Shown one piece after another: positions 1-64,000 of a stretch of DNA of 64,000 bases. A model generated the notes under the pieces. That model was not told the origin of the DNA. It saw only the letters and a list, made by a program, of their open reading frames with translations, and did no database searches. The position numbers were made by a program, and so were the translations under genes. Source of the DNA: Rhodothermales bacterium (GTDB lineage: Bacteria; Bacteroidota; Rhodothermia; Rhodothermales; Bin80); contig CBDBMQ010000033.1 in NCBI GenBank assembly GCA_965207565.1, positions 4,325 to 68,324 on the forward strand, written 5' to 3'. Every line of letters begins with the position of its first letter. Positions within the stretch are counted from its first letter, which is position 1.

Positions 1-377
1 CCTTTTTGTGGGGGGTTAACGGTACGGCGAAACAACCAATGTATAATCGGTATGAAAATGGAAAAAGTGAACATATAATTACCCCACGCTACATATGCAA
101 TCGAAAGACGTAGTAGATCCAATCCAATTCCAAAGGTCAAAAGAGATATGGCGATAGTCAACATGAAAAACCATGCCGGACTAAAATATTCAGTCTTTTT
201 CGCGACCGGGAAATACATGAAAATTGCGATGACCAAAACTATCGAAACCAATCCGCCCCATAGCAAGTCCATCGCACTATGAGCCCCGTCAAATGCTCGC
301 CAGTAGCTATGAAAGGGGATTAGAGTGTACCCAATCGCAAGAATAGCTATTCCTACAAATTTGTTTGGTCTCTTCAT
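1..377 (-). CDS. hypothetical integral membrane protein (C-terminus beyond window edge)
   Basis: Minus-strand frame opens with ATG at 377..375 (MKRPNKFVGIAILAIGYTLIPF...). It stays open to position 1, about 125 mostly hydrophobic codons with several TM-like stretches. It is absent from the ORF track because no stop lies inside the window. AT-rich compared with the core genes. Confidence 0.45.
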   Translation of the reverse strand, partial: MKRPNKFVGIAILAIGYTLIPFHSYWRAFDGAHSAMDLLWGGLVSIVLVIAIFMYFPVAKKTEYFSPAWFFMLTIAISLLTFGIGLDLLRLSIAYVAWGNYMFTFSIFIPIIHWLFRRTVNPPQK

Positions 378-862
378 TTTGAACTATGTGTGTATGATAT
401 TCCCAATCAAGATACGATTTTGATGGGATTGGGAATGATGGCGATTCTGCGAAAGCAAATGATATATGCGGGGGGCATGGGTATCTGCGTTGAATGCAAC
501 GTAATAGGGGTTATGTTTCGCAATTCCCTGGTTCCGGATCGATTTCCCCCCGGATCGCAGGGAAACACATATATCTGGTCAATCTGACCCGCCTAATTCT
601 TTGCTGATCGATGTAGGATGCGGTCAACCGGAATTTAGAGCAAATGATCGCGCGCGGTTGCCCCGACGCGAAATACGGCAATTTTGGGTGCCTATTTCTA
701 TCTTGAAATTAAGTTCCTATGAACTCCATTAGCACGACTATTTATCTCACATGGTATATATCGAACGTTGTGAGGGCCCCGGCGTAGTTATCTCGGCTCT
801 GCAAATATTCACGAGGCAGAGGTAATCTTCGATTCAGAACATTATACAGGAGACCAAACAAC

Positions 863-1795
863 ATGACAAAATTAGCAACCCTCGAAAGCATACCCGTCAG
901 GAAAATCTGGAAGAACGAAGCCAAAGACTTCACTCCGTGGTTAGCTGAAGCTGAAAACGCAAGTTTACTGTTCGAAGAGATTGGTATCACTGCTGAAAAC
1001 ATAAAAACCGAAGAAGGCGCAGGTCGGTATTTCGTCGACATTACGGCTGAGGAAAGTCAGACCAAAAAGAATATTGTTGTTGAAAACCAACTGGAACGAA
1101 CTGACCATGATCACTTGGGAAAACTCCTAACCTACGCTTCAAGCTTTGACGCATGTATCATCATTTGGGTGGTCAGAGACATCACGGAAGAGCATCAGAA
1201 GGCAATTGAATGGTTTAATGACCACATGGACGATGAGATTGCCTTTTTTCTTGTAAAGGTAGAGGTCTATCGCATTGGAGATTCAGAGCCCGCTCCGAAG
1301 TTCAATGTGGTCGTGGAGCCCAACTCATGGTCCAAAATTGTAAAGAGACCTGAAACATCTAAACATGATACCGCCACGAAACTAAATCATCAGCGATTTT
1401 GGGAGGGTCTCAAAGAGTTCGCTGCCAATTTAGATACAAATTTGAGCATTAGCCGCAAACCAAGACCGCAAGCTTGGTATGACATTTCCGTTGGAAGCAG
1501 CGATGCGCATATTTCTTTATCCTTGAATACCATAAAAAACCAAATCTGCACGGATATTTATATCCGTGATAATCAAGAGCTGTACAAGCGTCTCTTGCAG
1601 AAGAAAGAACTATTTGAAAAGACCGTGAACGATGAAATTGAATGGCTTCCCCTTGAAAACAAACAGGCATCAAGGATTCGATGTATGCTGCCCGGCGACC
1701 CTCATGATGAAAGCCTTCAAGAAAAGTATTATGACTGGATACTAAAACGGTCAAACGAGTTTGTGGATGCGTTTAAGAAGAGTACACGAGGTTAA
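863..1795 (+). CDS. DUF4268 domain protein with N-terminal PD-(D/E)XK (NucS-like) nuclease fold
   Basis: 310-aa ORF. The N-terminal part has FVDITAEE...VVENQLERTDHDHLGKLLTYAS (D...E-x-Q nuclease-like core). The C-terminal part, FWEGLKEF...WYDISVGSS...IEWLPLENKQASRI, matches my memory of DUF4268. Confidence 0.7.
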   Translation: MTKLATLESIPVRKIWKNEAKDFTPWLAEAENASLLFEEIGITAENIKTEEGAGRYFVDITAEESQTKKNIVVENQLERTDHDHLGKLLTYASSFDACIIIWVVRDITEEHQKAIEWFNDHMDDEIAFFLVKVEVYRIGDSEPAPKFNVVVEPNSWSKIVKRPETSKHDTATKLNHQRFWEGLKEFAANLDTNLSISRKPRPQAWYDISVGSSDAHISLSLNTIKNQICTDIYIRDNQELYKRLLQKKELFEKTVNDEIEWLPLENKQASRIRCMLPGDPHDESLQEKYYDWILKRSNEFVDAFKKSTRG

Positions 1796-1924
1796 TCTCG
1801 AAAGAACATTTCGGAAACGATTCAACCCCTGTAGCTCCCGAAACCAGAACTATATCTCTGGTAGACCAAGTAGCTCTGACGATGCTGTTACCGCACGGGG
1901 CCAAGCCCCCTGCAAGTTCAGGGA

Positions 1925-4423
1925 TTAGCTGGAGGGTCTACGATCTTCCTGCACCTGGATCAGTGCCGGCAAAAAGAGTAGCGCAGCCAAGAGTGTCGCC
2001 CCAATCCCTGTAATCGCAAGAGCCCCGATCGTGTTCAAACCCGGATGAAAACTCAGGAGAAGTCCCCCAAATCCCACCATCGTCGTCACTGCCCCCATCG
2101 TAACATGCTCCCCCGTCGAGCGCAATGTGCGCCAAAGCGTCCCCGCCCCCTCCTCTCGATATCGATGGACTAAATGAGCCCCCGCATCGTTACCAATCCC
2201 AATAATTGCCGGAATCACGAACAGATTGTAGAAATTGAGCCGCATACCAAATAGCTGCATAAACAAAATCATCCAGATCACGCCAACAACCAGAGGCATC
2301 ATTGCCAAGAGTGCCCACCGAAACTGACCAAAATTGATCCACATCAGCAACATCACGATAATCAGCGTCGCCAGCACCATGTACGGGCTCTCCTGCCGCA
2401 TCAGACGCAGAACATCGGCGGCAACAATGGATGGAGATCCTGCGTGATACGTTTTCCCGTCTGCAATCGTGATGTTTGCTACATCTTCAGCAAACGCCAT
2501 GGACTTGCGTCCATCTGAGAGCCCCACTCCTGGTAGAATCGTGATATAGCCCCCTAACTCCCCCGTCTTGGACATGAAGCGCTCACTCAAGAGCTCCGGT
2601 ACATCCTCCACCGCAAGCGGCGTTCGTGTCTGCGCAGCCCTTCGAATGCGTTCCAGGTCGGCATCGGTGGCCAGAACCGGATCTGTCAGCAGTGAATCCC
2701 GGATGTAAGCAATCTGGGCAATCCTAGCGGTTTGTTTTTCCGGTTCCAGTGGAAACCGGTCCTGAAGCGTTTCCACACCCCGGATGGTTGTTCGAAAACT
2801 GTCTGCATCAATGACATGCAATACGGTATCCCTCTCCATTCTGGCCCGCAACGCGTCCGCAACCGCAGGCGCCTCTGCTGGATTATCCACCACAATGTAT
2901 GCAGGGTTCCTGCGATTAAAATCGCTGTATGCGGCCGCCACTTTCGAATTGACCGCAATCCAATCCTCATACTCCGGCTCCAAAACAGAAAACCGATATT
3001 CAAACTCGACGCCCGGTGCCATGAACAAAGCTATGATCGTAACCAAAGCACACCCCGCCAAAAGCCCACGAGCTCCAACCAAAGGTCCACGTACTACCGC
3101 TTTTACCGGATGACTCCGCTCAAAATGCAATACTCCCCAGCGCTCACACAATACCAACAGTGCCGGCAGTACATGAAGAGTGGAAATCAATGCAACCAAC
3201 ACACCGGTCCCCGCCAAGAACCCAAACTCGCTGAACCCTTTAAAGTCTGCTGCCATCAACACATACATCGCAGCAGCGGTGGTAAGTGCCCCCACCGCAA
3301 TCGCCTGCCCGGTACTCATGAATGTGTTCTCCGCGGCATCCTCCACACTGTGACCCGCCCCCCGCTCCTCTATATAACGTGCATAAAAATGAATTCCATA
3401 GTCAATCCCCAACCCAAAAAGAACCAGTCCAAGTGTTGAGCTGAACAGATTCAGGGTCTCATAAGCCAAAAACCCTATCGCCGCCGTCCAGACTAAACTC
3501 ATCAGAAGAGGAACTCCAATCAGCAATGCCGTCACCGGTGCACGCGCGAGCTCGGACCAGACCGACTTTCTTCCCCGCAGCTGTATTGCCTTGGCGAAGA
3601 AGTAAGCCATCAGAACCAGAAGTACCGCGAAAGCCCCTGCACCAAAAGAACCGATAACATCGTCCGTAATGGCCCGCACCTCGATCCGCTGTCTCCATAG
3701 TCGACCAGCAAGATGGGTCTGCATCTCTGTGTGGTACGCAGAAGGACCCACCTGCTGGATCACGTTGCGAAGGCGACCGTAAACAGCTTCGATGTAGTCC
3801 ACATTGGAAGAAGAGCCCGGGACAAAGAAGCGAACGACCAGAATCGTGCTGTCTGCGCTCACCCGATACTCTGGCCCTACAATCTGATCAAAGACCTCTT
3901 CCAGAGACTCAACCTCCGTGTCCTCCTCTTCCTCCTCCTCATCCAAGCTGAAAAAGAACGGATTCGCCGCAAGCTTGGCTTCTATGACCTGATCCTCCAA
4001 CCACGTTGTAAGTGTACTTAATTCCTCATCCGTCGCGAAATACAACCCATTATCCGCCATAAATTCCGTATCCCTCCTAAGCTCTTCCCTCAAAAACAGT
4101 GGCTCGTCTGTTATCGAATCCCGCAGTGCCATTGCCTGGGGAACCAGGGCTTCCGCAAACGCCAGATTGGCGGTAAATGAAGGGCTTTCAATTGCCAGAT
4201 CTACCGAGACTTCCCCTGCACCTATCGTATCCCTGATCTTTTCAAGAGACGCAACACTGGGATAGGACTCTGGGATCAGATTGGCAAAATCCGGGTCGAT
4301 CGTCAGCCGCCCTGCAAGTAGCACGCTGCCGATCGATATCAAAAGAGCCGTCACCAGCACGAGACCGGGATACCGTACCACAATACGGATCCATCCGCGT
4401 AACCGGGCAAAGAGGATCGTCAT
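1925..4423 (-). CDS. RND-superfamily MMPL/HpnN-like membrane transporter
   Basis: 832 aa in two blocks of about 6 TM helices separated by large soluble loops. Sterol-sensing/MMPL-type motif GLGIDYGIHFYARYIEE. Start overlaps the stop of the upstream gene by ATGA (4420..4423). Confidence 0.85.
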   Translation of the reverse strand: MTILFARLRGWIRIVVRYPGLVLVTALLISIGSVLLAGRLTIDPDFANLIPESYPSVASLEKIRDTIGAGEVSVDLAIESPSFTANLAFAEALVPQAMALRDSITDEPLFLREELRRDTEFMADNGLYFATDEELSTLTTWLEDQVIEAKLAANPFFFSLDEEEEEEDTEVESLEEVFDQIVGPEYRVSADSTILVVRFFVPGSSSNVDYIEAVYGRLRNVIQQVGPSAYHTEMQTHLAGRLWRQRIEVRAITDDVIGSFGAGAFAVLLVLMAYFFAKAIQLRGRKSVWSELARAPVTALLIGVPLLMSLVWTAAIGFLAYETLNLFSSTLGLVLFGLGIDYGIHFYARYIEERGAGHSVEDAAENTFMSTGQAIAVGALTTAAAMYVLMAADFKGFSEFGFLAGTGVLVALISTLHVLPALLVLCERWGVLHFERSHPVKAVVRGPLVGARGLLAGCALVTIIALFMAPGVEFEYRFSVLEPEYEDWIAVNSKVAAAYSDFNRRNPAYIVVDNPAEAPAVADALRARMERDTVLHVIDADSFRTTIRGVETLQDRFPLEPEKQTARIAQIAYIRDSLLTDPVLATDADLERIRRAAQTRTPLAVEDVPELLSERFMSKTGELGGYITILPGVGLSDGRKSMAFAEDVANITIADGKTYHAGSPSIVAADVLRLMRQESPYMVLATLIIVMLLMWINFGQFRWALLAMMPLVVGVIWMILFMQLFGMRLNFYNLFVIPAIIGIGNDAGAHLVHRYREEGAGTLWRTLRSTGEHVTMGAVTTMVGFGGLLLSFHPGLNTIGALAITGIGATLLAALLFLPALIQVQEDRRPSS

Positions 4424-5130
4424 TCTTCAGAAAGCACTACGATGTCGTCAAAGTATACATCAGCCGCTCCACCTGTATTGTCACTGTCACTCCATACCAT
4501 GATATAAAGCGGGGATTGTGAAGGTCGCCTGCCAAAAAACATCTCATAATCCTGAGCGACATTCCGTTCAATCTCTATCCACCTCTCTTTGATCTCAAGA
4601 GCTGAAGAAACAACCAGTACTTGGAGCTTTCCATAGCGAGCTAATGCCCCCTTGGGCAGTGTACTGCTGTAGGTGTACTTGATCGTACAAGGTCGTCCGA
4701 GCCAGTCGTTACACTCAAACGCAACATACAGGGCCGCTGCGGTGTCGTTCAGGTCCCTCCGGTCTTCTTTTGCCCCCTCCGGCAACTGATCCGCCCGCCA
4801 GCGCCAGCGTAACCGGGGAAAATTCTCGACATCCCATTCAAGCCCATCCCCTTTTGGCAAGGCGATCTGTACAGACTCTCCTTGTGTATATGCCCGTAAA
4901 ACCTTTCCCCCCTCTTCCATAACCACCTTCATATAGTCATTGGGTTTGGCATGATCCGGTGGAAGGACTCGCATCATTCTTAACCGGTTGTCTGGTATTC
5001 TCCACGAACTGGGAAGACCATTAATTTCATAGCCCTCAAAGTCCTCGATGACCAGAGACTGCTGGGCGAAGACGCTCAGGGTATATGAACCTACAAAAAC
5101 GAACAGACAAAGGATTATGGTCGCACGCAT
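4420..5130 (-). CDS. DUF3047 family secreted protein
   Basis: 236 aa with an N-terminal signal peptide (MRATIILCLFVFVGSYTLSVFAQ). The pattern PRLRWRWRADQLPEGAKEDRRDLNDTAAALYVAF...YTYSSTLPKG...WSDSDNTGGAADVYFDDIVV fits DUF3047 as I remember it. Translationally coupled to the MMPL gene. Confidence 0.7.
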   Translation of the reverse strand: MRATIILCLFVFVGSYTLSVFAQQSLVIEDFEGYEINGLPSSWRIPDNRLRMMRVLPPDHAKPNDYMKVVMEEGGKVLRAYTQGESVQIALPKGDGLEWDVENFPRLRWRWRADQLPEGAKEDRRDLNDTAAALYVAFECNDWLGRPCTIKYTYSSTLPKGALARYGKLQVLVVSSALEIKERWIEIERNVAQDYEMFFGRRPSQSPLYIMVWSDSDNTGGAADVYFDDIVVLSEE

Positions 5131-5169
5131 TTTCGGGAAAGATGCGGGTCTCCTTGACGCATCAAGAAG

Positions 5170-6102
5170 CTATTTGGTCACAGGCACCGCCTCTTTTGGC
5201 ATACGAACCGAAAGGGTTGTAAAAAAGAGTAGATTAATCAGCCGATTTACTAGTGCCACCGCACCAAAGAGTGCAGCGATGTGTGCTTCGGAGACCGTCA
5301 TCGCTCCCGCAATGCTCACCGCAACCGCCATCGTCAACAAGTCCTGGTTCGGTATAAACGGAAGCCTGTAGACAATAATGGAAGCTGCTGCATATGTAAA
5401 CCATGTTTCCAAAGGAACTTCAGGCATTGCAAGATGCCACATGGTGATTTCTAGGACCTGTCTTACAAGCACACGTGCAACATGAAGCCCAAAAACAATG
5501 CGTGCTTGCTTCCACGGCATAGAGAAAAGCCATTTCCGGCGTGTAAACACGATCACGAACAGGATCAAGGTGCCTCCGATTCCTCCAATCAGGACGGCTG
5601 CCTGGGTTTCTCCGATCAGATCCCGCACATTCACCTGTCCCTCCAAGGCAAAAAAAGCAAACAGCAGTACTGCGATCAACGTCGAGGCAACTGCTGAAAT
5701 AATATTCATATCACGAATACACTCCATTAGCGCCCGACTCCGCATCGCGACATGATCCCGTGCCCAGGCAAAGATGTATACTTCACCGGAGTATCCCAAA
5801 ACATCTCTGTTCAGGATGCGCTTCTTGATGAAGGCCCGGATTGCAGGACCTGGACGGAAATCCCATACAACCCGGTAAGCCAAAAACTGTATCGTGGGCA
5901 AAAGGAAGTACAGTACAACCAGCAGCACATAGAACCCGGGATTCCGCGGCAGCCCCTGAAACACGCTGCGGAATTCCACCTCGCGCAATTGCCACACCAT
6001 GAACAAAACAATGCTAATGGTGAAACTTATCCGTGCAATGCGTAAAATGCGCTTGCCTCGTCGCGTAGTGCTCAATTTTGTTAGCCGTTCCTGTATCTGC
6101 AT
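5170..6102 (-). CDS. polytopic membrane protein, UPF0104/LPG-synthase-TM (flippase-like) type
   Basis: 310 aa with a basic N-terminus followed by about 8 hydrophobic segments. The family call rests on overall architecture only. Confidence 0.5.
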   Translation of the reverse strand: MQIQERLTKLSTTRRGKRILRIARISFTISIVLFMVWQLREVEFRSVFQGLPRNPGFYVLLVVLYFLLPTIQFLAYRVVWDFRPGPAIRAFIKKRILNRDVLGYSGEVYIFAWARDHVAMRSRALMECIRDMNIISAVASTLIAVLLFAFFALEGQVNVRDLIGETQAAVLIGGIGGTLILFVIVFTRRKWLFSMPWKQARIVFGLHVARVLVRQVLEITMWHLAMPEVPLETWFTYAAASIIVYRLPFIPNQDLLTMAVAVSIAGAMTVSEAHIAALFGAVALVNRLINLLFFTTLSVRMPKEAVPVTK

Positions 6103-6191
6103 GATCGGGGCAATGACCTTTCCGTGGATTCTCGGAATGAAGGTCTATATTGTATCTTTACGAAATTCTTTCTGTCACCTGCATCCTGGCT

Positions 6192-6629
6192 ATGATTCAG
6201 CAAAAACCCGGCCACTCATTTGAGTCTCTCAAGATTGGCGATTCGTATGACTTTCATCGTTTCATTAGTGAGGATGATGTCCTGACATTCGCCCAGATCA
6301 CCGGGGATGACAACCCTCTCCATGTGGATGCCGAATACGCCGAAAATACTCGCTTTGGGGATCGTATTGTCCATGGCATATTCCTTTTGGGGCTCATCTC
6401 CAAGGTTCTTGGACGTGACTTCCCCGGCCCTGGGAGTGTGGCAGTCTCTATTTCATGCCGGTTTCTGCGTCCTGTACGTGTCAACTCAGAAGTACGTGTT
6501 TCGGTCAAGATTATTGAAAAATTAGAGCAGCGGCGCTATGCGAAGGTGGAAACTTTCGTGTTCACCGATGCCAATAAAAAGGCTTTAGTTGGAGAAGCGA
6601 CCATTATTCCTCCGGCGGATCCGCAATGA
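6192..6629 (+). CDS. MaoC-like (R)-specific enoyl-CoA hydratase / hot-dog dehydratase
   Basis: Motif FAQITGDDNPLHVDAEYAENTRFGDRIVHGIFLLGLIS. The ATG at 6192 (MIQQKPGHS) is preferred over the upstream ORF start at 6150. Confidence 0.85.
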   Translation: MIQQKPGHSFESLKIGDSYDFHRFISEDDVLTFAQITGDDNPLHVDAEYAENTRFGDRIVHGIFLLGLISKVLGRDFPGPGSVAVSISCRFLRPVRVNSEVRVSVKIIEKLEQRRYAKVETFVFTDANKKALVGEATIIPPADPQ

Positions 6630-7749
6630 TTTCTCCGTGGAGAACTTGAATGCATCGGTTGGAGGCTCCCTTTTGCGTGACACGGGAGCGTAATCTTTCG
6701 GCATCTGCAACGGTTACAATGCTCTGTCCTGTAGATGCGTCCTGCAACCAATCTAAAATCACCTCGGTCCGCTCTGGGTCCAGGGAATCAAATACATCAT
6801 CAAGTAGCAGAATCGGTTTTTCTTCCAGCCGGGAGTCCAAGTAATGGTACTGCGCCAACTTGAGTGCAATTGCAAATGAACGGTGCTGTCCGGTTGAGGC
6901 AAAGCGTCGCACCGACTGCCCATTCAGCTTAAAAACCAGTTCATCGCGATGAGGGCCTACGGTCGTTCGTCCCAGTTCTCTGTCGCGGTCGGCCGCTTCC
7001 CCAAGCGCGGACATAAGCGCCTTCTCCGCCTCTTCGGCAGACGAATGTTCCTCTTCTGGAATGGGACCCTGATAGGTAATCACCGGTTCTTCAATCACCT
7101 CTCCGAGCTGTTGCCATGCACGCTTAAGTTCTTCACTGAACTTCTGAAGAAAGGCGGCACGCAAGGCAACAATTCGCCCTCCAAACCGGGCCAGAACGGC
7201 ATTGAGCGGTACAATCATGTCCATGTCCAACGGACGCATACGATTGCGGACCAAATATTCATTGCGCTGCCTCAGGGCACGACGGTATCCGATGAGGTCT
7301 TCCAGATGAGCCGGCCTCGCCTGACTAAGCATGCTGTTCAGAAATTTTCGACGCTCCTCCGGTCCACCATACGTTAAGTTCTGGTCACTTGGTGCAAAAA
7401 GAACCATCGGAACAACCCCAACAACATCCGCTAGTCGATCAAGCGGAGCACCGTTGATGAACATTCGCTTTCCTTGTCGGACAGCAAACGCAATCCGTAT
7501 TTCCACCTCACGCCGCAGGGATCCCTCAAATTTGCCTTCAACCTCAAAAAATGGCTGGCTGCGCCGAAGCACATAGCGATCTACACTGGTTAGAAAACTC
7601 TTGGAAAGGCAGAGGTAGTGAATCGCCTCCAGGATATTGGTCTTGCCCGCGCCGTTTGGTCCGTACAGCAGGTTAATCCCAGGCGCCAATGTCAACCTTG
7701 TGTCAGCATGCGCCCGCATACTTCGAAGACAGAGTGAGCGCAGGATCAT
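6604..7749 (-). CDS. recF: DNA replication and repair protein RecF
   Basis: 381 aa. Walker A LLYGPNGAGKTNILEAI, SMC-like signature region, Walker B ILLLDDVFDSLD. Confidence 0.93.
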   Translation of the reverse strand: MILRSLCLRSMRAHADTRLTLAPGINLLYGPNGAGKTNILEAIHYLCLSKSFLTSVDRYVLRRSQPFFEVEGKFEGSLRREVEIRIAFAVRQGKRMFINGAPLDRLADVVGVVPMVLFAPSDQNLTYGGPEERRKFLNSMLSQARPAHLEDLIGYRRALRQRNEYLVRNRMRPLDMDMIVPLNAVLARFGGRIVALRAAFLQKFSEELKRAWQQLGEVIEEPVITYQGPIPEEEHSSAEEAEKALMSALGEAADRDRELGRTTVGPHRDELVFKLNGQSVRRFASTGQHRSFAIALKLAQYHYLDSRLEEKPILLLDDVFDSLDPERTEVILDWLQDASTGQSIVTVADAERLRSRVTQKGASNRCIQVLHGEIIADPPEE

Positions 7750-7852
7750 AACATCAGTTTATGGGACGGTTACGCAAACTTGGTATATTCGTTCGCATAT
7801 TGGTTCATTTATACGACCAAAGAGTATACCGGCTTTTTACTCCTATCCATCC

Positions 7853-8767
7853 ATGACGGTACCTCCACCTCTGTTCAAGGAGCTTCAAAGCCTGGTTACC
7901 GAGCAGCGTAATCCGCGCTCAATGAATATTGACAACGCGTCTGTAGAGGAAATCCTTGCGATTATCAATGCAGAAGACCAGCTTGTCCCCAAAGCCGTGA
8001 AGGAAGAACTTCCCTACATCGCAAAAGCGGTGGAAATTGTAACGGCAGCGCTGGAAAGCGGTGGTCGCCTGATTTATATTGGAGCGGGCACCAGTGGGCG
8101 TCTCGGAATTCTGGACGCATCCGAATGCCCTCCTACGTTTGGATCTTCTCCCGAAGATATTCAGGGGATTATTGCCGGTGGTAAGGAAGCTGTTTTCCGG
8201 GCACAGGAGGGTGCCGAAGATGTAGCCTCCGATGGCGCAGAGGCCCTTCGCGCAAGAGGATTACACGCAAATGATGTGGTTTGCGGTATCGCGGCAAGCC
8301 GACGTACCCCCTTTGTGGTAGGAGCAATGGCTGAAGCTCGCGAAATTGGATGCAAGACGCTATTCATCACCTGCAACCCCCGTTCTACATTTGATCTGGA
8401 TGTGGATGTGGCGATCTGTGTCGTTGTGGGCCCGGAAGTCATCATGGGATCCACCCGCATGAAAAGTGGAACCGCTCAGAAACTGGTCCTCAATATGATC
8501 ACAACCGCTTCTATGATTCGCCTGGGGAAAGTGTATCAGAATATGATGGTCGACCTGCAGATGACCGCCGAAAAACTGACCCAGAGATCCCGCCGCACGG
8601 TTATGACCGTTACCGGACTGAACTATGAGGAGGCAACGAAAGCACTTACAGCCGCCGACGGCCATGTGAAAACGGCTCTAGTCATGATTCTCGGGGATGT
8701 TTCAAAAGAGGAGGCCCTGGAAAGACTAAACAAATCGAATGGATTTGTGCGAGGAGCTCTGGAGTAG
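7853..8767 (+). CDS. murQ: N-acetylmuramic acid 6-phosphate etherase
   Basis: SIS-domain protein: TEQRNPRSMNID, IGAGTSGRLGILDASECPPTF, MKSGTAQK. The ATG at 7853 (MTVPPPLF) was chosen because the longer ORF start at 7637 overlaps recF. Confidence 0.88.
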   Translation: MTVPPPLFKELQSLVTEQRNPRSMNIDNASVEEILAIINAEDQLVPKAVKEELPYIAKAVEIVTAALESGGRLIYIGAGTSGRLGILDASECPPTFGSSPEDIQGIIAGGKEAVFRAQEGAEDVASDGAEALRARGLHANDVVCGIAASRRTPFVVGAMAEAREIGCKTLFITCNPRSTFDLDVDVAICVVVGPEVIMGSTRMKSGTAQKLVLNMITTASMIRLGKVYQNMMVDLQMTAEKLTQRSRRTVMTVTGLNYEEATKALTAADGHVKTALVMILGDVSKEEALERLNKSNGFVRGALE

Positions 8768-8803
8768 CCTTTATTAAATTCAAAAATCGTTTGAACGGCG
8801 CAA

Positions 8804-8819
8804 TGTTTCACGTGAAACA
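8804..8819. promoter_or_regulatory. parS centromere-like site (perfect 16-bp palindrome TGTTTCACGTGAAACA)
   Basis: Exact match to the ParB-binding consensus tGTTNCACGTGAAACa. Intergenic between murQ and mfd. Confidence 0.85.
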
Positions 8820-8839
8820 CTATAAAGTACGCTTTTGGT

Positions 8840-11800
8840 TTGGCTGATAATCCGTTACAACGACTGTCTCCCCGGCTTTCTCGGGCTCCTTCTTTTCGGG
8901 CGTTTCGCGCATGGTGTACGCAAACCAGAGGAGCACAGGTGTGTCTCCTGCAGGATTCACCTGGATCGTCGCCTGCATTTTTGCTACAGCACGCCTGGAA
9001 ATCTGGACGCTCTCTGGCCTGTATTCTGCCAGAATCAGAAGATGCACGCTTACTGCACAGTGATTTGACGGAACTGGGCCTGCCAAGCCTTTTGTTTCCT
9101 CCGTTCGGATCCACACCGTACGATGATGAGCAGGTTGAGGATTCGGCTCCTATGATCCGGCGGCATGATGTGCTGCAACAACTTGACACCCACACGCAGA
9201 CCGTGGTGGTTGCCGGCCTGCAGGCGGTCCTGGAGCGGATGCCTGCACCAGAAAAAACGCTGGCGCAGTCCGTTACCGTACGTGTACAGGATCGTATCCC
9301 ACCGGATCAACTCGTTGACCTGCTTGCTGATAAGGGGTTTATCCGCGTCTCATTTGTGCAGGAGGCCGGCGAATTCGCATGGCGAGGCGGGATTGTGGAC
9401 GTATTCCCGTTTTCCGGTGGACTGCCTCTGCGCCTCGAGTTCTTCGGCAATGAGCTCGAGTCAATCCGGGAATTCGATGCCGTCAGCCAACGATCTGTCA
9501 GCCGCCTGCGCAGCGCCCGGCTGGTTCCCCAACCGATCCATGCCTCCAAGGAATCTCCATGGATTTCTTTGCCGGATTCGATCACCGATGATGCCCTCCT
9601 GGTTCTTTTTGAAGAACCCCGACTAAACGAAATCGCCGATGCCGTCTGGCAGGATGTTCAAAAGCGATACAAGTCAAAAACGCGATCCGGGGCGGAATGT
9701 CCGGCTCCAGAATCACGATATCTGACGCCAGATGTACTCTCTCGCAGCTATGCATCAAAGACCCAAGTTCATGTTCACGCATCGGATTCGAGTCCCGACA
9801 CCGTGATCCAGGTCGGCGCTCGTCCACAGCCCTCCTTTGGCGGTCATATGGATCTCGTTCGCTCGGACTTGACAGAGCCCGGCCGGAAGCACACCTACGT
9901 CATCTGTGATAGCTCCGCCCAGCAAAAGCGTTTAGAATCGTTGCTGGACGAGTTGGAGGATTCCAACAAGTTGACCTTCCTGATCGCATCACTTCACCGC
10001 GGGTTCTCGCTGCCAGGCATTGGCCTTGCAGCTTACACCGATCACGAAATATTCGGCCGTTATTTCCGCCCACGCACCCGAAAAGCCTCTCGTACGGGCG
10101 GGATCCGCCTCCAGGAGTTGCAAAACCTTAAGCCCGGGGACTTTGTTGTGCACAAGGAATTCGGAATTGGCAAATTTGCGGGGCTTAAAGTGATCACGGT
10201 CAAGGGGCGCCGTCAAGAAGCCGTGCGACTCATCTACGCGCGTGACGATGTCGTATTTGTGAATGTGAACGCACTGCACAAGCTCAGCAAATATGCGGGA
10301 AAAGATGGTCAAGTTCCTTCACTGACCCGATTAGGATCAGGACAATGGGAACGCACCAAAACCCGAGCAAAAAAGCGGATTAAGGATATTGCACGGAGGT
10401 TGATCAGCCTCTATGCCCAGCGTAAATCTTCCGAGGGGTATGCTTTTTCGTTGGATTCAATCTGGCAAAAAGAGCTGGAAGCTTCTTTTCCGTGGCAGGA
10501 CACCCCCGATCAATATGAAGCGTCGGAGGCGGTTAAACGTGACATGGAATCTGCGACCCCGATGGATCGCCTGGTTTGCGGCGATGTTGGTTTTGGAAAG
10601 ACGGAGGTCGCAGTTCGAGCTGCATTTAAAGCCATTCAGGATGGGAAACAGGTTGCATTATTGGTGCCTACGACCGTACTGGCCCGACAGCACTACCTCA
10701 CGTTTTGTAAACGACTGGAGCAGTTCCCCGTGCGGGTCGAAGTGCTCTCACGCCGTATCAAGGGCGCAGCCGTCCGAAAACTGCTTGCTGATGTGAGCCA
10801 GGGAAAAGTGGATATTCTTGTTGGCACCCACCGGCTGGTTTCCAAGGATGTCTCCTTCCCGGATCTGGGGCTTCTGATCATAGATGAGGAACAGCGGTTC
10901 GGGGTTCGAATCAAGGAAAAGCTGCGTGAACTGCGCGTCAATGTGGATACGCTGACCTTGACCGCGACTCCAATCCCCCGTACGCTGCAATTTTCTCTCA
11001 TTGGTGCCCGCGATCTTTCTATCATCGGTACCCCGCCACCAAACCGGCAACCCATTCACACGCAAATTCATTCCTCCGACTGGGCTCTTATCAGTGATGC
11101 GATTCTCTATGAAGTCAATCGCGGAGGGCAGGTCTTCTTTATTCACAACCGTGTGGCTTCCATTGGAGACATGCTCATCAAGCTGCAGGATCTTGTACCG
11201 GGTGTCCGCTTTCGCATTGGTCACGGCCAAATGCCCGGCGCAGAGCTTGAGCAGGTCATGACTGACTTTGTTGACCACAAGTTTGATGTCCTGTTATGCA
11301 CTTCCATCGTGGAGAACGGGCTTGATATTGCAAATGCCAACACCATTATTGTTGATCGGGCACACCTATTTGGCCTAGCGGAGATTCATCAATTGCGCGG
11401 GCGGGTCGGTCGCAGTGACCGCAAAGCATTTTGCTATTTACTGGTCCCTTCTATTCATGCTCTGAGCCGACATGCTCGCCAGCGCCTGCAGGCCGTTGAG
11501 CAATTCAGCGACCTTGGAAGTGGATTCCATCTAGCCATGAGGGATCTGGATATCCGGGGCGCAGGAAATATTCTCGGCGGAGAGCAAAGCGGTTTTATTG
11601 CAGACCTTGGGCTTGATACGTATTACCAGATGCTGGATGAAGCCGTTCGAGAGCTACGAAATGAGGATTTTTCCGAACTCTTCAAGAATGTTGACCTCCC
11701 GCTTCCGGAAGACACCGTCGTTGATCTTGAGGTGAACGCCTCCCTCCCCAAACCTTATGTAGCCAGTGACCTCGAACGCCTAGCCCTCTATCGTAGGATT

Positions 11801-12214
11801 GGAGAAGCTGCAGAGCAATCTGGACTTGACGAGTTGGAAGCGGAGATTCGTGACCGGTTTGGCCCACTTCCGGCTCCGGCTTGTCAACTGTTCCTGGGAG
11901 CTCGCATGCGGCTGATCGGGCAAACCCTGCGTCTTCCCCGGGTCTCATACCGGAACCAGCGGCTGTTTTTACGCCTGCCCGACAACCATGAGGATCAACA
12001 GTTCTACCTGGAACGATTTGATTCCTTTTTAGAGGTACTCGACACGCTTCCGAATCAATACGTTCTCAAAGAATCAAAGGCAGGCAAAATGCGCGCTATT
12101 CTGCAGGACGTTCTATCGGTGGAGGCGGCTCACGAGATTCTTTGCCAACTGGCAGTGAAGCAGGCCTCACCTGAACCACAAAGCGGGAAGATTCCGGCAC
12201 TTGCACCTGTTTGA
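8840..12214 (+). CDS. mfd: transcription-repair coupling factor Mfd
   Basis: 1124 aa. CarD/TRCF domain (FVVHKEFGIGKF), helicase motifs GDVGFGKTEVA and DEEQRFG, TRG/relay region. The TTG start at 8840 is uncertain. Confidence 0.93.
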   Translation: MADNPLQRLSPRLSRAPSFRAFRAWCTQTRGAQVCLLQDSPGSSPAFLLQHAWKSGRSLACILPESEDARLLHSDLTELGLPSLLFPPFGSTPYDDEQVEDSAPMIRRHDVLQQLDTHTQTVVVAGLQAVLERMPAPEKTLAQSVTVRVQDRIPPDQLVDLLADKGFIRVSFVQEAGEFAWRGGIVDVFPFSGGLPLRLEFFGNELESIREFDAVSQRSVSRLRSARLVPQPIHASKESPWISLPDSITDDALLVLFEEPRLNEIADAVWQDVQKRYKSKTRSGAECPAPESRYLTPDVLSRSYASKTQVHVHASDSSPDTVIQVGARPQPSFGGHMDLVRSDLTEPGRKHTYVICDSSAQQKRLESLLDELEDSNKLTFLIASLHRGFSLPGIGLAAYTDHEIFGRYFRPRTRKASRTGGIRLQELQNLKPGDFVVHKEFGIGKFAGLKVITVKGRRQEAVRLIYARDDVVFVNVNALHKLSKYAGKDGQVPSLTRLGSGQWERTKTRAKKRIKDIARRLISLYAQRKSSEGYAFSLDSIWQKELEASFPWQDTPDQYEASEAVKRDMESATPMDRLVCGDVGFGKTEVAVRAAFKAIQDGKQVALLVPTTVLARQHYLTFCKRLEQFPVRVEVLSRRIKGAAVRKLLADVSQGKVDILVGTHRLVSKDVSFPDLGLLIIDEEQRFGVRIKEKLRELRVNVDTLTLTATPIPRTLQFSLIGARDLSIIGTPPPNRQPIHTQIHSSDWALISDAILYEVNRGGQVFFIHNRVASIGDMLIKLQDLVPGVRFRIGHGQMPGAELEQVMTDFVDHKFDVLLCTSIVENGLDIANANTIIVDRAHLFGLAEIHQLRGRVGRSDRKAFCYLLVPSIHALSRHARQRLQAVEQFSDLGSGFHLAMRDLDIRGAGNILGGEQSGFIADLGLDTYYQMLDEAVRELRNEDFSELFKNVDLPLPEDTVVDLEVNASLPKPYVASDLERLALYRRIGEAAEQSGLDELEAEIRDRFGPLPAPACQLFLGARMRLIGQTLRLPRVSYRNQRLFLRLPDNHEDQQFYLERFDSFLEVLDTLPNQYVLKESKAGKMRAILQDVLSVEAAHEILCQLAVKQASPEPQSGKIPALAPV

Positions 12215-12752
12215 TTTGAACCGTCGGGAACGCCGCTACCAGGTCCTTGTGTTCAGCCCTTAGGTCACCTCCTTTAAGACAATAGAGAATCCCTCCCGGT
12301 GTCGCAGCACGCGTATGCCACTGCCATAGGGTGCGAAGCGAGGTAGTCGCTCGAGACACGCTGCACTGAATCTCAAAGGGAAACTCCTCCGCCTGGCCAT
12401 GCCACGGATATAAATTCGGCAAATCCAGCTCCCGCTTGAATGCCTTGACCGCATGAACTTTTTTCTGAGCCGCATCAACTGCATACACCTTCACTTCCGG
12501 GAGCATGACCGCCATGGGGATCGCAGGCAGCCCTCCCCCCGTGCCCCAGTCTACAAGTGAAGATCCCGCGGTAAATGGCTGCTCTACAAAGGCCAGACAC
12601 TCCTTAATATGTTCGATAAACTCTTCCGTTGTCGTGCGCCGCGAGAGTAAATTCAACCGCTTATTATAGTTCTGCAAGAGATTGGCGTAGGATTGAAGCT
12701 TTTCCCGCTGCCAGGATCGCATTGGCAGCGAAAGATGTTTCACGTGAAACAT
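12096..12752 (-). CDS. rsmG: 16S rRNA (guanine527-N7)-methyltransferase RsmG (GidB)
   Basis: 218 aa. SAM motif VDWGTGGGLPAIPMAV. Adjacent to mnmG as in the classical gidA-gidB pair. The C-terminal 39 codons overlap the 3' end of mfd. Confidence 0.9.
   Translation of the reverse strand: MFHVKHLSLPMRSWQREKLQSYANLLQNYNKRLNLLSRRTTTEEFIEHIKECLAFVEQPFTAGSSLVDWGTGGGLPAIPMAVMLPEVKVYAVDAAQKKVHAVKAFKRELDLPNLYPWHGQAEEFPFEIQCSVSRATTSLRTLWQWHTRAATPGGILYCLKGGDLRAEHKDLVAAFPTVQIKQVQVPESSRFVVQVRPASLPVGKESREPPPPIERPAE
12736..12751. promoter_or_regulatory. parS centromere-like site (perfect TGTTTCACGTGAAACA) embedded in the rsmG start
   Basis: Second exact copy of the 16-bp palindrome. It covers codons 1-6 of rsmG (MFHVKH). 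Confidence 0.85.
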
Positions 12753-12771
12753 TGTGTTTGTCTGCTTTCTC

Positions 12772-14640
12772 TCAGCGCTCCAAGAGCACCATCAAAACGG
12801 CAATATCCGCTGGGCTTACGCCGCTAATTCTCGAAGCCTGTCCGAGCGTTTCGGGTTGAATTTTGCTTAATTTTTCCCGGGCTTCCATGGTAATATTGTT
12901 GACTTCTGCAAAGTTGAAACTCCGGGGGATTTGTCGGCTCTCCATCGCGATCATCTTCTTTGCTTCTTCCTCCTGCCTCGCTACATATCCGGCGTACTTG
13001 ATCGAGATTTCTGCAAGTTGCTCGACCGGCTCCATTCCTGGAGCCGGGTCCACGATCTGACTGACAATCCCGGCCGCCTCCAACAGATCCTTCAAGCCCA
13101 CCTCTGGACGGCGCACGATCTGAATGGCCTTGACCGGCTCATTGATTGGAGTCGTTCCAGATTCTTTCAAATAACAATTACATGTTTCAGGATGAATTGT
13201 ATGCTCTGATAATCTAGAAATAATTGCTTTTATCGCTTCCTGGCGTGTTTGCATGCGCTGATAGCGGGCTTCGGATACCAGCCCGAGGCGTTGTCCCAAG
13301 GGTGTGAGTCGCTCGTCTGCGTTATCCTGACGAAGCAGCATACGATGTTCTGCCCTGGACGTGAACATCCGATATGGCTCCTCCGTCCCTTTGGCAATCA
13401 GGTCATCAATCAGGACACCGATGTACGCCTCCGATCGGCGAAGAATCACTGGACTTTCCGCGCCCAGCCCGCGGACTGCATTGATCCCCGCCATGAGTCC
13501 CTGCGCAGCCGCTTCCTCATACCCGGTCGTGCCGTTGATCTGTCCTGCAAAAAACAACCCGCGAATCTTCTTCGTCTCTAGGGAATACTGAAGCTGATGA
13601 GGTGGAAAATAGTCATACTCTATCGCATACCCCGGGCGCAGCATATGGACCTGCTGCAACCCCGGCACCCTGCGCAGGGCCTGCTCCTGGATTTCTTCCG
13701 GCAAACTCGTTGAAAATCCGTTTACGTACACCTCTGTTGTTCGTCGACCTTCCGGCTCCAGGAAGAGCTGATGTCGCTCCTTTGCAGCAAACCGATCAAT
13801 CTTGTCTTCGATGGAAGGGCAGTATCTCGGACCCGTACCCTCTATCCGCCCCGCAAACATTGGGCTTTGCTCAAATCCCTTTCGCAGGACTGCATGCACC
13901 TCCGGGTTGGTCCAGGTGAGATGACAGCTGAGTTGATCCCTGGTCAATTCATCGGTCATAAAGGAGAAGGGGCTTGGATTTTCATCTCCTGGTTGCTCTG
14001 CCGTTGCAGTGTAGTCAATCGTGCTTCCATCTATACGTGGTGGCGTACCTGTCTTCAGCCGACCACTTTCAAACCCTAATTCATGCAGTTGGCCGGTCAG
14101 TCCAGTGCTTTGCCGCTCCCCCATACGTCCACCCCCAAACTGGCGCTCCCCAACATGGATCAAACCATTCATGAACGTACCGTTTGTGAGGATCACGGCC
14201 TTTGCACCATAGGTGCGGTCCAGCCGAGTCCGTACTCCACAAACCCGGCCATGGGCCACCTCAAGGGCCGTGACCATGTCGGCACGCATATAGAGTTCCG
14301 GGATGTTTTCCAGGGCTTGGCGAACAAAGGTTGCATACTCAATCCGGTCTGATTGTGCCCGGGGCCCCCACACCGCCGGCCCCTTCCGGCGATTCAGCAT
14401 CCTGAACTGAATCCCGGCCGCATCTGCTGCAGAGCCCATGATGCCTCCCAACGCATCAATCTCCCGTACAATATGCCCCTTACCAATTCCGCCAATTGCT
14501 GGATTGCAGGACATCCGGCCAATCGCTTCCAAGCTCATAGTAACCAGAAGCGTGCGAGCACCCATACGGGCGGTGGCCGCCGCCGCCTCTGTCCCTGCAT
14601 GCCCGCCACCAACCACAATAATGTCAAAGCTTGAGTCCAT
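12772..14640 (-). CDS. mnmG: tRNA uridine 5-carboxymethylaminomethyl modification enzyme MnmG (GidA)
   Basis: 622 aa. FAD motif DIIVVGGGHAGTEAA and a conserved GidA C-terminal domain. Confidence 0.96.
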   Translation of the reverse strand: MDSSFDIIVVGGGHAGTEAAAATARMGARTLLVTMSLEAIGRMSCNPAIGGIGKGHIVREIDALGGIMGSAADAAGIQFRMLNRRKGPAVWGPRAQSDRIEYATFVRQALENIPELYMRADMVTALEVAHGRVCGVRTRLDRTYGAKAVILTNGTFMNGLIHVGERQFGGGRMGERQSTGLTGQLHELGFESGRLKTGTPPRIDGSTIDYTATAEQPGDENPSPFSFMTDELTRDQLSCHLTWTNPEVHAVLRKGFEQSPMFAGRIEGTGPRYCPSIEDKIDRFAAKERHQLFLEPEGRRTTEVYVNGFSTSLPEEIQEQALRRVPGLQQVHMLRPGYAIEYDYFPPHQLQYSLETKKIRGLFFAGQINGTTGYEEAAAQGLMAGINAVRGLGAESPVILRRSEAYIGVLIDDLIAKGTEEPYRMFTSRAEHRMLLRQDNADERLTPLGQRLGLVSEARYQRMQTRQEAIKAIISRLSEHTIHPETCNCYLKESGTTPINEPVKAIQIVRRPEVGLKDLLEAAGIVSQIVDPAPGMEPVEQLAEISIKYAGYVARQEEEAKKMIAMESRQIPRSFNFAEVNNITMEAREKLSKIQPETLGQASRISGVSPADIAVLMVLLER

Positions 14641-14647
14641 CCCTGTG

Positions 14648-15994
14648 TTACTTACCGATACAAAATCTCGAAAAGATTGTCCCCAGTACCGTTTCGTTAG
14701 TGATAACCCCGGTAATCATCCCCAGTTCACGCGCGGCAGCTTGCAGATCCAATGAAAAAATATCCGGTGGCTGATTTGCACTCAGAGATGCTCTCGCATC
14801 CAAAAGTGCCTGGTGTGCACTCTTTAGATGGGTTTTATGCCTTGCATTGATCACCGTTCTGGATACGTCCGCATTCCCATAGCTCTTTATCGCCTGCTTG
14901 AGCAGTGCACGAACCAGAGGCTCCACCGCCTTGGGTCCACCAATTGCCGTCAACTGCAATCCCTTCCTTTTTTCCTTCGGGACAAGATCTGCCTTGTTTC
15001 CGACCAGGATCACCGGCGTGTTGTCCAGACCGTTCAATGCGGTCTGGTCTTCTTCTAAAAACCCGCAGGCAAGATCATAGACATAAACCACGATGTCTGC
15101 TTTGTTGATCATTCGATAGGCGCGCTGAACGCCTTCCTGCTCGATGGAGTCTGTGCTTTTTCGCAGCCCTGCGGTATCCATAAAACGAAAACGTAATCCC
15201 CCCAACTCGGCATCGACCTCCAGTACATCCCTGGTCGTCCCTGGCTCTTCGCTTACAATTGCCCGGTCACGACCCGAAAGACTATTCAGTATTGTGGATT
15301 TCCCTGCATTCGGTCGACCGGCAATTACAACCCGGACTCCCTCTCTCACGACGGTCCCAAGCCGTGTTGACTCAAGTAATTCCTGCACCTGTTCCAATGC
15401 GTTTTCAATCAGATTGCGGAGCGTGGTCCGATCCGCAAATTCAACATCCTCATCGGTGAAATCAATTTCGAGTTCCGCCAGTGCGCACAATTCGAGGATC
15501 GCCGTCCGCAGTGCTTCAAGTCCTTCTGAATAGTGCCCTTCATAGGCTGCCAAGGAAACCCTGTGTGCCTGCTCACTGGAGGCATGGATTAAGTCAGCGA
15601 CTGCTTCTGCCTGGGCAAGATCCATTTTTCCTGCCAGGAACGCACGTTGCGTGAACTCGCCCGGCCGTGCCAGCCGGGCACCCTGGTCGAGGAGGCTTTG
15701 CAGCACTAATGCCGCCACATAGTCCCCTCCATGACTGGTAATCTCCACTACATCCTCTCCGGTTGCGGTACGGGGCCTGCGAAATACTGTCGCAACAACC
15801 TGATCAATCCTAGAGCCCTCAGGACTCTTCCACATCCCGACATGGGCGGTATGGGACGCAGCGGTCTCAAGGTTGTGCCCCGAAAAGCAGGTGGAGGCGA
15901 TTAGACAGGCCTCGGGCCCGGACACACGAACTATTGAAAGCGCCGCAAGACCGGGTGCGGTCGCAATCGCCGCAATCGTATCCTGGGCGAGCAT
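14648..15994 (-). CDS. mnmE: tRNA modification GTPase MnmE (TrmE)
   Basis: 448 aa. DTIAAIATAPG N-terminus, G-domain GRPNAGKSTILN/DTAG/NKAD, C-terminal CIGK. Confidence 0.96.
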   Translation of the reverse strand: MLAQDTIAAIATAPGLAALSIVRVSGPEACLIASTCFSGHNLETAASHTAHVGMWKSPEGSRIDQVVATVFRRPRTATGEDVVEITSHGGDYVAALVLQSLLDQGARLARPGEFTQRAFLAGKMDLAQAEAVADLIHASSEQAHRVSLAAYEGHYSEGLEALRTAILELCALAELEIDFTDEDVEFADRTTLRNLIENALEQVQELLESTRLGTVVREGVRVVIAGRPNAGKSTILNSLSGRDRAIVSEEPGTTRDVLEVDAELGGLRFRFMDTAGLRKSTDSIEQEGVQRAYRMINKADIVVYVYDLACGFLEEDQTALNGLDNTPVILVGNKADLVPKEKRKGLQLTAIGGPKAVEPLVRALLKQAIKSYGNADVSRTVINARHKTHLKSAHQALLDARASLSANQPPDIFSLDLQAAARELGMITGVITNETVLGTIFSRFCIGK

Positions 15995-16000
15995 GGTGAA

Positions 16001-17782
16001 TTATTTACGAGCCTTCTTTCCAGAGCCTTTGACCACTCCTCTTACCGGCTTGATTTTGCTTGATTTTTTGACCACGGTTTTTTCTGACGCAGCTTTTTTC
16101 TTCATCGATTTATTGATGAACTGCTGCTGCGCCGCCGAAAAAACGTTGTAACAGAAATAATATAAGCTTAGTCCTGATGGCAATCGATTGAAAATCACGA
16201 AAATCATCACCGGCATCATATACATAAAGATTTTTGCCTGCGGCCCGGATGCAGGGGTTGCCTGCATCCGCATCTGCACGATCATAGACAAACCCATGAG
16301 AATCGTGAAGCCTGCAACGAAGTCCCCGTAAAACGGAATGGCAAATGGCAGATTCAAGATTACATCTGGAGCGGACAGGTCAGGAGCCCAGAGAAAGCCC
16401 TGCTGTCGAATTTCGATGGATTGCTGCAAGAACTGCCACAGAGCAATGATGATGGGATACTGCAACACCATCGGCAAACAGGCTCCCAGGGGATTGGTAC
16501 CGGACTCGCGATACATCTTGATGGTCGCCTCCTGCTGCTTTTGCGGATTGTCAGGATATTTTTCCTTGATCTCTTGCATTTTGGGTTGCAGTTCCCGCAT
16601 TTTCGCCATACTCTTGTAGGAGCTGAGCGTCAATGGAAGCAGGACCGCCTTGATCAAAAGGCAAAAGACGATGATCACCAGACCATAACTGTCAATGATG
16701 CTGCTCAGGAAGCCGAATACTGGAATAAATACCGCAATTGCGAGCGGCCTTGTCATCCACTCAAAAGCATCCCAGCCATAGTCTACCATCCCGTAGACAC
16801 CATCATAGCGACTGATCTTGCGGTATTCGAGGGGACCCAGGTAGATTCGGTAGGTATCCGGGGCTTCATCCGGGGGGCCAACAAACAGGCTGGCACGAAA
16901 GTCTACGATCACCTCCGGGTCATCAGCCTCTCCGAGACGCTCACCTAGCAACTCCGCTTCTCTTGCCGGCTCATCGGCCACAACCACTGCGCCGAAGTAT
17001 TTATTTTTAACCCCGATCCAGGACACATTACCCCGAAGCGTCCGATCTGCGACCTGGTTTCTCTGTAAATTAATTCCCTCCACATCATTCCCACTTCGGG
17101 CATATGCACCGACCTTGTTGACCTCTTCTTTTCGATAATCCACATCTTCACTGAACGGGATTGCACCATTCCAGACCAGCTCATATCCTTCCGCCGTCTG
17201 GAATCCGGCTGCATTGAAGTGAGCGACTTCCAGACCGACCTCGTAGTCCCCGGGAGTGAACGTGTAGGTCAACCGCAGACGACCACTGCCAATTGCAGCT
17301 TCAAAGACCACGGTGGCTGGGCTCTGGGTTGCATTGATCGTATCGGTTGAGTCCCGCTGCGTAAACAGTATGGTTCGTGTATCAATATTGCGCGCACCGG
17401 GCGACTGAAATCCAATACTGATCGCCCCGGGACCGGTGCTATCTACCAGTTGAACCCGGCTGACCTGATCGTACCTGAAATACTCTTTGAGTTCAAACCT
17501 CTTCAGGGTTGCCCCCAAATCTGAGAGTTGAGCAGTATACAGATCCGTTTCCACTGTTATTTCCCGTGCTGCCTGTGCAGGGATCACGGTAGCTGGAACA
17601 GCAGCCGGATCCGACACGATCTGTTCCGCTTGAAATTCATTTGCAGGCTGCGTCCCCTCCTCCATCGGTTGCTCTGCCCCCTCCTCCACCGGCTCTGGAG
17701 GCGGTGGGGAAGGCATCATCATCATCCACACGATCATGATCGCCGTGATCATCACGACTGCGATTATCGTATTCCGGTCCAC
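16001..17782 (-). CDS. yidC: membrane protein insertase YidC
   Basis: 593 aa. N-terminal TM helix, large periplasmic domain, conserved 60-kDa IMP C-terminal core (PLGACLPMVLQYPIIIALW), basic tail. Confidence 0.93.
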   Translation of the reverse strand: MDRNTIIAVVMITAIMIVWMMMMPSPPPPEPVEEGAEQPMEEGTQPANEFQAEQIVSDPAAVPATVIPAQAAREITVETDLYTAQLSDLGATLKRFELKEYFRYDQVSRVQLVDSTGPGAISIGFQSPGARNIDTRTILFTQRDSTDTINATQSPATVVFEAAIGSGRLRLTYTFTPGDYEVGLEVAHFNAAGFQTAEGYELVWNGAIPFSEDVDYRKEEVNKVGAYARSGNDVEGINLQRNQVADRTLRGNVSWIGVKNKYFGAVVVADEPAREAELLGERLGEADDPEVIVDFRASLFVGPPDEAPDTYRIYLGPLEYRKISRYDGVYGMVDYGWDAFEWMTRPLAIAVFIPVFGFLSSIIDSYGLVIIVFCLLIKAVLLPLTLSSYKSMAKMRELQPKMQEIKEKYPDNPQKQQEATIKMYRESGTNPLGACLPMVLQYPIIIALWQFLQQSIEIRQQGFLWAPDLSAPDVILNLPFAIPFYGDFVAGFTILMGLSMIVQMRMQATPASGPQAKIFMYMMPVMIFVIFNRLPSGLSLYYFCYNVFSAAQQQFINKSMKKKAASEKTVVKKSSKIKPVRGVVKGSGKKARK

Positions 17783-17785
17783 GTG

Positions 17786-18196
17786 TCAATCTCCCTTATT
17801 TAATGATTGATGCAGAAGGTGCATCGCCTGCAAGAGATCATGGGAAAGTCCCTGGTTGCGATTGGAACTGTATCCGAGGACCATTAGCGTGAGCGTCCGT
17901 GCTGCAGGGATGGTTTGGAACCCGATGAGATCCTGATGCTTGCGCCAGGTTTCCCGCATCTGGCGTCTAATCCGATTGCGCTGCACCGCATTCTTGCACC
18001 GGCTAGGCGCGAAGCCAACCTGTATGCGTGCACCCGTCCCTGTCGTGCTACGAGGAACAAAACGATATAGGATTCGGATACTCCCTGCCACCAAAGATCT
18101 GGTGTCGGAGGCGGACCGCTCAAAAAGTGGCGCAATCAACCGCCGACGCTTCAGTCGCATCGAACGCGGAAACCGCTGCTCAGCAACCGTCGTCAT
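17786..18196 (-). CDS. rnpA: ribonuclease P protein component
   Basis: 136 aa, basic, with RLKRRRLIAPLF and RNRIRRQMRE motifs. Lies between rpmH and yidC. Confidence 0.88.
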   Translation of the reverse strand: MTTVAEQRFPRSMRLKRRRLIAPLFERSASDTRSLVAGSIRILYRFVPRSTTGTGARIQVGFAPSRCKNAVQRNRIRRQMRETWRKHQDLIGFQTIPAARTLTLMVLGYSSNRNQGLSHDLLQAMHLLHQSLNKGD

Positions 18197-18199
18197 TCA

Positions 18200-18355
18200 C
18201 TATTTGCCAACGTAACGATCGCTTACTGAAAGACTCTTGCGCCCTTTCCGGCGACGTCTTGCCAACACATTGCGACCATCCTTATCTGCCATTCTCGAAC
18301 GAAACCCGTGCTTATTACGGCGCTTTCGACGACTTGGTTGGTACGTGCGTTTCAT
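18200..18355 (-). CDS. rpmH: 50S ribosomal protein L34
   Basis: Hand-translated 51-aa [54 protein letters not shown]. Below the 60-aa ORF-track cutoff. Canonical position upstream of rnpA. Confidence 0.93.
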
Positions 18356-18483
18356 GGAACTCTATTTATTCATATAATAAGATGAATGGGGCCGCAGAAT
18401 CTTGTCAGTTCAACACCTGACTCACCCTTTCACGGCCCCACATTTTGCCTTTAACGCACCTTATGAGTATTTTGCTTCTTTTT

Positions 18484-18556
18484 GCGGGAATAGCTCAATC
18501 GGTAGAGCGTCAGCTTCCCAAGCTGAAGGTCGCGGGTTCGATTCCCGTTTCCCGCT
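18484..18556 (+). tRNA. tRNA-Gly (anticodon CCC)
   Basis: Hand-folded cloverleaf: GCGGGAA/TTCCCGC acceptor, GCTC/GAGC D-stem, TCAGC-TTCCCAA-GCTGA anticodon arm, GCGGG-TTCGATT-CCCGT T-arm. Confidence 0.9.
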
Positions 18557-18560
18557 CTCC

Positions 18561-18635
18561 GGGCGGTTAGTTCAGTTGGTTTAGAACGCCTGCCTTACAA
18601 GCAGGAGGTCGGGGGTTCGAATCCCTCACCGCCCA
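18561..18635 (+). tRNA. tRNA-Val (anticodon TAC)
   Basis: Cloverleaf: GGGCGGT/ACCGCCC acceptor, CCTGC-CTTACAA-GCAGG anticodon arm, GGGGG-TTCGAAT-CCCTC T-arm. Confidence 0.9.
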
Positions 18636-19094
18636 CATTCGCTCGTTTTGTGCTCAAGGTTGTATTCGCCGACAGTTGGCAGACTGCTTGGAACGAAGGA
18701 ACCCTCCTTTGTTGCAGATTTGTAACTCATCACCGTACCTGTTAACCCTGATACATCGCGAATCACCGATACCCGTGTAACCGCACTCAGCGCATTCGTC
18801 GAAATCCGAACCGACATGATCGTGGATACGCTTGCATGGAACCTATCGTTGTCCCCCTGAGGGAAGACGTACCTCTAAACCAGAGAGCGGACTGTATCAG
18901 GGCAATACAGGAAAAAGTGCAGAAACGCAGGGAGCAATAACCCAGGGATGGTGCCTGCGAAACTCACCGACAAATCCTTGAAGCCTTGCTGTCTCCGGCA
19001 AGTTGCTCTTTCGATCGTCCTCAGAACGAAAATTATGACGGACACGTTATCTTTGCAGACCTATTCGATGTGACCAACCTGAAGCCGACTTAAG

Positions 19095-21275
19095 ATGCCG
19101 AAACCCTCCCTGGATCATCCCGTTCTCCGTGCAGCCGCCCACTGGCGAGACCGCTGCCTTTCAAATAATGGATCTGTCTTCACCGACAATCAGCTTTGGT
19201 CTTCGGAAAATATTGAATCTCTCGTCAAGTATTACGTAGAAAACCTAGACGAAGGAGAAGGAACCTTCTTTGAGAAACTTGAGAAACAGCTGGCTCCCGC
19301 ACCTAAAGCCGCGAAGCAGTTGGCCGCAGAAATGTTGTGGGTGATGTACCTGTTCCCCGTACCTCTCTCTATGCGTCCCAATACTAAGCTTGAACATATT
19401 CGTCGGGTCTGGGAATGGTCAGATGATTCATTCCCCGATGCTCCGTTTGACCTAAAAGACTCCCTTCGCTTGGGTATTGGGCATCCTGGCCAAGCTTACA
19501 ACTCAATTAAATGGCTAGAATTCCTCTTCTTCATCAAAATGATGCAAGAATGGTCACGCTTGGAAACAGAGCGGCACAATACGCTACTTGGAGACCCTTG
19601 GCGTTTCGCGGAATGGTTGGATAAACAGGAGGGAGCAGGGAATCGCCAACTTCGACACATTCTATTATACCTGCTGTTCCCCAAGAACTTCGAGCCCTTT
19701 GCCACGTCCTCTCAAAAGAAGATCATCGTGCGCGAATTCATGGATGAATTCGGGGAACAACCGGCATTATTAGACTACACGAACCTGATCGCCCTTGATC
19801 GAAAACTCTTCTCCATCCGAGACAAACTCTGTAAAGAAGGAGCCCCTCGCGATTTTGATTTCCACGACGACCCTTATCTGCAAATCTGGCGTCCAGATGA
19901 AAAAGATCTTGACCAATGGTATCAACAAAAATTCGAAAATACTCAGGTATGGGTGCTTGGGGAAGGCGAACTTGCTGGGTATTGGAAAGAGTTTCAGGAT
20001 AAGGGGATCATCTCGATCAAGTGGGATAAGCTCGGTGACCTCTTGGCTTACGATGATCAGCCAGCCATAACTGAAAAACTGAAGGACCTTTATGGCAAAA
20101 AGAATCCTCTCATGGATTCACTCGCCTGTCACCAGTTTGCCTGCGAGATGCAACCTGGCGACCATGTCATATTCAAGCGGAGCGGATCTCTGTTGTTGGG
20201 TTATGGGGTCATTGAATCCGACTACGAGTTCTACGAGACTCGTCAGAAATTACGACATGTGCGTCGCGTCAAGTGGAAAAAAATCGGCTCTTGGGACCTC
20301 CCCAAACCACGCCACATTACCACCAAGACTCTCACCGACTTTACTCTCTACAAAGAATGGCTCCAGTTCGCTTTTCGGTTAATGGAAGGGGCTGAACCGT
20401 ACACTAAAGAGGAAGCCTTGAAGGATCTTTTTCTTTCGGAGGAATTCTTTGACAACATCATCAATGCTTTAAACCGAAAGAAAAATGTTGTCCTTGAGGG
20501 GCCTCCCGGGGTCGGAAAGACATTCATCGCTAAGCGGCTGGCCTATATGGTAATTGGGTATAAGGCCCCCGAGAGGGTGCAGATGATCCAGTTCCACCAG
20601 AGCTATGCATACGAGGATTTTATCCAAGGATATCGTCCGAGTGAAAAGGGAGGATTCGAGCGACGTAACGGAATCTTCCATTCTTTCTGCCGCAAGGCTG
20701 CGGCCAACCCCAATAATCAATACGTGTTTATTATTGACGAGATAAACCGCGGGAACCTCAGCAAGATCTTTGGTGAGTTGATGTTACTCATTGAGGCCGA
20801 CAAGCGGGGACCCGAGTATGCCGTTCCGCTCACCTATTCGCCCGAAGATGAGCCCTTCCACGTTCCAGCGAATCTCCACCTGATCGGCATGATGAACACA
20901 GCGGATCGGTCTCTGGCAATGGTGGACTATGCTTTGCGAAGGCGATTCTCGTTCTTTCGCCTTGCTCCAGCCTTCGGGACCGACCAGTTCAGTAACTATC
21001 TTCAGAATAAGAATAACAGGGTTCCCAAGGAGCTCGCCAAAAAGATCAACGACCGGTTTTCATCTCTGAATGAAGAAATTCGTGCAGACCATGCAAACCT
21101 TGGCCCCGGCTTTGAGATCGGGCACAGTTACTTCTGTTCAAGTACCGGCGAGGAGGTGTTCGACGAATCCTGGTACAATGCGATTATCCAACAGGAAATC
21201 GAACCTCTACTCCGGGAATATTGGTTTGACAAGGCCGACATCGTAGACGAAGCGGTCCGCAAGTTACAGGAATGA
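19095..21275 (+). CDS. mcrB: McrB-family AAA+ GTPase (type IV restriction, specificity/motor subunit) with about 470-aa non-canonical N-terminal region
   Basis: C-terminal about 250 aa: Walker A LEGPPGVGKTF, FIIDEINRGNLSKIFGEL, GMMNTADRSLAMVDYALRRRFSF (McrB signature). The N-terminus is a helical region (aa 1-270) followed by a small beta-rich module (VWVLGEGELAGYWKEFQDKGIISIKWDKLGDL...PGDHVIF...GYGVIESDYEF...VRRVKW). Confidence 0.88.
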   Translation: MPKPSLDHPVLRAAAHWRDRCLSNNGSVFTDNQLWSSENIESLVKYYVENLDEGEGTFFEKLEKQLAPAPKAAKQLAAEMLWVMYLFPVPLSMRPNTKLEHIRRVWEWSDDSFPDAPFDLKDSLRLGIGHPGQAYNSIKWLEFLFFIKMMQEWSRLETERHNTLLGDPWRFAEWLDKQEGAGNRQLRHILLYLLFPKNFEPFATSSQKKIIVREFMDEFGEQPALLDYTNLIALDRKLFSIRDKLCKEGAPRDFDFHDDPYLQIWRPDEKDLDQWYQQKFENTQVWVLGEGELAGYWKEFQDKGIISIKWDKLGDLLAYDDQPAITEKLKDLYGKKNPLMDSLACHQFACEMQPGDHVIFKRSGSLLLGYGVIESDYEFYETRQKLRHVRRVKWKKIGSWDLPKPRHITTKTLTDFTLYKEWLQFAFRLMEGAEPYTKEEALKDLFLSEEFFDNIINALNRKKNVVLEGPPGVGKTFIAKRLAYMVIGYKAPERVQMIQFHQSYAYEDFIQGYRPSEKGGFERRNGIFHSFCRKAAANPNNQYVFIIDEINRGNLSKIFGELMLLIEADKRGPEYAVPLTYSPEDEPFHVPANLHLIGMMNTADRSLAMVDYALRRRFSFFRLAPAFGTDQFSNYLQNKNNRVPKELAKKINDRFSSLNEEIRADHANLGPGFEIGHSYFCSSTGEEVFDESWYNAIIQQEIEPLLREYWFDKADIVDEAVRKLQE

Positions 21276-22327
21276 AAATTTCTGTCCTCAACATCTATTA
21301 TCTTCTCTGCTACGCATGGGACTGCCTCGGAGAAGGCAAGACGGTTGATCTGGGATCCGAAAATTTTGACGGACCGATTGATTTGTTTGCCAAAGTTTTG
21401 AACGACGGTGTCTCACGGCTCCTTTCCCGGGGATTGGATCGCGACTATTTCGAAGTCCATGAGGACATCCGAGGAATCAAAGGCAAACTTGATCTTGCAA
21501 CCACAGTGAAGCGGAACCTGCTGCTGAACGGCAAGGCGCACTGCGTCTTCGACGAACTCAGCTACGATGTGCCTCAGAACCGAATCCTTAAAGCGACTCT
21601 TCGCAACCTGGCTCAGGTTAACACCCTGAACAAAAACCAAAAACAGCGGAGCGAACAACTGTATCGGAAGCTGAGTGCGGTCTCCGATGTCCGGCTCACC
21701 GCGAATATGTTTCACACAGTCCGAATCCACCGCAACAACCGGTTCTACGGTTTCCTCCTACACCTCTGCCATATCATCTATGAGAATCTCCTAATAAATG
21801 AAGTAGAAGGAACCGCCCAATTCCTTGACTTTCGCGAGGACGCTCAGAAAATGGGGAAAGTGTTCGAAGAATTTGTGAAAACATTCTGCAAACGAGAAAC
21901 GAGCTACCGGGTGAGTGCACCAAAAATCAATTGGTTCGAGGCGAAAGGAAGCGACAGTGCTCTGCAGCATCTTCCCAAGATGCAGACCGACATCGTATTG
22001 CGATCATCCGAACGCACGATAATCGTAGACACCAAGTTTTATAGCACTCCGCTGGATACGCGATGGGGGAGTGAGAAAATGAAATCAGCTCACCTCTACC
22101 AGATCTCCACTTACGTGACGAACTGGGCTGCTAAGGCCCCCTCTGATATTCCTGCTCCAGAAGGGTGGCTCCTCTATGCAGCAGTTGATCGGGATTTTGA
22201 CTTCCACTTTGAGCTCGTAGGGCGGCGATTTCGAGTATGTTCGATCAATCTGTCGCAGGAATGGAAGAAGATAGAGGAGGATCTATTGTTGTTGGTCGAA
22301 GAGAAAATCGGAATGGCGCGCCCGTAA
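21272..22327 (+). CDS. mcrC: McrC-family PD-(D/E)xK nuclease subunit of McrBC
   Basis: 351 aa. Start overlaps the mcrB stop (ATGA at 21272..21275). Nuclease core MQTDIVL...RTIIVDTKFYS...HLYQISTY. Confidence 0.85.
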   Translation: MKISVLNIYYLLCYAWDCLGEGKTVDLGSENFDGPIDLFAKVLNDGVSRLLSRGLDRDYFEVHEDIRGIKGKLDLATTVKRNLLLNGKAHCVFDELSYDVPQNRILKATLRNLAQVNTLNKNQKQRSEQLYRKLSAVSDVRLTANMFHTVRIHRNNRFYGFLLHLCHIIYENLLINEVEGTAQFLDFREDAQKMGKVFEEFVKTFCKRETSYRVSAPKINWFEAKGSDSALQHLPKMQTDIVLRSSERTIIVDTKFYSTPLDTRWGSEKMKSAHLYQISTYVTNWAAKAPSDIPAPEGWLLYAAVDRDFDFHFELVGRRFRVCSINLSQEWKKIEEDLLLLVEEKIGMARP

Positions 22328-22527
22328 AATAGGGGCTCGTTTCACTGGAATATTAGTGTCTTGTTCGAGCAGTAACCTGAAATTGACCATAGGCCCCATG
22401 TCAGAACCATCATGCCATCCAGGCTATCCCTGCCACCACGGGCATGCTCTACAAGAAACCATGCCAGACTGCGAGACCTGCGGATACCCTTATACCTCGT
22501 GCGAGTACCACAAATGGCAGCCTCACT

Positions 22528-23994
22528 TTATTTTCGCCGACCTCTATGTGGCTTGTTCTTCTGCCCGTCTCTTGGTTGCTGCCTGTGTGGATGCATTCGC
22601 GTCTGATTCAGTTCATCAACGAGCATTGCCATCAACTCAGGCTCCTCTTCCGTTAACGTCTTCACCATCGGTACAAACTGAGCAAGACGCTCCCGCTCCA
22701 GGTTGGTCTTGGCTCGCAGCTTCTCTTCAAGGACAACCGTGACGCGCTGGGACGTACGCTCGGCAACTTCTTCGGGGGTTGGTAACTGTCGTTTTTCCAT
22801 CTGAATATCAAATCGGTGTGCAATGGCTTTGAGTTGCGATTCCTCTTCCCAAGAGGCAAGTGTGATCGCTACACCTGCCTTACCGGCTCGGGCCGTTCTG
22901 CCCGTGCGGTGAATATAAAGCTGTGGCTCCAACGGCGCCTCATACTGGAAAACATGACTGAGCTCAGAGATATCAATCCCTCTCGCCGCCACATCCGTTG
23001 CCACCAGAAGACGGATACGCTTCTGCCGCAGTCGGTGCATCTCTTTCTCTCGTGCCTGCTGGGAATAGTCGCCACTGATTGCCCCAACGCTAAACCCGTA
23101 ATTGTGCAAAAAATCCGCCAAGAAAGAGACCTCACGTCGGGTATTTGTAAATATGATCGCAGAATCCGGATTTTCAAACTCAACCAGCCTCGATAATGCA
23201 CGTGCACGTTCCATCGGATCCAGAACGATATAGTAACGATGGTCTATCGTCGCTACACCGACGCCGTCTGCACTGAGTCCGAGAAACCGGGGTTTGCTTA
23301 GAAACTCTTTTCCCAATAATCGGACTTTTGGTGGCATGGTTGCACTGAACATGCACGACTGACGCACCTTCGGCAAATAAGACTTTAGAGCAACCATCGC
23401 CGGATAGAAGCCCATTGAGAGCATTTCGTCCGCCTCATCGAGAATAAACGCTCGCAACTTCTGTAGGCTAAATGTGCGGCGTTCCAAGTGATCTAGGATC
23501 CGCCCCGGCGTACCAATGACAACCTGAGATCCTCCCTTGAGCCCACTCAACTGCTTTTTATATCCCACCCCTCCATAAACCAAAATGCCTTTGAGCGTTT
23601 CCGGGATCGGATTCACTCGCTTGAATTCGTCGTAAATCTGACCTGCCAACTCCCTTGTTGGCGTAAGCACAAGCGCCTGGGTCGCACGTAAGGAGGGGTC
23701 CAGGCTGTCAAAAAGGGGTAAAAGGAAGGCGCCTGTCTTGCCAGATCCTGTGCGGGATTGCACAATCAGATCCTGCCCTGAAGCCATGTAGGGAATCGAA
23801 TGTGCCTGAACGGGCATCAGGCCCGGCCAACCGCTCTTTTCAAATGCAGCACGCGCACCAGCGCCCAGCGAGTCAGGGATTGCCTGCTCGACCTCAGGGT
23901 CCAGTACGTCAAAGCTCTGCTCTGCCGCAGACTCACGGCTGGATTGCTGAGCCCTTGATGAAAAATCTAGGCGTGTCGTAAAAGGCTTCGTCAC
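22528..23994 (-). CDS. DEAD-box ATP-dependent RNA helicase
   Basis: 488 aa. Q-motif region, SRTGSGKTGAFLLP, LDEADEML, SAT, HRTGRTARAG, and a basic C-terminal tail. GTG start. Confidence 0.92.
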   Translation of the reverse strand: MTKPFTTRLDFSSRAQQSSRESAAEQSFDVLDPEVEQAIPDSLGAGARAAFEKSGWPGLMPVQAHSIPYMASGQDLIVQSRTGSGKTGAFLLPLFDSLDPSLRATQALVLTPTRELAGQIYDEFKRVNPIPETLKGILVYGGVGYKKQLSGLKGGSQVVIGTPGRILDHLERRTFSLQKLRAFILDEADEMLSMGFYPAMVALKSYLPKVRQSCMFSATMPPKVRLLGKEFLSKPRFLGLSADGVGVATIDHRYYIVLDPMERARALSRLVEFENPDSAIIFTNTRREVSFLADFLHNYGFSVGAISGDYSQQAREKEMHRLRQKRIRLLVATDVAARGIDISELSHVFQYEAPLEPQLYIHRTGRTARAGKAGVAITLASWEEESQLKAIAHRFDIQMEKRQLPTPEEVAERTSQRVTVVLEEKLRAKTNLERERLAQFVPMVKTLTEEEPELMAMLVDELNQTRMHPHRQQPRDGQKNKPHRGRRK

Positions 23995-23997
23995 AGG

Positions 23998-24726
23998 CTA
24001 CATGGATAAGCCGCCGTCAACACCAAGAATCTGTCCCGTAATGTAGGACGCTTCCTCTGAGGCGAGAAACAGCACCGGTGCTGCAATTTCCTCAGGCACC
24101 GCCGTGCGACGAACGGGAATGGTGTCTAACAAGCTCTCTTTTACCTTCGGGTTGATGGCATTCGTCATATCCGTCTCTACGAATCCAGGGGCCACCACAT
24201 TCACCGTAACCCCGCGTGTTGCAAGCTCCTTGGCTAAACTTTTTGAGAGACCAACAATACCGGCCTTGGAGGCAGCGTAATTTGCCTGACCTGCGTTCCC
24301 GGTACCACCAATCACGGAAGAGATATTAATGATGCGACCATAGCGCTGACGCATCATGATCCGGCAAACCGCTTTACTGTAATTAAAAACACTCTTGAGG
24401 TTTGCGCTAATGACTTGGTCCCAGTCGGATTCGCTCATACGCATCATCAAACTGTCACGCGTAATCCCTGCATTGTTCACCAAAATATCTACGCCACCCC
24501 AAGCCTTTACGACATCCTCAACTACCTGCTCTGCAGCCTGAAAATCTGCTGCATCACACTGAAATGCAAGCCCGCCAACCTCCTGCTTCAACTGCTCTGC
24601 GACTTCTGTACTGCTTCGATAAGTGAACGCAACCTGTGCTCCCTTATCTGAAAATGTCTCAACGATTGCGCGACCAATGCCGCGAGTACCGCCGGTTACC
24701 AGAATACGAGATTTATTGAATTCCAT
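23998..24726 (-). CDS. fabG: 3-oxoacyl-[ACP] reductase FabG
   Basis: SDR motifs VTGGTRGIGRAI, NNAG, YAASKAG. The ATG at 24726 (MEFNKSRILVTGG) is preferred; the ORF-track GTG at 24738 is the alternative. Confidence 0.92.
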   Translation of the reverse strand: MEFNKSRILVTGGTRGIGRAIVETFSDKGAQVAFTYRSSTEVAEQLKQEVGGLAFQCDAADFQAAEQVVEDVVKAWGGVDILVNNAGITRDSLMMRMSESDWDQVISANLKSVFNYSKAVCRIMMRQRYGRIINISSVIGGTGNAGQANYAASKAGIVGLSKSLAKELATRGVTVNVVAPGFVETDMTNAINPKVKESLLDTIPVRRTAVPEEIAAPVLFLASEEASYITGQILGVDGGLSM

Positions 24727-24739
24727 GCTTTTTGTCACA

Positions 24740-25681
24740 TCAGTCAGACAGGAACGCGGTTACCGCCTCTGCGGTGGGGATAGAAATCGCATCTGCCCCG
24801 CGCCCCAATGTCTGACGCACTAAACCATTTAGAACACGCCCGGGTCCCACTTCAATAAATTTCAGGTTTTCCGGCATGTTTTGAAGCGTCTGGAACCAAC
24901 GTACAGGACTGGTAAGCTGCTCCAGCATTCGGGCTCGAATATGTTCGGGGTCCAAAGCTGGCTGTGCGGTCACATTCAGGTAGATCGGGCATACGGGGGG
25001 GCGCAGTGTCACTGTCGCCAGTTCCTGTGCCAGAGCCTCACGTGCCTCCGAAACCAATGGAGAATGGAACGCGCCGCTTACAGGAAGCTGGACAAGTTTT
25101 CTTGCCCCCGCATTCCTGAGAATGTCTTCGACTGCATGAAGTGCTACGGTATTTCCAGAAATTACCGTCTGCCGGGGAGCATTGTAGTTCGCACACACCA
25201 CAATGGATTCCGCAGAACTAACCTCTCTACATGCGGCATCCACAATTTCACCTGAGAGTCCCACCACGGCGGTCATCCCTGCAGAACGCCCGTTCCCCGC
25301 CATCGCCATGAGTTCTCCCCTTCGACGCACCAGACGCAGTCCGTCTTCAAATAAAAGCGCTCCGCATGCGTGCAGTGCACCGTATTCTCCCACGCTGTGA
25401 CCCGCCACAAAGTCAGGAGCCAGATCAAGGGCCGCCAAGACTGCTATGGAGTGTGTGTAGAGTGCGGGCTGGCAGATTGCCGTGTCCGTTAACTTCTCCA
25501 GAGCCCGAGGATCCTCCTCTATGCTTCGAAAACAAAATTCCGTAAGTGGAATTCCGAGAATCTCATCTGCCGCCTCAAAAATAGCCCGTGACCTGGGGAC
25601 CTCATGGAATAGATCCGCACCCATACCGGGCACCTGGGATCCCTGTCCCGGAAATAATATCGCGAGTTGCTTATCCGCCAT
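24740..25681 (-). CDS. fabD: malonyl CoA-ACP transacylase FabD
   Basis: FPGQGSQ and GHSVGEY motifs. The ATG at 25681 ([16 protein letters not shown]) was chosen and overlaps the fabH stop by 11 nt. Confidence 0.92.
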
Positions 25682-26696
25682 GGGATTGCTCTTTGGGGAG
25701 ATGGCTGTACGACCAGCGTATATAGGTCGCTCCCCAGGTAAACCCTCCACCAAACGCAGCGATCACAATCTTATCTCCCTTTTTCAATTGATTCTCCCAA
25801 TCATGCAGACACAGCGGAATCGTCGCTGCTGTTGTGTTCCCATATCTGGAAATGTTGAGCATCACGCGATCAAGACCCAGTCCCATTCGACGTGCAACTG
25901 CATCTATGATACGTTGATTTGCCTGATGAGGAACCAGGTAGCGTACATCGTCCCCGGTAAGGTGATTGCGCTCCATGATTTCAGCTGCCACGTCCGCCAT
26001 ACCCTTCACTGCAACTTTGAAGACCGCTCTACCATCCTGATAGATATAGTGCATTTTTTTGTCTACGGTATCGTGCGTGGCCGGATGACGGCTCCCTCCT
26101 CCCAACATGCACAGCGACTCCCAGCCACGCCCATCCACATGGAGTACAGAGTCCATCAGGCCATATCCATCGGGAGCCGCTTCCAGGAGTACCCCTGCTG
26201 CGGCATCCCCAAAGAGAACACATGTCTTTCGGTCAGTATAGTCTGTAATACTGCTCATCTTATCTGATCCTATCACCAATACCTTCGCTGCCCGCCCACT
26301 CTCAATTAAGCCGGCTCCCGTGTTGAGCGCAAAAAGGAACCCACTACAGGCTGCTGATAAATCAAATCCCCAAGCGTTACTCGCTCCGAGTTCCGCCTGA
26401 ACCAGACAGGCCGTCGCGGGAAAAGCCATGTCTGGTGTGACGGTAGCGACAATAATGGCATCAATCTCCTTCGCGGAGACCCCTCGCTTTTCCAGGATCT
26501 CCTGTCCTGCACGAGCGGCCATGTAAGATGTCCCCTTGCCCTCATCCGTAAGAATCCGGCGCTCTTCTATGCCGGTTCTAGCCCTGATCCAGGCATCATT
26601 GGTATCCACCATTTCGCTCAGATCCTGATTGGTCAACCGCCTCTCCGGCAGATAGTGACCAACCGCTGTGATCGCTGCATGTGCTTCAAGACCCAT
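25671..26696 (-). CDS. fabH: 3-oxoacyl-[ACP] synthase III FabH
   Basis: 341 aa. Active-site [23 protein letters not shown]. Confidence 0.95.
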
Positions 26697-26713
26697 GATC
26701 CGATAATTTTATT

Positions 26714-27715
26714 TCAGGGAGCCAAAACTTTTTGAATTGCATTGGTCAAGTTGGCTTTGGCCGCCTGCGCAGCAGTCTTGATACACTGTTCCACGGCACC
26801 GGCGGTTGTGGATCCATGCAGGATAAACACTTCTCCCTCAACTCCCAGTAGCGGACCTCCTCCTCCATAATTCTCGGGATCGAATCGGCGGGCAAGCCTC
26901 GAAAGGGCTTTTGTTAGCAGAGCAACCTCGGTTGGCTTTGCCTTCAATTGGTCCATCTCCTGCTGAATCATTTCCGGCACGGCCGTCATAATGCTCTCCC
27001 CAAATTTAAGAATCACATTACCGATGAAACCATCACACACAATAACATCTGCTTTTTGGTGTAGAATATCACGACCTTCCACATTCCCGATAAAATTCAA
27101 ATCTATGTCGCCTAGTAACAGTTCGTGCGTGGATCGTACAAGCTCATTCCCCTTGGCCTGCTCTTCTCCGACACTCAGCAGTGCAACTCGCGGATGTGCG
27201 ATGTCCATCATGATCCGGGCATATGCGGACCCCATTTTTGCAAATTGCTGCAGATGTTCGGGGCGGCTATCCATATTGGATCCCACATCCAGGATTGTGC
27301 AGGCACCTTTGGTCGTTGGATAGAGTGTCGTTATGGATGGTCGAAACACGCCTGGAAGCCGACCCAGTACAAAAAGCGAAGCTGCTGTGACCGCTCCGGT
27401 GTTACCCGCACTCAAAAATGCATCTGCTCGACTTTCTTTATGTCTGCTGAGTCCCACATGAATGGATGAGTTCGGTTTTGTGCGGACAGCAGCAACCGGA
27501 GAATCCCCCATCCCTATGACCTCCGGGGCGTGAACCACTTCAATCCCTGAAACAGCTCCGAAGCTCTCCAATACGGGCTGAACGACCGTCTCTGGACCAC
27601 AAAGTTGAATCTGTAACCGTCCCTTGGAAGACTGTGCGGCTCGCACGGCACCCTCCACAATGACTGTGGGGGCCTGGTCTCCGCCCATTGCATCGACTGC
27701 TACACGAATCGCCAT
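26714..27715 (-). CDS. plsX: phosphate acyltransferase PlsX
   Basis: 333 aa. VAVDAMGGDQAP N-terminus. Conserved rpmF-plsX-fabH synteny. Confidence 0.95.
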   Translation of the reverse strand: MAIRVAVDAMGGDQAPTVIVEGAVRAAQSSKGRLQIQLCGPETVVQPVLESFGAVSGIEVVHAPEVIGMGDSPVAAVRTKPNSSIHVGLSRHKESRADAFLSAGNTGAVTAASLFVLGRLPGVFRPSITTLYPTTKGACTILDVGSNMDSRPEHLQQFAKMGSAYARIMMDIAHPRVALLSVGEEQAKGNELVRSTHELLLGDIDLNFIGNVEGRDILHQKADVIVCDGFIGNVILKFGESIMTAVPEMIQQEMDQLKAKPTEVALLTKALSRLARRFDPENYGGGGPLLGVEGEVFILHGSTTAGAVEQCIKTAAQAAKANLTNAIQKVLAP

Positions 27716-27754
27716 ATGTCCTCAGCCTAAGTTTGGGACAACCCGTGGCCTTTG

Positions 27755-27946
27755 CTATACGTCAACTGTCCGCTCTACAATCTGACGACCCCGGTAGGTC
27801 CCGCAACTCGGACAAATACGGTGTCGCAGTTTCACGTTACCACACTGCTCGCACTCCGCTGTACTTGGAGCACTAAGACTGCCATAGTACACACTTCTGC
27901 GTTTGCGTGTACGGGATTTTGAATGTTTTCTTCTTGGATTGGCCAT
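27755..27946 (-). CDS. rpmF: 50S ribosomal protein L32
   Basis: 63 aa, MANPRRKHSKSRTRKRR, with CxxC...CxxC zinc ribbon. Confidence 0.95.
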   Translation of the reverse strand: MANPRRKHSKSRTRKRRSVYYGSLSAPSTAECEQCGNVKLRHRICPSCGTYRGRQIVERTVDV

Positions 27947-27954
27947 TACATTAT

Positions 27955-28431
27955 TTATTTATGGGAATACTCCTCACGAACAGCTAGCAACGCTGACCAG
28001 CGCTGATCTGCTTCCGTGGCGGGAGCGCCAAAAACGGTTTGAATTTGTAGTTCCTCTGCTTCCGGTGCAACTTTTCTGGCAGGAATCGCCAGCATTAATG
28101 TATCGCGAATGGTCTCCGTCAAGTCGAATACACGCTGTTTCGGCTCAAGTCCAACCTGCTCAATCATGTCCTCTTCGGGTGGCTTTTGACCGTAAGTGTA
28201 TAACAACATTTCGTGAACATTGGCAACGGGCGCAACGAATTCTTGCAGTGTCCGATCACATTCCAAACATGCCTTCGCACGGACCTCTAGCGTAACATGT
28301 ACCGCCCCGTCCAATTGCTCAACCTCCAAATGTGCCTGAATTTCTGAAAACTTCGCTTGATCCAAGCCCAAATCCGAAGCAAAAACTTCAAAGCTGCCCC
28401 CCTGGGGGGCGGATAAGTCGAACTTGATCAT
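27955..28431 (-). CDS. yceD: YceD/DUF177 family protein (23S rRNA accumulation protein-like)
   Basis: Conserved position upstream of rpmF. CLECDRTLQEF-type motif and acidic C-terminus. The start is uncertain: the ATG at 28431 (MIKFDLS) is preferred and the ORF-track start is 28569. Confidence 0.75.
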   Translation of the reverse strand: MIKFDLSAPQGGSFEVFASDLGLDQAKFSEIQAHLEVEQLDGAVHVTLEVRAKACLECDRTLQEFVAPVANVHEMLLYTYGQKPPEEDMIEQVGLEPKQRVFDLTETIRDTLMLAIPARKVAPEAEELQIQTVFGAPATEADQRWSALLAVREEYSHK

Positions 28432-28569
28432 CACTTTTTTGCCAAACAGTACGGGTAAACCCTCGATCCGCACTTCAGGTTTCCTATACCACCTGTCAGG
28501 AAAAGCCCTGGAGACCTGGCACCTTCTTTGTTCTATCGCCCGGGTTCTGCTGAATTTTGCGTGAATCAT

Positions 28570-29270
28570 CCATCAGAGAACATATTTAAGTCCTGCTCAG
28601 CGAAAGGTCAATGGCGCTGATTTCTTGCCGTGCCTAGGCTTCCCCGCGGTCCAATTTTCGGGTTGGAATGTCTGCCCTCGCTGCGGTTGTCCGGTGATGT
28701 TGGTTCGTACCTCTGCCAAACCTTGATGGCTTCGCTCTTTTGCGCAGCCTATGCTTCCTTCCCCTTCGATGACTGACTCCTTTTTGACCACCCGCTCCCG
28801 CATAAGCAGTTTCGCATTTAGACACACCCTTCAGTCAATTATGCCACCTCCCCAAAAGCCTCGTAAAATCCGCTACTGCCGCGCACACCAACCAGAAATT
28901 TCTTCGTTGGATGAAAATGTTTTCAAAAAGACCTCCAAACTGTGAATAAGTTGTGAGTATCCTGATCTCCCTTCCCGAAAATTCCAGAATCTCCCCCTTT
29001 TTCTTCCCACTGAGACGTGATTTAGCCCGGTTTTGGCCCTGTTTTGCACTATTTACCCCCCAAAAGTTCCTCTTAAGCCTGCCTAATGCCCATAATCCAA
29101 ATTTTGCTCTGATTTTGTTTTTCGGTAATTTTTGTGAACAAGTTGTGGATAACTCTTGGATCCTTCTTTCTGAAGTGCGTTTTCATTTCGTATCTTTGAC
29201 CACGCAGAGCATTTATTTCCTTCTGCTAAATCACAACCAGCTTGCCCGGCTACTACGAACCTAATCCTTT
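28570..29270. other. candidate oriC / dnaA promoter region
   Basis: 700-bp non-coding region between the divergent yceD-rpmF and dnaA. It carries one perfect DnaA box TGTGGATAA (29144..29152) and near-boxes TGTGAATAA (28941..28949), TGTGAGTAT (28952..28960) and TGTGAACAA (29133..29141). An AT-rich stretch lies at 29095..29135. Coding-strand polarity of the flanking core genes switches here. Confidence 0.65.
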
Positions 29271-30674
29271 ATGCTACAAACCGCAGAATCTGCTTGGAGT
29301 GCCTGCCTCGAAGTGATTCAAGATAACGTGACCCCGCAGTGTTTCCTGACTTGGTTCAGTAAGCTGAAACCCGTAGCTCTGGTGGGGGAGGAGGGAGCCT
29401 CAAAGCTGACCATCCAAGTGCCCAGCCCGTTCCACTACGAGTACTTGGAAGGACAGTATAATCTGCTCATCCGTTCAACGGTATCCCGGGTGCTCGGTGA
29501 GCGAAGCCAGTTCTGCTATGAAGTGGTGGTCGTGCAGGATACTGAACCCGATCATGTATCCAAAACCTATGAGGTACCCGCATCCACAGATCGCCCCGCA
29601 GAAAGCGTGAACCCTTTCCCGCAGCAGGTTCGTGATTCCAAGGTGAAGAGTAACCTGACTGAGAGTTATACCTTCGAGAAATTCATCGTTGGTGATTGCA
29701 ATAATTTGGCCTACAGCGCTTCTAAAGCAATTGCGAAGTCTCCCGGAGGAACCGCCTATAATCCTTTTCTGATCTATGGCGGTGTCGGGCTGGGCAAAAC
29801 TCACCTCATGCAAGCCATTGGCAATCACGTTCGACAGCGCCAACCAGATAAGAAGGTCCGCTATATCTCGAGTGAGCGGTTCACAAATGATTTCGTACGG
29901 GCCATTCAGGAAAATCAGGTCCAACAATTTTCACGCAGTTACCGAAAGATTGATGTCCTTATTATTGACGATGTTCAATTTTTCGGAGGGAAAGAAAAAA
30001 CGCAGGAAGAGTTTTTCTGCATCTTTAACGAATTGCAGCAGGGAGGAAATCAAATCATCCTCAGTGCTGACCGCCCGCCAAAGGAAATTAGTGGGATTGA
30101 GGAGCGATTACTCTCCCGTTTTTGCTGGGGGCTCCAGGCAGACCTCCAACCACCAGACCTTGAGACGCGAACCGCCATTCTGCTGCGCAAGGCAACTGAA
30201 ATCGGGCTTGAACTTCCAACGGAGGTGATCAATTATATTGCCCGGAATATCACGAAGAATATCCGTGAACTCGAAGGGGCACTCGTCCGACTTCTGGCGC
30301 AGGCAGCCTACAAGAAACAGGAGATCGATGAGTCCCTGGCAAAACATGCCCTGAAGGATTTCATTCGCCGCCCTCTTACGACGCTCTCCATTGATCGGGT
30401 GCAAAAGCTGGTTTGTGAATACTTCGGAGTTAATCAACACCGCCTCCACGAAAAAACGAAGAAGCGTGAGATCGTACAAGTCCGTCAGTTAGCAATGTAC
30501 CTCTGCCGGGAGCTGGATTATACTCATAAAGCAATTGGTCTCCAATTTGGTGGCAGAGATCACTCAACGGTCGTTCACGCGATCAAAAGCGTGAACAATC
30601 TCATTGAAACAGATAACAACTATCGGAACCGGGTGGCTGATGTTCGGCGTAAAGTTCACCTATTGTCTGATTGA
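29271..30674 (+). CDS. dnaA: chromosomal replication initiator protein DnaA
   Basis: 467 aa. Walker A GGVGLGKTHLMQAIG, LIIDDVQF, C-terminal DNA-binding domain GGRDHSTVVHA. Confidence 0.97.
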   Translation: MLQTAESAWSACLEVIQDNVTPQCFLTWFSKLKPVALVGEEGASKLTIQVPSPFHYEYLEGQYNLLIRSTVSRVLGERSQFCYEVVVVQDTEPDHVSKTYEVPASTDRPAESVNPFPQQVRDSKVKSNLTESYTFEKFIVGDCNNLAYSASKAIAKSPGGTAYNPFLIYGGVGLGKTHLMQAIGNHVRQRQPDKKVRYISSERFTNDFVRAIQENQVQQFSRSYRKIDVLIIDDVQFFGGKEKTQEEFFCIFNELQQGGNQIILSADRPPKEISGIEERLLSRFCWGLQADLQPPDLETRTAILLRKATEIGLELPTEVINYIARNITKNIRELEGALVRLLAQAAYKKQEIDESLAKHALKDFIRRPLTTLSIDRVQKLVCEYFGVNQHRLHEKTKKREIVQVRQLAMYLCRELDYTHKAIGLQFGGRDHSTVVHAIKSVNNLIETDNNYRNRVADVRRKVHLLSD

Positions 30675-30685
30675 TCCTTTTTCTC

Positions 30686-31822
30686 ATGAAATTTTCGACC
30701 ACTAGTACAGCTCTTTACAAAGCATTGGATACCGTTAGCGGTGCCTTGCCGAACAAATCCGACAAGGAAATCCTAGAGTGTATTCTCCTGCAGCGAAAAG
30801 AAGACTTTCTGGAAATACGAGCCACGGATTTAGAGGTGGCGATCCGGCACCGTTTTCCCGTAGAGTTTTCCAGTAAACCAGACGAAGACCTCGATATTGT
30901 CGCGGTCCCTGCCAAACAACTCCTTGAATCATGCAGGACCCTCCCCGAAATCCCCATCACCTTTGAGGTTGGGGAAAACTGCAAAATCATTCTCTCGCAT
31001 GATCGTGGTCAATATGACTGGATGGGCTTCAGTGGCTACTCATTCCCTGATTTCCCTGCGATTTCGGAGGCACAGTCCGTTGAGTTTGACCGGGGACAAC
31101 TGAAAACCGGGTTTAATCTGGTAAGTTTTGCGGTAAGCAAGGATATGTCCCGTCCTGGAATGATGGGGGTTCTCTTCGAAATCCTTGAGGGATCCGCTCG
31201 TATTGTTGGAACGGACGGACATCGACTTGCACGCTGCATCTTCAAGGACTACGAGGGTGAGCTGGATGTAAGCGCCTTGGCCCCATTCAAGGCATTTCAG
31301 CAGGTGGCACGCGTTGAGGGAACTGACGAGTGCACAATTGAGGTCAGTGAGAATTATCTTGCTTTTACTTTTGGCCACACGCATGTGGTCAGTACTCTGA
31401 TCAATGCCTCCTTCCCGAATTACGAACGCGCAATCCCAACCGAAAACGACAAGATTGTTATCTTGAATCGGGATGATCTACTCGACAGCGTGCGCCGTGT
31501 AAACTTCTTTGCCTCGGAGAACTCGCATCAAATCCTGCTTGATTGCAAAGAGGACTCAGTTGAAGTCAGCGCCTGGGATATCGAACGCTCCAGTAAAGGC
31601 TCGGAGACCATTCCCTGCGAATACCGCGGAGAAGCCACACAGGTTGGATTCAACGCGCAGTATCTCCTGGATTTGTTGAGAAGCCTCCCCACAGGAGAGG
31701 TTTCCCTGGCAATGGGAATCCCCACTCGTGCTGCTCTTATGAGACCGATCCCACAAAATGATCTCCAGGACCTCACGCTCCTGATCATGCCCGTTATGCT
31801 CAATACCGGAGAGGACTATTGA
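30686..31822 (+). CDS. dnaN: DNA polymerase III beta sliding clamp
   Basis: About 378 aa from the ATG at 30686 (MKFSTTSTALYKAL). Three-domain clamp pattern, directly downstream of dnaA. Confidence 0.93.
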   Translation: MKFSTTSTALYKALDTVSGALPNKSDKEILECILLQRKEDFLEIRATDLEVAIRHRFPVEFSSKPDEDLDIVAVPAKQLLESCRTLPEIPITFEVGENCKIILSHDRGQYDWMGFSGYSFPDFPAISEAQSVEFDRGQLKTGFNLVSFAVSKDMSRPGMMGVLFEILEGSARIVGTDGHRLARCIFKDYEGELDVSALAPFKAFQQVARVEGTDECTIEVSENYLAFTFGHTHVVSTLINASFPNYERAIPTENDKIVILNRDDLLDSVRRVNFFASENSHQILLDCKEDSVEVSAWDIERSSKGSETIPCEYRGEATQVGFNAQYLLDLLRSLPTGEVSLAMGIPTRAALMRPIPQNDLQDLTLLIMPVMLNTGEDY

Positions 31823-31903
31823 GACCCTGCGTGAACTTTGTGTCTAGGCTGTGCGTACCAGCCTGCTGTGCTCGAAATACGCCATCGCCTATCATACAAA
31901 GCA

Positions 31904-32353
31904 ATGGAAACTCAAAGCTATAAAACTCAAAGCGCGAAAGCCAAAGACATTCAGCGTAAATGGTTCGTCATTGACGCGGAACAGGCCGTGGTCGGCCGGT
32001 TGGCTACGCGTGTCGCAACCATTTTGCGCGGCAAACACAAGCCTTGTTTCACGCCCCATGTGGATACAGGGGACTATGTGATCATTGTGAATGCCGACAA
32101 GGTTCGCTTCACGGGAAATAAAGAAGATGCCAAACTCTATTATAGCTATAGTGGCTATCCCGGTGGACTGAAGTCACGCCCTGCGCGTGTTGTGCGTGAG
32201 AGAAAGCCGGAGCATCTGGTCCGCCATGCCGTGAAGGGAATGCTGCCAAAAGGCCCCCTTGGCCGACAAATGCTGACCAAGCTCAAGGTCTATGCCAGTG
32301 CGGAACATCCGCACGATGCACAGCAGCCTGAAGAGCTACTGATTCATCCTTAA
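31904..32353 (+). CDS. rplM: 50S ribosomal protein L13
   Basis: From the ATG at 31904 (METQSYKT...[17 protein letters not shown]). Confidence 0.93.
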
Positions 32354-32379
32354 AAATAACAACCGATCTTGCCCCGATA

Positions 32380-32775
32380 ATGGCAACCCCTACTGAATTT
32401 ATCGCCATCGGACGTCGTAAAACTTCGACAGCTCGGATTTATTTGCGCCCAGGTTCCGGTCATATACTTATCAATCGCCGCCCGATTGATACGTACTTCA
32501 AAATGGAAACCCTACGCAGAGTTCTGCTCTCCCCCTTTGAAGTCACCGGCACAACCGGAATGTACGACTTGGTCGTGAACGTGAAAGGAGGCGGACTCAC
32601 CGGCCAATCGGAAGCGATCCGGCTCGGCACATCGCGTGCGCTTGTGATAGCGGATGAAGAACGGCGGAAGTCCCTTCGGGATGCCGGCTTCCTGACGCGT
32701 GATCCCCGGATGGTAGAACGAAAAAAATATGGTCGCCCCAAGGCGCGCAAACGGTTCCAGTTCTCCAAACGATAA
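32380..32775 (+). CDS. rpsI: 30S ribosomal protein S9
   Basis: 131 aa. GRRKTSTARIYL...GGGLTGQSEAIRLGTSRAL...RKKYGRPKARKRFQFSKR. Confidence 0.96.
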   Translation: MATPTEFIAIGRRKTSTARIYLRPGSGHILINRRPIDTYFKMETLRRVLLSPFEVTGTTGMYDLVVNVKGGGLTGQSEAIRLGTSRALVIADEERRKSLRDAGFLTRDPRMVERKKYGRPKARKRFQFSKR

Positions 32776-32891
32776 ATCTGTTATTTACATTTAATTTTTC
32801 ATCTCGCACAGGACTTGATGCATAGCCGGGTGCCTTCCTGGTTGGCCAATGCAAGTGACCGTTCTGGCGGCTTAACCCAATTCAACCCATT

Positions 32892-33671
32892 ATGAGTAAC
32901 CCTCTCTCTACATCGGATTCGTCCCAGCACCGGGCTTCTATAGAAGATCTATTAAAGGCCGGTACACATTTTGGTCATCTAACCAGTCGCTGGAATCCCA
33001 AGATGCGCAGCTACATCTTTATGCAGCGCAACGGGATTCATATTATCGACCTTTTGCAGACCCAAAAACTGCTTGAACAGGCAGCCGATGCCGCTGCCCG
33101 CTTTGCCCGGCAGGGAAAATCAATCCTGTTCGTCGGAACGAAAAAACAGGCGCGACAAACGGTCAGGGAAGCTGCTGAGTCCTGTGATGCTCCCTTTGTT
33201 GTGGAGCGATGGCTTGGAGGGACGCTAACGAATTTCCAGACGATCCGAAACAGTATTCGTCGTATGGAAGGGTTGGCAAAGATGGGCAAGGACGGCACTC
33301 TGGATCAACTCAAAAAGAAAGAGCGCCTCATGAAGTCCCGTGAGTTGGACAAGCTCCAGCGAAACCTTGGAGGCATTGCCGCAATGCCCCGAATACCGGG
33401 ATGTCTCTTTGTGGTAGATATCCGCAGAGAGCGGATTGCTGTCAATGAGGCGCGCAAGCTTGGTATTCCAATCATTGCCATGGTCGACACCAACTGTGAC
33501 CCCGATCTGGTGAATTACGTGATCCCCTGCAATGACGACGCCTTCAAATCCATCCAGATGATTACGCAGACGATTGCCCAGGCTGTAAATGAAGGGCGAA
33601 AAGCAGCACAGATTGAATCGGCCAACAAAAAAGCAGAGAAAGAAAAGCGCAGCGAACAAAAAAAGCGTTAG
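32892..33671 (+). CDS. rpsB: 30S ribosomal protein S2
   Basis: 259 aa. LLKAGTHFGHLTSRWNPKM and VVDTNCDPD. Confidence 0.96.
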   Translation: MSNPLSTSDSSQHRASIEDLLKAGTHFGHLTSRWNPKMRSYIFMQRNGIHIIDLLQTQKLLEQAADAAARFARQGKSILFVGTKKQARQTVREAAESCDAPFVVERWLGGTLTNFQTIRNSIRRMEGLAKMGKDGTLDQLKKKERLMKSRELDKLQRNLGGIAAMPRIPGCLFVVDIRRERIAVNEARKLGIPIIAMVDTNCDPDLVNYVIPCNDDAFKSIQMITQTIAQAVNEGRKAAQIESANKKAEKEKRSEQKKR

Positions 33672-33791
33672 ATCCCAAAGCTATGCTCACTGGTTGACGG
33701 TATCGGCACAGACTTTCCAGAGGTGAGCCTCTCGCAAATCCCTGACTGCCTGTGCCTGAACTCGCCAAGTTCTGTAAACACCCTTATCCTG

Positions 33792-34631
33792 ATGACTAAA
33801 GTATCTATTTCAGCAAAAGATGTGAAACAACTCCGCGACAAGACCGGTGCGGGAATGATGGACTGCAAGCGTGCCCTCTCCGATGCGAATGGTGATCTGG
33901 AGGCAGCGATTGACCTTTTGCGGAAGAAAGGCCAGCGTGTTGCTGCAAAACGCGCTGACCGCGAAGCTCTGCAGGGGCTCGTGATAACACGCATTGATGA
34001 CTCACGGCATACCGGAATCATTGTTGAGGTGAACTGCGAAACGGACTTCGTCGCCCGTAACGAAGAATTTGTATCGTTTGCACATTCCGTGGCCGACTTA
34101 ATCTTGTCTGCATGCCCCTCAGATCTGGATGCCCTATTCTCCTTATCCCTGAAAAATGGGCGCACCGTCGGAGAAATCCAGACAGACCTCACCGGTAAGA
34201 TCGGTGAAAAACTGGGAGTTCGTCGATTTTCCGTTTTGTCCTCTGAGGAAGGGCAGGTAATTGACTATATCCATCCGGGATCCCGTCTGGGGGTTCTGGT
34301 CTCGCTCAAGGGAAGTGGAAATCTGGCCGAAACTGGGAGGGATGTTGCCATGCAAGTCGCTGCCCTGAACCCCTTGGCCGCACATCGCAAGGATGTACCA
34401 CAGGAAACACAGGACAAAGAATTCGAAATCGGTAGAGAAGCTGCCCGGCTTGAAGGAAAGCCCGAGCAAATCCTGGAGCGGATTGCTAAGGGAAAACTGG
34501 AGCGCTTTTTCAAAGACAACGTTCTGGTGGAGCAACCCTTTGTCAAAGATGCTTCGCTGCGGGTTCGGGATGTGCTCAGTAAAGCTGGAGCAGAAGTAGA
34601 CGAGTTTGTTCGATGCGCACTCGGTGAATGA
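33792..34631 (+). CDS. tsf: translation elongation factor Ts
   Basis: From the ATG at 33792 (MTKVSISAKDVKQLRDKTGAGMMDCKRAL), UBA-like N-terminus plus EF-Ts core. Confidence 0.94.
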   Translation: MTKVSISAKDVKQLRDKTGAGMMDCKRALSDANGDLEAAIDLLRKKGQRVAAKRADREALQGLVITRIDDSRHTGIIVEVNCETDFVARNEEFVSFAHSVADLILSACPSDLDALFSLSLKNGRTVGEIQTDLTGKIGEKLGVRRFSVLSSEEGQVIDYIHPGSRLGVLVSLKGSGNLAETGRDVAMQVAALNPLAAHRKDVPQETQDKEFEIGREAARLEGKPEQILERIAKGKLERFFKDNVLVEQPFVKDASLRVRDVLSKAGAEVDEFVRCALGE

Positions 34632-34654
34632 CCCGGCCCACCTAAGTACCAATC

Positions 34655-35389
34655 ATGCAAGACTCGCAGCCGAAACAACCTATTTACAAACGGGTCCTGG
34701 TAAAACTCAGTGGCGAAGCTCTCCTGGGGAGTCAAACTTTCGGGATTGATTCCGATGTGCTTTCTGCCTGGGCAAAAGACCTGGAGACTGTGGTCCAAAG
34801 CGGCACCGAATTAGCCATCGTAATCGGCGGCGGAAATATTTCCAGGGGGGTCATGACCGCAGCCCGTGGAATGACCCGGGCCCACGGAGACTACATGGGG
34901 ATGCTGGCAACGATGATCAACGCCATGGCCCTGCAGGATGCTCTAGAGCATTTGCATCTTGAAACCCGGTTACTGTCGAGCATCAAGATGGAAGAGATTG
35001 CGGAGCCTTTTATTCGGCGACGGGCCATCCGCCACCTTGAAAAAGGTCGCGTGGTAATTTTTGGTGGCGGAACCGGTAGCCCATACTTTACCACGGATAC
35101 CGCTGCTGCACTGCGTGCCCTGGAAATTGATGCGGATGTGTTTGTCAAAGCGACACGTGTAGATGGAATCTACTCTGCCGACCCTGAAGTGCACGAAAAA
35201 GCCGAACACTTCGCACAGATTGCCGGGCATGAAGTGATTCGCCAAGGGCTGAGAGTCATGGATAAAACTGCATTTACCTTGTGTGAGGAGTCCAAGATGC
35301 CGATTGTTGTGTGCAATGTGAACGAGCCGGGTAATCTGCAAAGAATCGTCTTTGGTGAGAACGTGGGCTCTTACGTACATTGGGACTAG
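34655..35389 (+). CDS. pyrH: UMP kinase
   Basis: 244 aa. VLVKLSGEAL, VIGGGNI, VIFGGGTGSPYFTTDTAAALRA. Confidence 0.96.
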   Translation: MQDSQPKQPIYKRVLVKLSGEALLGSQTFGIDSDVLSAWAKDLETVVQSGTELAIVIGGGNISRGVMTAARGMTRAHGDYMGMLATMINAMALQDALEHLHLETRLLSSIKMEEIAEPFIRRRAIRHLEKGRVVIFGGGTGSPYFTTDTAAALRALEIDADVFVKATRVDGIYSADPEVHEKAEHFAQIAGHEVIRQGLRVMDKTAFTLCEESKMPIVVCNVNEPGNLQRIVFGENVGSYVHWD

Positions 35390-35407
35390 AATTTTCTCTT
35401 TGGAACC

Positions 35408-35976
35408 ATGCTAGACGAACATCTGGAGTTACTTCTTTTGGAAAACACAGAGCAGATGGACCGCTCCTTGGACCATCTGAATAAAGAGTTGCTTGCCCTT
35501 CGAGCAGGGCGGGCCACGCCTGCCATGCTCCAAAATGTTCGCGTTGAGTTCTACGGCAGCATTTCCCCTTTAAATCAAATCTCGACGATCAGCGCCCCCC
35601 AGCCAGATCTCCTGGTGGTGACTCCCTGGGACAAATCCGCGATAGATGCCATTGAAAAAGCGGTGCAGTCCGCAAACCTTGGACTAAACCCGGCCAATGA
35701 CGGTACGCTGATCAGAATACCTGTTCCACCGCTGACAGAAGAACGTCGAATTGCGCTTTGTAAGCGGGTTCGACAAATCGGGGAGCAGGCGAAAATTTCG
35801 ATTCGCAATATTCGTCGCAGTACAAAAGAGGAATTAAAATCCGCTCAAGAAGCCGAGAATCTTTCAGAAGATATGCGTTACTTCGCCGAAGAAAAATTGC
35901 AGAAAGAAACGGACCGCTTTGTGACAACGATTGACAAGCTCCTTTGCGAGAAAGAAAAAGACATCATGGAAGTCTA

Positions 35977-35977
<1 letters not shown>
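35408..35977 (+). CDS. frr: ribosome recycling factor
   Basis: 189 aa. LRAGRATPAML, LNPANDGTLIRIPVPPLTEERR. Confidence 0.95.
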
Positions 35978-36067
<90 letters not shown>

Positions 36068-36398
36068 CTCAAGTTATATTAAACTGTTTTTAAAGAAGTT
36101 ATTACAACAATAAAGCTCTCCCCCCCCCATTATTTCACGCGGAGAACCAGATCCTAGCGAGGCAACTAGAGACAGTCAGACATGATTGATCCCATCTTTC
36201 TCCGGCAGTTGTAACCGTTCTGTTCTAGGAGGTCGCGGCACAGTACCAGCGGAAATTTGGCGTAATGCCGTGCCGTGGAGTCCCAAGTTCCAGATCATCC
36301 CCCGGTGTCGGAACGGTGGCCCACTTCACTCGGAATGGATGGTCCACATCATCGGAATATGCAACCGGGAAGTGTAGGATCGGTACTACGAGGTAACA

Positions 36399-38415
36399 AA
36401 TTCCTATTAAAGGGCGCGGATTTTAGGGGTGTTCATCAATTAATGTGAAGTAATGAATAATTCATCACGCTTATAATGTATCTTCCCACCTTTGAACTCC
36501 CTGCGATTCCCCCAAGAATAATCATTCATAATCGCTGTTCTGGAGTGATTTGATGCTATTTTTCACATCTTTCGTCTATCTTTGGCAGGACAGGTTGATT
36601 CTTTTATGTATTTGTAGTATATTGATTATTACTTCATATTTCACAATATACTATGCAACGCCGCTCTCCTTTCTTTGCTCAGCCCGACTGCCTCCCGATG
36701 CGACAATACGAAGCCCTTCGGGCCTATCTCCACGAAGGATGCTCCATTGAAGACGCCGCCGAACGAGGCGGCTATGCAGTTGGATCCTTCCGTAACCTGC
36801 TCACACGCTTCAATAAAAACCCCTCCTCGGATTTCTTTTGGCCATCCCCCGAGCCAGTTTTGCCCAAGCCCCCCGACCCCAGGCGTGAACGGATTCTCAT
36901 CCTCCGAAAAGAACAGGGCATGACCATTGATCAAATTCAGCAGGAGTTGAAAAAAGAGAAGATTCCTGCGAGTCTAGGGTACATCCACAAGATCTTCCAA
37001 CAGGAAAAGATTCCCCGTCTGCCTCGCCGATCCCCTCATCCACCTGCCCCAAGAACAGTGATTGCAGACCGCCGTCGGCTTGACCTGCACCCGAGGACCT
37101 TTCACACCGCGTTTGCAGGATTGTTTTTGTTTGCGTTTGATCTGGCTCGGATGGGACTTGATGACAGGTTGGAGCAGGTCAAGATGCCCCGTACCCGCAA
37201 GATTCCCGCCGGCTGTGCGGTTCGCTCGCTCCTGGCATTAAAGCTCTCTGGCATTGGGCGCCCCTCTCAGGTGATGGCTGAAACGTTGGATCAGGGCCTT
37301 GCACTTTTTACCGGCCTCAATGCGATTCCCAAACGGACCACTCTCACCGAATATTCCATCCAAGTGGATCCGACCTTTGCGGGGCCGCTGATGAATCAGT
37401 GGTATCATGCCGCCGCCCAACTGGCGAATGTGGTGGGGAAAGGAGACTCCATCGATTTGGATTTTCACACCATTCCCTACCACGGAGATCAGGCACTATT
37501 ACAGAAGCATTTTGTCTCCAAGCGGAGTCGTCGGCAACGTGGAATTCTCACCATGTTGGCACGAGATGCGGATGCCCATGTATTTTGTTATGCCGATGCG
37601 ACCATTGAAAAGCAAACCCAGAACGATGCGATTCTGCGCTTTGTGAATGACTGGAAAGCCCGAACGGGAAATGTCCCTGGCGAACTCGTCTTTGACAGTC
37701 GATTCACGGTCTATCATAACTTGGCCGAACTGGATCAACTGGGAATTGATTTTATTACACTGCGGCGCCGGTATGCGGCACTGATCCAGCGAGTCCATCG
37801 ACTGGATCCATCGGCATGGACCAAAATCCGGCTCTCCAATATCGGGCGCGCCTATCGGAGCCCGAGTGTGATGGATGAAACCGTTGAGTTGCGAAACTAT
37901 CCCAAACCCCTCCGACAACTTCTCGTCAAAAATCTGGGCTATGAGCAACCCACGATTCTGATTACCAATCAAATGGAGCGCCCGGCCTCGAAACTCATTG
38001 ATCGGTATGCCCGGCGCATGGTCATTGAAAATGTCATTAGCGATGCCATTGACTTCTTTCACATGGACGCATTGAGTTCCGCCGTCCCCATGCGAATCAA
38101 TGTGGACATTCAGTTGACCGTGATGGCCAGCGTGCTGTATCGTCTTCTGGGAGTCCGAGTCGGTCACGGGTATGAAAAATCCGAAGCAAGAACCATCTAC
38201 CGGGATTTGGTCAAACATAATGGAAACGTCACCATCACCCAAGACGAAATACTGGTCCAGTTGCGGGCAAGGGCCAAAACCAACTATTTGAGTGCTGCTG
38301 GATACCCTGAATTACGACAAAGAATCCCCTGGCTTAACAATAAAATCCTCCGAGTACAGTTCGCCAAACGCCCCTGAAACTCACATACCAAAATCCTCCC
38401 GGTAATTCAGGCTAG
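36399..38415 (+). mobile_element. insertion sequence, about 2.0 kb, IS4/IS1380-like DDE family (family not resolved)
   Basis: The right end is defined exactly by where homology to the second copy stops (..ggtaattcaggctag, 38415). The left end is approximate. It is inferred from an imperfect inverted repeat (left CCT-ATTAaaGGGcgcGGATTTTaGGggTGT versus the reverse complement of the right end CCTgaATTAccGGGaGGATTTTGGtaTGT). Confidence 0.55.
36653..38377 (+). CDS. DDE transposase (574 aa) of the IS
   Basis: N-terminal HTH (QYEALRAYLHEGCSIEDAAERGGYAVGSF). Candidate DDE residues lie in IDLDFHTIPYHGD, LVFDSRFTVY and RYARRMVIENVISDAIDFFHMDALSS (the YxxR..E..I motif typical of IS4-superfamily enzymes). 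Confidence 0.85.
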   Translation: MQRRSPFFAQPDCLPMRQYEALRAYLHEGCSIEDAAERGGYAVGSFRNLLTRFNKNPSSDFFWPSPEPVLPKPPDPRRERILILRKEQGMTIDQIQQELKKEKIPASLGYIHKIFQQEKIPRLPRRSPHPPAPRTVIADRRRLDLHPRTFHTAFAGLFLFAFDLARMGLDDRLEQVKMPRTRKIPAGCAVRSLLALKLSGIGRPSQVMAETLDQGLALFTGLNAIPKRTTLTEYSIQVDPTFAGPLMNQWYHAAAQLANVVGKGDSIDLDFHTIPYHGDQALLQKHFVSKRSRRQRGILTMLARDADAHVFCYADATIEKQTQNDAILRFVNDWKARTGNVPGELVFDSRFTVYHNLAELDQLGIDFITLRRRYAALIQRVHRLDPSAWTKIRLSNIGRAYRSPSVMDETVELRNYPKPLRQLLVKNLGYEQPTILITNQMERPASKLIDRYARRMVIENVISDAIDFFHMDALSSAVPMRINVDIQLTVMASVLYRLLGVRVGHGYEKSEARTIYRDLVKHNGNVTITQDEILVQLRARAKTNYLSAAGYPELRQRIPWLNNKILRVQFAKRP

Positions 38416-38673
38416 CAGGGATGTATTATGAGATGGGCTTGGGGATGCAACGCTCGATAGAGGCCGCGCTGTACTGGTACAAGTTGGCCGCATCCACGGG
38501 GCAGCAGGTGGGGCGGAACGGTGTGAGCGAAGGGGGCCCTGGGAGCAGGAAGAGGAGGCCGAGTCGGTCTGGTGGAAGCACTGACGGGATAGCCCTCGCA
38601 CAACAAAAAGAGAGGGGATTGTCCATTTCGGGCACGCTAAACATCCCCCTGTATCAGGACGGGAAATGGACGC

Positions 38674-39897
38674 TCAGCGACCTATGTCCATCCCCGGATT
38701 CCTGCCAGAAGACCGGCGAATTTCCATCGTCTGAGGCGGAGATTTGGTTTGGATGTGGGCGTAATTGGTCACCAACCAATCCTGCATCGAGGGGATCGGA
38801 ACAACATAAGTTCCTTGATATCTGTGCAGCACACCTCTGTGCAGTGCCCGGTTAAACAGCTTCTCCGCTTCCGTTTCACCGTACTCCTGGCTTAGGGAGG
38901 ACAGGATGTCTTCTTTATCCAGACCTTCTCCTAACGGAACATTCATAATCAGTTTTGCCAGACTATGGCGTTGTTTTCTGCTAAAATCGTCCGCCCGTCG
39001 TTCGTAATAATCTGACCGAAAGCCACGCCCTGCTTCCAATACGGCATTCAATCCCTCTGGGGTCATGACCCTGTTGTCTGCCTCCAGTTGCTTCAATGCG
39101 GGTTTGGCGTACGACACGATATGTTGCGGCCAACCATACGTTTCTTGAGCAATGGTCTCAACCCATACGGTGGGATCTCCTTTCGCCTCCCCTTCCTTTG
39201 TGAGCCAATCGTGGATGACCGCACGTTCCGCTTCTTTCTCCAACGCCCCCAGCTCTACAAGGCATTTCATCGAAAACCTCGAAATCCCCAGCGATTTAAA
39301 GGCGTCCACTGTCGTTCCCAGCCCCGCCGCGATCAGAATAACGGGCCGATCCATTTTGCCGTTGTGAATCTCGTCCAGCATGAATTCGAGGTTTGTGCCT
39401 CGATCATCTGGCGGGTGCGGGGACGTCTTCAATGTTTGTGCTTCGTCTAAAATGAGGAGCAGGGGCTGCTTTCCCTTGCGAAGGATTTTTCTTATTGTCC
39501 TACTAGCCCTGCCAACTGTAACCGATGCCCCTGAAACTCCGATTTTCAGAGACCTGAATGTAGACCAGGGAAATTTTCCCAAACCAAGAAAATCACGCAA
39601 TGCGTCTGGATTCCAAAAGGCCATCGGTTTAATCTCCGCAGTCTTCCATCCCCTCTCTCGTGCCCGTTTTCCACATTCTTCAAGCAGGGCGCTCTTACCC
39701 GCGCCTGGTGCACCCTGGATCAGGAAGGTCGTGCCAGACTTCGCCTGCACCGCCCGCTTTATAATTTCATTGAAATCGCTCAGCACCTGCTTCCTCCCAT
39801 GAAAATACTTAGCAGGACCACGGTCGGGGGCTGCCGTCAGTGGCGGAGAAGGGGAAGAATGGGTGGATGGCCGCATGGTTCTGAGATACTGCCTCAA
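38674..39897 (-). CDS. orphan P-loop ATPase (AAA_16/ORC-Cdc6/STAND-like)
   Basis: 407 aa. FHGRKQVLSDF...LIQGAPGAGKSALLEE (Walker A), LLLILDEAQTL (Walker B), followed by a helical C-terminal half. No recognisable effector domain. Confidence 0.7.
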   Translation of the reverse strand: MRQYLRTMRPSTHSSPSPPLTAAPDRGPAKYFHGRKQVLSDFNEIIKRAVQAKSGTTFLIQGAPGAGKSALLEECGKRARERGWKTAEIKPMAFWNPDALRDFLGLGKFPWSTFRSLKIGVSGASVTVGRASRTIRKILRKGKQPLLLILDEAQTLKTSPHPPDDRGTNLEFMLDEIHNGKMDRPVILIAAGLGTTVDAFKSLGISRFSMKCLVELGALEKEAERAVIHDWLTKEGEAKGDPTVWVETIAQETYGWPQHIVSYAKPALKQLEADNRVMTPEGLNAVLEAGRGFRSDYYERRADDFSRKQRHSLAKLIMNVPLGEGLDKEDILSSLSQEYGETEAEKLFNRALHRGVLHRYQGTYVVPIPSMQDWLVTNYAHIQTKSPPQTMEIRRSSGRNPGMDIGR

Positions 39898-39995
39898 AGT
39901 TATGAACAGTGACCATTTAGACAGATCTCAAGGCTTAACGGTTCCAGATCGTCCCCGATAGTCGGTGTCCCGGTACTTTTGGAACCTGAGTAGAA

Positions 39996-40430
39996 TCATG
40001 TGCAGACCGACTGGACGACCGCCTTCCCAATCGCCTTCGCGAGCGCTGGAGGAACCGCGTTTCCAATCAGTCGGGCAATGTCACGCTTGGAACGTGTTGT
40101 TTCGGGGGGGACAAATTCGTATCCCGCGGGAAAGCTTTGCAGGAGCGCCCACTCCCGGAGGGATAGTGCCCGATCTTGCTCGGGATGTCCAAAACGGCCG
40201 CAGCCATACGTGTAGAACCGTGTTGTGATAGTCGGGGCCGGGAGATGCCAACCCATCCGCCCATAGACATTCCTCCAACTGATCCGATCTTGATTGCTGT
40301 GGCAATCATTAACCAGGTGGGGCGGCCAATCCCGCCAGCTCTTGCCGGGGATGGATGCGCGAATCCGTTCCAGATTCACCGGGGATAGCTCGGACGCCTG
40401 GTGGAGATGATCCAGGTCGCACCTCCCCCA
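39996..40430 (-). pseudogene. dcm: 5'-truncated DNA (cytosine-5)-methyltransferase remnant
   Basis: Only the C-terminal part is present: PAPTITT...GRFGHPEQDRALSLREWALLQSFPAGYEF...IGNAVPPALAKAIG (motifs IX-X). There are no motif I or IV (PC) sequences. The reading frame runs straight into the truncated IS copy at 40429. Confidence 0.8.
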
Positions 40431-41129
40431 TAACTTGGCCGAACTGGATCGGCTGGGGATCGATTTTATCACACTGCGGCGCCGGTATGCGGCATTGACC
40501 CAGCGAGTCCATCGGCTGGATCCATCGGCATGGACCAAAATCCGGCTCTCCAATATCGGGCGCGCCTATCGGAGCCCGAGTGTGGTGGATGAAACCGTTG
40601 AGTTGCGAAACTATCCCAAACCGCTCCGACAACTTCTCGTCAAAAATCTGGGCCATGATAAACCCACGATTCTGATTACCAATCAAATGGAGCGCGCGGC
40701 CTCGAAACTCATTGATCGGTATGCCCGGCGCATGGTCATTGAAAATGTCATTAGTGACGCCATTGACTTCTTTCACATGGACGCATTGAGTTCCGCCGTC
40801 CCCATGCGAATCAATGTGGACATTCAGTTGACCGTGATGGCCAGCGTGCTGTATCGTCTTCTGGGAGTCCGAGTCGGTCACGGGTATGAAAAATCCGAAG
40901 CAAGAACCATCTACCGGGATTTGGTCAAACATAATGGAAACGTCACCATCACCCAAGACGAAATCCTGGTCCAGTTACGGGCAAGGGCAAAAACCAACTA
41001 CTTGAGTGCAGCGGGATACCCTGAATTACGACAAAGAATCCCCTGGCTTAACAATAAAATCCTCCGAGTACAGTTCGACAAACGCCCCTGAAATTCACAT
41101 ACCAAAATCCTCCCGGTAATTCAGGCTAG
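40429..41129 (+). mobile_element. truncated second copy (3' 701 bp) of the 36.4-38.4 kb IS
   Basis: Colinear with 37715..38415 at high nucleotide identity. The encoded 217 aa differ at 8 positions from the full copy. The homology starts abruptly at cataacttggccgaactggatc, and both copies share the same right terminus caggctag. Confidence 0.9.
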
Positions 41130-41546
41130 TAAACGTTTAGCCAACAGTAGCCACGCGTGGCTGCCCCGAGCTCGAAGAGTGACCTGCTACCCGAGAATTG
41201 GCCAGTTTTTGGGTAGCCTTCAACTACGGCTTCGCCGAATAAATACGGCAGTTCACCAGCCTGATGTGTGCTGAATATTTTGGCTATAGCATGTGTCACA
41301 GATTCGTTGTTGGCATGGAAAACGCACGCCGCCAACCGTGAGGCAACGCGCAAGGCGACCGGCGTAACCTCGTCCGACAGACTCACGCGAACAAGCTACC
41401 GAAAACCCCGGTGCCATTCGTATTTCTTTTGTCGCAACAATATCTTACTATAGTGCCAATCCGACTTTGCCGGAACAGTAGCGAAACAAATGGTGTTGAG
41501 CCAGATAAGGCAGGCGAGTCCGAGACACGAGACAATTGGACGGGCT

Positions 41547-41852
41547 ATGGAACTGAAACTTGAGGATCTCGCATATCAGCGTGAAGCTATCGATGCCGTC
41601 GTGCGCCTGTTTGTGAGACAGCCGCACAATACATTCGATATGGCTTGCCGCGAAGATGTATGGAGCAATGTCCTCACCATCCCTACCGAGCAGGTCCGCG
41701 AGAATTTCCTCGGATCCATCGAAGCCAGCGGCATTGATGAAAAAACGGCTTCTCTTGACGAAGCACTGGTCTTCTGCATCGAGATGGAAACAGGCACCGG
41801 CGAGGATTACTCTGTGTTCAAGACCCGTGCCAACGGAGTTTCGCATGCCTGA
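41547..41852 (+). pseudogene. Type III restriction enzyme Res subunit, N-terminal stub
   Basis: MELKLEDLAYQREAIDAVVRLF...LVFCIEMETGTGEDY resembles Res N-termini up to a degenerate Walker A (canonical METGTGKTY). The frame then terminates after about 100 of an expected 900+ aa. Confidence 0.6.
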
Positions 41853-43007
41853 CAAAGTTCGGGATTCGGGAGAAGATCCCAAATACACCAACTCTGGACA
41901 ATGCCACAGTATTCGGTAGGATTGTTGACATTCTCGAAGATGCACGCGGTCATGTCGCCCGAACGGTCAACAGCACGATGGTGGTCGCATATTGGCTGAT
42001 CGGACGTGAAATCGTCGAGGAAGAGCAGAAGGGACAGAAACGAGCGGACTACGGCAAGGCTGTAATTGAAGATCTGTCAAAGCGGCTGACGCAACGCTAT
42101 GGCAAGGGCTTCTCCGCCTCCTCCTTGTGGAATATGCGGAAATTCTATCAAACGTATATTGGCCGCTCCACAGCCATTCTCTCCCCGGTGGGTAGAGAAT
42201 TGCGCGAGAGCGAAAAACTCCACACACGGGGCGAAGATTTGACACCAAAACAGCCACCAACGGGCGTCGAGTCCGCAACCGGCTTTCATCCCGATCTGAG
42301 TTGATCGCACTATCGCGCGCTGATGTGCGTCGAGAACGAGGAGGCACGGCAATTCTATGAACAGAAAGCCGCTCGGAACCACTGGAACAAGCGGCAGCTT
42401 GAACGACAAATCAACACCCTGCTCTTTGAACACCTGCTCAAGAGCCGCGACAAGGACGGTGTGCTGCGACTTGCCAATGAAGGTCACATGACCGAACATC
42501 CCATCGGCATCATCAAAGACCCTTATGCCTTGGAGTTCCTGGGGGTTCCAGAGTCGCATTGATTGCTCGAAAGCGATCTGGAGGCGGCCCTTACGTCCCA
42601 CATGCAGGAGTTTCTGCTGGAATTAGGGGCTGGATTTGCCTTCGTGCCCCGACAGAAACGACTCACGCTGGATGGAGACATCTTTTATGCAGATCTCGTC
42701 TTCTATCACATGCGCCTCAAGTGCTATGTAATTATCGACTTGAAAACAGAAAAGCTCACTCATGGCGACATCGGCCAGATGCAAATGTACGTTCACTATT
42801 TCGATTGAGAAGTTTGCAACCAGGAGGACAACCCCACGATCGGCTTGATCCTCTGCACCGACAAGAATGACGCCGTCGAATTACGTACTCGATAAGGGCA
42901 ACGAACGTATTTTCGCCAGTCATTACAAGCTGGATCTTCCGCCCAAGGAAGAGTTGCGCAGACTGCTTTTGGAATGGCGTACCGAGAGTGAAGAAGATAA
43001 GTTATGA
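41845..43007 (+). pseudogene. DUF1016 (YhcG-like PD-(D/E)xK nuclease) pseudogene
   Basis: Homology is colinear across ORFs 41978.., 42323.. and 42563.. in one frame. It is interrupted by in-frame TGA codons at 42302 (LS*SHY, expected W), 42560 and 42806 (FD*EV, expected R), plus a frameshift near 42870. The C-terminus, NYVLDKGNERIFASHYKLDLPPKEELRRLL, is readable in the shifted frame. Confidence 0.75.
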
Positions 43008-43363
43008 ACAAGGCCATTATGGATCGAATGCCATCCTCGCCGGATGTGAACCAAGAACATCTGGAACAACTCCGTGCACATATGCTGAACCTCTTTGCCA
43101 ACGATGGGGCTCTCAACCCAGACGAGTTGAAACACCTTATCGGTCCCAACTTGGTGTCGGAGTCCGAGCGCTTTGAATTTCGTTGGTTCGGTGAGGCCGA
43201 CGCGCAACGCCTTCACGCCGACGCTCGCATCTTTGCGAACATCGGTCAACATTGTCCCCTTCGCCACGCCGAGTCCGATATCGACGCACTTGCCGTTGAC
43301 CGTGAGACGTTGTACATACGAACACGTTATGCTGTCCACTCCGTACTTTGTCCGCCCCTTTGA
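43004..43363 (+). pseudogene. Type III RM methyltransferase Mod, N-terminal stub
   Basis: LRAHMLNLFANDGALNPDELKHLIG...SERFEFRWFGEADAQRL resembles the conserved Mod N-terminus (ERYxLxWxGKxxA). It terminates before any DPPY/SAM motif. Confidence 0.55.
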
Positions 43364-43726
43364 ACGAACAGCATGAGCCCTGGAACCCAGTCATCGGAAT
43401 ACCGCCCCGGTAGGTCAATGCTTTCCATGAATTGCCTGGTCAGTTTCTTTTTTTACGTGATCGCTACCACTCGCGTTACCGCGACCGGATATACCACGGG
43501 CTATAATTGGATACAACATGCCACCAACGTGCATTACAATGTTGACATTTATGAACCTGAAAGAGGCAGCAGGAAACCAGTACATGGCGGACTCCCTCTC
43601 CGTCCTCAGGGGAACACACACGGTGAGCGCACTCTTCACATCGAACACGGTTCGTGATTTTTCGTTTGCCCTGTTGAACTCGGGCCGGGTGCGGTCTTTT
43701 TTCTCAGCAACATCTTTTGCTTCCTC

Positions 43727-44287
43727 ATGACGTCTCGACGGAAACTGGTTGGGCTGACAGCACCAAGTGGTGCCGGAAAATCCAGCCTTGCACAACGGGT
43801 GCTGGAAGAGTTCCCGTCTATGCAATTGTCTGTATCTGCGACGACAAGGCCTCCGCGCTCCTATGAACAACATGGCCGGGAGTATTATTTCGTTTCCGTG
43901 CCGGAATTTGAGCGCCTGATCGCCGAAGAGGCCCTCCTCGAATACGAGGAGGTGTATCCCGGGCGTTTCTATGGGACACCACTCTCTGCACTCGCAGAGT
44001 CCGATGCCCCTCTCTTGCTGGATATTGACGTTAAGGGAGCCGCCCGGGTTCGCTCTGCTTACGGCGGGTTTTTTATCTTCGTCGCTCCGCCATCAGAATC
44101 TGAACTGAAAAACCGCCTGAACAACCGGGGCACAGAATCCATAGAGACACTTGATCTGCGACTGCAAAGAGCAAAACTTGAACTTGCCTATGCTGATCAA
44201 TTTGATGCACTTGTGGTAAACGATTCTCTTGATAGAGCTGCAATGGAAGCGATTGCACTAATTAAGGACTACCTTCACAATGAGTGA
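43727..44287 (+). CDS. gmk: guanylate kinase
   Basis: 186 aa. LTAPSGAGKSSL, SATTRPPRSYEQHGREYYFVS. Confidence 0.95.
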   Translation: MTSRRKLVGLTAPSGAGKSSLAQRVLEEFPSMQLSVSATTRPPRSYEQHGREYYFVSVPEFERLIAEEALLEYEEVYPGRFYGTPLSALAESDAPLLLDIDVKGAARVRSAYGGFFIFVAPPSESELKNRLNNRGTESIETLDLRLQRAKLELAYADQFDALVVNDSLDRAAMEAIALIKDYLHNE

Positions 44288-45494
44288 ATCAAGCCGAATT
44301 GCGGAACTGCATGGCAAGCGTCTTCTTCTTGGCGTGACTGGAAGCATTGCTGCATACAAGGCTGCCGAATTGATTCGACGGCTGCGAAAACTTGGCACCG
44401 AAGTGCAGGTTCTGGCAACGCAGGGGGCATCCCAGTTTATCTCACCAACAACCCTGGCAACCCTGTCCGGTCGGAGCGTGCTCACAGATCTGTTCGATGG
44501 GGCAGAAGAGGATACTTGGACCAAGCACATCACTCTGGGACACTGGGCAGACCTCTTCGTGATTGCACCTACGACCGCCCAGACTCTGGCAAAATTGGCG
44601 AATGGGTTTTCGGACAATATGCTGACCGCAACCGCTCTGGCGGCCCGCTGCCCAATACTGGTGTGTCCGGCCATGGATCATGATATGTACATGCATCCTG
44701 CTGTCCGCTTGAACCTGAAACGCCTCCAGGGATTCGGCTACCATGTCCTGCCTCCTGGTTATGGAGAACTGGCCAGTGGGCTCGTCGGGTTGGGGCGTCT
44801 CCCGGATCCAGAAGATATTCTCGAACGGATTGCGTCTCTTTTGCCTGACGAGTTGCGTGGTAAGCATGCTCTGGTTACTGCCGGCCCTACGCGTGAGCCT
44901 ATCGATCCCGTTCGAGTTCTGACCAACCATTCGACCGGTACGATGGGCTTTGCTCTTGCAAAAGATCTTGTCCGGCGCGGAGCACAGGTAACGCTGGTAA
45001 CCGGTCCTACGTTGTTAAACACCCCTGACGGGGTGCGACGCATTGATATCACCACGAGCGCAGAAATGCTTGAGGCGGTCCTGGCCCATAAGGATGCGGA
45101 TTTCATCTTTATGGCGGCGGCTGTGGCGGATTATGCACCGGTTGAGTCTCATCCTTCAAAAATCAAGAAGCAGGAGGATCAGCTTACACTCCGACTGCAT
45201 CGCACCTCTGATATCCTCGCACGACTGGGGAAACGGCGTCGTAATGGTCAAGTCCTGGTCGGCTTCGCCATGGAAACGGAAAACGGTCTGGTGAATGCCC
45301 GAAAAAAACTCACCGAAAAGAACCTGGACTGGATTGTCCTCAACAACCTGAGCGAAGAAGGTGCCGGCTTCGGTACGGAAACCAATCGCGTAACCCTCAT
45401 CGGGAAAGATGGCTCGTCCTTCCCATTGGAGGTAATGTCGAAACAGGAGGTCGCCACTGCCCTTTTGGACCGAATCTTGACTGATTGTGCATAA
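44280..45494 (+). CDS. coaBC: bifunctional phosphopantothenoylcysteine decarboxylase/synthetase
   Basis: 404 aa. Flavoprotein domain LLLGVTGSIAAYKA, PAMDHDMY, and the CoaB domain VTAGPTREPIDPVRVLTNHSTG. Confidence 0.95.
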   Translation: MSESSRIAELHGKRLLLGVTGSIAAYKAAELIRRLRKLGTEVQVLATQGASQFISPTTLATLSGRSVLTDLFDGAEEDTWTKHITLGHWADLFVIAPTTAQTLAKLANGFSDNMLTATALAARCPILVCPAMDHDMYMHPAVRLNLKRLQGFGYHVLPPGYGELASGLVGLGRLPDPEDILERIASLLPDELRGKHALVTAGPTREPIDPVRVLTNHSTGTMGFALAKDLVRRGAQVTLVTGPTLLNTPDGVRRIDITTSAEMLEAVLAHKDADFIFMAAAVADYAPVESHPSKIKKQEDQLTLRLHRTSDILARLGKRRRNGQVLVGFAMETENGLVNARKKLTEKNLDWIVLNNLSEEGAGFGTETNRVTLIGKDGSSFPLEVMSKQEVATALLDRILTDCA

Positions 45495-45584
45495 CGTGTG
45501 GGTAACTGCAGGGATCTTGTCTGATTGCGCGGTAATTTTAGTCTCCTGCGGGTACAACCATTTTAGCTTTGGTTCTATCCCTAT

Positions 45585-46286
45585 TTGTGTGCAATGATCT
45601 CGGCACTTCACCACCTTAAGGACAGTCTTTCAGCGGAGGCAAGCCTACACGGCCCGCTTATTCCGTTAGAGCCCAAAAAAAGGTTCGCACAGAAGATCAT
45701 GGATCTGGTTGACCCTCAGAACCCCGTACATCAGGTCCTATCCCTGGATGCGCTTCGGGACTATGTAGACTCCTCTGTTCTCATTCCGATTGACGCACAG
45801 CGTACGCATGCCGTTTTTGGCGAGGGAAACCCCCAGGCAAACATCATGCTCATCGGCGAGGCACCTGGAGCGGACGAAGATCAGCAAGGCCGACCTTTTG
45901 TCGGCCGGGCCGGTCAACTGCTTGACAAAATGATCGCGGCAATCCACCTATCCAGGGATGAGATCTTTATTGCAAACATTCTCAAATCCCGCCCTCCCGG
46001 AAACCGTGATCCGAAACATGACGAAATTGCTGCCCATCTGCCTGTTCTCTACCGGCAAATGTCCCTCATTCAACCTAAATTTATCCTCTGTCTGGGGCGG
46101 ATTGCAAGTCAGACCTTGCTTGGGACCAATGCCCCTCTTGGAAAACTACGAGGGCAAGCTCACCCCTACTATGGAAGCACGCTGCTCGCCACCTATCACC
46201 CGGCGGCTCTTTTACGAAATCAGAACTGGAAGCGGCCAGCCTGGGAAGACTTGAAACTCCTACAACAACTCTACTCGGCTCTCTAA
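45585..46286 (+). CDS. uracil-DNA glycosylase, family 4
   Basis: [41 protein letters not shown] and HPAALLRN. The start could also be the ATG at 45594. Confidence 0.9.
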
Positions 46287-46290
46287 TACC

Positions 46291-47733
46291 ATGCAAAGCG
46301 AAGCAATCCCCCCTCGAGGCCCCATCCTGGTTCAGAATTTGCAGGATTCCTCGGGGCGTGTTCCTCCCCAGGCTGTTGAGGTTGAGAGGTATGTCCTAGG
46401 AGCCGTGTTGATTGATCCAGAGGCCGTGAGCATTGCAACGGAAATCCTGCCTGCAGATGCCTTCTATTTGCCGAAGCACGCGAACATTTACCGAGCCATC
46501 CTAGATCTTTCCGCCAAGGGGCAACCCATAGATATCATTACGGTTGCCGAGCAGTTGAAAGCAACGAAGAAACTGGATCAGATTGGTGGCATCCCATACC
46601 TGAATGACCTTACTGAACATGTCGCAACTTCTGCAAACACCGAGCACCACGCACGTATCATAAGCCAGAAAGCTCTCTTGCGCAATCTTATTGGAGCAAT
46701 GGGTAGGCGGATCACAGAGGCTTATGATCCGGCAGCCGATGCGTTTGAACTCCTTGACGCGGCAGAAAAGGATCTCTTTTCCATCTCTGAAAGCCAGGTC
46801 CGCAGATCAGCAAAAAACTTAAAAGATGTCATACAGGAAACGGTTGCCCACCTTCAAACCATTGCAGAGCGACCAGAAGGTCTTTCGGGGGTAACCAGCG
46901 GATTTACAGATCTCGACAAATTAACTGGGGGATGGCAGGACTCCGACCTAGTCATCATTGCCGGCCGGCCGTCAATGGGGAAAACTGCGTTTGCTCTGGC
47001 GTGCGCACGTAATGCCGCCTTAGCCTCCCAGAACCCTGTAAGTTGCGCAATTTTCTCCCTGGAAATGAGTGCCAGACAGCTAGCTCAGCGCCTGCTGACC
47101 TCCGAAGCCAAGGTAAATGCCCAGAATGCTCGTACGGGAAAGCTAAGCCAGAATGACCATCACGCTGTCGTGGAGGCTGCTGGGAAATTGGGCCTTGCCC
47201 CGATCTTTATTGATGATTCAGATGGTCTGGGGATTCTGGAATTACGTGCCAAATGCCGCCGACTAAAGTCTGAGCATGATATTGGGCTTGTGCTGGTTGA
47301 TTACCTGCAACTCATGGAGGGGCGAGCCAGTAAGGATAATCGGGAGCAGGAAATCGCAAATATCTCTCGCTCTCTTAAAGGACTTGCAAAAGAGCTTGAA
47401 ATTCCGGTGGTCGCACTCAGTCAGCTGAATCGAAATGCGGAGGACCGAAAAGATAAGCGGCCGCAATTGTCGGACTTACGTGAGAGTGGTGCGATTGAGC
47501 AGGATGCCGATGTAGTCGCATTTATTTATCGCGCATCTTATTACGGCATCGAATCCGATAAAGACAATCAGCCAACCAAAGGGATCGCGGAGATCATTGT
47601 TGGCAAGCACCGAAACGGCCCTACTGGGACCGTCAAGCTCAGCTTTGAGACAGACTTCGCCCGCTTCTCAAATCTCGAAGCATACCGGAGACAGGAGGAC
47701 TATGCCTCCGGCCTCGACGACTGGTCGGTCTGA
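46291..47733 (+). CDS. dnaB: replicative DNA helicase DnaB
   Basis: 480 aa. PPQAVEVERYVLGAVL N-terminal domain, Walker A IIAGRPSMGKTAFAL, LRESGAIEQDADVV. Confidence 0.96.
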   Translation: MQSEAIPPRGPILVQNLQDSSGRVPPQAVEVERYVLGAVLIDPEAVSIATEILPADAFYLPKHANIYRAILDLSAKGQPIDIITVAEQLKATKKLDQIGGIPYLNDLTEHVATSANTEHHARIISQKALLRNLIGAMGRRITEAYDPAADAFELLDAAEKDLFSISESQVRRSAKNLKDVIQETVAHLQTIAERPEGLSGVTSGFTDLDKLTGGWQDSDLVIIAGRPSMGKTAFALACARNAALASQNPVSCAIFSLEMSARQLAQRLLTSEAKVNAQNARTGKLSQNDHHAVVEAAGKLGLAPIFIDDSDGLGILELRAKCRRLKSEHDIGLVLVDYLQLMEGRASKDNREQEIANISRSLKGLAKELEIPVVALSQLNRNAEDRKDKRPQLSDLRESGAIEQDADVVAFIYRASYYGIESDKDNQPTKGIAEIIVGKHRNGPTGTVKLSFETDFARFSNLEAYRRQEDYASGLDDWSV

Positions 47734-47740
47734 TGTAATG

Positions 47741-47811
47741 AGGTGACGGGCGGATTCGAACCGCCGTACAAGGCTTTGCAGGCCTCTGCCTAGCCACTCG
47801 GCCACGTCACC
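47741..47811 (-). tRNA. tRNA-Cys (anticodon GCA)
   Basis: Reverse complement folds as GGTGACG/CGTCACC acceptor, GAGGC-CTGCAAA-GCCTT anticodon arm, GGCGG-TTCGAAT-CCGCC T-arm. Confidence 0.88.
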
Positions 47812-47812
47812 T

Positions 47813-48093
47813 TGGCACGCCCGGCAGGACTCGAACCTGCAACCTGCGGATTCAGGTTTGTGCCGGTTTCCCGACTCCCTGGACTATCTCTTCACCTTTT
47901 TCAGTTATGCCTGAAGGAAGGGGTGGCCGTCTAGTCTCTACACCTTCCCCCACGGGGGCTTGGCTCGGGATTACCGTGAACCTCTGTTCCGTAGGCTTCC
48001 CCGAATTTGACCACTTACTCGCTGGTCGTTTCCAGCCAGCGGCCCGCTTTTGTTGCAGAAGTCCGCTGCTCTATCCAGTTGAGCTACGAGCGC
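47813..48093 (-). tRNA. split tRNA-Arg (anticodon TCT) gene interrupted by a group I intron; exon 1 48093..48057, exon 2 47852..47813 (CCA encoded)
   Basis: The joined exons give GCGCTCG-TA-GCTC-AACTGGATA-GAGC-A-GCGGA-CTTCTAA-TCCGC-AGGTT-GCAGG-TTCGAGT-CCTGC-CGGGCGT-G-CCA. All four stems pair; the acceptor pairs 7/7 including two G.U. Confidence 0.85.
47853..48056 (-). ncRNA. group I intron (IC3-like, 204 nt, no ORF) in the tRNA-Arg(UCU) anticodon loop
   Basis: Inserted after U36 and ends in G. It contains GUCAAAUUCGG, CGAGCCAAGC and GAAGGUGUAGAGACUAGACGGC, which match the Azoarcus tRNA-Ile intron core as I remember it. It also has two GAAA-tetraloop hairpins (CGCUGGCUG-GAAA-CGACCAGCG and GUCG-GAAA-CCGGC). 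Confidence 0.85.
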
Positions 48094-48123
48094 CTGTATG
48101 TAATAGAACTGATATCCGCGCAG

Positions 48124-48197
48124 TCGGGGCGGCCGGATTTGAACCGACGACTTCTGCGTCCCAAACGCAGTGCTCTACCGGGCTGAGCTACGCCCCG
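48124..48197 (-). tRNA. tRNA-Pro (anticodon TGG)
   Basis: CGGGGCG/CGCCCCG acceptor, CTGCG-TTTGGGA-CGCAG anticodon arm, GTCGG-TTCAAAT-CCGGC T-arm. Confidence 0.9.
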
Positions 48198-48208
48198 AAT
48201 CGGATGGT

Positions 48209-48376
48209 CTACGTGACGGCCTTCAATTCCGCCCGAACATCCTCCTGCGGAACCATTTTTTCTCTGAAGCGGAAGCTCCCGTTTGGCTTCTTTTCCGCAA
48301 TAATGAGCTTGGCCATCACTTTTCGCTCTTGACGGCGCTTGAGGACCTTGTCTCCAAACGATTGTTTCTTGGCCAT
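48209..48376 (-). CDS. DUF4295 family small protein
   Basis: Hand-translated 55 aa: MAKKQSFGDKVLKRRQERKVMAKLIIAEKKPNGSFRFREKMVPQEDVRAELKAVT. Sits immediately downstream of rpmG as in the Bacteroidota-type rpmB-rpmG-DUF4295 operon. Below the ORF-track cutoff. Confidence 0.7.
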   Translation of the reverse strand: MAKKQSFGDKVLKRRQERKVMAKLIIAEKKPNGSFRFREKMVPQEDVRAELKAVT

Positions 48377-48378
48377 TT

Positions 48379-48552
48379 TTACTTGATCTCCCTATGCAGT
48401 GTGTGCTTTCGTAGTGTCGAATTGTACTTTTTGAGCTCCAGTCGACCCGACGTGTTGCGCCGGTTCTTGACCGTTGAATACCGGCTTGTGCCCGGAGCCT
48501 CCGTACACTCGAGGATTATTTTTTGTCGAACGTCTTTTCCTTTCCGTGCCAT
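48379..48552 (-). CDS. rpmG: 50S ribosomal protein L33
   Basis: Hand-translated 57 aa: [57 protein letters not shown]. Below the ORF-track cutoff. Confidence 0.92.
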
Positions 48553-48569
48553 GTTACAGCCTTATCTAT

Positions 48570-48806
48570 TTAGACCGAGATGCCTTGCGCCCGCGCTTCA
48601 CGCAATACCGCCTCAACCCCTTTCTTGTTGATGGTCTTGATCGTATTCGCCGAAACTCTCAGCTTCACCCACCGCTTTTGTTCGGGCAGATAAAACCGCT
48701 TTGTCTGCAAATTCACTCCAAATCGCCGACGCGTCTTGTTGTGCGCATGTGAGACATGGTTGCCGGACATAGGCCCTTTGCCATTCAATTGATCTTTACG
48801 TGCCAT
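48570..48806 (-). CDS. rpmB: 50S ribosomal protein L28
   Basis: 78 aa. GKGPMSGNHVSHAHNKTRRRFGVNLQ. Confidence 0.94.
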   Translation of the reverse strand: MARKDQLNGKGPMSGNHVSHAHNKTRRRFGVNLQTKRFYLPEQKRWVKLRVSANTIKTINKKGVEAVLREARAQGISV

Positions 48807-48875
48807 TGGTTTTTGTCCCCTTTCCTGTTTTGGGCGACCGGCTTATATGAAACCATTTACCAAACGGTTCCCGAA

Positions 48876-50105
48876 TCAGAGACCCCGGGCAACTGCCTGG
48901 CTCGGCTCACTCCGTGCTGCGCGCCATGCCGGATATAGCGCGGCGACCAAACACAAACCGAACGAAACCCCCAGGATGAAAACCAGATCCAGGATGTGGA
49001 TCGAAACCGGATAGGATTCAATTACAAAGGATTCCGCCCCCAAGAGAGGTACAAGTTGAAAGTGTTTCTGCAGGAATAGAATCCCAAGCCCCACCACGAA
49101 CCCGGTTCCTGCACCAATCAGCCCGATCATCCCGCCCTGCACGAGGAAAAGTTGCCGAATATCCCTGGAAGTGGCCCCCATCGCCTGCAGAACGCCAATG
49201 TCCCGTTTCTTTTCTACGACAACCATGGTGAGCGACCCTACAATACTGAACGCTGCGACCACGCAGATGAGGATCAGTATTAAGGATGCGCCCCATTTTT
49301 CCAGTCGCATAACATCATAAAGGGAGCGCTGAAGATCATACCAAGTTTGAACCTTCAACCCGCTGGGATTGGAGGCTTCGAGTGTTTGCTTTACCTGCTG
49401 TGCCTGCTCCAGGCTGGTGAGTCGCAATTCGATCCCGGTAACGGCGTCCTTCAGATGAAAAAGATCCTGTGCCTCTTTGATTCCAATAAATACATGCGTG
49501 TTGTCGTAAGTCTCTTCAAGTTTATATAACCCCCGCACCTCAAATTCTTGCACCACTGGCGGAGAAAAGACGCGTGTGAGCATTTGCCCCAGTCCCTGTG
49601 CAGAAAACAGCATTGCCTGGCTGTTCTCGGAGCCTGGAGACAGCCCCAAGCGCTGCCCCAGGCTAAATCCTATCACCATCCCCTGTTCGCTGGTGTCAAA
49701 CTCCCCGGCGACGAGCCCCTCTCCTGTTGTATTCTCCGCCACACCTCGCAGGACCACAACGCGGTTGACTTCCGACTGTGTGACGGTTACGAGGAGAGCT
49801 TTTCCTTCAACGTAGGGATCCGCGCTTAGGACCTGCGGAATCTGTCTGGCTTGACCTGCGATCCTGTTTGCTTCTTCCTGCGACAACCCGCCTCCGGGCT
49901 CCGCGACGATGCGGACATGTGGGTCCATCGAAACGAGCATGTCTCGCACAACATCATAAAACCCATTCATGACGGACAGAACCACGATCAGTGCAGCAAC
50001 ACCGACGGCCACGCCGGTCATAGAAATTCCCGAAATAATCGTAACGAGCGGGATTCGTTGTCGGCTATGCAAGTACCGTCGTGCAATAAACAGCCGATAG
50101 TTCAT
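48876..50105 (-). CDS. LolC/LolE-family (FtsX/MacB-type) ABC transporter permease
   Basis: 409 aa. IARRYLHSRQR N-terminus, periplasmic MacB_PCD-like domain, C-terminal FtsX 3-TM bundle. Confidence 0.88.
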   Translation of the reverse strand: MNYRLFIARRYLHSRQRIPLVTIISGISMTGVAVGVAALIVVLSVMNGFYDVVRDMLVSMDPHVRIVAEPGGGLSQEEANRIAGQARQIPQVLSADPYVEGKALLVTVTQSEVNRVVVLRGVAENTTGEGLVAGEFDTSEQGMVIGFSLGQRLGLSPGSENSQAMLFSAQGLGQMLTRVFSPPVVQEFEVRGLYKLEETYDNTHVFIGIKEAQDLFHLKDAVTGIELRLTSLEQAQQVKQTLEASNPSGLKVQTWYDLQRSLYDVMRLEKWGASLILILICVVAAFSIVGSLTMVVVEKKRDIGVLQAMGATSRDIRQLFLVQGGMIGLIGAGTGFVVGLGILFLQKHFQLVPLLGAESFVIESYPVSIHILDLVFILGVSFGLCLVAALYPAWRAARSEPSQAVARGL

Positions 50106-50184
50106 CCCTGGGCTTCGAGTTTGCTTGTTGTGGTCATACGTTTCAGGCCTAGGCCCAGCGGACCTGTACCTGATTCAGGACAGG

Positions 50185-51282
50185 TTAGACATTGAACCGA
50201 AAAAGAATCACGTCTCCATCTTGAACGACATACTCCTTGCCTTCGGACCGCATAATCCCGGACGCGCGTGCGGCAGCCTCGGAGCCTACGCGAATCAGGT
50301 CTTCTACCTGCACGGTCTCTGCGCGAATGAATCCGCGCTCAAAGTCGCTATGGATTTGTCCTGCTGCCTGTGGAGCACGTGTTCCGATTTTGACGGTCCA
50401 CGCTCGTGTTTCATTTGGTCCATGTGTAAAGAACGTAATAAGATCCAATAATTTATATGCTGTCTGGATCAAGCGTTGCAACCCATTTGCCTGAAGTCCC
50501 TCGCTCACTAGGAAAACGTCTTTTTCTTCCTCCTCCAGTTCTGACAACTGCGCTTCGAAGTCTGCGCTCAGGATTAGGCATTCTGCCTGCTCTCTGGTGG
50601 CAATCTTCTGAACTTGTTCGGCCCAGACATTCCCCTGAGGCAAATCTACCTCCCCCACATTTGCAATATAGAGAATTGGCCTACTAGTTAAGAGGAATAA
50701 CCCCCCAATATAGTGCTGCTCTTTTTTGGAGAGGTCTTTTAAGAGCCGTGCGGGGCTACCCTGCGACAGGTGAGCAACGAGGCGTTCTGCGAATGCGGCC
50801 TTTGCAATCGCGTCTGCATCCCCTCCCTTCGCCGCTCTCTCCCACTTTTCAGCGAAGCGCTCCACCGTATCCAAATCTTTCAATAAGAGCTCTGTATTCA
50901 CGATCTCTATGTCACGCTCTGGATCCACGCTCCCGGCAACATGGGATATCCCGGTGGCATCAAAGCAGCGGACAACATGCACTAACGCATCTACCTGTCG
51001 AATATGCCCCAGAAATGCATTCCCCAGTCCTTCGCCACGAGATGCGCCAGCAACCAGACCCGCAATATCTACAAATTCTATCGTGGTCGGAATAACTCGT
51101 TCGGATGGGGAAACAGCGACCAGTCGCTCCAGTCGTTCATCCGGGACGGGCACGATTCCTCGATTGGGATCAATGGTGCAAAACGGATAATTCGCCGCAA
51201 CTGCGCCAACCCCACTCAGCGCATTAAACAGTGTGGATTTTCCAATATTGGGTAATCCAACGATACCACAATTGAGGGACAT
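50185..51282 (-). CDS. ychF: ribosome-binding ATPase YchF
   Basis: 365 aa. GIVGLPNIGKSTLFNAL, with a TGS-like C-terminus ending GDVILFRFNV. Confidence 0.96.
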   Translation of the reverse strand: MSLNCGIVGLPNIGKSTLFNALSGVGAVAANYPFCTIDPNRGIVPVPDERLERLVAVSPSERVIPTTIEFVDIAGLVAGASRGEGLGNAFLGHIRQVDALVHVVRCFDATGISHVAGSVDPERDIEIVNTELLLKDLDTVERFAEKWERAAKGGDADAIAKAAFAERLVAHLSQGSPARLLKDLSKKEQHYIGGLFLLTSRPILYIANVGEVDLPQGNVWAEQVQKIATREQAECLILSADFEAQLSELEEEEKDVFLVSEGLQANGLQRLIQTAYKLLDLITFFTHGPNETRAWTVKIGTRAPQAAGQIHSDFERGFIRAETVQVEDLIRVGSEAAARASGIMRSEGKEYVVQDGDVILFRFNV

Positions 51283-51324
51283 TGCCTGGCGACTATCAAA
51301 TTTTTGCTAGAATGCGGGTCATCT

Positions 51325-51351
51325 CCGATCAAATGAGTGATCGGTTTTTTT
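51325..51351 (+). terminator. orphan rho-independent-terminator-like hairpin
   Basis: CCGATCA-aatgag-TGATCGG (7-bp stem) followed by TTTTTTT. No plus-strand gene lies upstream of it. Confidence 0.4.
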
Positions 51352-51629
51352 GCAGAGATGAAGTGTTTAGATCTATTCGCTTATGTACGAGTTCTTTCCG
51401 TCAATCCTGGACCGTTCAGCCCTTATACGTTCACCGTGCAGTGAGGCTCAATAGGTCCTTTCGTTTATGGGCTGGAGGATTCGCCGAACCTTTTGACTTC
51501 TTGCCTACCACATGCCAGAAAATTTCTGCCGTCTCGCCAAAAGCGTCCCACCTCCTAATGGGTACAGCCAAAAAGGCTTGAATCATTGAACTGAAATGAC
51601 GGTCTCCTTTGATATAGAATGAACGCCCA

Positions 51630-52163
51630 TTGCCTTTGGTGTGTAAACAGTATTTCGTTGTACCTGCCGATCAAGTGTTAAAACTATTCCGAAGGACCTG
51701 TGTGTTTGTTTTCCTAACCCTGAGCGGATTAATGGCCTTCGCTCAGTCATCCCACATACAGGCTGGACTAGGAGGATGGCCGGGGGCCGGCATGCAATTC
51801 GTACACGTTCAGGCCCGTAGTATCTATTCGCTAGAGGTTCTTTCTTCCGTTGATACCGAACTATGGAAGGAAAGGACCCCCGTATATGTCTCTGCAGGTG
51901 TTGGGGCGGCACTGAGGCCGCTAGGGATCCTTCGTATGATTGGCCAGGCAAACTACTCCTATGATCTATACTTGGGGGTCCGTTTCGGCCCAGCACTAAC
52001 TTTCCTGCACAAACAAACTCGCGCGGAAAAAAACCGCCAATTCAGTCTCTTCCTAGATCCTTTTCTCCGATATACGCGACCAATTGGGCAACAAACCGCG
52101 TTCATTGAAATCGGGTCACAGCGTCCATCTCTGCGTGCGGGACTCTGGATTCCTCTTAACTAA
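51630..52163 (+). CDS. hypothetical secreted / outer-membrane protein
   Basis: 177-aa ORF with a signal-peptide-like VFVFLTLSGLMAFAQ and alternating beta-strand-like sequence. No family recognised, and the start (TTG) is uncertain. Confidence 0.45.
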   Translation: MPLVCKQYFVVPADQVLKLFRRTCVFVFLTLSGLMAFAQSSHIQAGLGGWPGAGMQFVHVQARSIYSLEVLSSVDTELWKERTPVYVSAGVGAALRPLGILRMIGQANYSYDLYLGVRFGPALTFLHKQTRAEKNRQFSLFLDPFLRYTRPIGQQTAFIEIGSQRPSLRAGLWIPLN

Positions 52164-52211
52164 CGATCCTTGTGTGTGTCTTCACGAAGCATGACAAATG
52201 TGTTTCATGAG

Positions 52212-52709
52212 CTATCCTGAGCGCTGAGTATCCTGTCGGCTGACCATCTCTTCCCATCCTTGACGGCCTCCCTCGCTTTTTATCAGTCTCCCCTCCTTTC
52301 TTAATCTAAACGCAATCGTATCTAGTACTCCATTCACAAAATCCTTGCTCTCCTCTGTGCTGAAAATCTTTGCCAACTCAATTGCTTCGTTCATCGTCGC
52401 CTTGGGTGGAATCTGGTCAAAGTGCAAAAACTCACAAACCGCCATACGAAGAATAATCAGATCAATTCTGAGTATGCGATTTAACTCCCAGTTCCTGGCA
52501 TTGTCAGCGATAATTCCATCCAGTTGATCCTGGTTGGCAATTACGGTCTCAAACAGCCGAATTCCCATTTCCGTTGCCCCATCCTGTCTTGGCAGTCTTG
52601 GTAAAAGAGTCGTCTTGTACACATGTGTCTGGGTATCGCCACTGAGCATATGTGCATAAAGCGCCTGTAAGGTCGCGTAGCGAGCACGACGACGAGGTGG
52701 TATTGCCAT
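52212..52709 (-). CDS. nusB: transcription antitermination factor NusB
   Basis: 165 aa. RRRARYATLQALYAHMLSG, and a NusB fold motif around NEAIELAKIFSTEESKDFVNGVLD. Confidence 0.92.
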   Translation of the reverse strand: MAIPPRRRARYATLQALYAHMLSGDTQTHVYKTTLLPRLPRQDGATEMGIRLFETVIANQDQLDGIIADNARNWELNRILRIDLIILRMAVCEFLHFDQIPPKATMNEAIELAKIFSTEESKDFVNGVLDTIAFRLRKEGRLIKSEGGRQGWEEMVSRQDTQRSG

Positions 52710-53357
52710 TGGATCTTTGGTTGTGCCAAAGGACTAAGCCTCAAGCCCATTAAACATACTCCCCCTTTGTAACACAAAACTGCCATTCATGATTGCAACC
52801 AGTCTTCTGCAGAGGCATAGCGAACAGTCTTCAGACATCTACGCGAATTATTTGAGCAAGATACATCATCTGGAAAGGAAGGATCGCTATCCACAAAAGG
52901 GGGGAATCAACATTAACAAGGTATTTGGTAAAAATTTTCTTATACGTTGTTGGTACTGTGGAATTGTTGATAACCGTCAGAAATCATTGTCTATTTCGGC
53001 ATGAATCATGCTGTGAGGGTAATTTATGGGGTTTCGGGGTAGTCAAGAGAATCATGAGGGCTTGTTGGGATCATGTGTGTTACTACCTACAATTTCACGA
53101 AATCGGCTTTTTGAGACAGAGGCCTCATAAAATCGGATCTAGAACTCACAGGTTATCCACGGACTGCTGGCATAAATAGTGGATCATGCCGGTTATACTC
53201 CGGCGACGGAAAATTACAGCAGGAGTTCAAAAACAAGGAGTTGATAGGCAAGCTGCTACTGGCGAGAAGGGATCTTTGCCGGGCAAAGGCGTAATTTAGT
53301 ACAATCTGATTTCGTGTCGGACAGAGGGAATGAAAGAGGTCCATACTTCTCAATAGA

Positions 53358-54572
53358 ATGACCCCTAAAGAAGCTTTCCAAAAGATACATTCGGAAATCT
53401 CCGCCATGCCAACGGAGGAGCTTACGCTGCGTGCGGCATCTGGGCGGGTACTCCGTGAAGATATTGTTGCACGAAAGGCCATTCCGCCGTTCGATAATTC
53501 GGCGATGGATGGGTTTGCGGTCCGTATGGATGATCTGACACAAACACCAACAGATCTCCACCTTGAGGGGGAAGTTTCCGCGGGAGAGGCCCCGGACACT
53601 GAGGTGAAACCAGGGTCATGCATCCGTATCATGACCGGGGCGCAGATTCCTCTTGGCGCGGAAGCAGTGGTCCCGCTGGAATGGACTACCGAAATCAATC
53701 AGGAAACGGTGCGTATCCATCGCGGACCAGAGCGGGGGGGCTATATACGGAGGGCAGCGAAGGATGCTTTACAGGGGGCAGCCGTGGTAAAAAGTGGCAC
53801 GCGAATTACGCCGCCAGTCATGGGTATGATCGCTGCGGCAGGATATGACAAGATAAAGGTGGGAAAAACCCCAAGTGTGGTCATCATCACAACGGGGAAT
53901 GAATTGCACCTTGATATGACAAAGCCCCTCCCTCCTGCCCAAATTTATGATGCCAATGGCCCAGGGCTGTTTGCACAGGTACTGGAAACTGGTGCAGCAG
54001 CTCTAGAGCCGGAGGTTGCCCGAGACGACAAGAAGGACCTTGCGGACCAAATTAGGCAGGGAATGGATGCAGATGTGATGGTCATTAGCGGGGGCGTATC
54101 CGTAGGCAAGTATGACTTTGTTCAGGAAGTACTTGAGGCCCTGGGGTTTGAAAAGGGTTTTTGGCGGGTCCGTCAGCGGCCTGGAGGCCCTATGCTGTTT
54201 GGAATGCTTAGATCCCAACCAGTTTTTGGGTTGCCGGGGAATCCGGTTTCGTCAGCCATCTGCTTTCAGCAGTATGTGCGGCCAGCCCTTCTCTTGATGA
54301 TGGGAGCCACGGAGATTCATCCACCCCGGATGAAAGCAAAATTGGGGACATCCGTGCGCAAGAAGGCTGGCTTATATCATTTCGTGCGCGGGAAAGCCAT
54401 GTGGGAGAAAAACGGTCAATTGATAGTGCACACGACTGGCCCGCAGGCGTCAAATCTTTATTCCTCACTGCAGCACGCCAACTGCCTTATTCATCTTGAG
54501 GAAGAGGTGGTTAATCCCTCCGAGAATGAGGAAGTGATCATTACTCCCTTGCCATGGGCGGTTATCGGCTGA
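53358..54572 (+). CDS. moeA: molybdopterin molybdenumtransferase MoeA
   Basis: 404 aa. [36 protein letters not shown]. Confidence 0.94.
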
Positions 54573-56211
54573 GCAGAGCCAGTTCTTGGGCCTCTGACCA
54601 CAACAACAGACTCTCCTGAAAGACCTCATCAATTGCATTGAAAAGAGGCACGGCAACACGGGAACCATACAATTGCCGGCCAAGAAGGGCCTTGAAATAA
54701 AGTCGCAGGGGTTCCTCGTTTTCCTCAAGCGCATCGTAGGTGAATTGTAATTCCTCGGGCGAAGGATCCGCCGGAACGAATGTGACAGGGACTTGGGCGC
54801 TTTCGCCAGTAGCCCATAAGGCATTCCATTGAGCAGAGGAAAAAGAAAAGTCACGCACGAACATTTCCGGTTGATCTTCCCAGGCGGTTCGCAGTGCTTG
54901 CTCATTGGCTTCAAACCAGAGACGGAAGGTTTCGAAGAAGCCGCCGCCATAGAGAGCCTGAAGGATACGGGGCATTAAGGAGTCTGACAGCACCGAATGA
55001 TCGGGGGTGATTCCACCGTCTCCAAATACGGTGCGACCGTGTGTAGTCATAAATTTCAGCGAGTCGGGAATCTGGTTCACATAGCCTTCGGGGTCCCGAT
55101 CTGCTTCGATCCAGCTTTCCAGTTTGTCTTCGAGGTAGGCCTCGCGGTCTCCCTCCTCATAGGGCGTCTGGATCAGGCGGCCAGAAGGAGTATAGTAGCG
55201 AGCAGTTGTGATTTGGAGTCGGCTATCATCGGGAAGAGGATATTGATTCTGGACGAGACCTTTTCCATAGGTCCGTTGGCCGATCAATAGGGCACGATCA
55301 TGGTCCTGCAGGGCTCCGGCTACAATTTCGCTTGCCGAAACGGAATTGTGATTAATCAGAACAATGATCGGCTGGGTTTCGAAGCGACCCGAATGCCCTG
55401 CAGCATAGATCTCATCGGATACGTTGCGTCCCTTTACGCTGACAATGATGTCATTGCCGCTCAGAAGTTCATCTACAACGGCAACAGCCGACTGCAGGAT
55501 TCCACCGCCATTATCCCGAAGATCCAAAATCAAGCGCCCCATTCCCTGCCCTTGGAGATCCGCGACCGCCTGGAGGAACTCGGCATAGGTGCTTTGAGCG
55601 AAGCGATTAATTCGGATATATCCCGTGAGCTCATCCACCATATAACTGCTGGTGACCGAGTAAAGAGGAATCAGATCCCGCGTGATCAACACATCGAACG
55701 GCTGTTTCAGTCCCAAGCGATAGATCGTTACCTGAACTTGTGTTCCAATGGGGCCTTTCAGGCGCCGCTTCACTTCATCTTCGCCGACCCCAACGATTGA
55801 GGTGTCGTTGACAGCAATGATCCGGTCACCCGCTCGGATTCCCACCTTTTCGCTGGGGCCGTTTTCAATGGGAGAGACGACACGAGCCGTGTCCCCATCA
55901 AACACTTGGAACCAGACCCCAATACCACCAAAGGAGCCCCGGAATGATTCTTCGACCTCCTTGAATGCCGATGCATCAATGTAGGAGGAGTGAGGATCAA
56001 GGGATTCAATCATTCCGCCAATCGCGTTTTCCGCTACTTTGTTTGGATCCACAGGATCAACGTATCTACGGTTAATCAGAAGAAACGCTTCCTCCAGTTT
56101 ATGCAAGCTCTCTTTCGTATCATTGAGGTATGAACTAACAGAGCCTCCAAGCAGCCCACCTGTCAGAAACAGCAAAACGATCAGGAGAATGTAGCGGGAT
56201 GAGGCTTTCAT
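54562..56211 (-). CDS. S41 family C-terminal processing peptidase (Ctp/Prc)
   Basis: PDZ domain followed by [38 protein letters not shown] (Ser/Lys dyad region). The ATG at 56211 ([10 protein letters not shown], signal anchor) is preferred over the ORF start at 56244. Confidence 0.9.
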
Positions 56212-56455
56212 AAAAAAAGAGGGTTCGGTGCAATCCTCAAACAAGGGATGCCTGAAGAGAGTATTTCTCTCGTTCAGAACGCGTAATCGTCCTCAAATAT
56301 AGGGATATCTGATAAAGATGCCTCTGTAACGGGTAACGGCGGCATCACAATGGGCAAGGGTCGTTATTCACCTAAGGGTTGCAGTCGGTCGAGACTGCCT
56401 CACCTTGGGTCCTTGCTCCATGTTTATAATTCCCATATTTTTCATTTGGGACTGG

Positions 56456-57691
56456 CTATCCGGTAGATTCTCTCGTTCGTCGTATTAAGGTTGGATAGAG
56501 GTCCAGGCCTCCACAGAAGAAAAGGATTGCAACTCTAAAGTTTTCAAACATTCTGTAGCCTCTACCGATGGTTTTGACTTCCTGGATTTTGCCGTTGCAT
56601 GCTTTGCCGTTGGACTGTTCATGACAAAGAGCATTGCAGACGCCGTCAAAATGTCGTTCGAACATCCCTGCAATCTTGATCACTTCCGTTACAGCTGCAT
56701 CTTGAACACTGGCAAGCCAGAGTCCAAAGTGTGCATTCCCTTCGGCGAAGGAGTAACATTCAAAAACCCCCTTGAATTCTTCGCGTAACCGCCAGGCGAG
56801 GCTCACTTGGAGGTTCGATTTCTGGATGACTTTGAAGATCTCATCTTGCTTTTGGGTACGATTGGCTTCATTCTTCAAAAGTACATAACGAGTCCCTTTT
56901 AATTCGGGATAGGTCTTCACTTCCCGCCTGCGTACCCGGTTGATTGCTTTATTGAGATACTGGATTAAGTGAAAGCGATCGTGAATCAGGGTCTCGTTGG
57001 GAAATACCGTCTCAACGGCCGTGATATAGGTCGTCCACATATCGGTCGTGATCGTTTCCACAACGCCTTTGATCTCCGCAAAAATGCGCTCGAACGACGC
57101 GATGGTGCCTTTTTTGGTCCGCCCTTCGCCTACATCAATGACCACGCCACGCGCAGAATTACTCACGATTGTCGCATACACATGATTCCGCTTCAGCGCC
57201 TTCTCATTCACGCTCACATGCTGAATTCCCTGCAGAGATCGCCGAAGAAGACCCCGCTCAACACTGCGATGCATGATCCGGTTGAGCTGGTTCAATCCGC
57301 AGCGGAGCAGCTTTGCCGTTTTGGTTTAGTTGTTGGTCGCGTTCAACAAATCAATCGCCCACCGCTCCAGGGAATAGGTCTCCTGGCTTGATGCATCCGC
57401 CCAAGGAATCTGAATGGTCTTAATCCCCGCAGAAGATTTGATCCGGGGAATCCGGCAGTGAACAAAACACTTGCATTGAAACCAGTCCAGATGACGCCAA
57501 GATCGCGTTCTGCGATGGTCATACAACGTCCCACGCTCCCCCGTCTCTGGACAAACAAGATTCTTCCCCGAATGGGATAGATAGACATCTACACGTTGCC
57601 CCTCCGTATCTATCACCACCTGATCAACCTGCCAGTCAGAACTGAGCCTCAAGGTGTAGCTCATCATCAAAGCTATCGTAGTATCTTGCAT
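56456..57691 (-). pseudogene. ISL3-family transposase interrupted by one in-frame TAA
   Basis: ORFs 57326..57691 (zf-ISL3/HTH part, CPETGERG...RHLDWFQCKC) and 56456..57295 (DDE_Tnp_ISL3 part, DMWTTYITAV...HDRFHLIQYL) are in the same frame. They are separated only by the TAA at 57326..57328, and the frame reads ..NATNN*TKTAKLLRCGLNQLNRIMH... Confidence 0.85.
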
Positions 57692-57747
57692 GAAAATGTC
57701 AGTTTTGGTTCATCCAAAATTAAACACTTCCACGCAAATGGGGACAG

Positions 57748-57936
57748 AACCAAATGATTATTACCCAGAATGGGAATCTAATTCGGCAAGCTGTAAGCAA
57801 AATTTCGGTGATTGGGCGGACTACGCAAGGCGTTCGACTCATTCGACTACGAGAAGATGATATAATCGCTGATGTCACACGCGTCATTTTGGAAGACGAA
57901 GAAGCAGATAAGGACGCTTTACCGAGCAAGGACTGA
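57748..57936 (+). pseudogene. gyrA: orphan 3' fragment of DNA gyrase subunit A (last C-terminal beta-pinwheel blade plus acidic tail)
   Basis: QMIITQNGNLIRQAVSKISVIGRTTQGVRLIRLREDDIIADVTRVILEDEEAD matches the GyrA CTD blade motif (ITxxGxxIR...GRxTQGVRLIxL). A stop lies at 57721 just upstream, and no gyrA sequence is present on the other side of the ISL3 element. Confidence 0.65.
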
Positions 57937-57949
57937 TGTCTGGTGCCAT

Positions 57950-60900
57950 CTAATACCGGAGCGATCCCCGCACATTCACTCCGATGTCTCCCAGCACAGC
58001 TGCGCGGCCGTGCGCCAAACCAAAGACCGAGAACGTCAACCATTCCGATGGATGGAGTTCGCCACCCAACCGGTACATCACTCCCTGATGCAACTGAGTC
58101 ACCCCCATGACGGACCGGGCGGTGCCATCTTTCCACGGAACGCCGTATCCCAACTCCAACTCGGTCCGCTGCGCGTCTGCCCCGAGCGGCACCGCATCCA
58201 AGATCGTCTGCTGACCGTACATCGACATCCCCTGACCCCGTCCCCACGATGGCCGCACACGCACCATCAACCCCTCCGACCGACTGCCCACTTGCAGGGA
58301 CCCCGAGAGTCCCCACTCTGTGAATCCGTCGGCCGTATGCATCACCAGCCCCTGTGTCCGCACATCCCCCTTCAGGCGCCATGCCGGATAATCAACCCGG
58401 ATCCCCCCGCCAAACTCCAACCCCACCCCCGTCTCCGCACTTCCCCCATCGCTCCGCACATTCGCCTCCACAAATGGACGAAGCCCGTCGCTGATCTTTA
58501 CATTCGCCTCCACACCTGCCCGGACCCGGTACACCTCTGCCGTCACCTCATGATCCGTTATCTCTGCATCCGTCACCAGGACATCTCCATGGTAGTTCAG
58601 TCCGATCGTGCCCGTTGACACCAATCTCCCTCGAACCCCCATTGCTCCAAACCTGGACACCAGATCCCCTTTCAACTCCAGCACCTCTGCCTGCCCGCGA
58701 CCCGCGCCTGCGCTCAACCATACATCCCAGCCTGCACGCGCATACGACACATACGGATAGACGCCCGTCAACCCTGCGGTGATCTCTCCAGACTGCTGCA
58801 CCACCTCAAACGATCCCTCTCCCTGACTGTGGGCCAGAAGTACCCCCGCCAGCCAACCTCCCCGCCAGCGGTAGTCCGCCCCCAGCATCCCCGTGGTCAC
58901 CTCTCCACGGAGCGTCAACGCATCGTCATCCCGTCCATTGAACTGACGGAATGCTCCCCGTCCCCAGACGCTGAACGATCCACTGTACGAAGTCGCAGAC
59001 ATGCGGCAACCCGCCAATAGTTCGCCCAGGGACGGATCCCATGAGGAGGCCGAGTACCAGAGCCTGGCCATCTCTGCGCGGTCGGCCGCCCCACACGCGG
59101 CACCATCCGCCCCGGAGCGGAACCGCTCCCCCAATGCCTCCACCACCTGCACCGACGACGTCCGTACAAACCGCGCCGCATACGCCTCCAGTACCTCTTC
59201 ACTCACCGTGGTGGACTCCTGGATCGTCGCCACCCCCACCGCCTTCGCAATCTCTGCATGCTTCGACGACTCCAGATGCACCGTGAACGTCTCCTCGCGC
59301 CAATCCAATCCGTCTTTCAAGAGCGGTACCGCAATCATCGCTTCCACTGTTCCCGGTGCCATCGTGACCACCCCCGAGGAGGCTTCATAGTCTTCACCTG
59401 CCTTGGCGGTCCCATCGCGCGTCCGGTATGCTGCCGAGATCATCTGACGCTGCGGATGCGACAGCAAGACCCGGAACCGGACCATGCCCTCTTCTTCCAG
59501 CACCAGCGCATCCTCCACCCGAAGGATCGCGCTCGCACCATCATCATCCAGGATCGTCCCCGTCCCCGTTTCACGTGCAATGATGGCATTGCGAGGCTTT
59601 GACAGGGTCACCATAAACGACTCATGCTCTTCCGGGAATTCATCATTGATCACCTCAATCTCAATCACGCCCCGGGTTGCACCCGGATCAAAGATTACAA
59701 TCCCCCGCGAGGTCACATAGTCCAGGCCCGCCTCTGCCGTGCCAGCCGTGCTTGTATATTGCACCATCACCACCTGATCCACGGGACGACTGAGTTCAAT
59801 GGGCAGTTGGATCGCCTCTGCATGTTCCAATGCCTGTTCATCGTAGAGGGTGATCGTGAGCGGCCCCGGCCGCTCATCGTTGTCCATGATCGTCACCGTG
59901 ATATCTGTTGTCACCCCGTCATAGCCCCCGCCCGATGCTGTAACATTTAAGCCGACCGTTTCATCTGCATAATCCTCGTCGTCCTCGACTGCCGTTAAGG
60001 TCACGGTCTTAGGGGTATTCCAATCCGCGGCCGTAAACGTGAGCGAGGGTTTGTCTAATGTCAGATCTGTTCCCGCGTGCCCGGTGAAAGTGAGCGTCAC
60101 GGGGCCCGGTGGCGATGCGGATAGATGAACCAGGAGCGGGCGCGTACCCCCTTCTTCCATCTGCACTGTCTCCGGGGCCACGAGCGCCGCCGCATCGTTG
60201 TCCGTGATCGTCACTGTGATATCGGTCGTCACCCCGGCGTGGCCGCCTCCAGATGCTGTGAGTGTCAATGTTTCTGTATCGTCCGCAAAATCATCATCCT
60301 CTGCCGCCGTTAAGGTCACCGTCTTGGGAGTGTCCCAATCCGAGGTTGTAAACACGAGCGAAGGTTTGTCCAATGTTAGGTCCATGTGTCCGGTAAAGGT
60401 CACCGTCACCGTGCCCGATGGCTGGGCAGATAGACGAACCATCAGCGGATGTGTCCCTCCTTCTTCCATCCTCACATCCTTAGCAACCACGATCCCCGGC
60501 GTATCGTTATCCGCGATGGTTACCGATATTGTTTCTGAGATCCCGGTGTAGTCGACACTACCACTTGCTGTCAAGGTGACCTCTACCTGATCATTTACAA
60601 CATCCGCATCGTCCGCGGCGCGCAAGCTCACCTGCTGCGTCTCATTCCAGTTTTCTGGAGTAAAGACTTGAGTGATCGGAATCAGGGCCAAGTCGGTTCC
60701 TGAAGGCCAGGTCATCATCACTTTGACCTCGCCCAATGGCTCCGAGGTCAGCGAGATCCCGAACGAGGTCTCTCCCCCCTCCGTGACCGATACAGACGGG
60801 GGTGCGTTCACCCCTGCCTCATCGTCGTCGGTGATCGTTATCTCCACCGGCTCCCCCTTGGCCAGACCGGACGGCAGGACACCAAGTGCCACCGTGAAGG

Positions 60901-63900
60901 TCTCAACCTGCTCTGCAACATTATCCTGAACCGCCGAGACCACATAGGTCCCGCTCCTCTCTCCCGATTCAATCTCTATCTGGGTTGGAGGCAATGCCTC
61001 GTAATCCTGGGCATCCGCGGTGCCACCCGTCAGTGTCAATGGAATCTCCACATCGGTGTCCAGCGCCTCGGACAACGTTGCCGTCACCGTGACACCATTC
61101 CCCTCATCCACGGGATTGGGAGATGCCGACAGAACTACCGTCACCGCTGTCGGCGACGTAATATCCCGGATGGTTACGAACTGGGAAGACTCTCTGCCCG
61201 GCACCAGAAGCGCCGGGGGGAGACCTCCCAACGCGACGATAAAGGTCTCATCGTCCATGTCTGCATCCGTGAGTGTCTGGATTTGCCCGGATCCCTGCGT
61301 TTCACCACTGGAAATCGGTATACCCGGAAGCGGCCTGTAATCGCCAGACTCCGGTGGATGACCCGTCTCATCGTTATACATCAATGGAACCACGACATCG
61401 GTTTCCAACACGCCCGTCAGCCTTGCCGTGATCGTCACCGACTTGCCTTCGTCCACCGGATTTGGAGATGCGGACAGCGTCACTTCCACCGGAGGTGGCG
61501 GGTCATTGTCTACAATCGTGATCTCCACCGAGGAAGGACTGCCAAGCTCTACCCCCGAAGGCAATGCATCAATGATGGCGACCGTGAACCGCTCATCCCC
61601 CTCCGAAACATCATCATCCCGGATGTCAATCGTCCCCGACCCGGTCCAGGATCCCCCGGCGATCGTGATACTTGGAAGAGGGCCATAATCGCCCGGCTCC
61701 GTCGGCGGCTCGCCCGAAATATCCCTCAACTCAATCGTCACCGCATCCGACAATGCCTCCGACAACGTTGCCGTGATGGTGACCGACTCGCCTTCGTCCA
61801 CCGGGTTCGGAGATGCCGACAAACTCACCGTCACCGGAGTGTCCAGGGCATCATCATTATCTACAATCGTCAGCGTATGTGTACCCGGACTCCCCACTGT
61901 ATACCCTGTGCCACTTTCCAACGTCAAAATGACCGTCTCGTTGCTCTCCTTCACATCGTCATCGGTAATCCCGATCGGAATATTCACCGAAGTCCGACCA
62001 GTTGCCACGGAGATCACCCTGGAACCAGTAATGCTGTAGTCTGCGTTTTCGGTCGCCGTACCGCCCGTGCCGTACGTCAACGTGAACGGTACCGCGGGCG
62101 CAGGATTGATCCTGACGGCCACATGGTGCGTCCCCTCGTTTTCGGGGGCCTTGGACGAAGACGAAGCAAAGCTCACCTGCGGCTTCTCATCATTGTCCGT
62201 GATCGTCAGCGTATGCACGTTCGCACTTCCCACCGTGTACTCCGTGCCGTCGGTCAGCGTCAGGATAACCGTCTCGTCAGGCTCGTCCTCGGTGTCATCG
62301 GTAATCACAATCGGAATATTCACCGAGGTTGCACCAGCGGACACGGAGATCGTCCCGGAGCCAGTAATGCTGTAGTCTGCGTTTTCGATTGCCGTACCGC
62401 CCAGCGTGTAGTTCAATGTCAAAGGTGCCGTGGGCGCAGAGCTGATCACGACTGCCACATGGTACGTGCCATCATCTTCGTCCACGCTGCCTGCCGCCGA
62501 AGCAAAGTTCACCTGCGGCATATCATTGTCCGTGATCGTCAGCGTGTGCACGTTCGTGCTTCCCACTGTGTATCCCGTACCGCTGGTCAGCGTCAGTGTG
62601 ACCGTTTCGTCACCCTCGTTCTCGGTGTCCTCAATAATCCCGACCGGGATCTTCGCCGAGGACGCATTCGCGGCCACGGAGATCGTCCCAGAGCCAGTAA
62701 TGCTATAGTCTGCGTTTTCGATCGCCGTACCACCCAGCGTATAGCTCAATGTGAGGGTTGCCCCAGGTGCAGGACTGAGGCTGACTTCCACATCGCGCGT
62801 ACCACCATCTTCGCCCACACTGCCTGCCGCCGAAGCAAAGTTCACCTGCGGCATACCATCATTGTCCGTAATCGTCAGCGTGTGTTCGCTCGGATTTCCC
62901 AGGTTGTATCCCGTGCCACTTGCCAGCGTCAGGATGATGGTTTCGGCATCATCGTCTACATTGTCATCGGTAATCTTGACCGGGATATGCACCGAGGTCA
63001 AACCAGCGGTCACAGAAACCGTCCCTGAGCCAGTAATGCTGTAGTCTGCGTTTTCGGTCGCCGTACCACCCAGCGTGTAGTTCAACGTGAGGTCTGATCC
63101 AGGTGCAGGACTGAGGCTGAGGTCCACATTGTGCGTACCATCATCTTCGTCCACACTGTCCGTAGATAAATCGAAATTAACCTCCGGCGTATCATTGTCC
63201 GTGATCGTTACCTCCACCTTTTTCGGATCCCATGCGACCATTTGGAATGCCAAGCTATTCTCATCAATCGCCACGGTGAATGTCTCATGGTCCTCTTCTA
63301 TCGTATCATGATAGGTCCAAATCGTACCGGTACCCGACCTTGCATGCGCTTTGATTGTGATTGAAGTTAACGAGGCATAGTCTTTATGATTGACGGCCGT
63401 GTCAGTGAGAGGATTGGGGTAGATCAACGGCACCGTTACATCACTGTACTGCCCGTTCGTAACATTTGCCATAATCGTCACCGGCTGGCCTTCTTCCACC
63501 GGGTTCGGAGATGCCGATAGCCTGACCACGAAGGGTGCCAGGATTATCAATTTAGCACATAGACAGTGTCCATGGGAATGTACAGGTTCCCACGGTGTTG
63601 TTCCCGTCAGATGTATATGGCTATATGGCGGCTCTATGTTATCCCGCCCCCAGCTAGTTTTGAACGTAAACGGCTTGGATGCCGTCTCCCCCTTCGAGAT
63701 CGTGATGAACTTCGTTCCTTTCGTTCCTGTGACGTTATCAAATATGTCGGGAGAAATATATCCAGAAATAACATCGAACGTGACTGAAACTGTAATATCG
63801 TCATTATGCGCTTGTTCAACCGTTGCCTTCACGGTCGTCGAGGCTCCTGCCCTCACCTCCCCCGGCGAAATCTCCAAACATACCTTCGGATTAGTATTGT

Positions 63901-64000
63901 CCTTATTTATCGCCGCCAGTTCTTTCTGATCCCCCGAGACGACGACTTTTTCTTTCAATTTTCTTTCATCAATCGCCACCGTAAACCGCTTGTTGTCGGC
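57950..64000 (-). CDS. giant Calx-beta-repeat autotransporter adhesin (N-terminus beyond window)
   Basis: Over 2015 codons remain open to the window edge; the track start at 63979 is an internal GTG in ..RFTVAIDE... At least 13 modules of about 105-115 aa carry Calx-beta-like signatures (GTAxxxxDY...ITDDxxxExxETxxLTL...TITDND). The C-terminal about 300 aa are a type Va beta-barrel (FSVWGRGAFRQFNGRDD...GADYRW...) ending RGSLRY. Confidence 0.85.
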   Translation of the reverse strand, partial: ADNKRFTVAIDERKLKEKVVVSGDQKELAAINKDNTNPKVCLEISPGEVRAGASTTVKATVEQAHNDDITVSVTFDVISGYISPDIFDNVTGTKGTKFITISKGETASKPFTFKTSWGRDNIEPPYSHIHLTGTTPWEPVHSHGHCLCAKLIILAPFVVRLSASPNPVEEGQPVTIMANVTNGQYSDVTVPLIYPNPLTDTAVNHKDYASLTSITIKAHARSGTGTIWTYHDTIEEDHETFTVAIDENSLAFQMVAWDPKKVEVTITDNDTPEVNFDLSTDSVDEDDGTHNVDLSLSPAPGSDLTLNYTLGGTATENADYSITGSGTVSVTAGLTSVHIPVKITDDNVDDDAETIILTLASGTGYNLGNPSEHTLTITDNDGMPQVNFASAAGSVGEDGGTRDVEVSLSPAPGATLTLSYTLGGTAIENADYSITGSGTISVAANASSAKIPVGIIEDTENEGDETVTLTLTSGTGYTVGSTNVHTLTITDNDMPQVNFASAAGSVDEDDGTYHVAVVISSAPTAPLTLNYTLGGTAIENADYSITGSGTISVSAGATSVNIPIVITDDTEDEPDETVILTLTDGTEYTVGSANVHTLTITDNDEKPQVSFASSSSKAPENEGTHHVAVRINPAPAVPFTLTYGTGGTATENADYSITGSRVISVATGRTSVNIPIGITDDDVKESNETVILTLESGTGYTVGSPGTHTLTIVDNDDALDTPVTVSLSASPNPVDEGESVTITATLSEALSDAVTIELRDISGEPPTEPGDYGPLPSITIAGGSWTGSGTIDIRDDDVSEGDERFTVAIIDALPSGVELGSPSSVEITIVDNDPPPPVEVTLSASPNPVDEGKSVTITARLTGVLETDVVVPLMYNDETGHPPESGDYRPLPGIPISSGETQGSGQIQTLTDADMDDETFIVALGGLPPALLVPGRESSQFVTIRDITSPTAVTVVLSASPNPVDEGNGVTVTATLSEALDTDVEIPLTLTGGTADAQDYEALPPTQIEIESGERSGTYVVSAVQDNVAEQVETFTVALGVLPSGLAKGEPVEITITDDDEAGVNAPPSVSVTEGGETSFGISLTSEPLGEVKVMMTWPSGTDLALIPITQVFTPENWNETQQVSLRAADDADVVNDQVEVTLTASGSVDYTGISETISVTIADNDTPGIVVAKDVRMEEGGTHPLMVRLSAQPSGTVTVTFTGHMDLTLDKPSLVFTTSDWDTPKTVTLTAAEDDDFADDTETLTLTASGGGHAGVTTDITVTITDNDAAALVAPETVQMEEGGTRPLLVHLSASPPGPVTLTFTGHAGTDLTLDKPSLTFTAADWNTPKTVTLTAVEDDEDYADETVGLNVTASGGGYDGVTTDITVTIMDNDERPGPLTITLYDEQALEHAEAIQLPIELSRPVDQVVMVQYTSTAGTAEAGLDYVTSRGIVIFDPGATRGVIEIEVINDEFPEEHESFMVTLSKPRNAIIARETGTGTILDDDGASAILRVEDALVLEEEGMVRFRVLLSHPQRQMISAAYRTRDGTAKAGEDYEASSGVVTMAPGTVEAMIAVPLLKDGLDWREETFTVHLESSKHAEIAKAVGVATIQESTTVSEEVLEAYAARFVRTSSVQVVEALGERFRSGADGAACGAADRAEMARLWYSASSWDPSLGELLAGCRMSATSYSGSFSVWGRGAFRQFNGRDDDALTLRGEVTTGMLGADYRWRGGWLAGVLLAHSQGEGSFEVVQQSGEITAGLTGVYPYVSYARAGWDVWLSAGAGRGQAEVLELKGDLVSRFGAMGVRGRLVSTGTIGLNYHGDVLVTDAEITDHEVTAEVYRVRAGVEANVKISDGLRPFVEANVRSDGGSAETGVGLEFGGGIRVDYPAWRLKGDVRTQGLVMHTADGFTEWGLSGSLQVGSRSEGLMVRVRPSWGRGQGMSMYGQQTILDAVPLGADAQRTELELGYGVPWKDGTARSVMGVTQLHQGVMYRLGGELHPSEWLTFSVFGLAHGRAAVLGDIGVNVRGSLRY
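61845..63190. repeat. four near-identical intragenic tandem repeats, period 333-336 bp
   Basis: The marker string ccagtaatgctgtagtctgcgttttcg recurs at 62025, 62361, 62694 and 63030. Each unit encodes one Calx-beta module (..TLGGTAxENADYSITGSGT..). Confidence 0.9.

Follow-up and report, generated by a model that had tools for sequence, protein, structure and literature searches.

Genomic context and layout of the split tRNA-Arg(UCU) gene

The locus lies on the minus strand of the window, by which we mean the whole 64,000-nucleotide stretch of DNA that was analysed. It contains the following features, listed in 5′ to 3′ order on that strand.

48570–48806, minus strand: rpmB (L28), an upstream synteny marker for orthologous loci
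48379–48552, minus strand: rpmG (L33), an upstream synteny marker for orthologous loci
48209–48376, minus strand: DUF4295-like gene (55 aa), an upstream synteny marker for orthologous loci
48123–48197, minus strand: tRNA-Pro(UGG), in the same tRNA cluster and orientation as the split tRNA-Arg gene and 29 nt upstream of it (default ARAGORN, Rfam)
48057–48093, minus strand: tRNA-Arg(UCU) 5′ exon, 37 nt, ending in GCGGACUUCU (ARAGORN on the joined exons and in intron mode)
48057, minus strand: U36, the U-1 of the predicted 5′ splice site
47853–48056, minus strand: group I intron of the Azoarcus type, 204 nt, without an ORF, first and last base G (RF00028, alignment, covariation)
47853, minus strand: terminal omega-G (column G210, invariant in the alignment)
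47813–47852, minus strand: tRNA-Arg(UCU) 3′ exon, 40 nt, AAUCCGC...GCCA (ARAGORN)
47740–47811, minus strand: tRNA-Cys(GCA), in the same tRNA cluster, beginning one base past the tRNA-Arg CCA (default ARAGORN, Rfam)

A preliminary description of this DNA had placed two tRNA halves, 204 nt apart, at 48093–48057 and 47852–47813 between tRNA-Cys and tRNA-Pro, and ARAGORN confirmed these boundaries to the base. The 5′ exon carries the acceptor 5′ strand, the D arm with A20, the 5′ strand of the anticodon stem (GCGGA), C32, U33 and the anticodon U34, C35 and U36; the 3′ exon carries A37, A38, the 3′ strand of the anticodon stem (UCCGC), the variable loop, the T arm, the acceptor 3′ strand, the discriminator G and an encoded CCA. 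When joined, the exons give the canonical cloverleaf that had been described, a 77-nt molecule with A20, CCA and the anticodon loop CUUCU/AA (the slash marks the intron site after U36), which ARAGORN calls as tRNA-Arg(tct). With introns allowed, the same program reports tRNA-Arg(tct) i(38,204), flanked by tRNA-Pro(tgg) and tRNA-Cys(gca). As had been anticipated for default annotation, neither default ARAGORN nor the Rfam tRNA model calls the split gene. In nine genes nearby, rpmB and dnaB among them, AGA and AGG account for 19 of the 155 arginine codons, which suggests that a tRNA-Arg(UCU) is needed; default ARAGORN found no second copy within the 64-kb window.

Assignment of the insert to the group I introns

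The insert matches the Rfam family RF00028 (Intron_gpI) at 47860–48069 on the minus strand over the full model (positions 1–253) with a score of 57.9 bits, above the gathering cut-off of 50 bits, and an E value of 4.4 × 10^-12 for the whole window. This match is far beyond chance. Orthologous introns from five other genomes, described below, score 58.6–69.3 bits. Bacterial tRNA introns can be expected to score low, since the Intron_gpI seed, as described in a 2020 preprint (Williams 2020, bioRxiv 10.1101/2020.01.27.920355), has no bacterial members. On the sense strand, no ORF that overlaps the intron exceeds 33 aa (the next longest has 27 aa), and no homing endonuclease ORF is found in the 204 nt, in agreement with the preliminary description; an antisense ORF of 141 aa had no match in a Pfam search. 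A blastn comparison of the intron with GenBank phage records likewise gave no match.

The closest well-characterized counterpart is the tRNA-Ile(CAU) intron of Azoarcus sp. BH72 (A. olearius), an IC3 intron of 205 nt that is followed by a 3′ exon of 40 nt and self-splices efficiently (PMC13168695). A MAFFT alignment with the A. olearius sequence printed in supplement 1 of bioRxiv 10.1101/2020.01.27.920355 was colinear over the full length, with 65% identity. Three catalytic-core strings that the preliminary description had given as Azoarcus sequence (GUCAAAUUCGG, CGAGCCAAGC and GAAGGUGUAGAGACUAGACGGC) all occur in the printed intron and align column for column. Both introns lie after nucleotide 36, are of nearly equal size (204 versus 205 nt) and lack an ORF; both have P1, P2 with a GAAA loop, P3, P4, P5, P6/6a, P7, P8, P9.0 and a short P9 with a GAAA loop. 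J3/4 and P7 are identical, J8/7 is mostly so, and the 3′ tail CACAAACC-G is common to both. They differ in the host tRNA, which is Arg(UCU) in the window and Ile2(CAU) in Azoarcus, and in the guide sequence, which is GCGGG (matching UCU) in the former and AUGUG in the latter. Moreover, P5 of the window intron has CCUACG/CACGG in place of the Azoarcus receptor CCUAAG/UAUGG, and the receptor motif in P8 is degenerate in the window clade. The hosts also belong to different lineages, Rhodothermota and Betaproteobacteria.

Features of Azoarcus-type IC3 introns are present: helix-for-helix colinearity with the Azoarcus intron, a single P2, no P2.1, no P5abc, a short P9 and no ORF. The site lies in the anticodon loop of a bacterial tRNA gene whose exons join to a canonical tRNA, and its position after the fifth anticodon-loop nucleotide (nucleotide 36) of a tRNA-Arg, together with U-1 and omega-G, corresponds to the ‘Arg.5Ug’ type. 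The Rfam score, the full-length colinearity with Azoarcus, the covariation of all core helices including the pseudoknot, and the five orthologous loci thus support the identification of the insert as an Azoarcus-like (IC3-type), ORF-less group I intron that splits tRNA-Arg(UCU) after U36, which is the identity that had been proposed.

Secondary structure and covariation

The structure was drawn by hand and comprises P1 to P9 with a P3/P7 pseudoknot (59 pairs). Its elements are listed below.

48043–48059, minus strand: P1 hairpin; exon UCU and intron gc (48055–48059) pair with the guide GCGGG (48043–48047), with the loop AACAAAA
48020–48041, minus strand: P2 stem with L2 GAAA at 48029–48032 (alignment, covariation)
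48009–48014, minus strand: P3 5′ strand, GUGGUC (100% paired; three of six pairs change on both sides)
48006–48008, minus strand: J3/4, AAA (invariant)
47965–48004, minus strand: P4 (UCGGGG/UCCCGA), J4/5 (AA), P5 (CC/GG) and P5a (GAAC/GUUC) (alignment, covariation)
47943–47963, minus strand: P6 (CC/GG) and P6a (CCCC/GGGG) (Rfam alignment, covariation)
47932–47938, minus strand: P7 5′ strand, G(A)GACUA with a bulged A (invariant in 31 of 31 introns)
47923–47928, minus strand: P3 3′ strand, GGCCAC, closing the P3/P7 pseudoknot (covariation)
47893–47922, minus strand: P8 hairpin (alignment)
47881–47886, minus strand: P7 3′ strand, UAGUCC, with J8/7 (GAAGAGA) just before it (alignment, covariation)
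47855–47879, minus strand: P9.0 (GG/CC, 2 bp) around P9 (GUCGG/CCGGC), with L9 GAAA at 47867–47870

We evaluated this structure on 31 related introns. The alignment took only loci with U-1 and omega-G; the junctions reported by ARAGORN are a few bases off at several loci outside the Rhodothermales (L021, L066) and at L321. The drawn pairs are paired in 89% of cells, as opposed to 31–43% in slid controls, and 32 pairs change on both sides. None of 500 shuffles matched the observed values on four of five measures; on the fifth, further pair types, 33 of the 500 did. P1, P3, P5, P6, P7 and P9.0 are each 100% paired, with both pairs of P9.0 changing on both sides, and P9 is 98.7% paired. When the six Rhodothermales sequences are taken alone, 96.3% of cells are paired and six pairs change on both sides. 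The P3–P7 core can be folded by covariance alignment, with three covarying pairs in P3 and an invariant P7. The minimum-free-energy (MFE) fold recovers P4, P5, P5a, P6a, P8, P9 and P9.0. The stability of the intron is not unusual (MFE z = −1.03), a measure that carries little weight for a ribozyme with a pseudoknot.

The pairing of GCGGG with UCU and the first two intron bases, with U36 in a U·G wobble, had been predicted in the preliminary description, and it is borne out by the alignment: the U-1·G wobble, which marks the 5′ splice site, is present in 31 of 31 introns, and the anticodon bases CAU, UCU or CCU covary with the guide sequence. An alternative P1 register from Rfam, in which U-1 is paired with A and two pairs are non-standard, was rejected in favour of UCUgc/GCGGG. 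Likewise, the P5a register given by the MAFFT alignment with Azoarcus was replaced by GAAC/GUUC, which fits the A-U to G-C change seen in L073. Omega-G, J3/4 and the GAAA loops at the L2 and L9 positions show no variation across the 31 introns, and the earlier claims that the insert follows U36, ends in G and carries two such loops all stand. P7 was assigned from the consensus structure line (SS_cons) in supplement 1 of the Williams 2020 preprint and, by alignment to Azoarcus, would be the guanosine-binding helix.

The periphery is less regular. P2 of the window copy has one C·A mismatch at a pair that is C-G in L094, and P5 contains a receptor-like internal loop, CCUACG/CACGG. In the Azoarcus crystal structure, the L2 and L9 GAAA loops dock into receptors of 11 nt (CCUAAG/UAUGG), which lie in P8 and P5, respectively. 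The window clade lacks this canonical receptor in P8, having CCUUCC/AAAGG at the position, and one base is missing from the basal stem of P8; L2 docking may therefore differ from that in Azoarcus or be weaker. Direct inspection of the sequence showed no P10: the AAU of the 3′ exon does not pair with the bases that precede the guide on its 5′ side.

Orthologous loci and descent

Over 4.7 kb, the window and the chromosome of a Rhodothermales metagenome-assembled genome (OZ220707.1) share 92% identity. The same split gene, interrupted at the same site by an unannotated intron, is found in five Rhodothermales genomes, in which the intron is 98% (OZ220707.1), 94% (JAJEFL010000160.1), 94% (OZ241874.1), 87% (MPNB01000001.1) and 76% (CAZKFR010000058.1) identical to that of the window over the alignment. 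The order rpmB-rpmG-DUF4295-tRNA-Pro-[split tRNA-Arg]-tRNA-Cys is common to the five loci. By BLAST, intron identity is 97.6% at L094, 94.5% at L065, 93.0% at L096, 88.0% at L073 and much lower at L006, and across these loci it tracks the identity of L28, L33 and the DUF4295 protein. This fall in step with the flanking proteins fits vertical descent. In a neighbour-joining tree, the six Rhodothermales introns form one clade, and in more distant syntenic metagenome contigs the tRNA-Arg gene is uninterrupted. The five orthologues represent one and the same element in sister species and differ only in sequence; the window adds one more.

Proposed splicing pathway and alternative explanations

We consider it highly probable that the insert is a functional, small Azoarcus-type (IC3) group I intron of 204 nt, ORF-less, placed between U36 and A37 of the tRNA-Arg(UCU) of a member of the Rhodothermales (Rhodothermota, FCB group) and vertically inherited. 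From its family we infer self-splicing, and likewise catalysis, the order of the steps and any help from proteins in vivo. In the proposed pathway, the split gene would be co-transcribed with tRNA-Pro and tRNA-Cys, and the intron would fold into P1 to P9 with the P3/P7 pseudoknot, braced by the L2 and L9 GAAA tetraloops. The guide GCGGG would pair with the anticodon UCU and with intron bases 1 and 2, placing U36 in the U·G wobble, and a free guanosine bound in P7 would attack after U36. The terminal G (47853) would then replace the guanosine, and the freed 3′-OH of U36 would attack after this G, joining the exons. Because no P10 pairing is available, the exons would be kept together mainly by the 5-bp anticodon stem. 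The product would be a 77-nt tRNA-Arg(UCU) that reads AGA and AGG. The intron would have been passed down vertically within one Rhodothermales clade, more distant relatives keeping the uninterrupted gene.

Three other explanations were weighed. That the insert arose by chance or as an assembly artefact between two tRNA-like fragments would agree with the silence of the default tRNA finders and with nothing else; the Rfam E value of 4 × 10^-12, the recurrence of the split gene and its neighbours in five independent assemblies, and the covariation refute it, leaving it virtually no probability. A decayed, non-splicing remnant, with this tRNA-Arg(UCU) copy a pseudogene and AGA and AGG read by a tRNA elsewhere in the genome, is very unlikely. 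Our view is limited to 64 kb, and an intact second gene elsewhere would relax selection; the C·A mismatch in P2, the degenerate P8 receptor motif and an Rfam score only 8 bits over the cut-off could also be read as decay. However, the catalytic-core elements are all invariant, changes on both sides keep the helices intact both within the Rhodothermales clade and across the 31 introns, and the exons have hardly changed across six genomes, although the flanking proteins fall to 48–84% identity in the most distant. The modest Rfam score is the one expected from a seed described as lacking bacterial members (Williams 2020).

Somewhat less improbable, but still unlikely, is that the intron is removed in vivo without being autonomous, its L2–P8 contact being altered, so that splicing would depend on a chaperone or maturase-like protein of the host or on unusual conditions, for example high salt or temperature. 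The CCUUCC/AAAGG motif and the lost P8 stem base in the window clade point in this direction, and many group I introns are described in reviews as using protein cofactors in vivo (PMC7717549). In contrast, the Azoarcus intron, which shares this architecture and is 65% identical, self-splices efficiently (PMC13168695), and the L2 GAAA is still invariant, which argues that a docking contact is retained.

Beyond a functional, vertically inherited intron, we advance with less than even confidence a wider reading of its origin and role. The split gene may be the only tRNA-Arg(UCU) of the clade, in which case decoding of AGA (and of AGG, unless there is a separate tRNA-Arg(CCU)) would depend on a ribozyme inherited since the ancestor of the clade. 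An Azoarcus-type tRNA-Ile2(CAU) intron may have transposed by reverse splicing into the tRNA-Arg gene, whose anticodon arm is nearly identical, the guide of the intron being retargeted afterwards. The two arms are indeed almost the same, GAC-U-CAU/AAUCC in tRNA-Ile2 and GAC-U-UCU/AAUCC in tRNA-Arg(UCU); the neighbour-joining tree gives no choice between a tRNA-Ile2 and a tRNA-Arg(CCU) intron as the source. If the split gene is indeed the sole tRNA-Arg(UCU) of the clade, it would be the second independent case, after cyanobacterial tRNA-Leu, of a tRNA intron that is long-lived and in effect essential.

The finding leaves current understanding unchanged. Its practical consequence is that a needed tRNA gene is concealed by the intron and escapes standard annotation, so that genomes of this clade will seem to lack tRNA-Arg(UCU), an apparent absence that misleads analyses of tRNA complement or codon usage. 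It also adds a compact, naturally occurring variant of the small group I ribozyme that has been studied best, with a retargeted guide and an altered P8 receptor for L2, and provides six natural sequence variants for studies of folding and tetraloop-receptor docking. The clade-limited syntenic distribution, together with the uninterrupted alleles in distant relatives, makes a clean case for dating the gain of an intron.

Relation to other bacterial tRNA introns

The preliminary description had regarded the combination of site and lineage as unusual, a view that was not upheld. When species genomes were scanned, the core of this intron was present in at least 120 of them, spread over many phyla, and among the matches listed (the first 120 genomes), 15 are in tRNA-Arg(UCU), five of them from Rhodothermales. 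The Williams 2020 preprint (bioRxiv 10.1101/2020.01.27.920355) describes 5,292 mapped split tRNA genes, with bacterial ones of 21 site types in many phyla, among which ‘Arg.5Ug’ is a classical type; in its supplement, both ‘Arg.5Ug’ seed examples have a CCU anticodon. Our literature search found no relevant description of a group I intron in tRNA-Arg(UCU) or in a tRNA of Bacteroidota or Rhodothermus. The tRNA-Arg(UCU) site in the Rhodothermales lineage does not belong to the four cases that the literature names as classical, and it is not unusual in public genomes; the intron is an unremarkable new representative of a known family.

The alphaproteobacterial tRNA-Arg(CCU) introns (Agrobacterium tumefaciens; BbgpI of Bartonella bacilliformis; ‘Arg.5Ug’) share with the window intron a tRNA-Arg host, the site after U36, U-1 and omega-G, the IC3 core and an interrupted gene that is missed by annotation. 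They differ in the anticodon, CCU instead of UCU, and are longer (about 220–250 nt), with an extended P9 region ending in ...GGUAUG, whereas P9 of the window intron is short and of the Azoarcus type. The cyanobacterial tRNA-Leu intron also resembles it in having an IC3 core, a site in the anticodon loop, a long history of vertical inheritance in its lineage and exons held by the anticodon stem (references listed in PMC3984707); unlike the window intron, it lies after U34 rather than U36, has other peripheral elements, and has a far wider and older lineage distribution.

The other tRNA-Arg(UCU) introns in public genomes interrupt the same isoacceptor, most of them at the same site with U-1 and omega-G. 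Those of Vibrio and Enterovibrio (L009, L066, L079 and L095) are 235–237 nt in length and have a long P9, unlike the window intron, and those of Chloroflexota (L082 and L090) are 58–60% identical to it. The introns of Fimbriimonas (L028) and Marinomonas (L113) lie after U34, which corresponds to the ‘Arg.3Ug’ type as described in Williams 2020.

A group I intron splits the tRNA-Arg(UCU) gene

The preliminary description placed two tRNA halves around an insert on the minus strand at 47813..48093, and the sequence agrees exactly with that layout.

Split tRNA-Arg(UCU) gene, window positions
48093..48057, minus strand, exon 1: GCGCUCGUAGCUCAACUGGAUAGAGCAGCGGACUUCU
48056..47853, minus strand, insert (intron), 204 nt: start GCAACAAAAGCGGG, end CACAAACCUG
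47852..47813, minus strand, exon 2: AAUCCGCAGGUUGCAGGUUCGAGUCCUGCCGGGCGUGCCA

Placed end to end, the two exons fold as a cloverleaf of 77 nt that has the anticodon loop CUUCUAA, D-loop A20 and a CCA encoded in the gene; ARAGORN identifies it as tRNA-Arg(tct). In intron mode ARAGORN also finds the split gene, as tRNA-Arg(tct) i(38,204), flanked by tRNA-Pro(tgg) and tRNA-Cys(gca). As predicted, default annotation misses the gene: neither ARAGORN at its default settings nor the tRNA model of Rfam detects more than the two neighbouring tRNAs. An Rfam search of the whole window returned an Intron_gpI (RF00028) match at 47860..48069 (minus strand), covering the whole model length with 57.9 bits (gathering score, 50) and E = 4.4e-12, which is not a chance match. 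The intron holds no usefully long ORF, in line with the claimed lack of a homing endonuclease gene, and an antisense 141-aa ORF at the intron had no Pfam match.

The tRNA cluster is very tight: tRNA-Cys starts 1 base past the encoded CCA of tRNA-Arg (47811-47813), and 29 nt (48094-48122) separate the end of tRNA-Pro from the start of tRNA-Arg. It lies directly after rpmB-rpmG-DUF4295 and is convergent with the 3′ end of dnaB. Downstream of rpmG, a 55-aa ORF (48209-48376, minus strand) scores 25.8 bits with Pfam DUF4295, slightly under the curated cut-off of 27, has no NCBIfam hit, and is syntenic and conserved in all related loci (48-96% amino acid identity). Elsewhere in the window, composition departs from the background of ~52% GC at 58001-60000 (61% GC, GC skew -0.29) and 1-2000 (44% GC).

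Ribozyme fold and covariation

Supplement 1 of Williams (bioRxiv 10.1101/2020.01.27.920355) supplied the tRNA-Ile intron sequence of Azoarcus olearius and a curated consensus structure; all three core strings quoted in the preliminary description occur in that sequence. Helices P1-P9 were drawn on the window sequence and then scored on a MAFFT alignment (A1) of the window intron, the A. olearius intron and 29 further introns related to them, taken from public genomes.

Helices of the window intron (↓, splice site)
P1: UCU↓gc paired with GCGGG
P2: carries L2 GAAA
P3: GUGGUC/GGCCAC
P4: UCGGGG/UCCCGA
P5, plus P5a: P5a, GAAC/GUUC
P6, P6a: drawn on the window sequence
P7: G(A)GACUA/UAGUCC
P8: drawn on the window sequence
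P9.0: GG/CC
P9: GUCGG/CCGGC, carries L9 GAAA

Standard pairs occupied 89.0% of 1702 cells in A1, versus 30.6-42.7% when the 3′ partners were slid by 1-3 columns, and 32 of 59 pairs had both-sided changes. On four of five measures, including percent paired and covariation score, 0 of 500 shuffles matched the observed value; on the fifth, further pair types, 33 of 500 did. P1, P3, P5, P6, P7 and P9.0 were 100% paired and P9 98.7%, with lower pairing in outer P2, P5a, P6a and distal P8 because MAFFT misaligns variable-length hairpins. All 31 sequences have the U.G wobble at the splice site, bearing out the proposed P1 pairing with its U36.G, and the two exon pairs beside it covary with the host anticodon (CAU, C-G/A-U; UCU, U-G/C-G; CCU, C-G/C-G). 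The alignment shows no variation in J3/4 AAA, helix P7, the greater part of J8/7, the terminal G or either of the GAAA tetraloops noted earlier at the L2-like and L9-like positions. The MFE z-score (-1.03) is uninformative for this intron. The group I intron splitting tRNA-Arg(UCU) is real and was interpreted correctly. Among the six Rhodothermales introns, pairing reaches 96.3% of cells and both-sided changes affect six pairs; the ribozyme fold is thus under selection in that lineage itself.

The guide sequence has a different target from that of Azoarcus (GCGGG versus AUGUG), and P5 has CCUACG/CACGG where Azoarcus has the 11-nt receptor CCUAAG/UAUGG. In P8 (47893-47922), the window and three Rhodothermales relatives (L094, L065 and L096) have CCUUCC/AAAGG in place of the CCUAAG/UAUGG tetraloop-receptor motif of most relatives, and their basal stem is one base short (C-CC versus CACC). 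The CACC/GGUG basal stem is retained in two further Rhodothermales carriers, L073 and L006, the latter of which has a receptor-like CCUACG/UAGGG as well. The invariance of L2 GAAA suggests that some docking contact is probably retained; the loop-to-receptor assignment is one we presume from the Azoarcus crystal structure.

Proposed splicing route

We infer a route in which the folded intron would present U36.G in P1 and a P7-bound exogenous G would attack after U36. The terminal intron G (omega-G) would then take the place of the exogenous G, and U36-OH would attack after G47853, releasing tRNA-Arg(UCU) and the linear intron. Self-splicing and essentiality are likewise candidate properties. 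We could draw no P10 pairing that joins the guide region to the 3′ exon (AAU...), so the exons would have to be aligned by the 5-bp anticodon stem GCGGA/UCCGC. Exon alignment by the anticodon stem is reported for Anabaena pre-tRNA-Leu, according to a title cited in PMC3984707. Judged from window genes, tRNA-Arg(UCU) would be needed: nine genes close to the locus, rpmB and dnaB among them, use AGA or AGG for 19 of their 155 Arg codons.

The intron is shared by a Rhodothermales clade

The window intron is a known kind of element, and public assemblies already contain near-identical copies of it; its value lies in closing an annotation gap and in a natural set of Azoarcus-like ribozyme variants. 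Across 4.7 kb, window 44000..52000 shares 92.2% identity with L094 (OZ220707.1), whose complete chromosome carries the label MAG: Rhodothermales bacterium, and it is 70-84% identical to L065, L096 and L073 (Rhodothermales or Rhodothermaceae MAGs), with L006 giving short matches only (68-76%) around tRNA and ribosomal-protein genes. The host was rightly called an FCB-type genome, since Rhodothermales fall within Rhodothermota, FCB group. All five relatives keep the order rpmB-rpmG-DUF4295-tRNA-Pro-[split tRNA-Arg(UCU)]-tRNA-Cys and have an RF00028 match above threshold. Intron identity to the window declines in the same order as flanking-protein identity, and the six introns form one clade in a neighbour-joining tree.

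Identity to the window (%), in the order L094, L065, L096, L073, L006
Intron, BLAST: 97.6, 94.5, 93.0, 88.0, fragments only
Intron, over alignment: 98, 94, 94, 87, 76
Protein L33: 98, 98, 93, 88, 84
Protein L28: 100 (partial), 97, 94, 87, 73

Searching metagenomes for the spliced junction GCGGACTTCTAATCCGCAGGTT yielded, among the matches listed, at least four contigs (L151, L202, L211 and L217) with the same synteny, an uninterrupted tRNA-Arg(UCU) gene (71-74 bits, Rfam tRNA model) and no intron hit; their L33 and L28 are 76-82% and 65-73% identical to those of the window. The intron is therefore restricted to a clade. The farthest carrier, L006, and the nearest non-carrier among the matches listed, L217, lie at about equal distance from the window, indicating gain near that depth or some losses.

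Host sites and origin

The site and lineage had been considered unusual. Our literature searches found no description of a group I intron in tRNA-Arg(UCU) or in a Rhodothermota/Bacteroidota tRNA, but in sequence data the combination is neither rare nor unexpected. The reviews consulted confine such introns in bacterial tRNA genes to cyanobacteria and alpha-/beta-proteobacteria (PMC4033280; PMC3984707). Beyond four classical types, all IC3 (Leu.3Ug, Arg.5Ug, fMet.2Ug and Ile2.5Ug), Williams 2020 mapped 5292 split tRNA genes in ~80,000 genomes and increased the site types to 21, in many phyla; under this naming scheme the window intron falls into 'Arg.5Ug', a type with CCU seed examples.

Scanning 185,579 species-representative genomes for the 21-mer intron core AAGGTGTAGAGACTAGACGGC recovered it in at least 120, from many phyla. 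Among the matches listed, ARAGORN -i assigned a tRNA-Arg(tct) host to 15 of 120 loci, 13 of them with a clean U-1/omega-G; the carriers are the five Rhodothermales, Vibrio and Enterovibrio (with a different, longer P9), Chloroflexota, Fimbriimonas and Marinomonas. The Fimbriimonas (L028) and Marinomonas (L113) introns follow U34, not U36. Other hosts among the matches listed were Thr(cgt), Leu(caa), Leu(aag), Lys(ttt), Ser, Phe, Val and Gly, some with unreliable junctions or anticodons, in Chloroflexota, Patescibacteria, Omnitrophota, Planctomycetota, Bacillota, Acidobacteriota and other phyla.

The exon contexts of the Rhodothermales gene (GAC-U-UCU↓AAUCC) and betaproteobacterial tRNA-Ile2 (GAC-U-CAU↓AAUCC) differ solely at anticodon positions 34-35, and the introns have a common 3′ tail, CACAAACC-G. 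This likeness is a lead, consistent with transposition between tRNA-Ile2 and tRNA-Arg(UCU) genes; the neighbour-joining tree did not point to one source for the intron. Transposition between tRNA genes was reportedly proposed by Paquin et al. in 1999 for the tRNA-Arg(CCU) intron, according to a title cited in PMC7717549.

Related cores in plasmids and viral contigs

The window intron core also matches ~1256 enterobacterial, Acinetobacter and Aeromonas plasmids (~91% over 46 nt). On pCTX-M3 of Citrobacter freundii (NC_004464.2), the matching stretch (~2385-2683, plus strand) has no entry in the gene table of PLSDB (RNA genes are absent from that table) and reads as tRNA-Leu(UAA) split after U34 by a ~221-nt group I intron (RF00028, 36.8 bits, under the cut-off of 50). 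It adjoins an AAA-ATPase/aac(3)-IId/IS26 resistance block, and the split tRNA gene seems to travel with that module.

According to a 2014 review, known phage group I introns are all in protein-coding genes (PMC3984707), and blastn of the window intron against 50,697 GenBank phage records gave no match. The 21-mer core is present in 80 IMG/VR viral contigs, which may be true phages or prophage and host flanks. ARAGORN -i assigns most of these cores to tRNA genes (Leu(taa) 42, Ser(aga) 9, Met(cat) 7, Gln 3 and others), with one contig, L289, carrying the core in Arg(tct).
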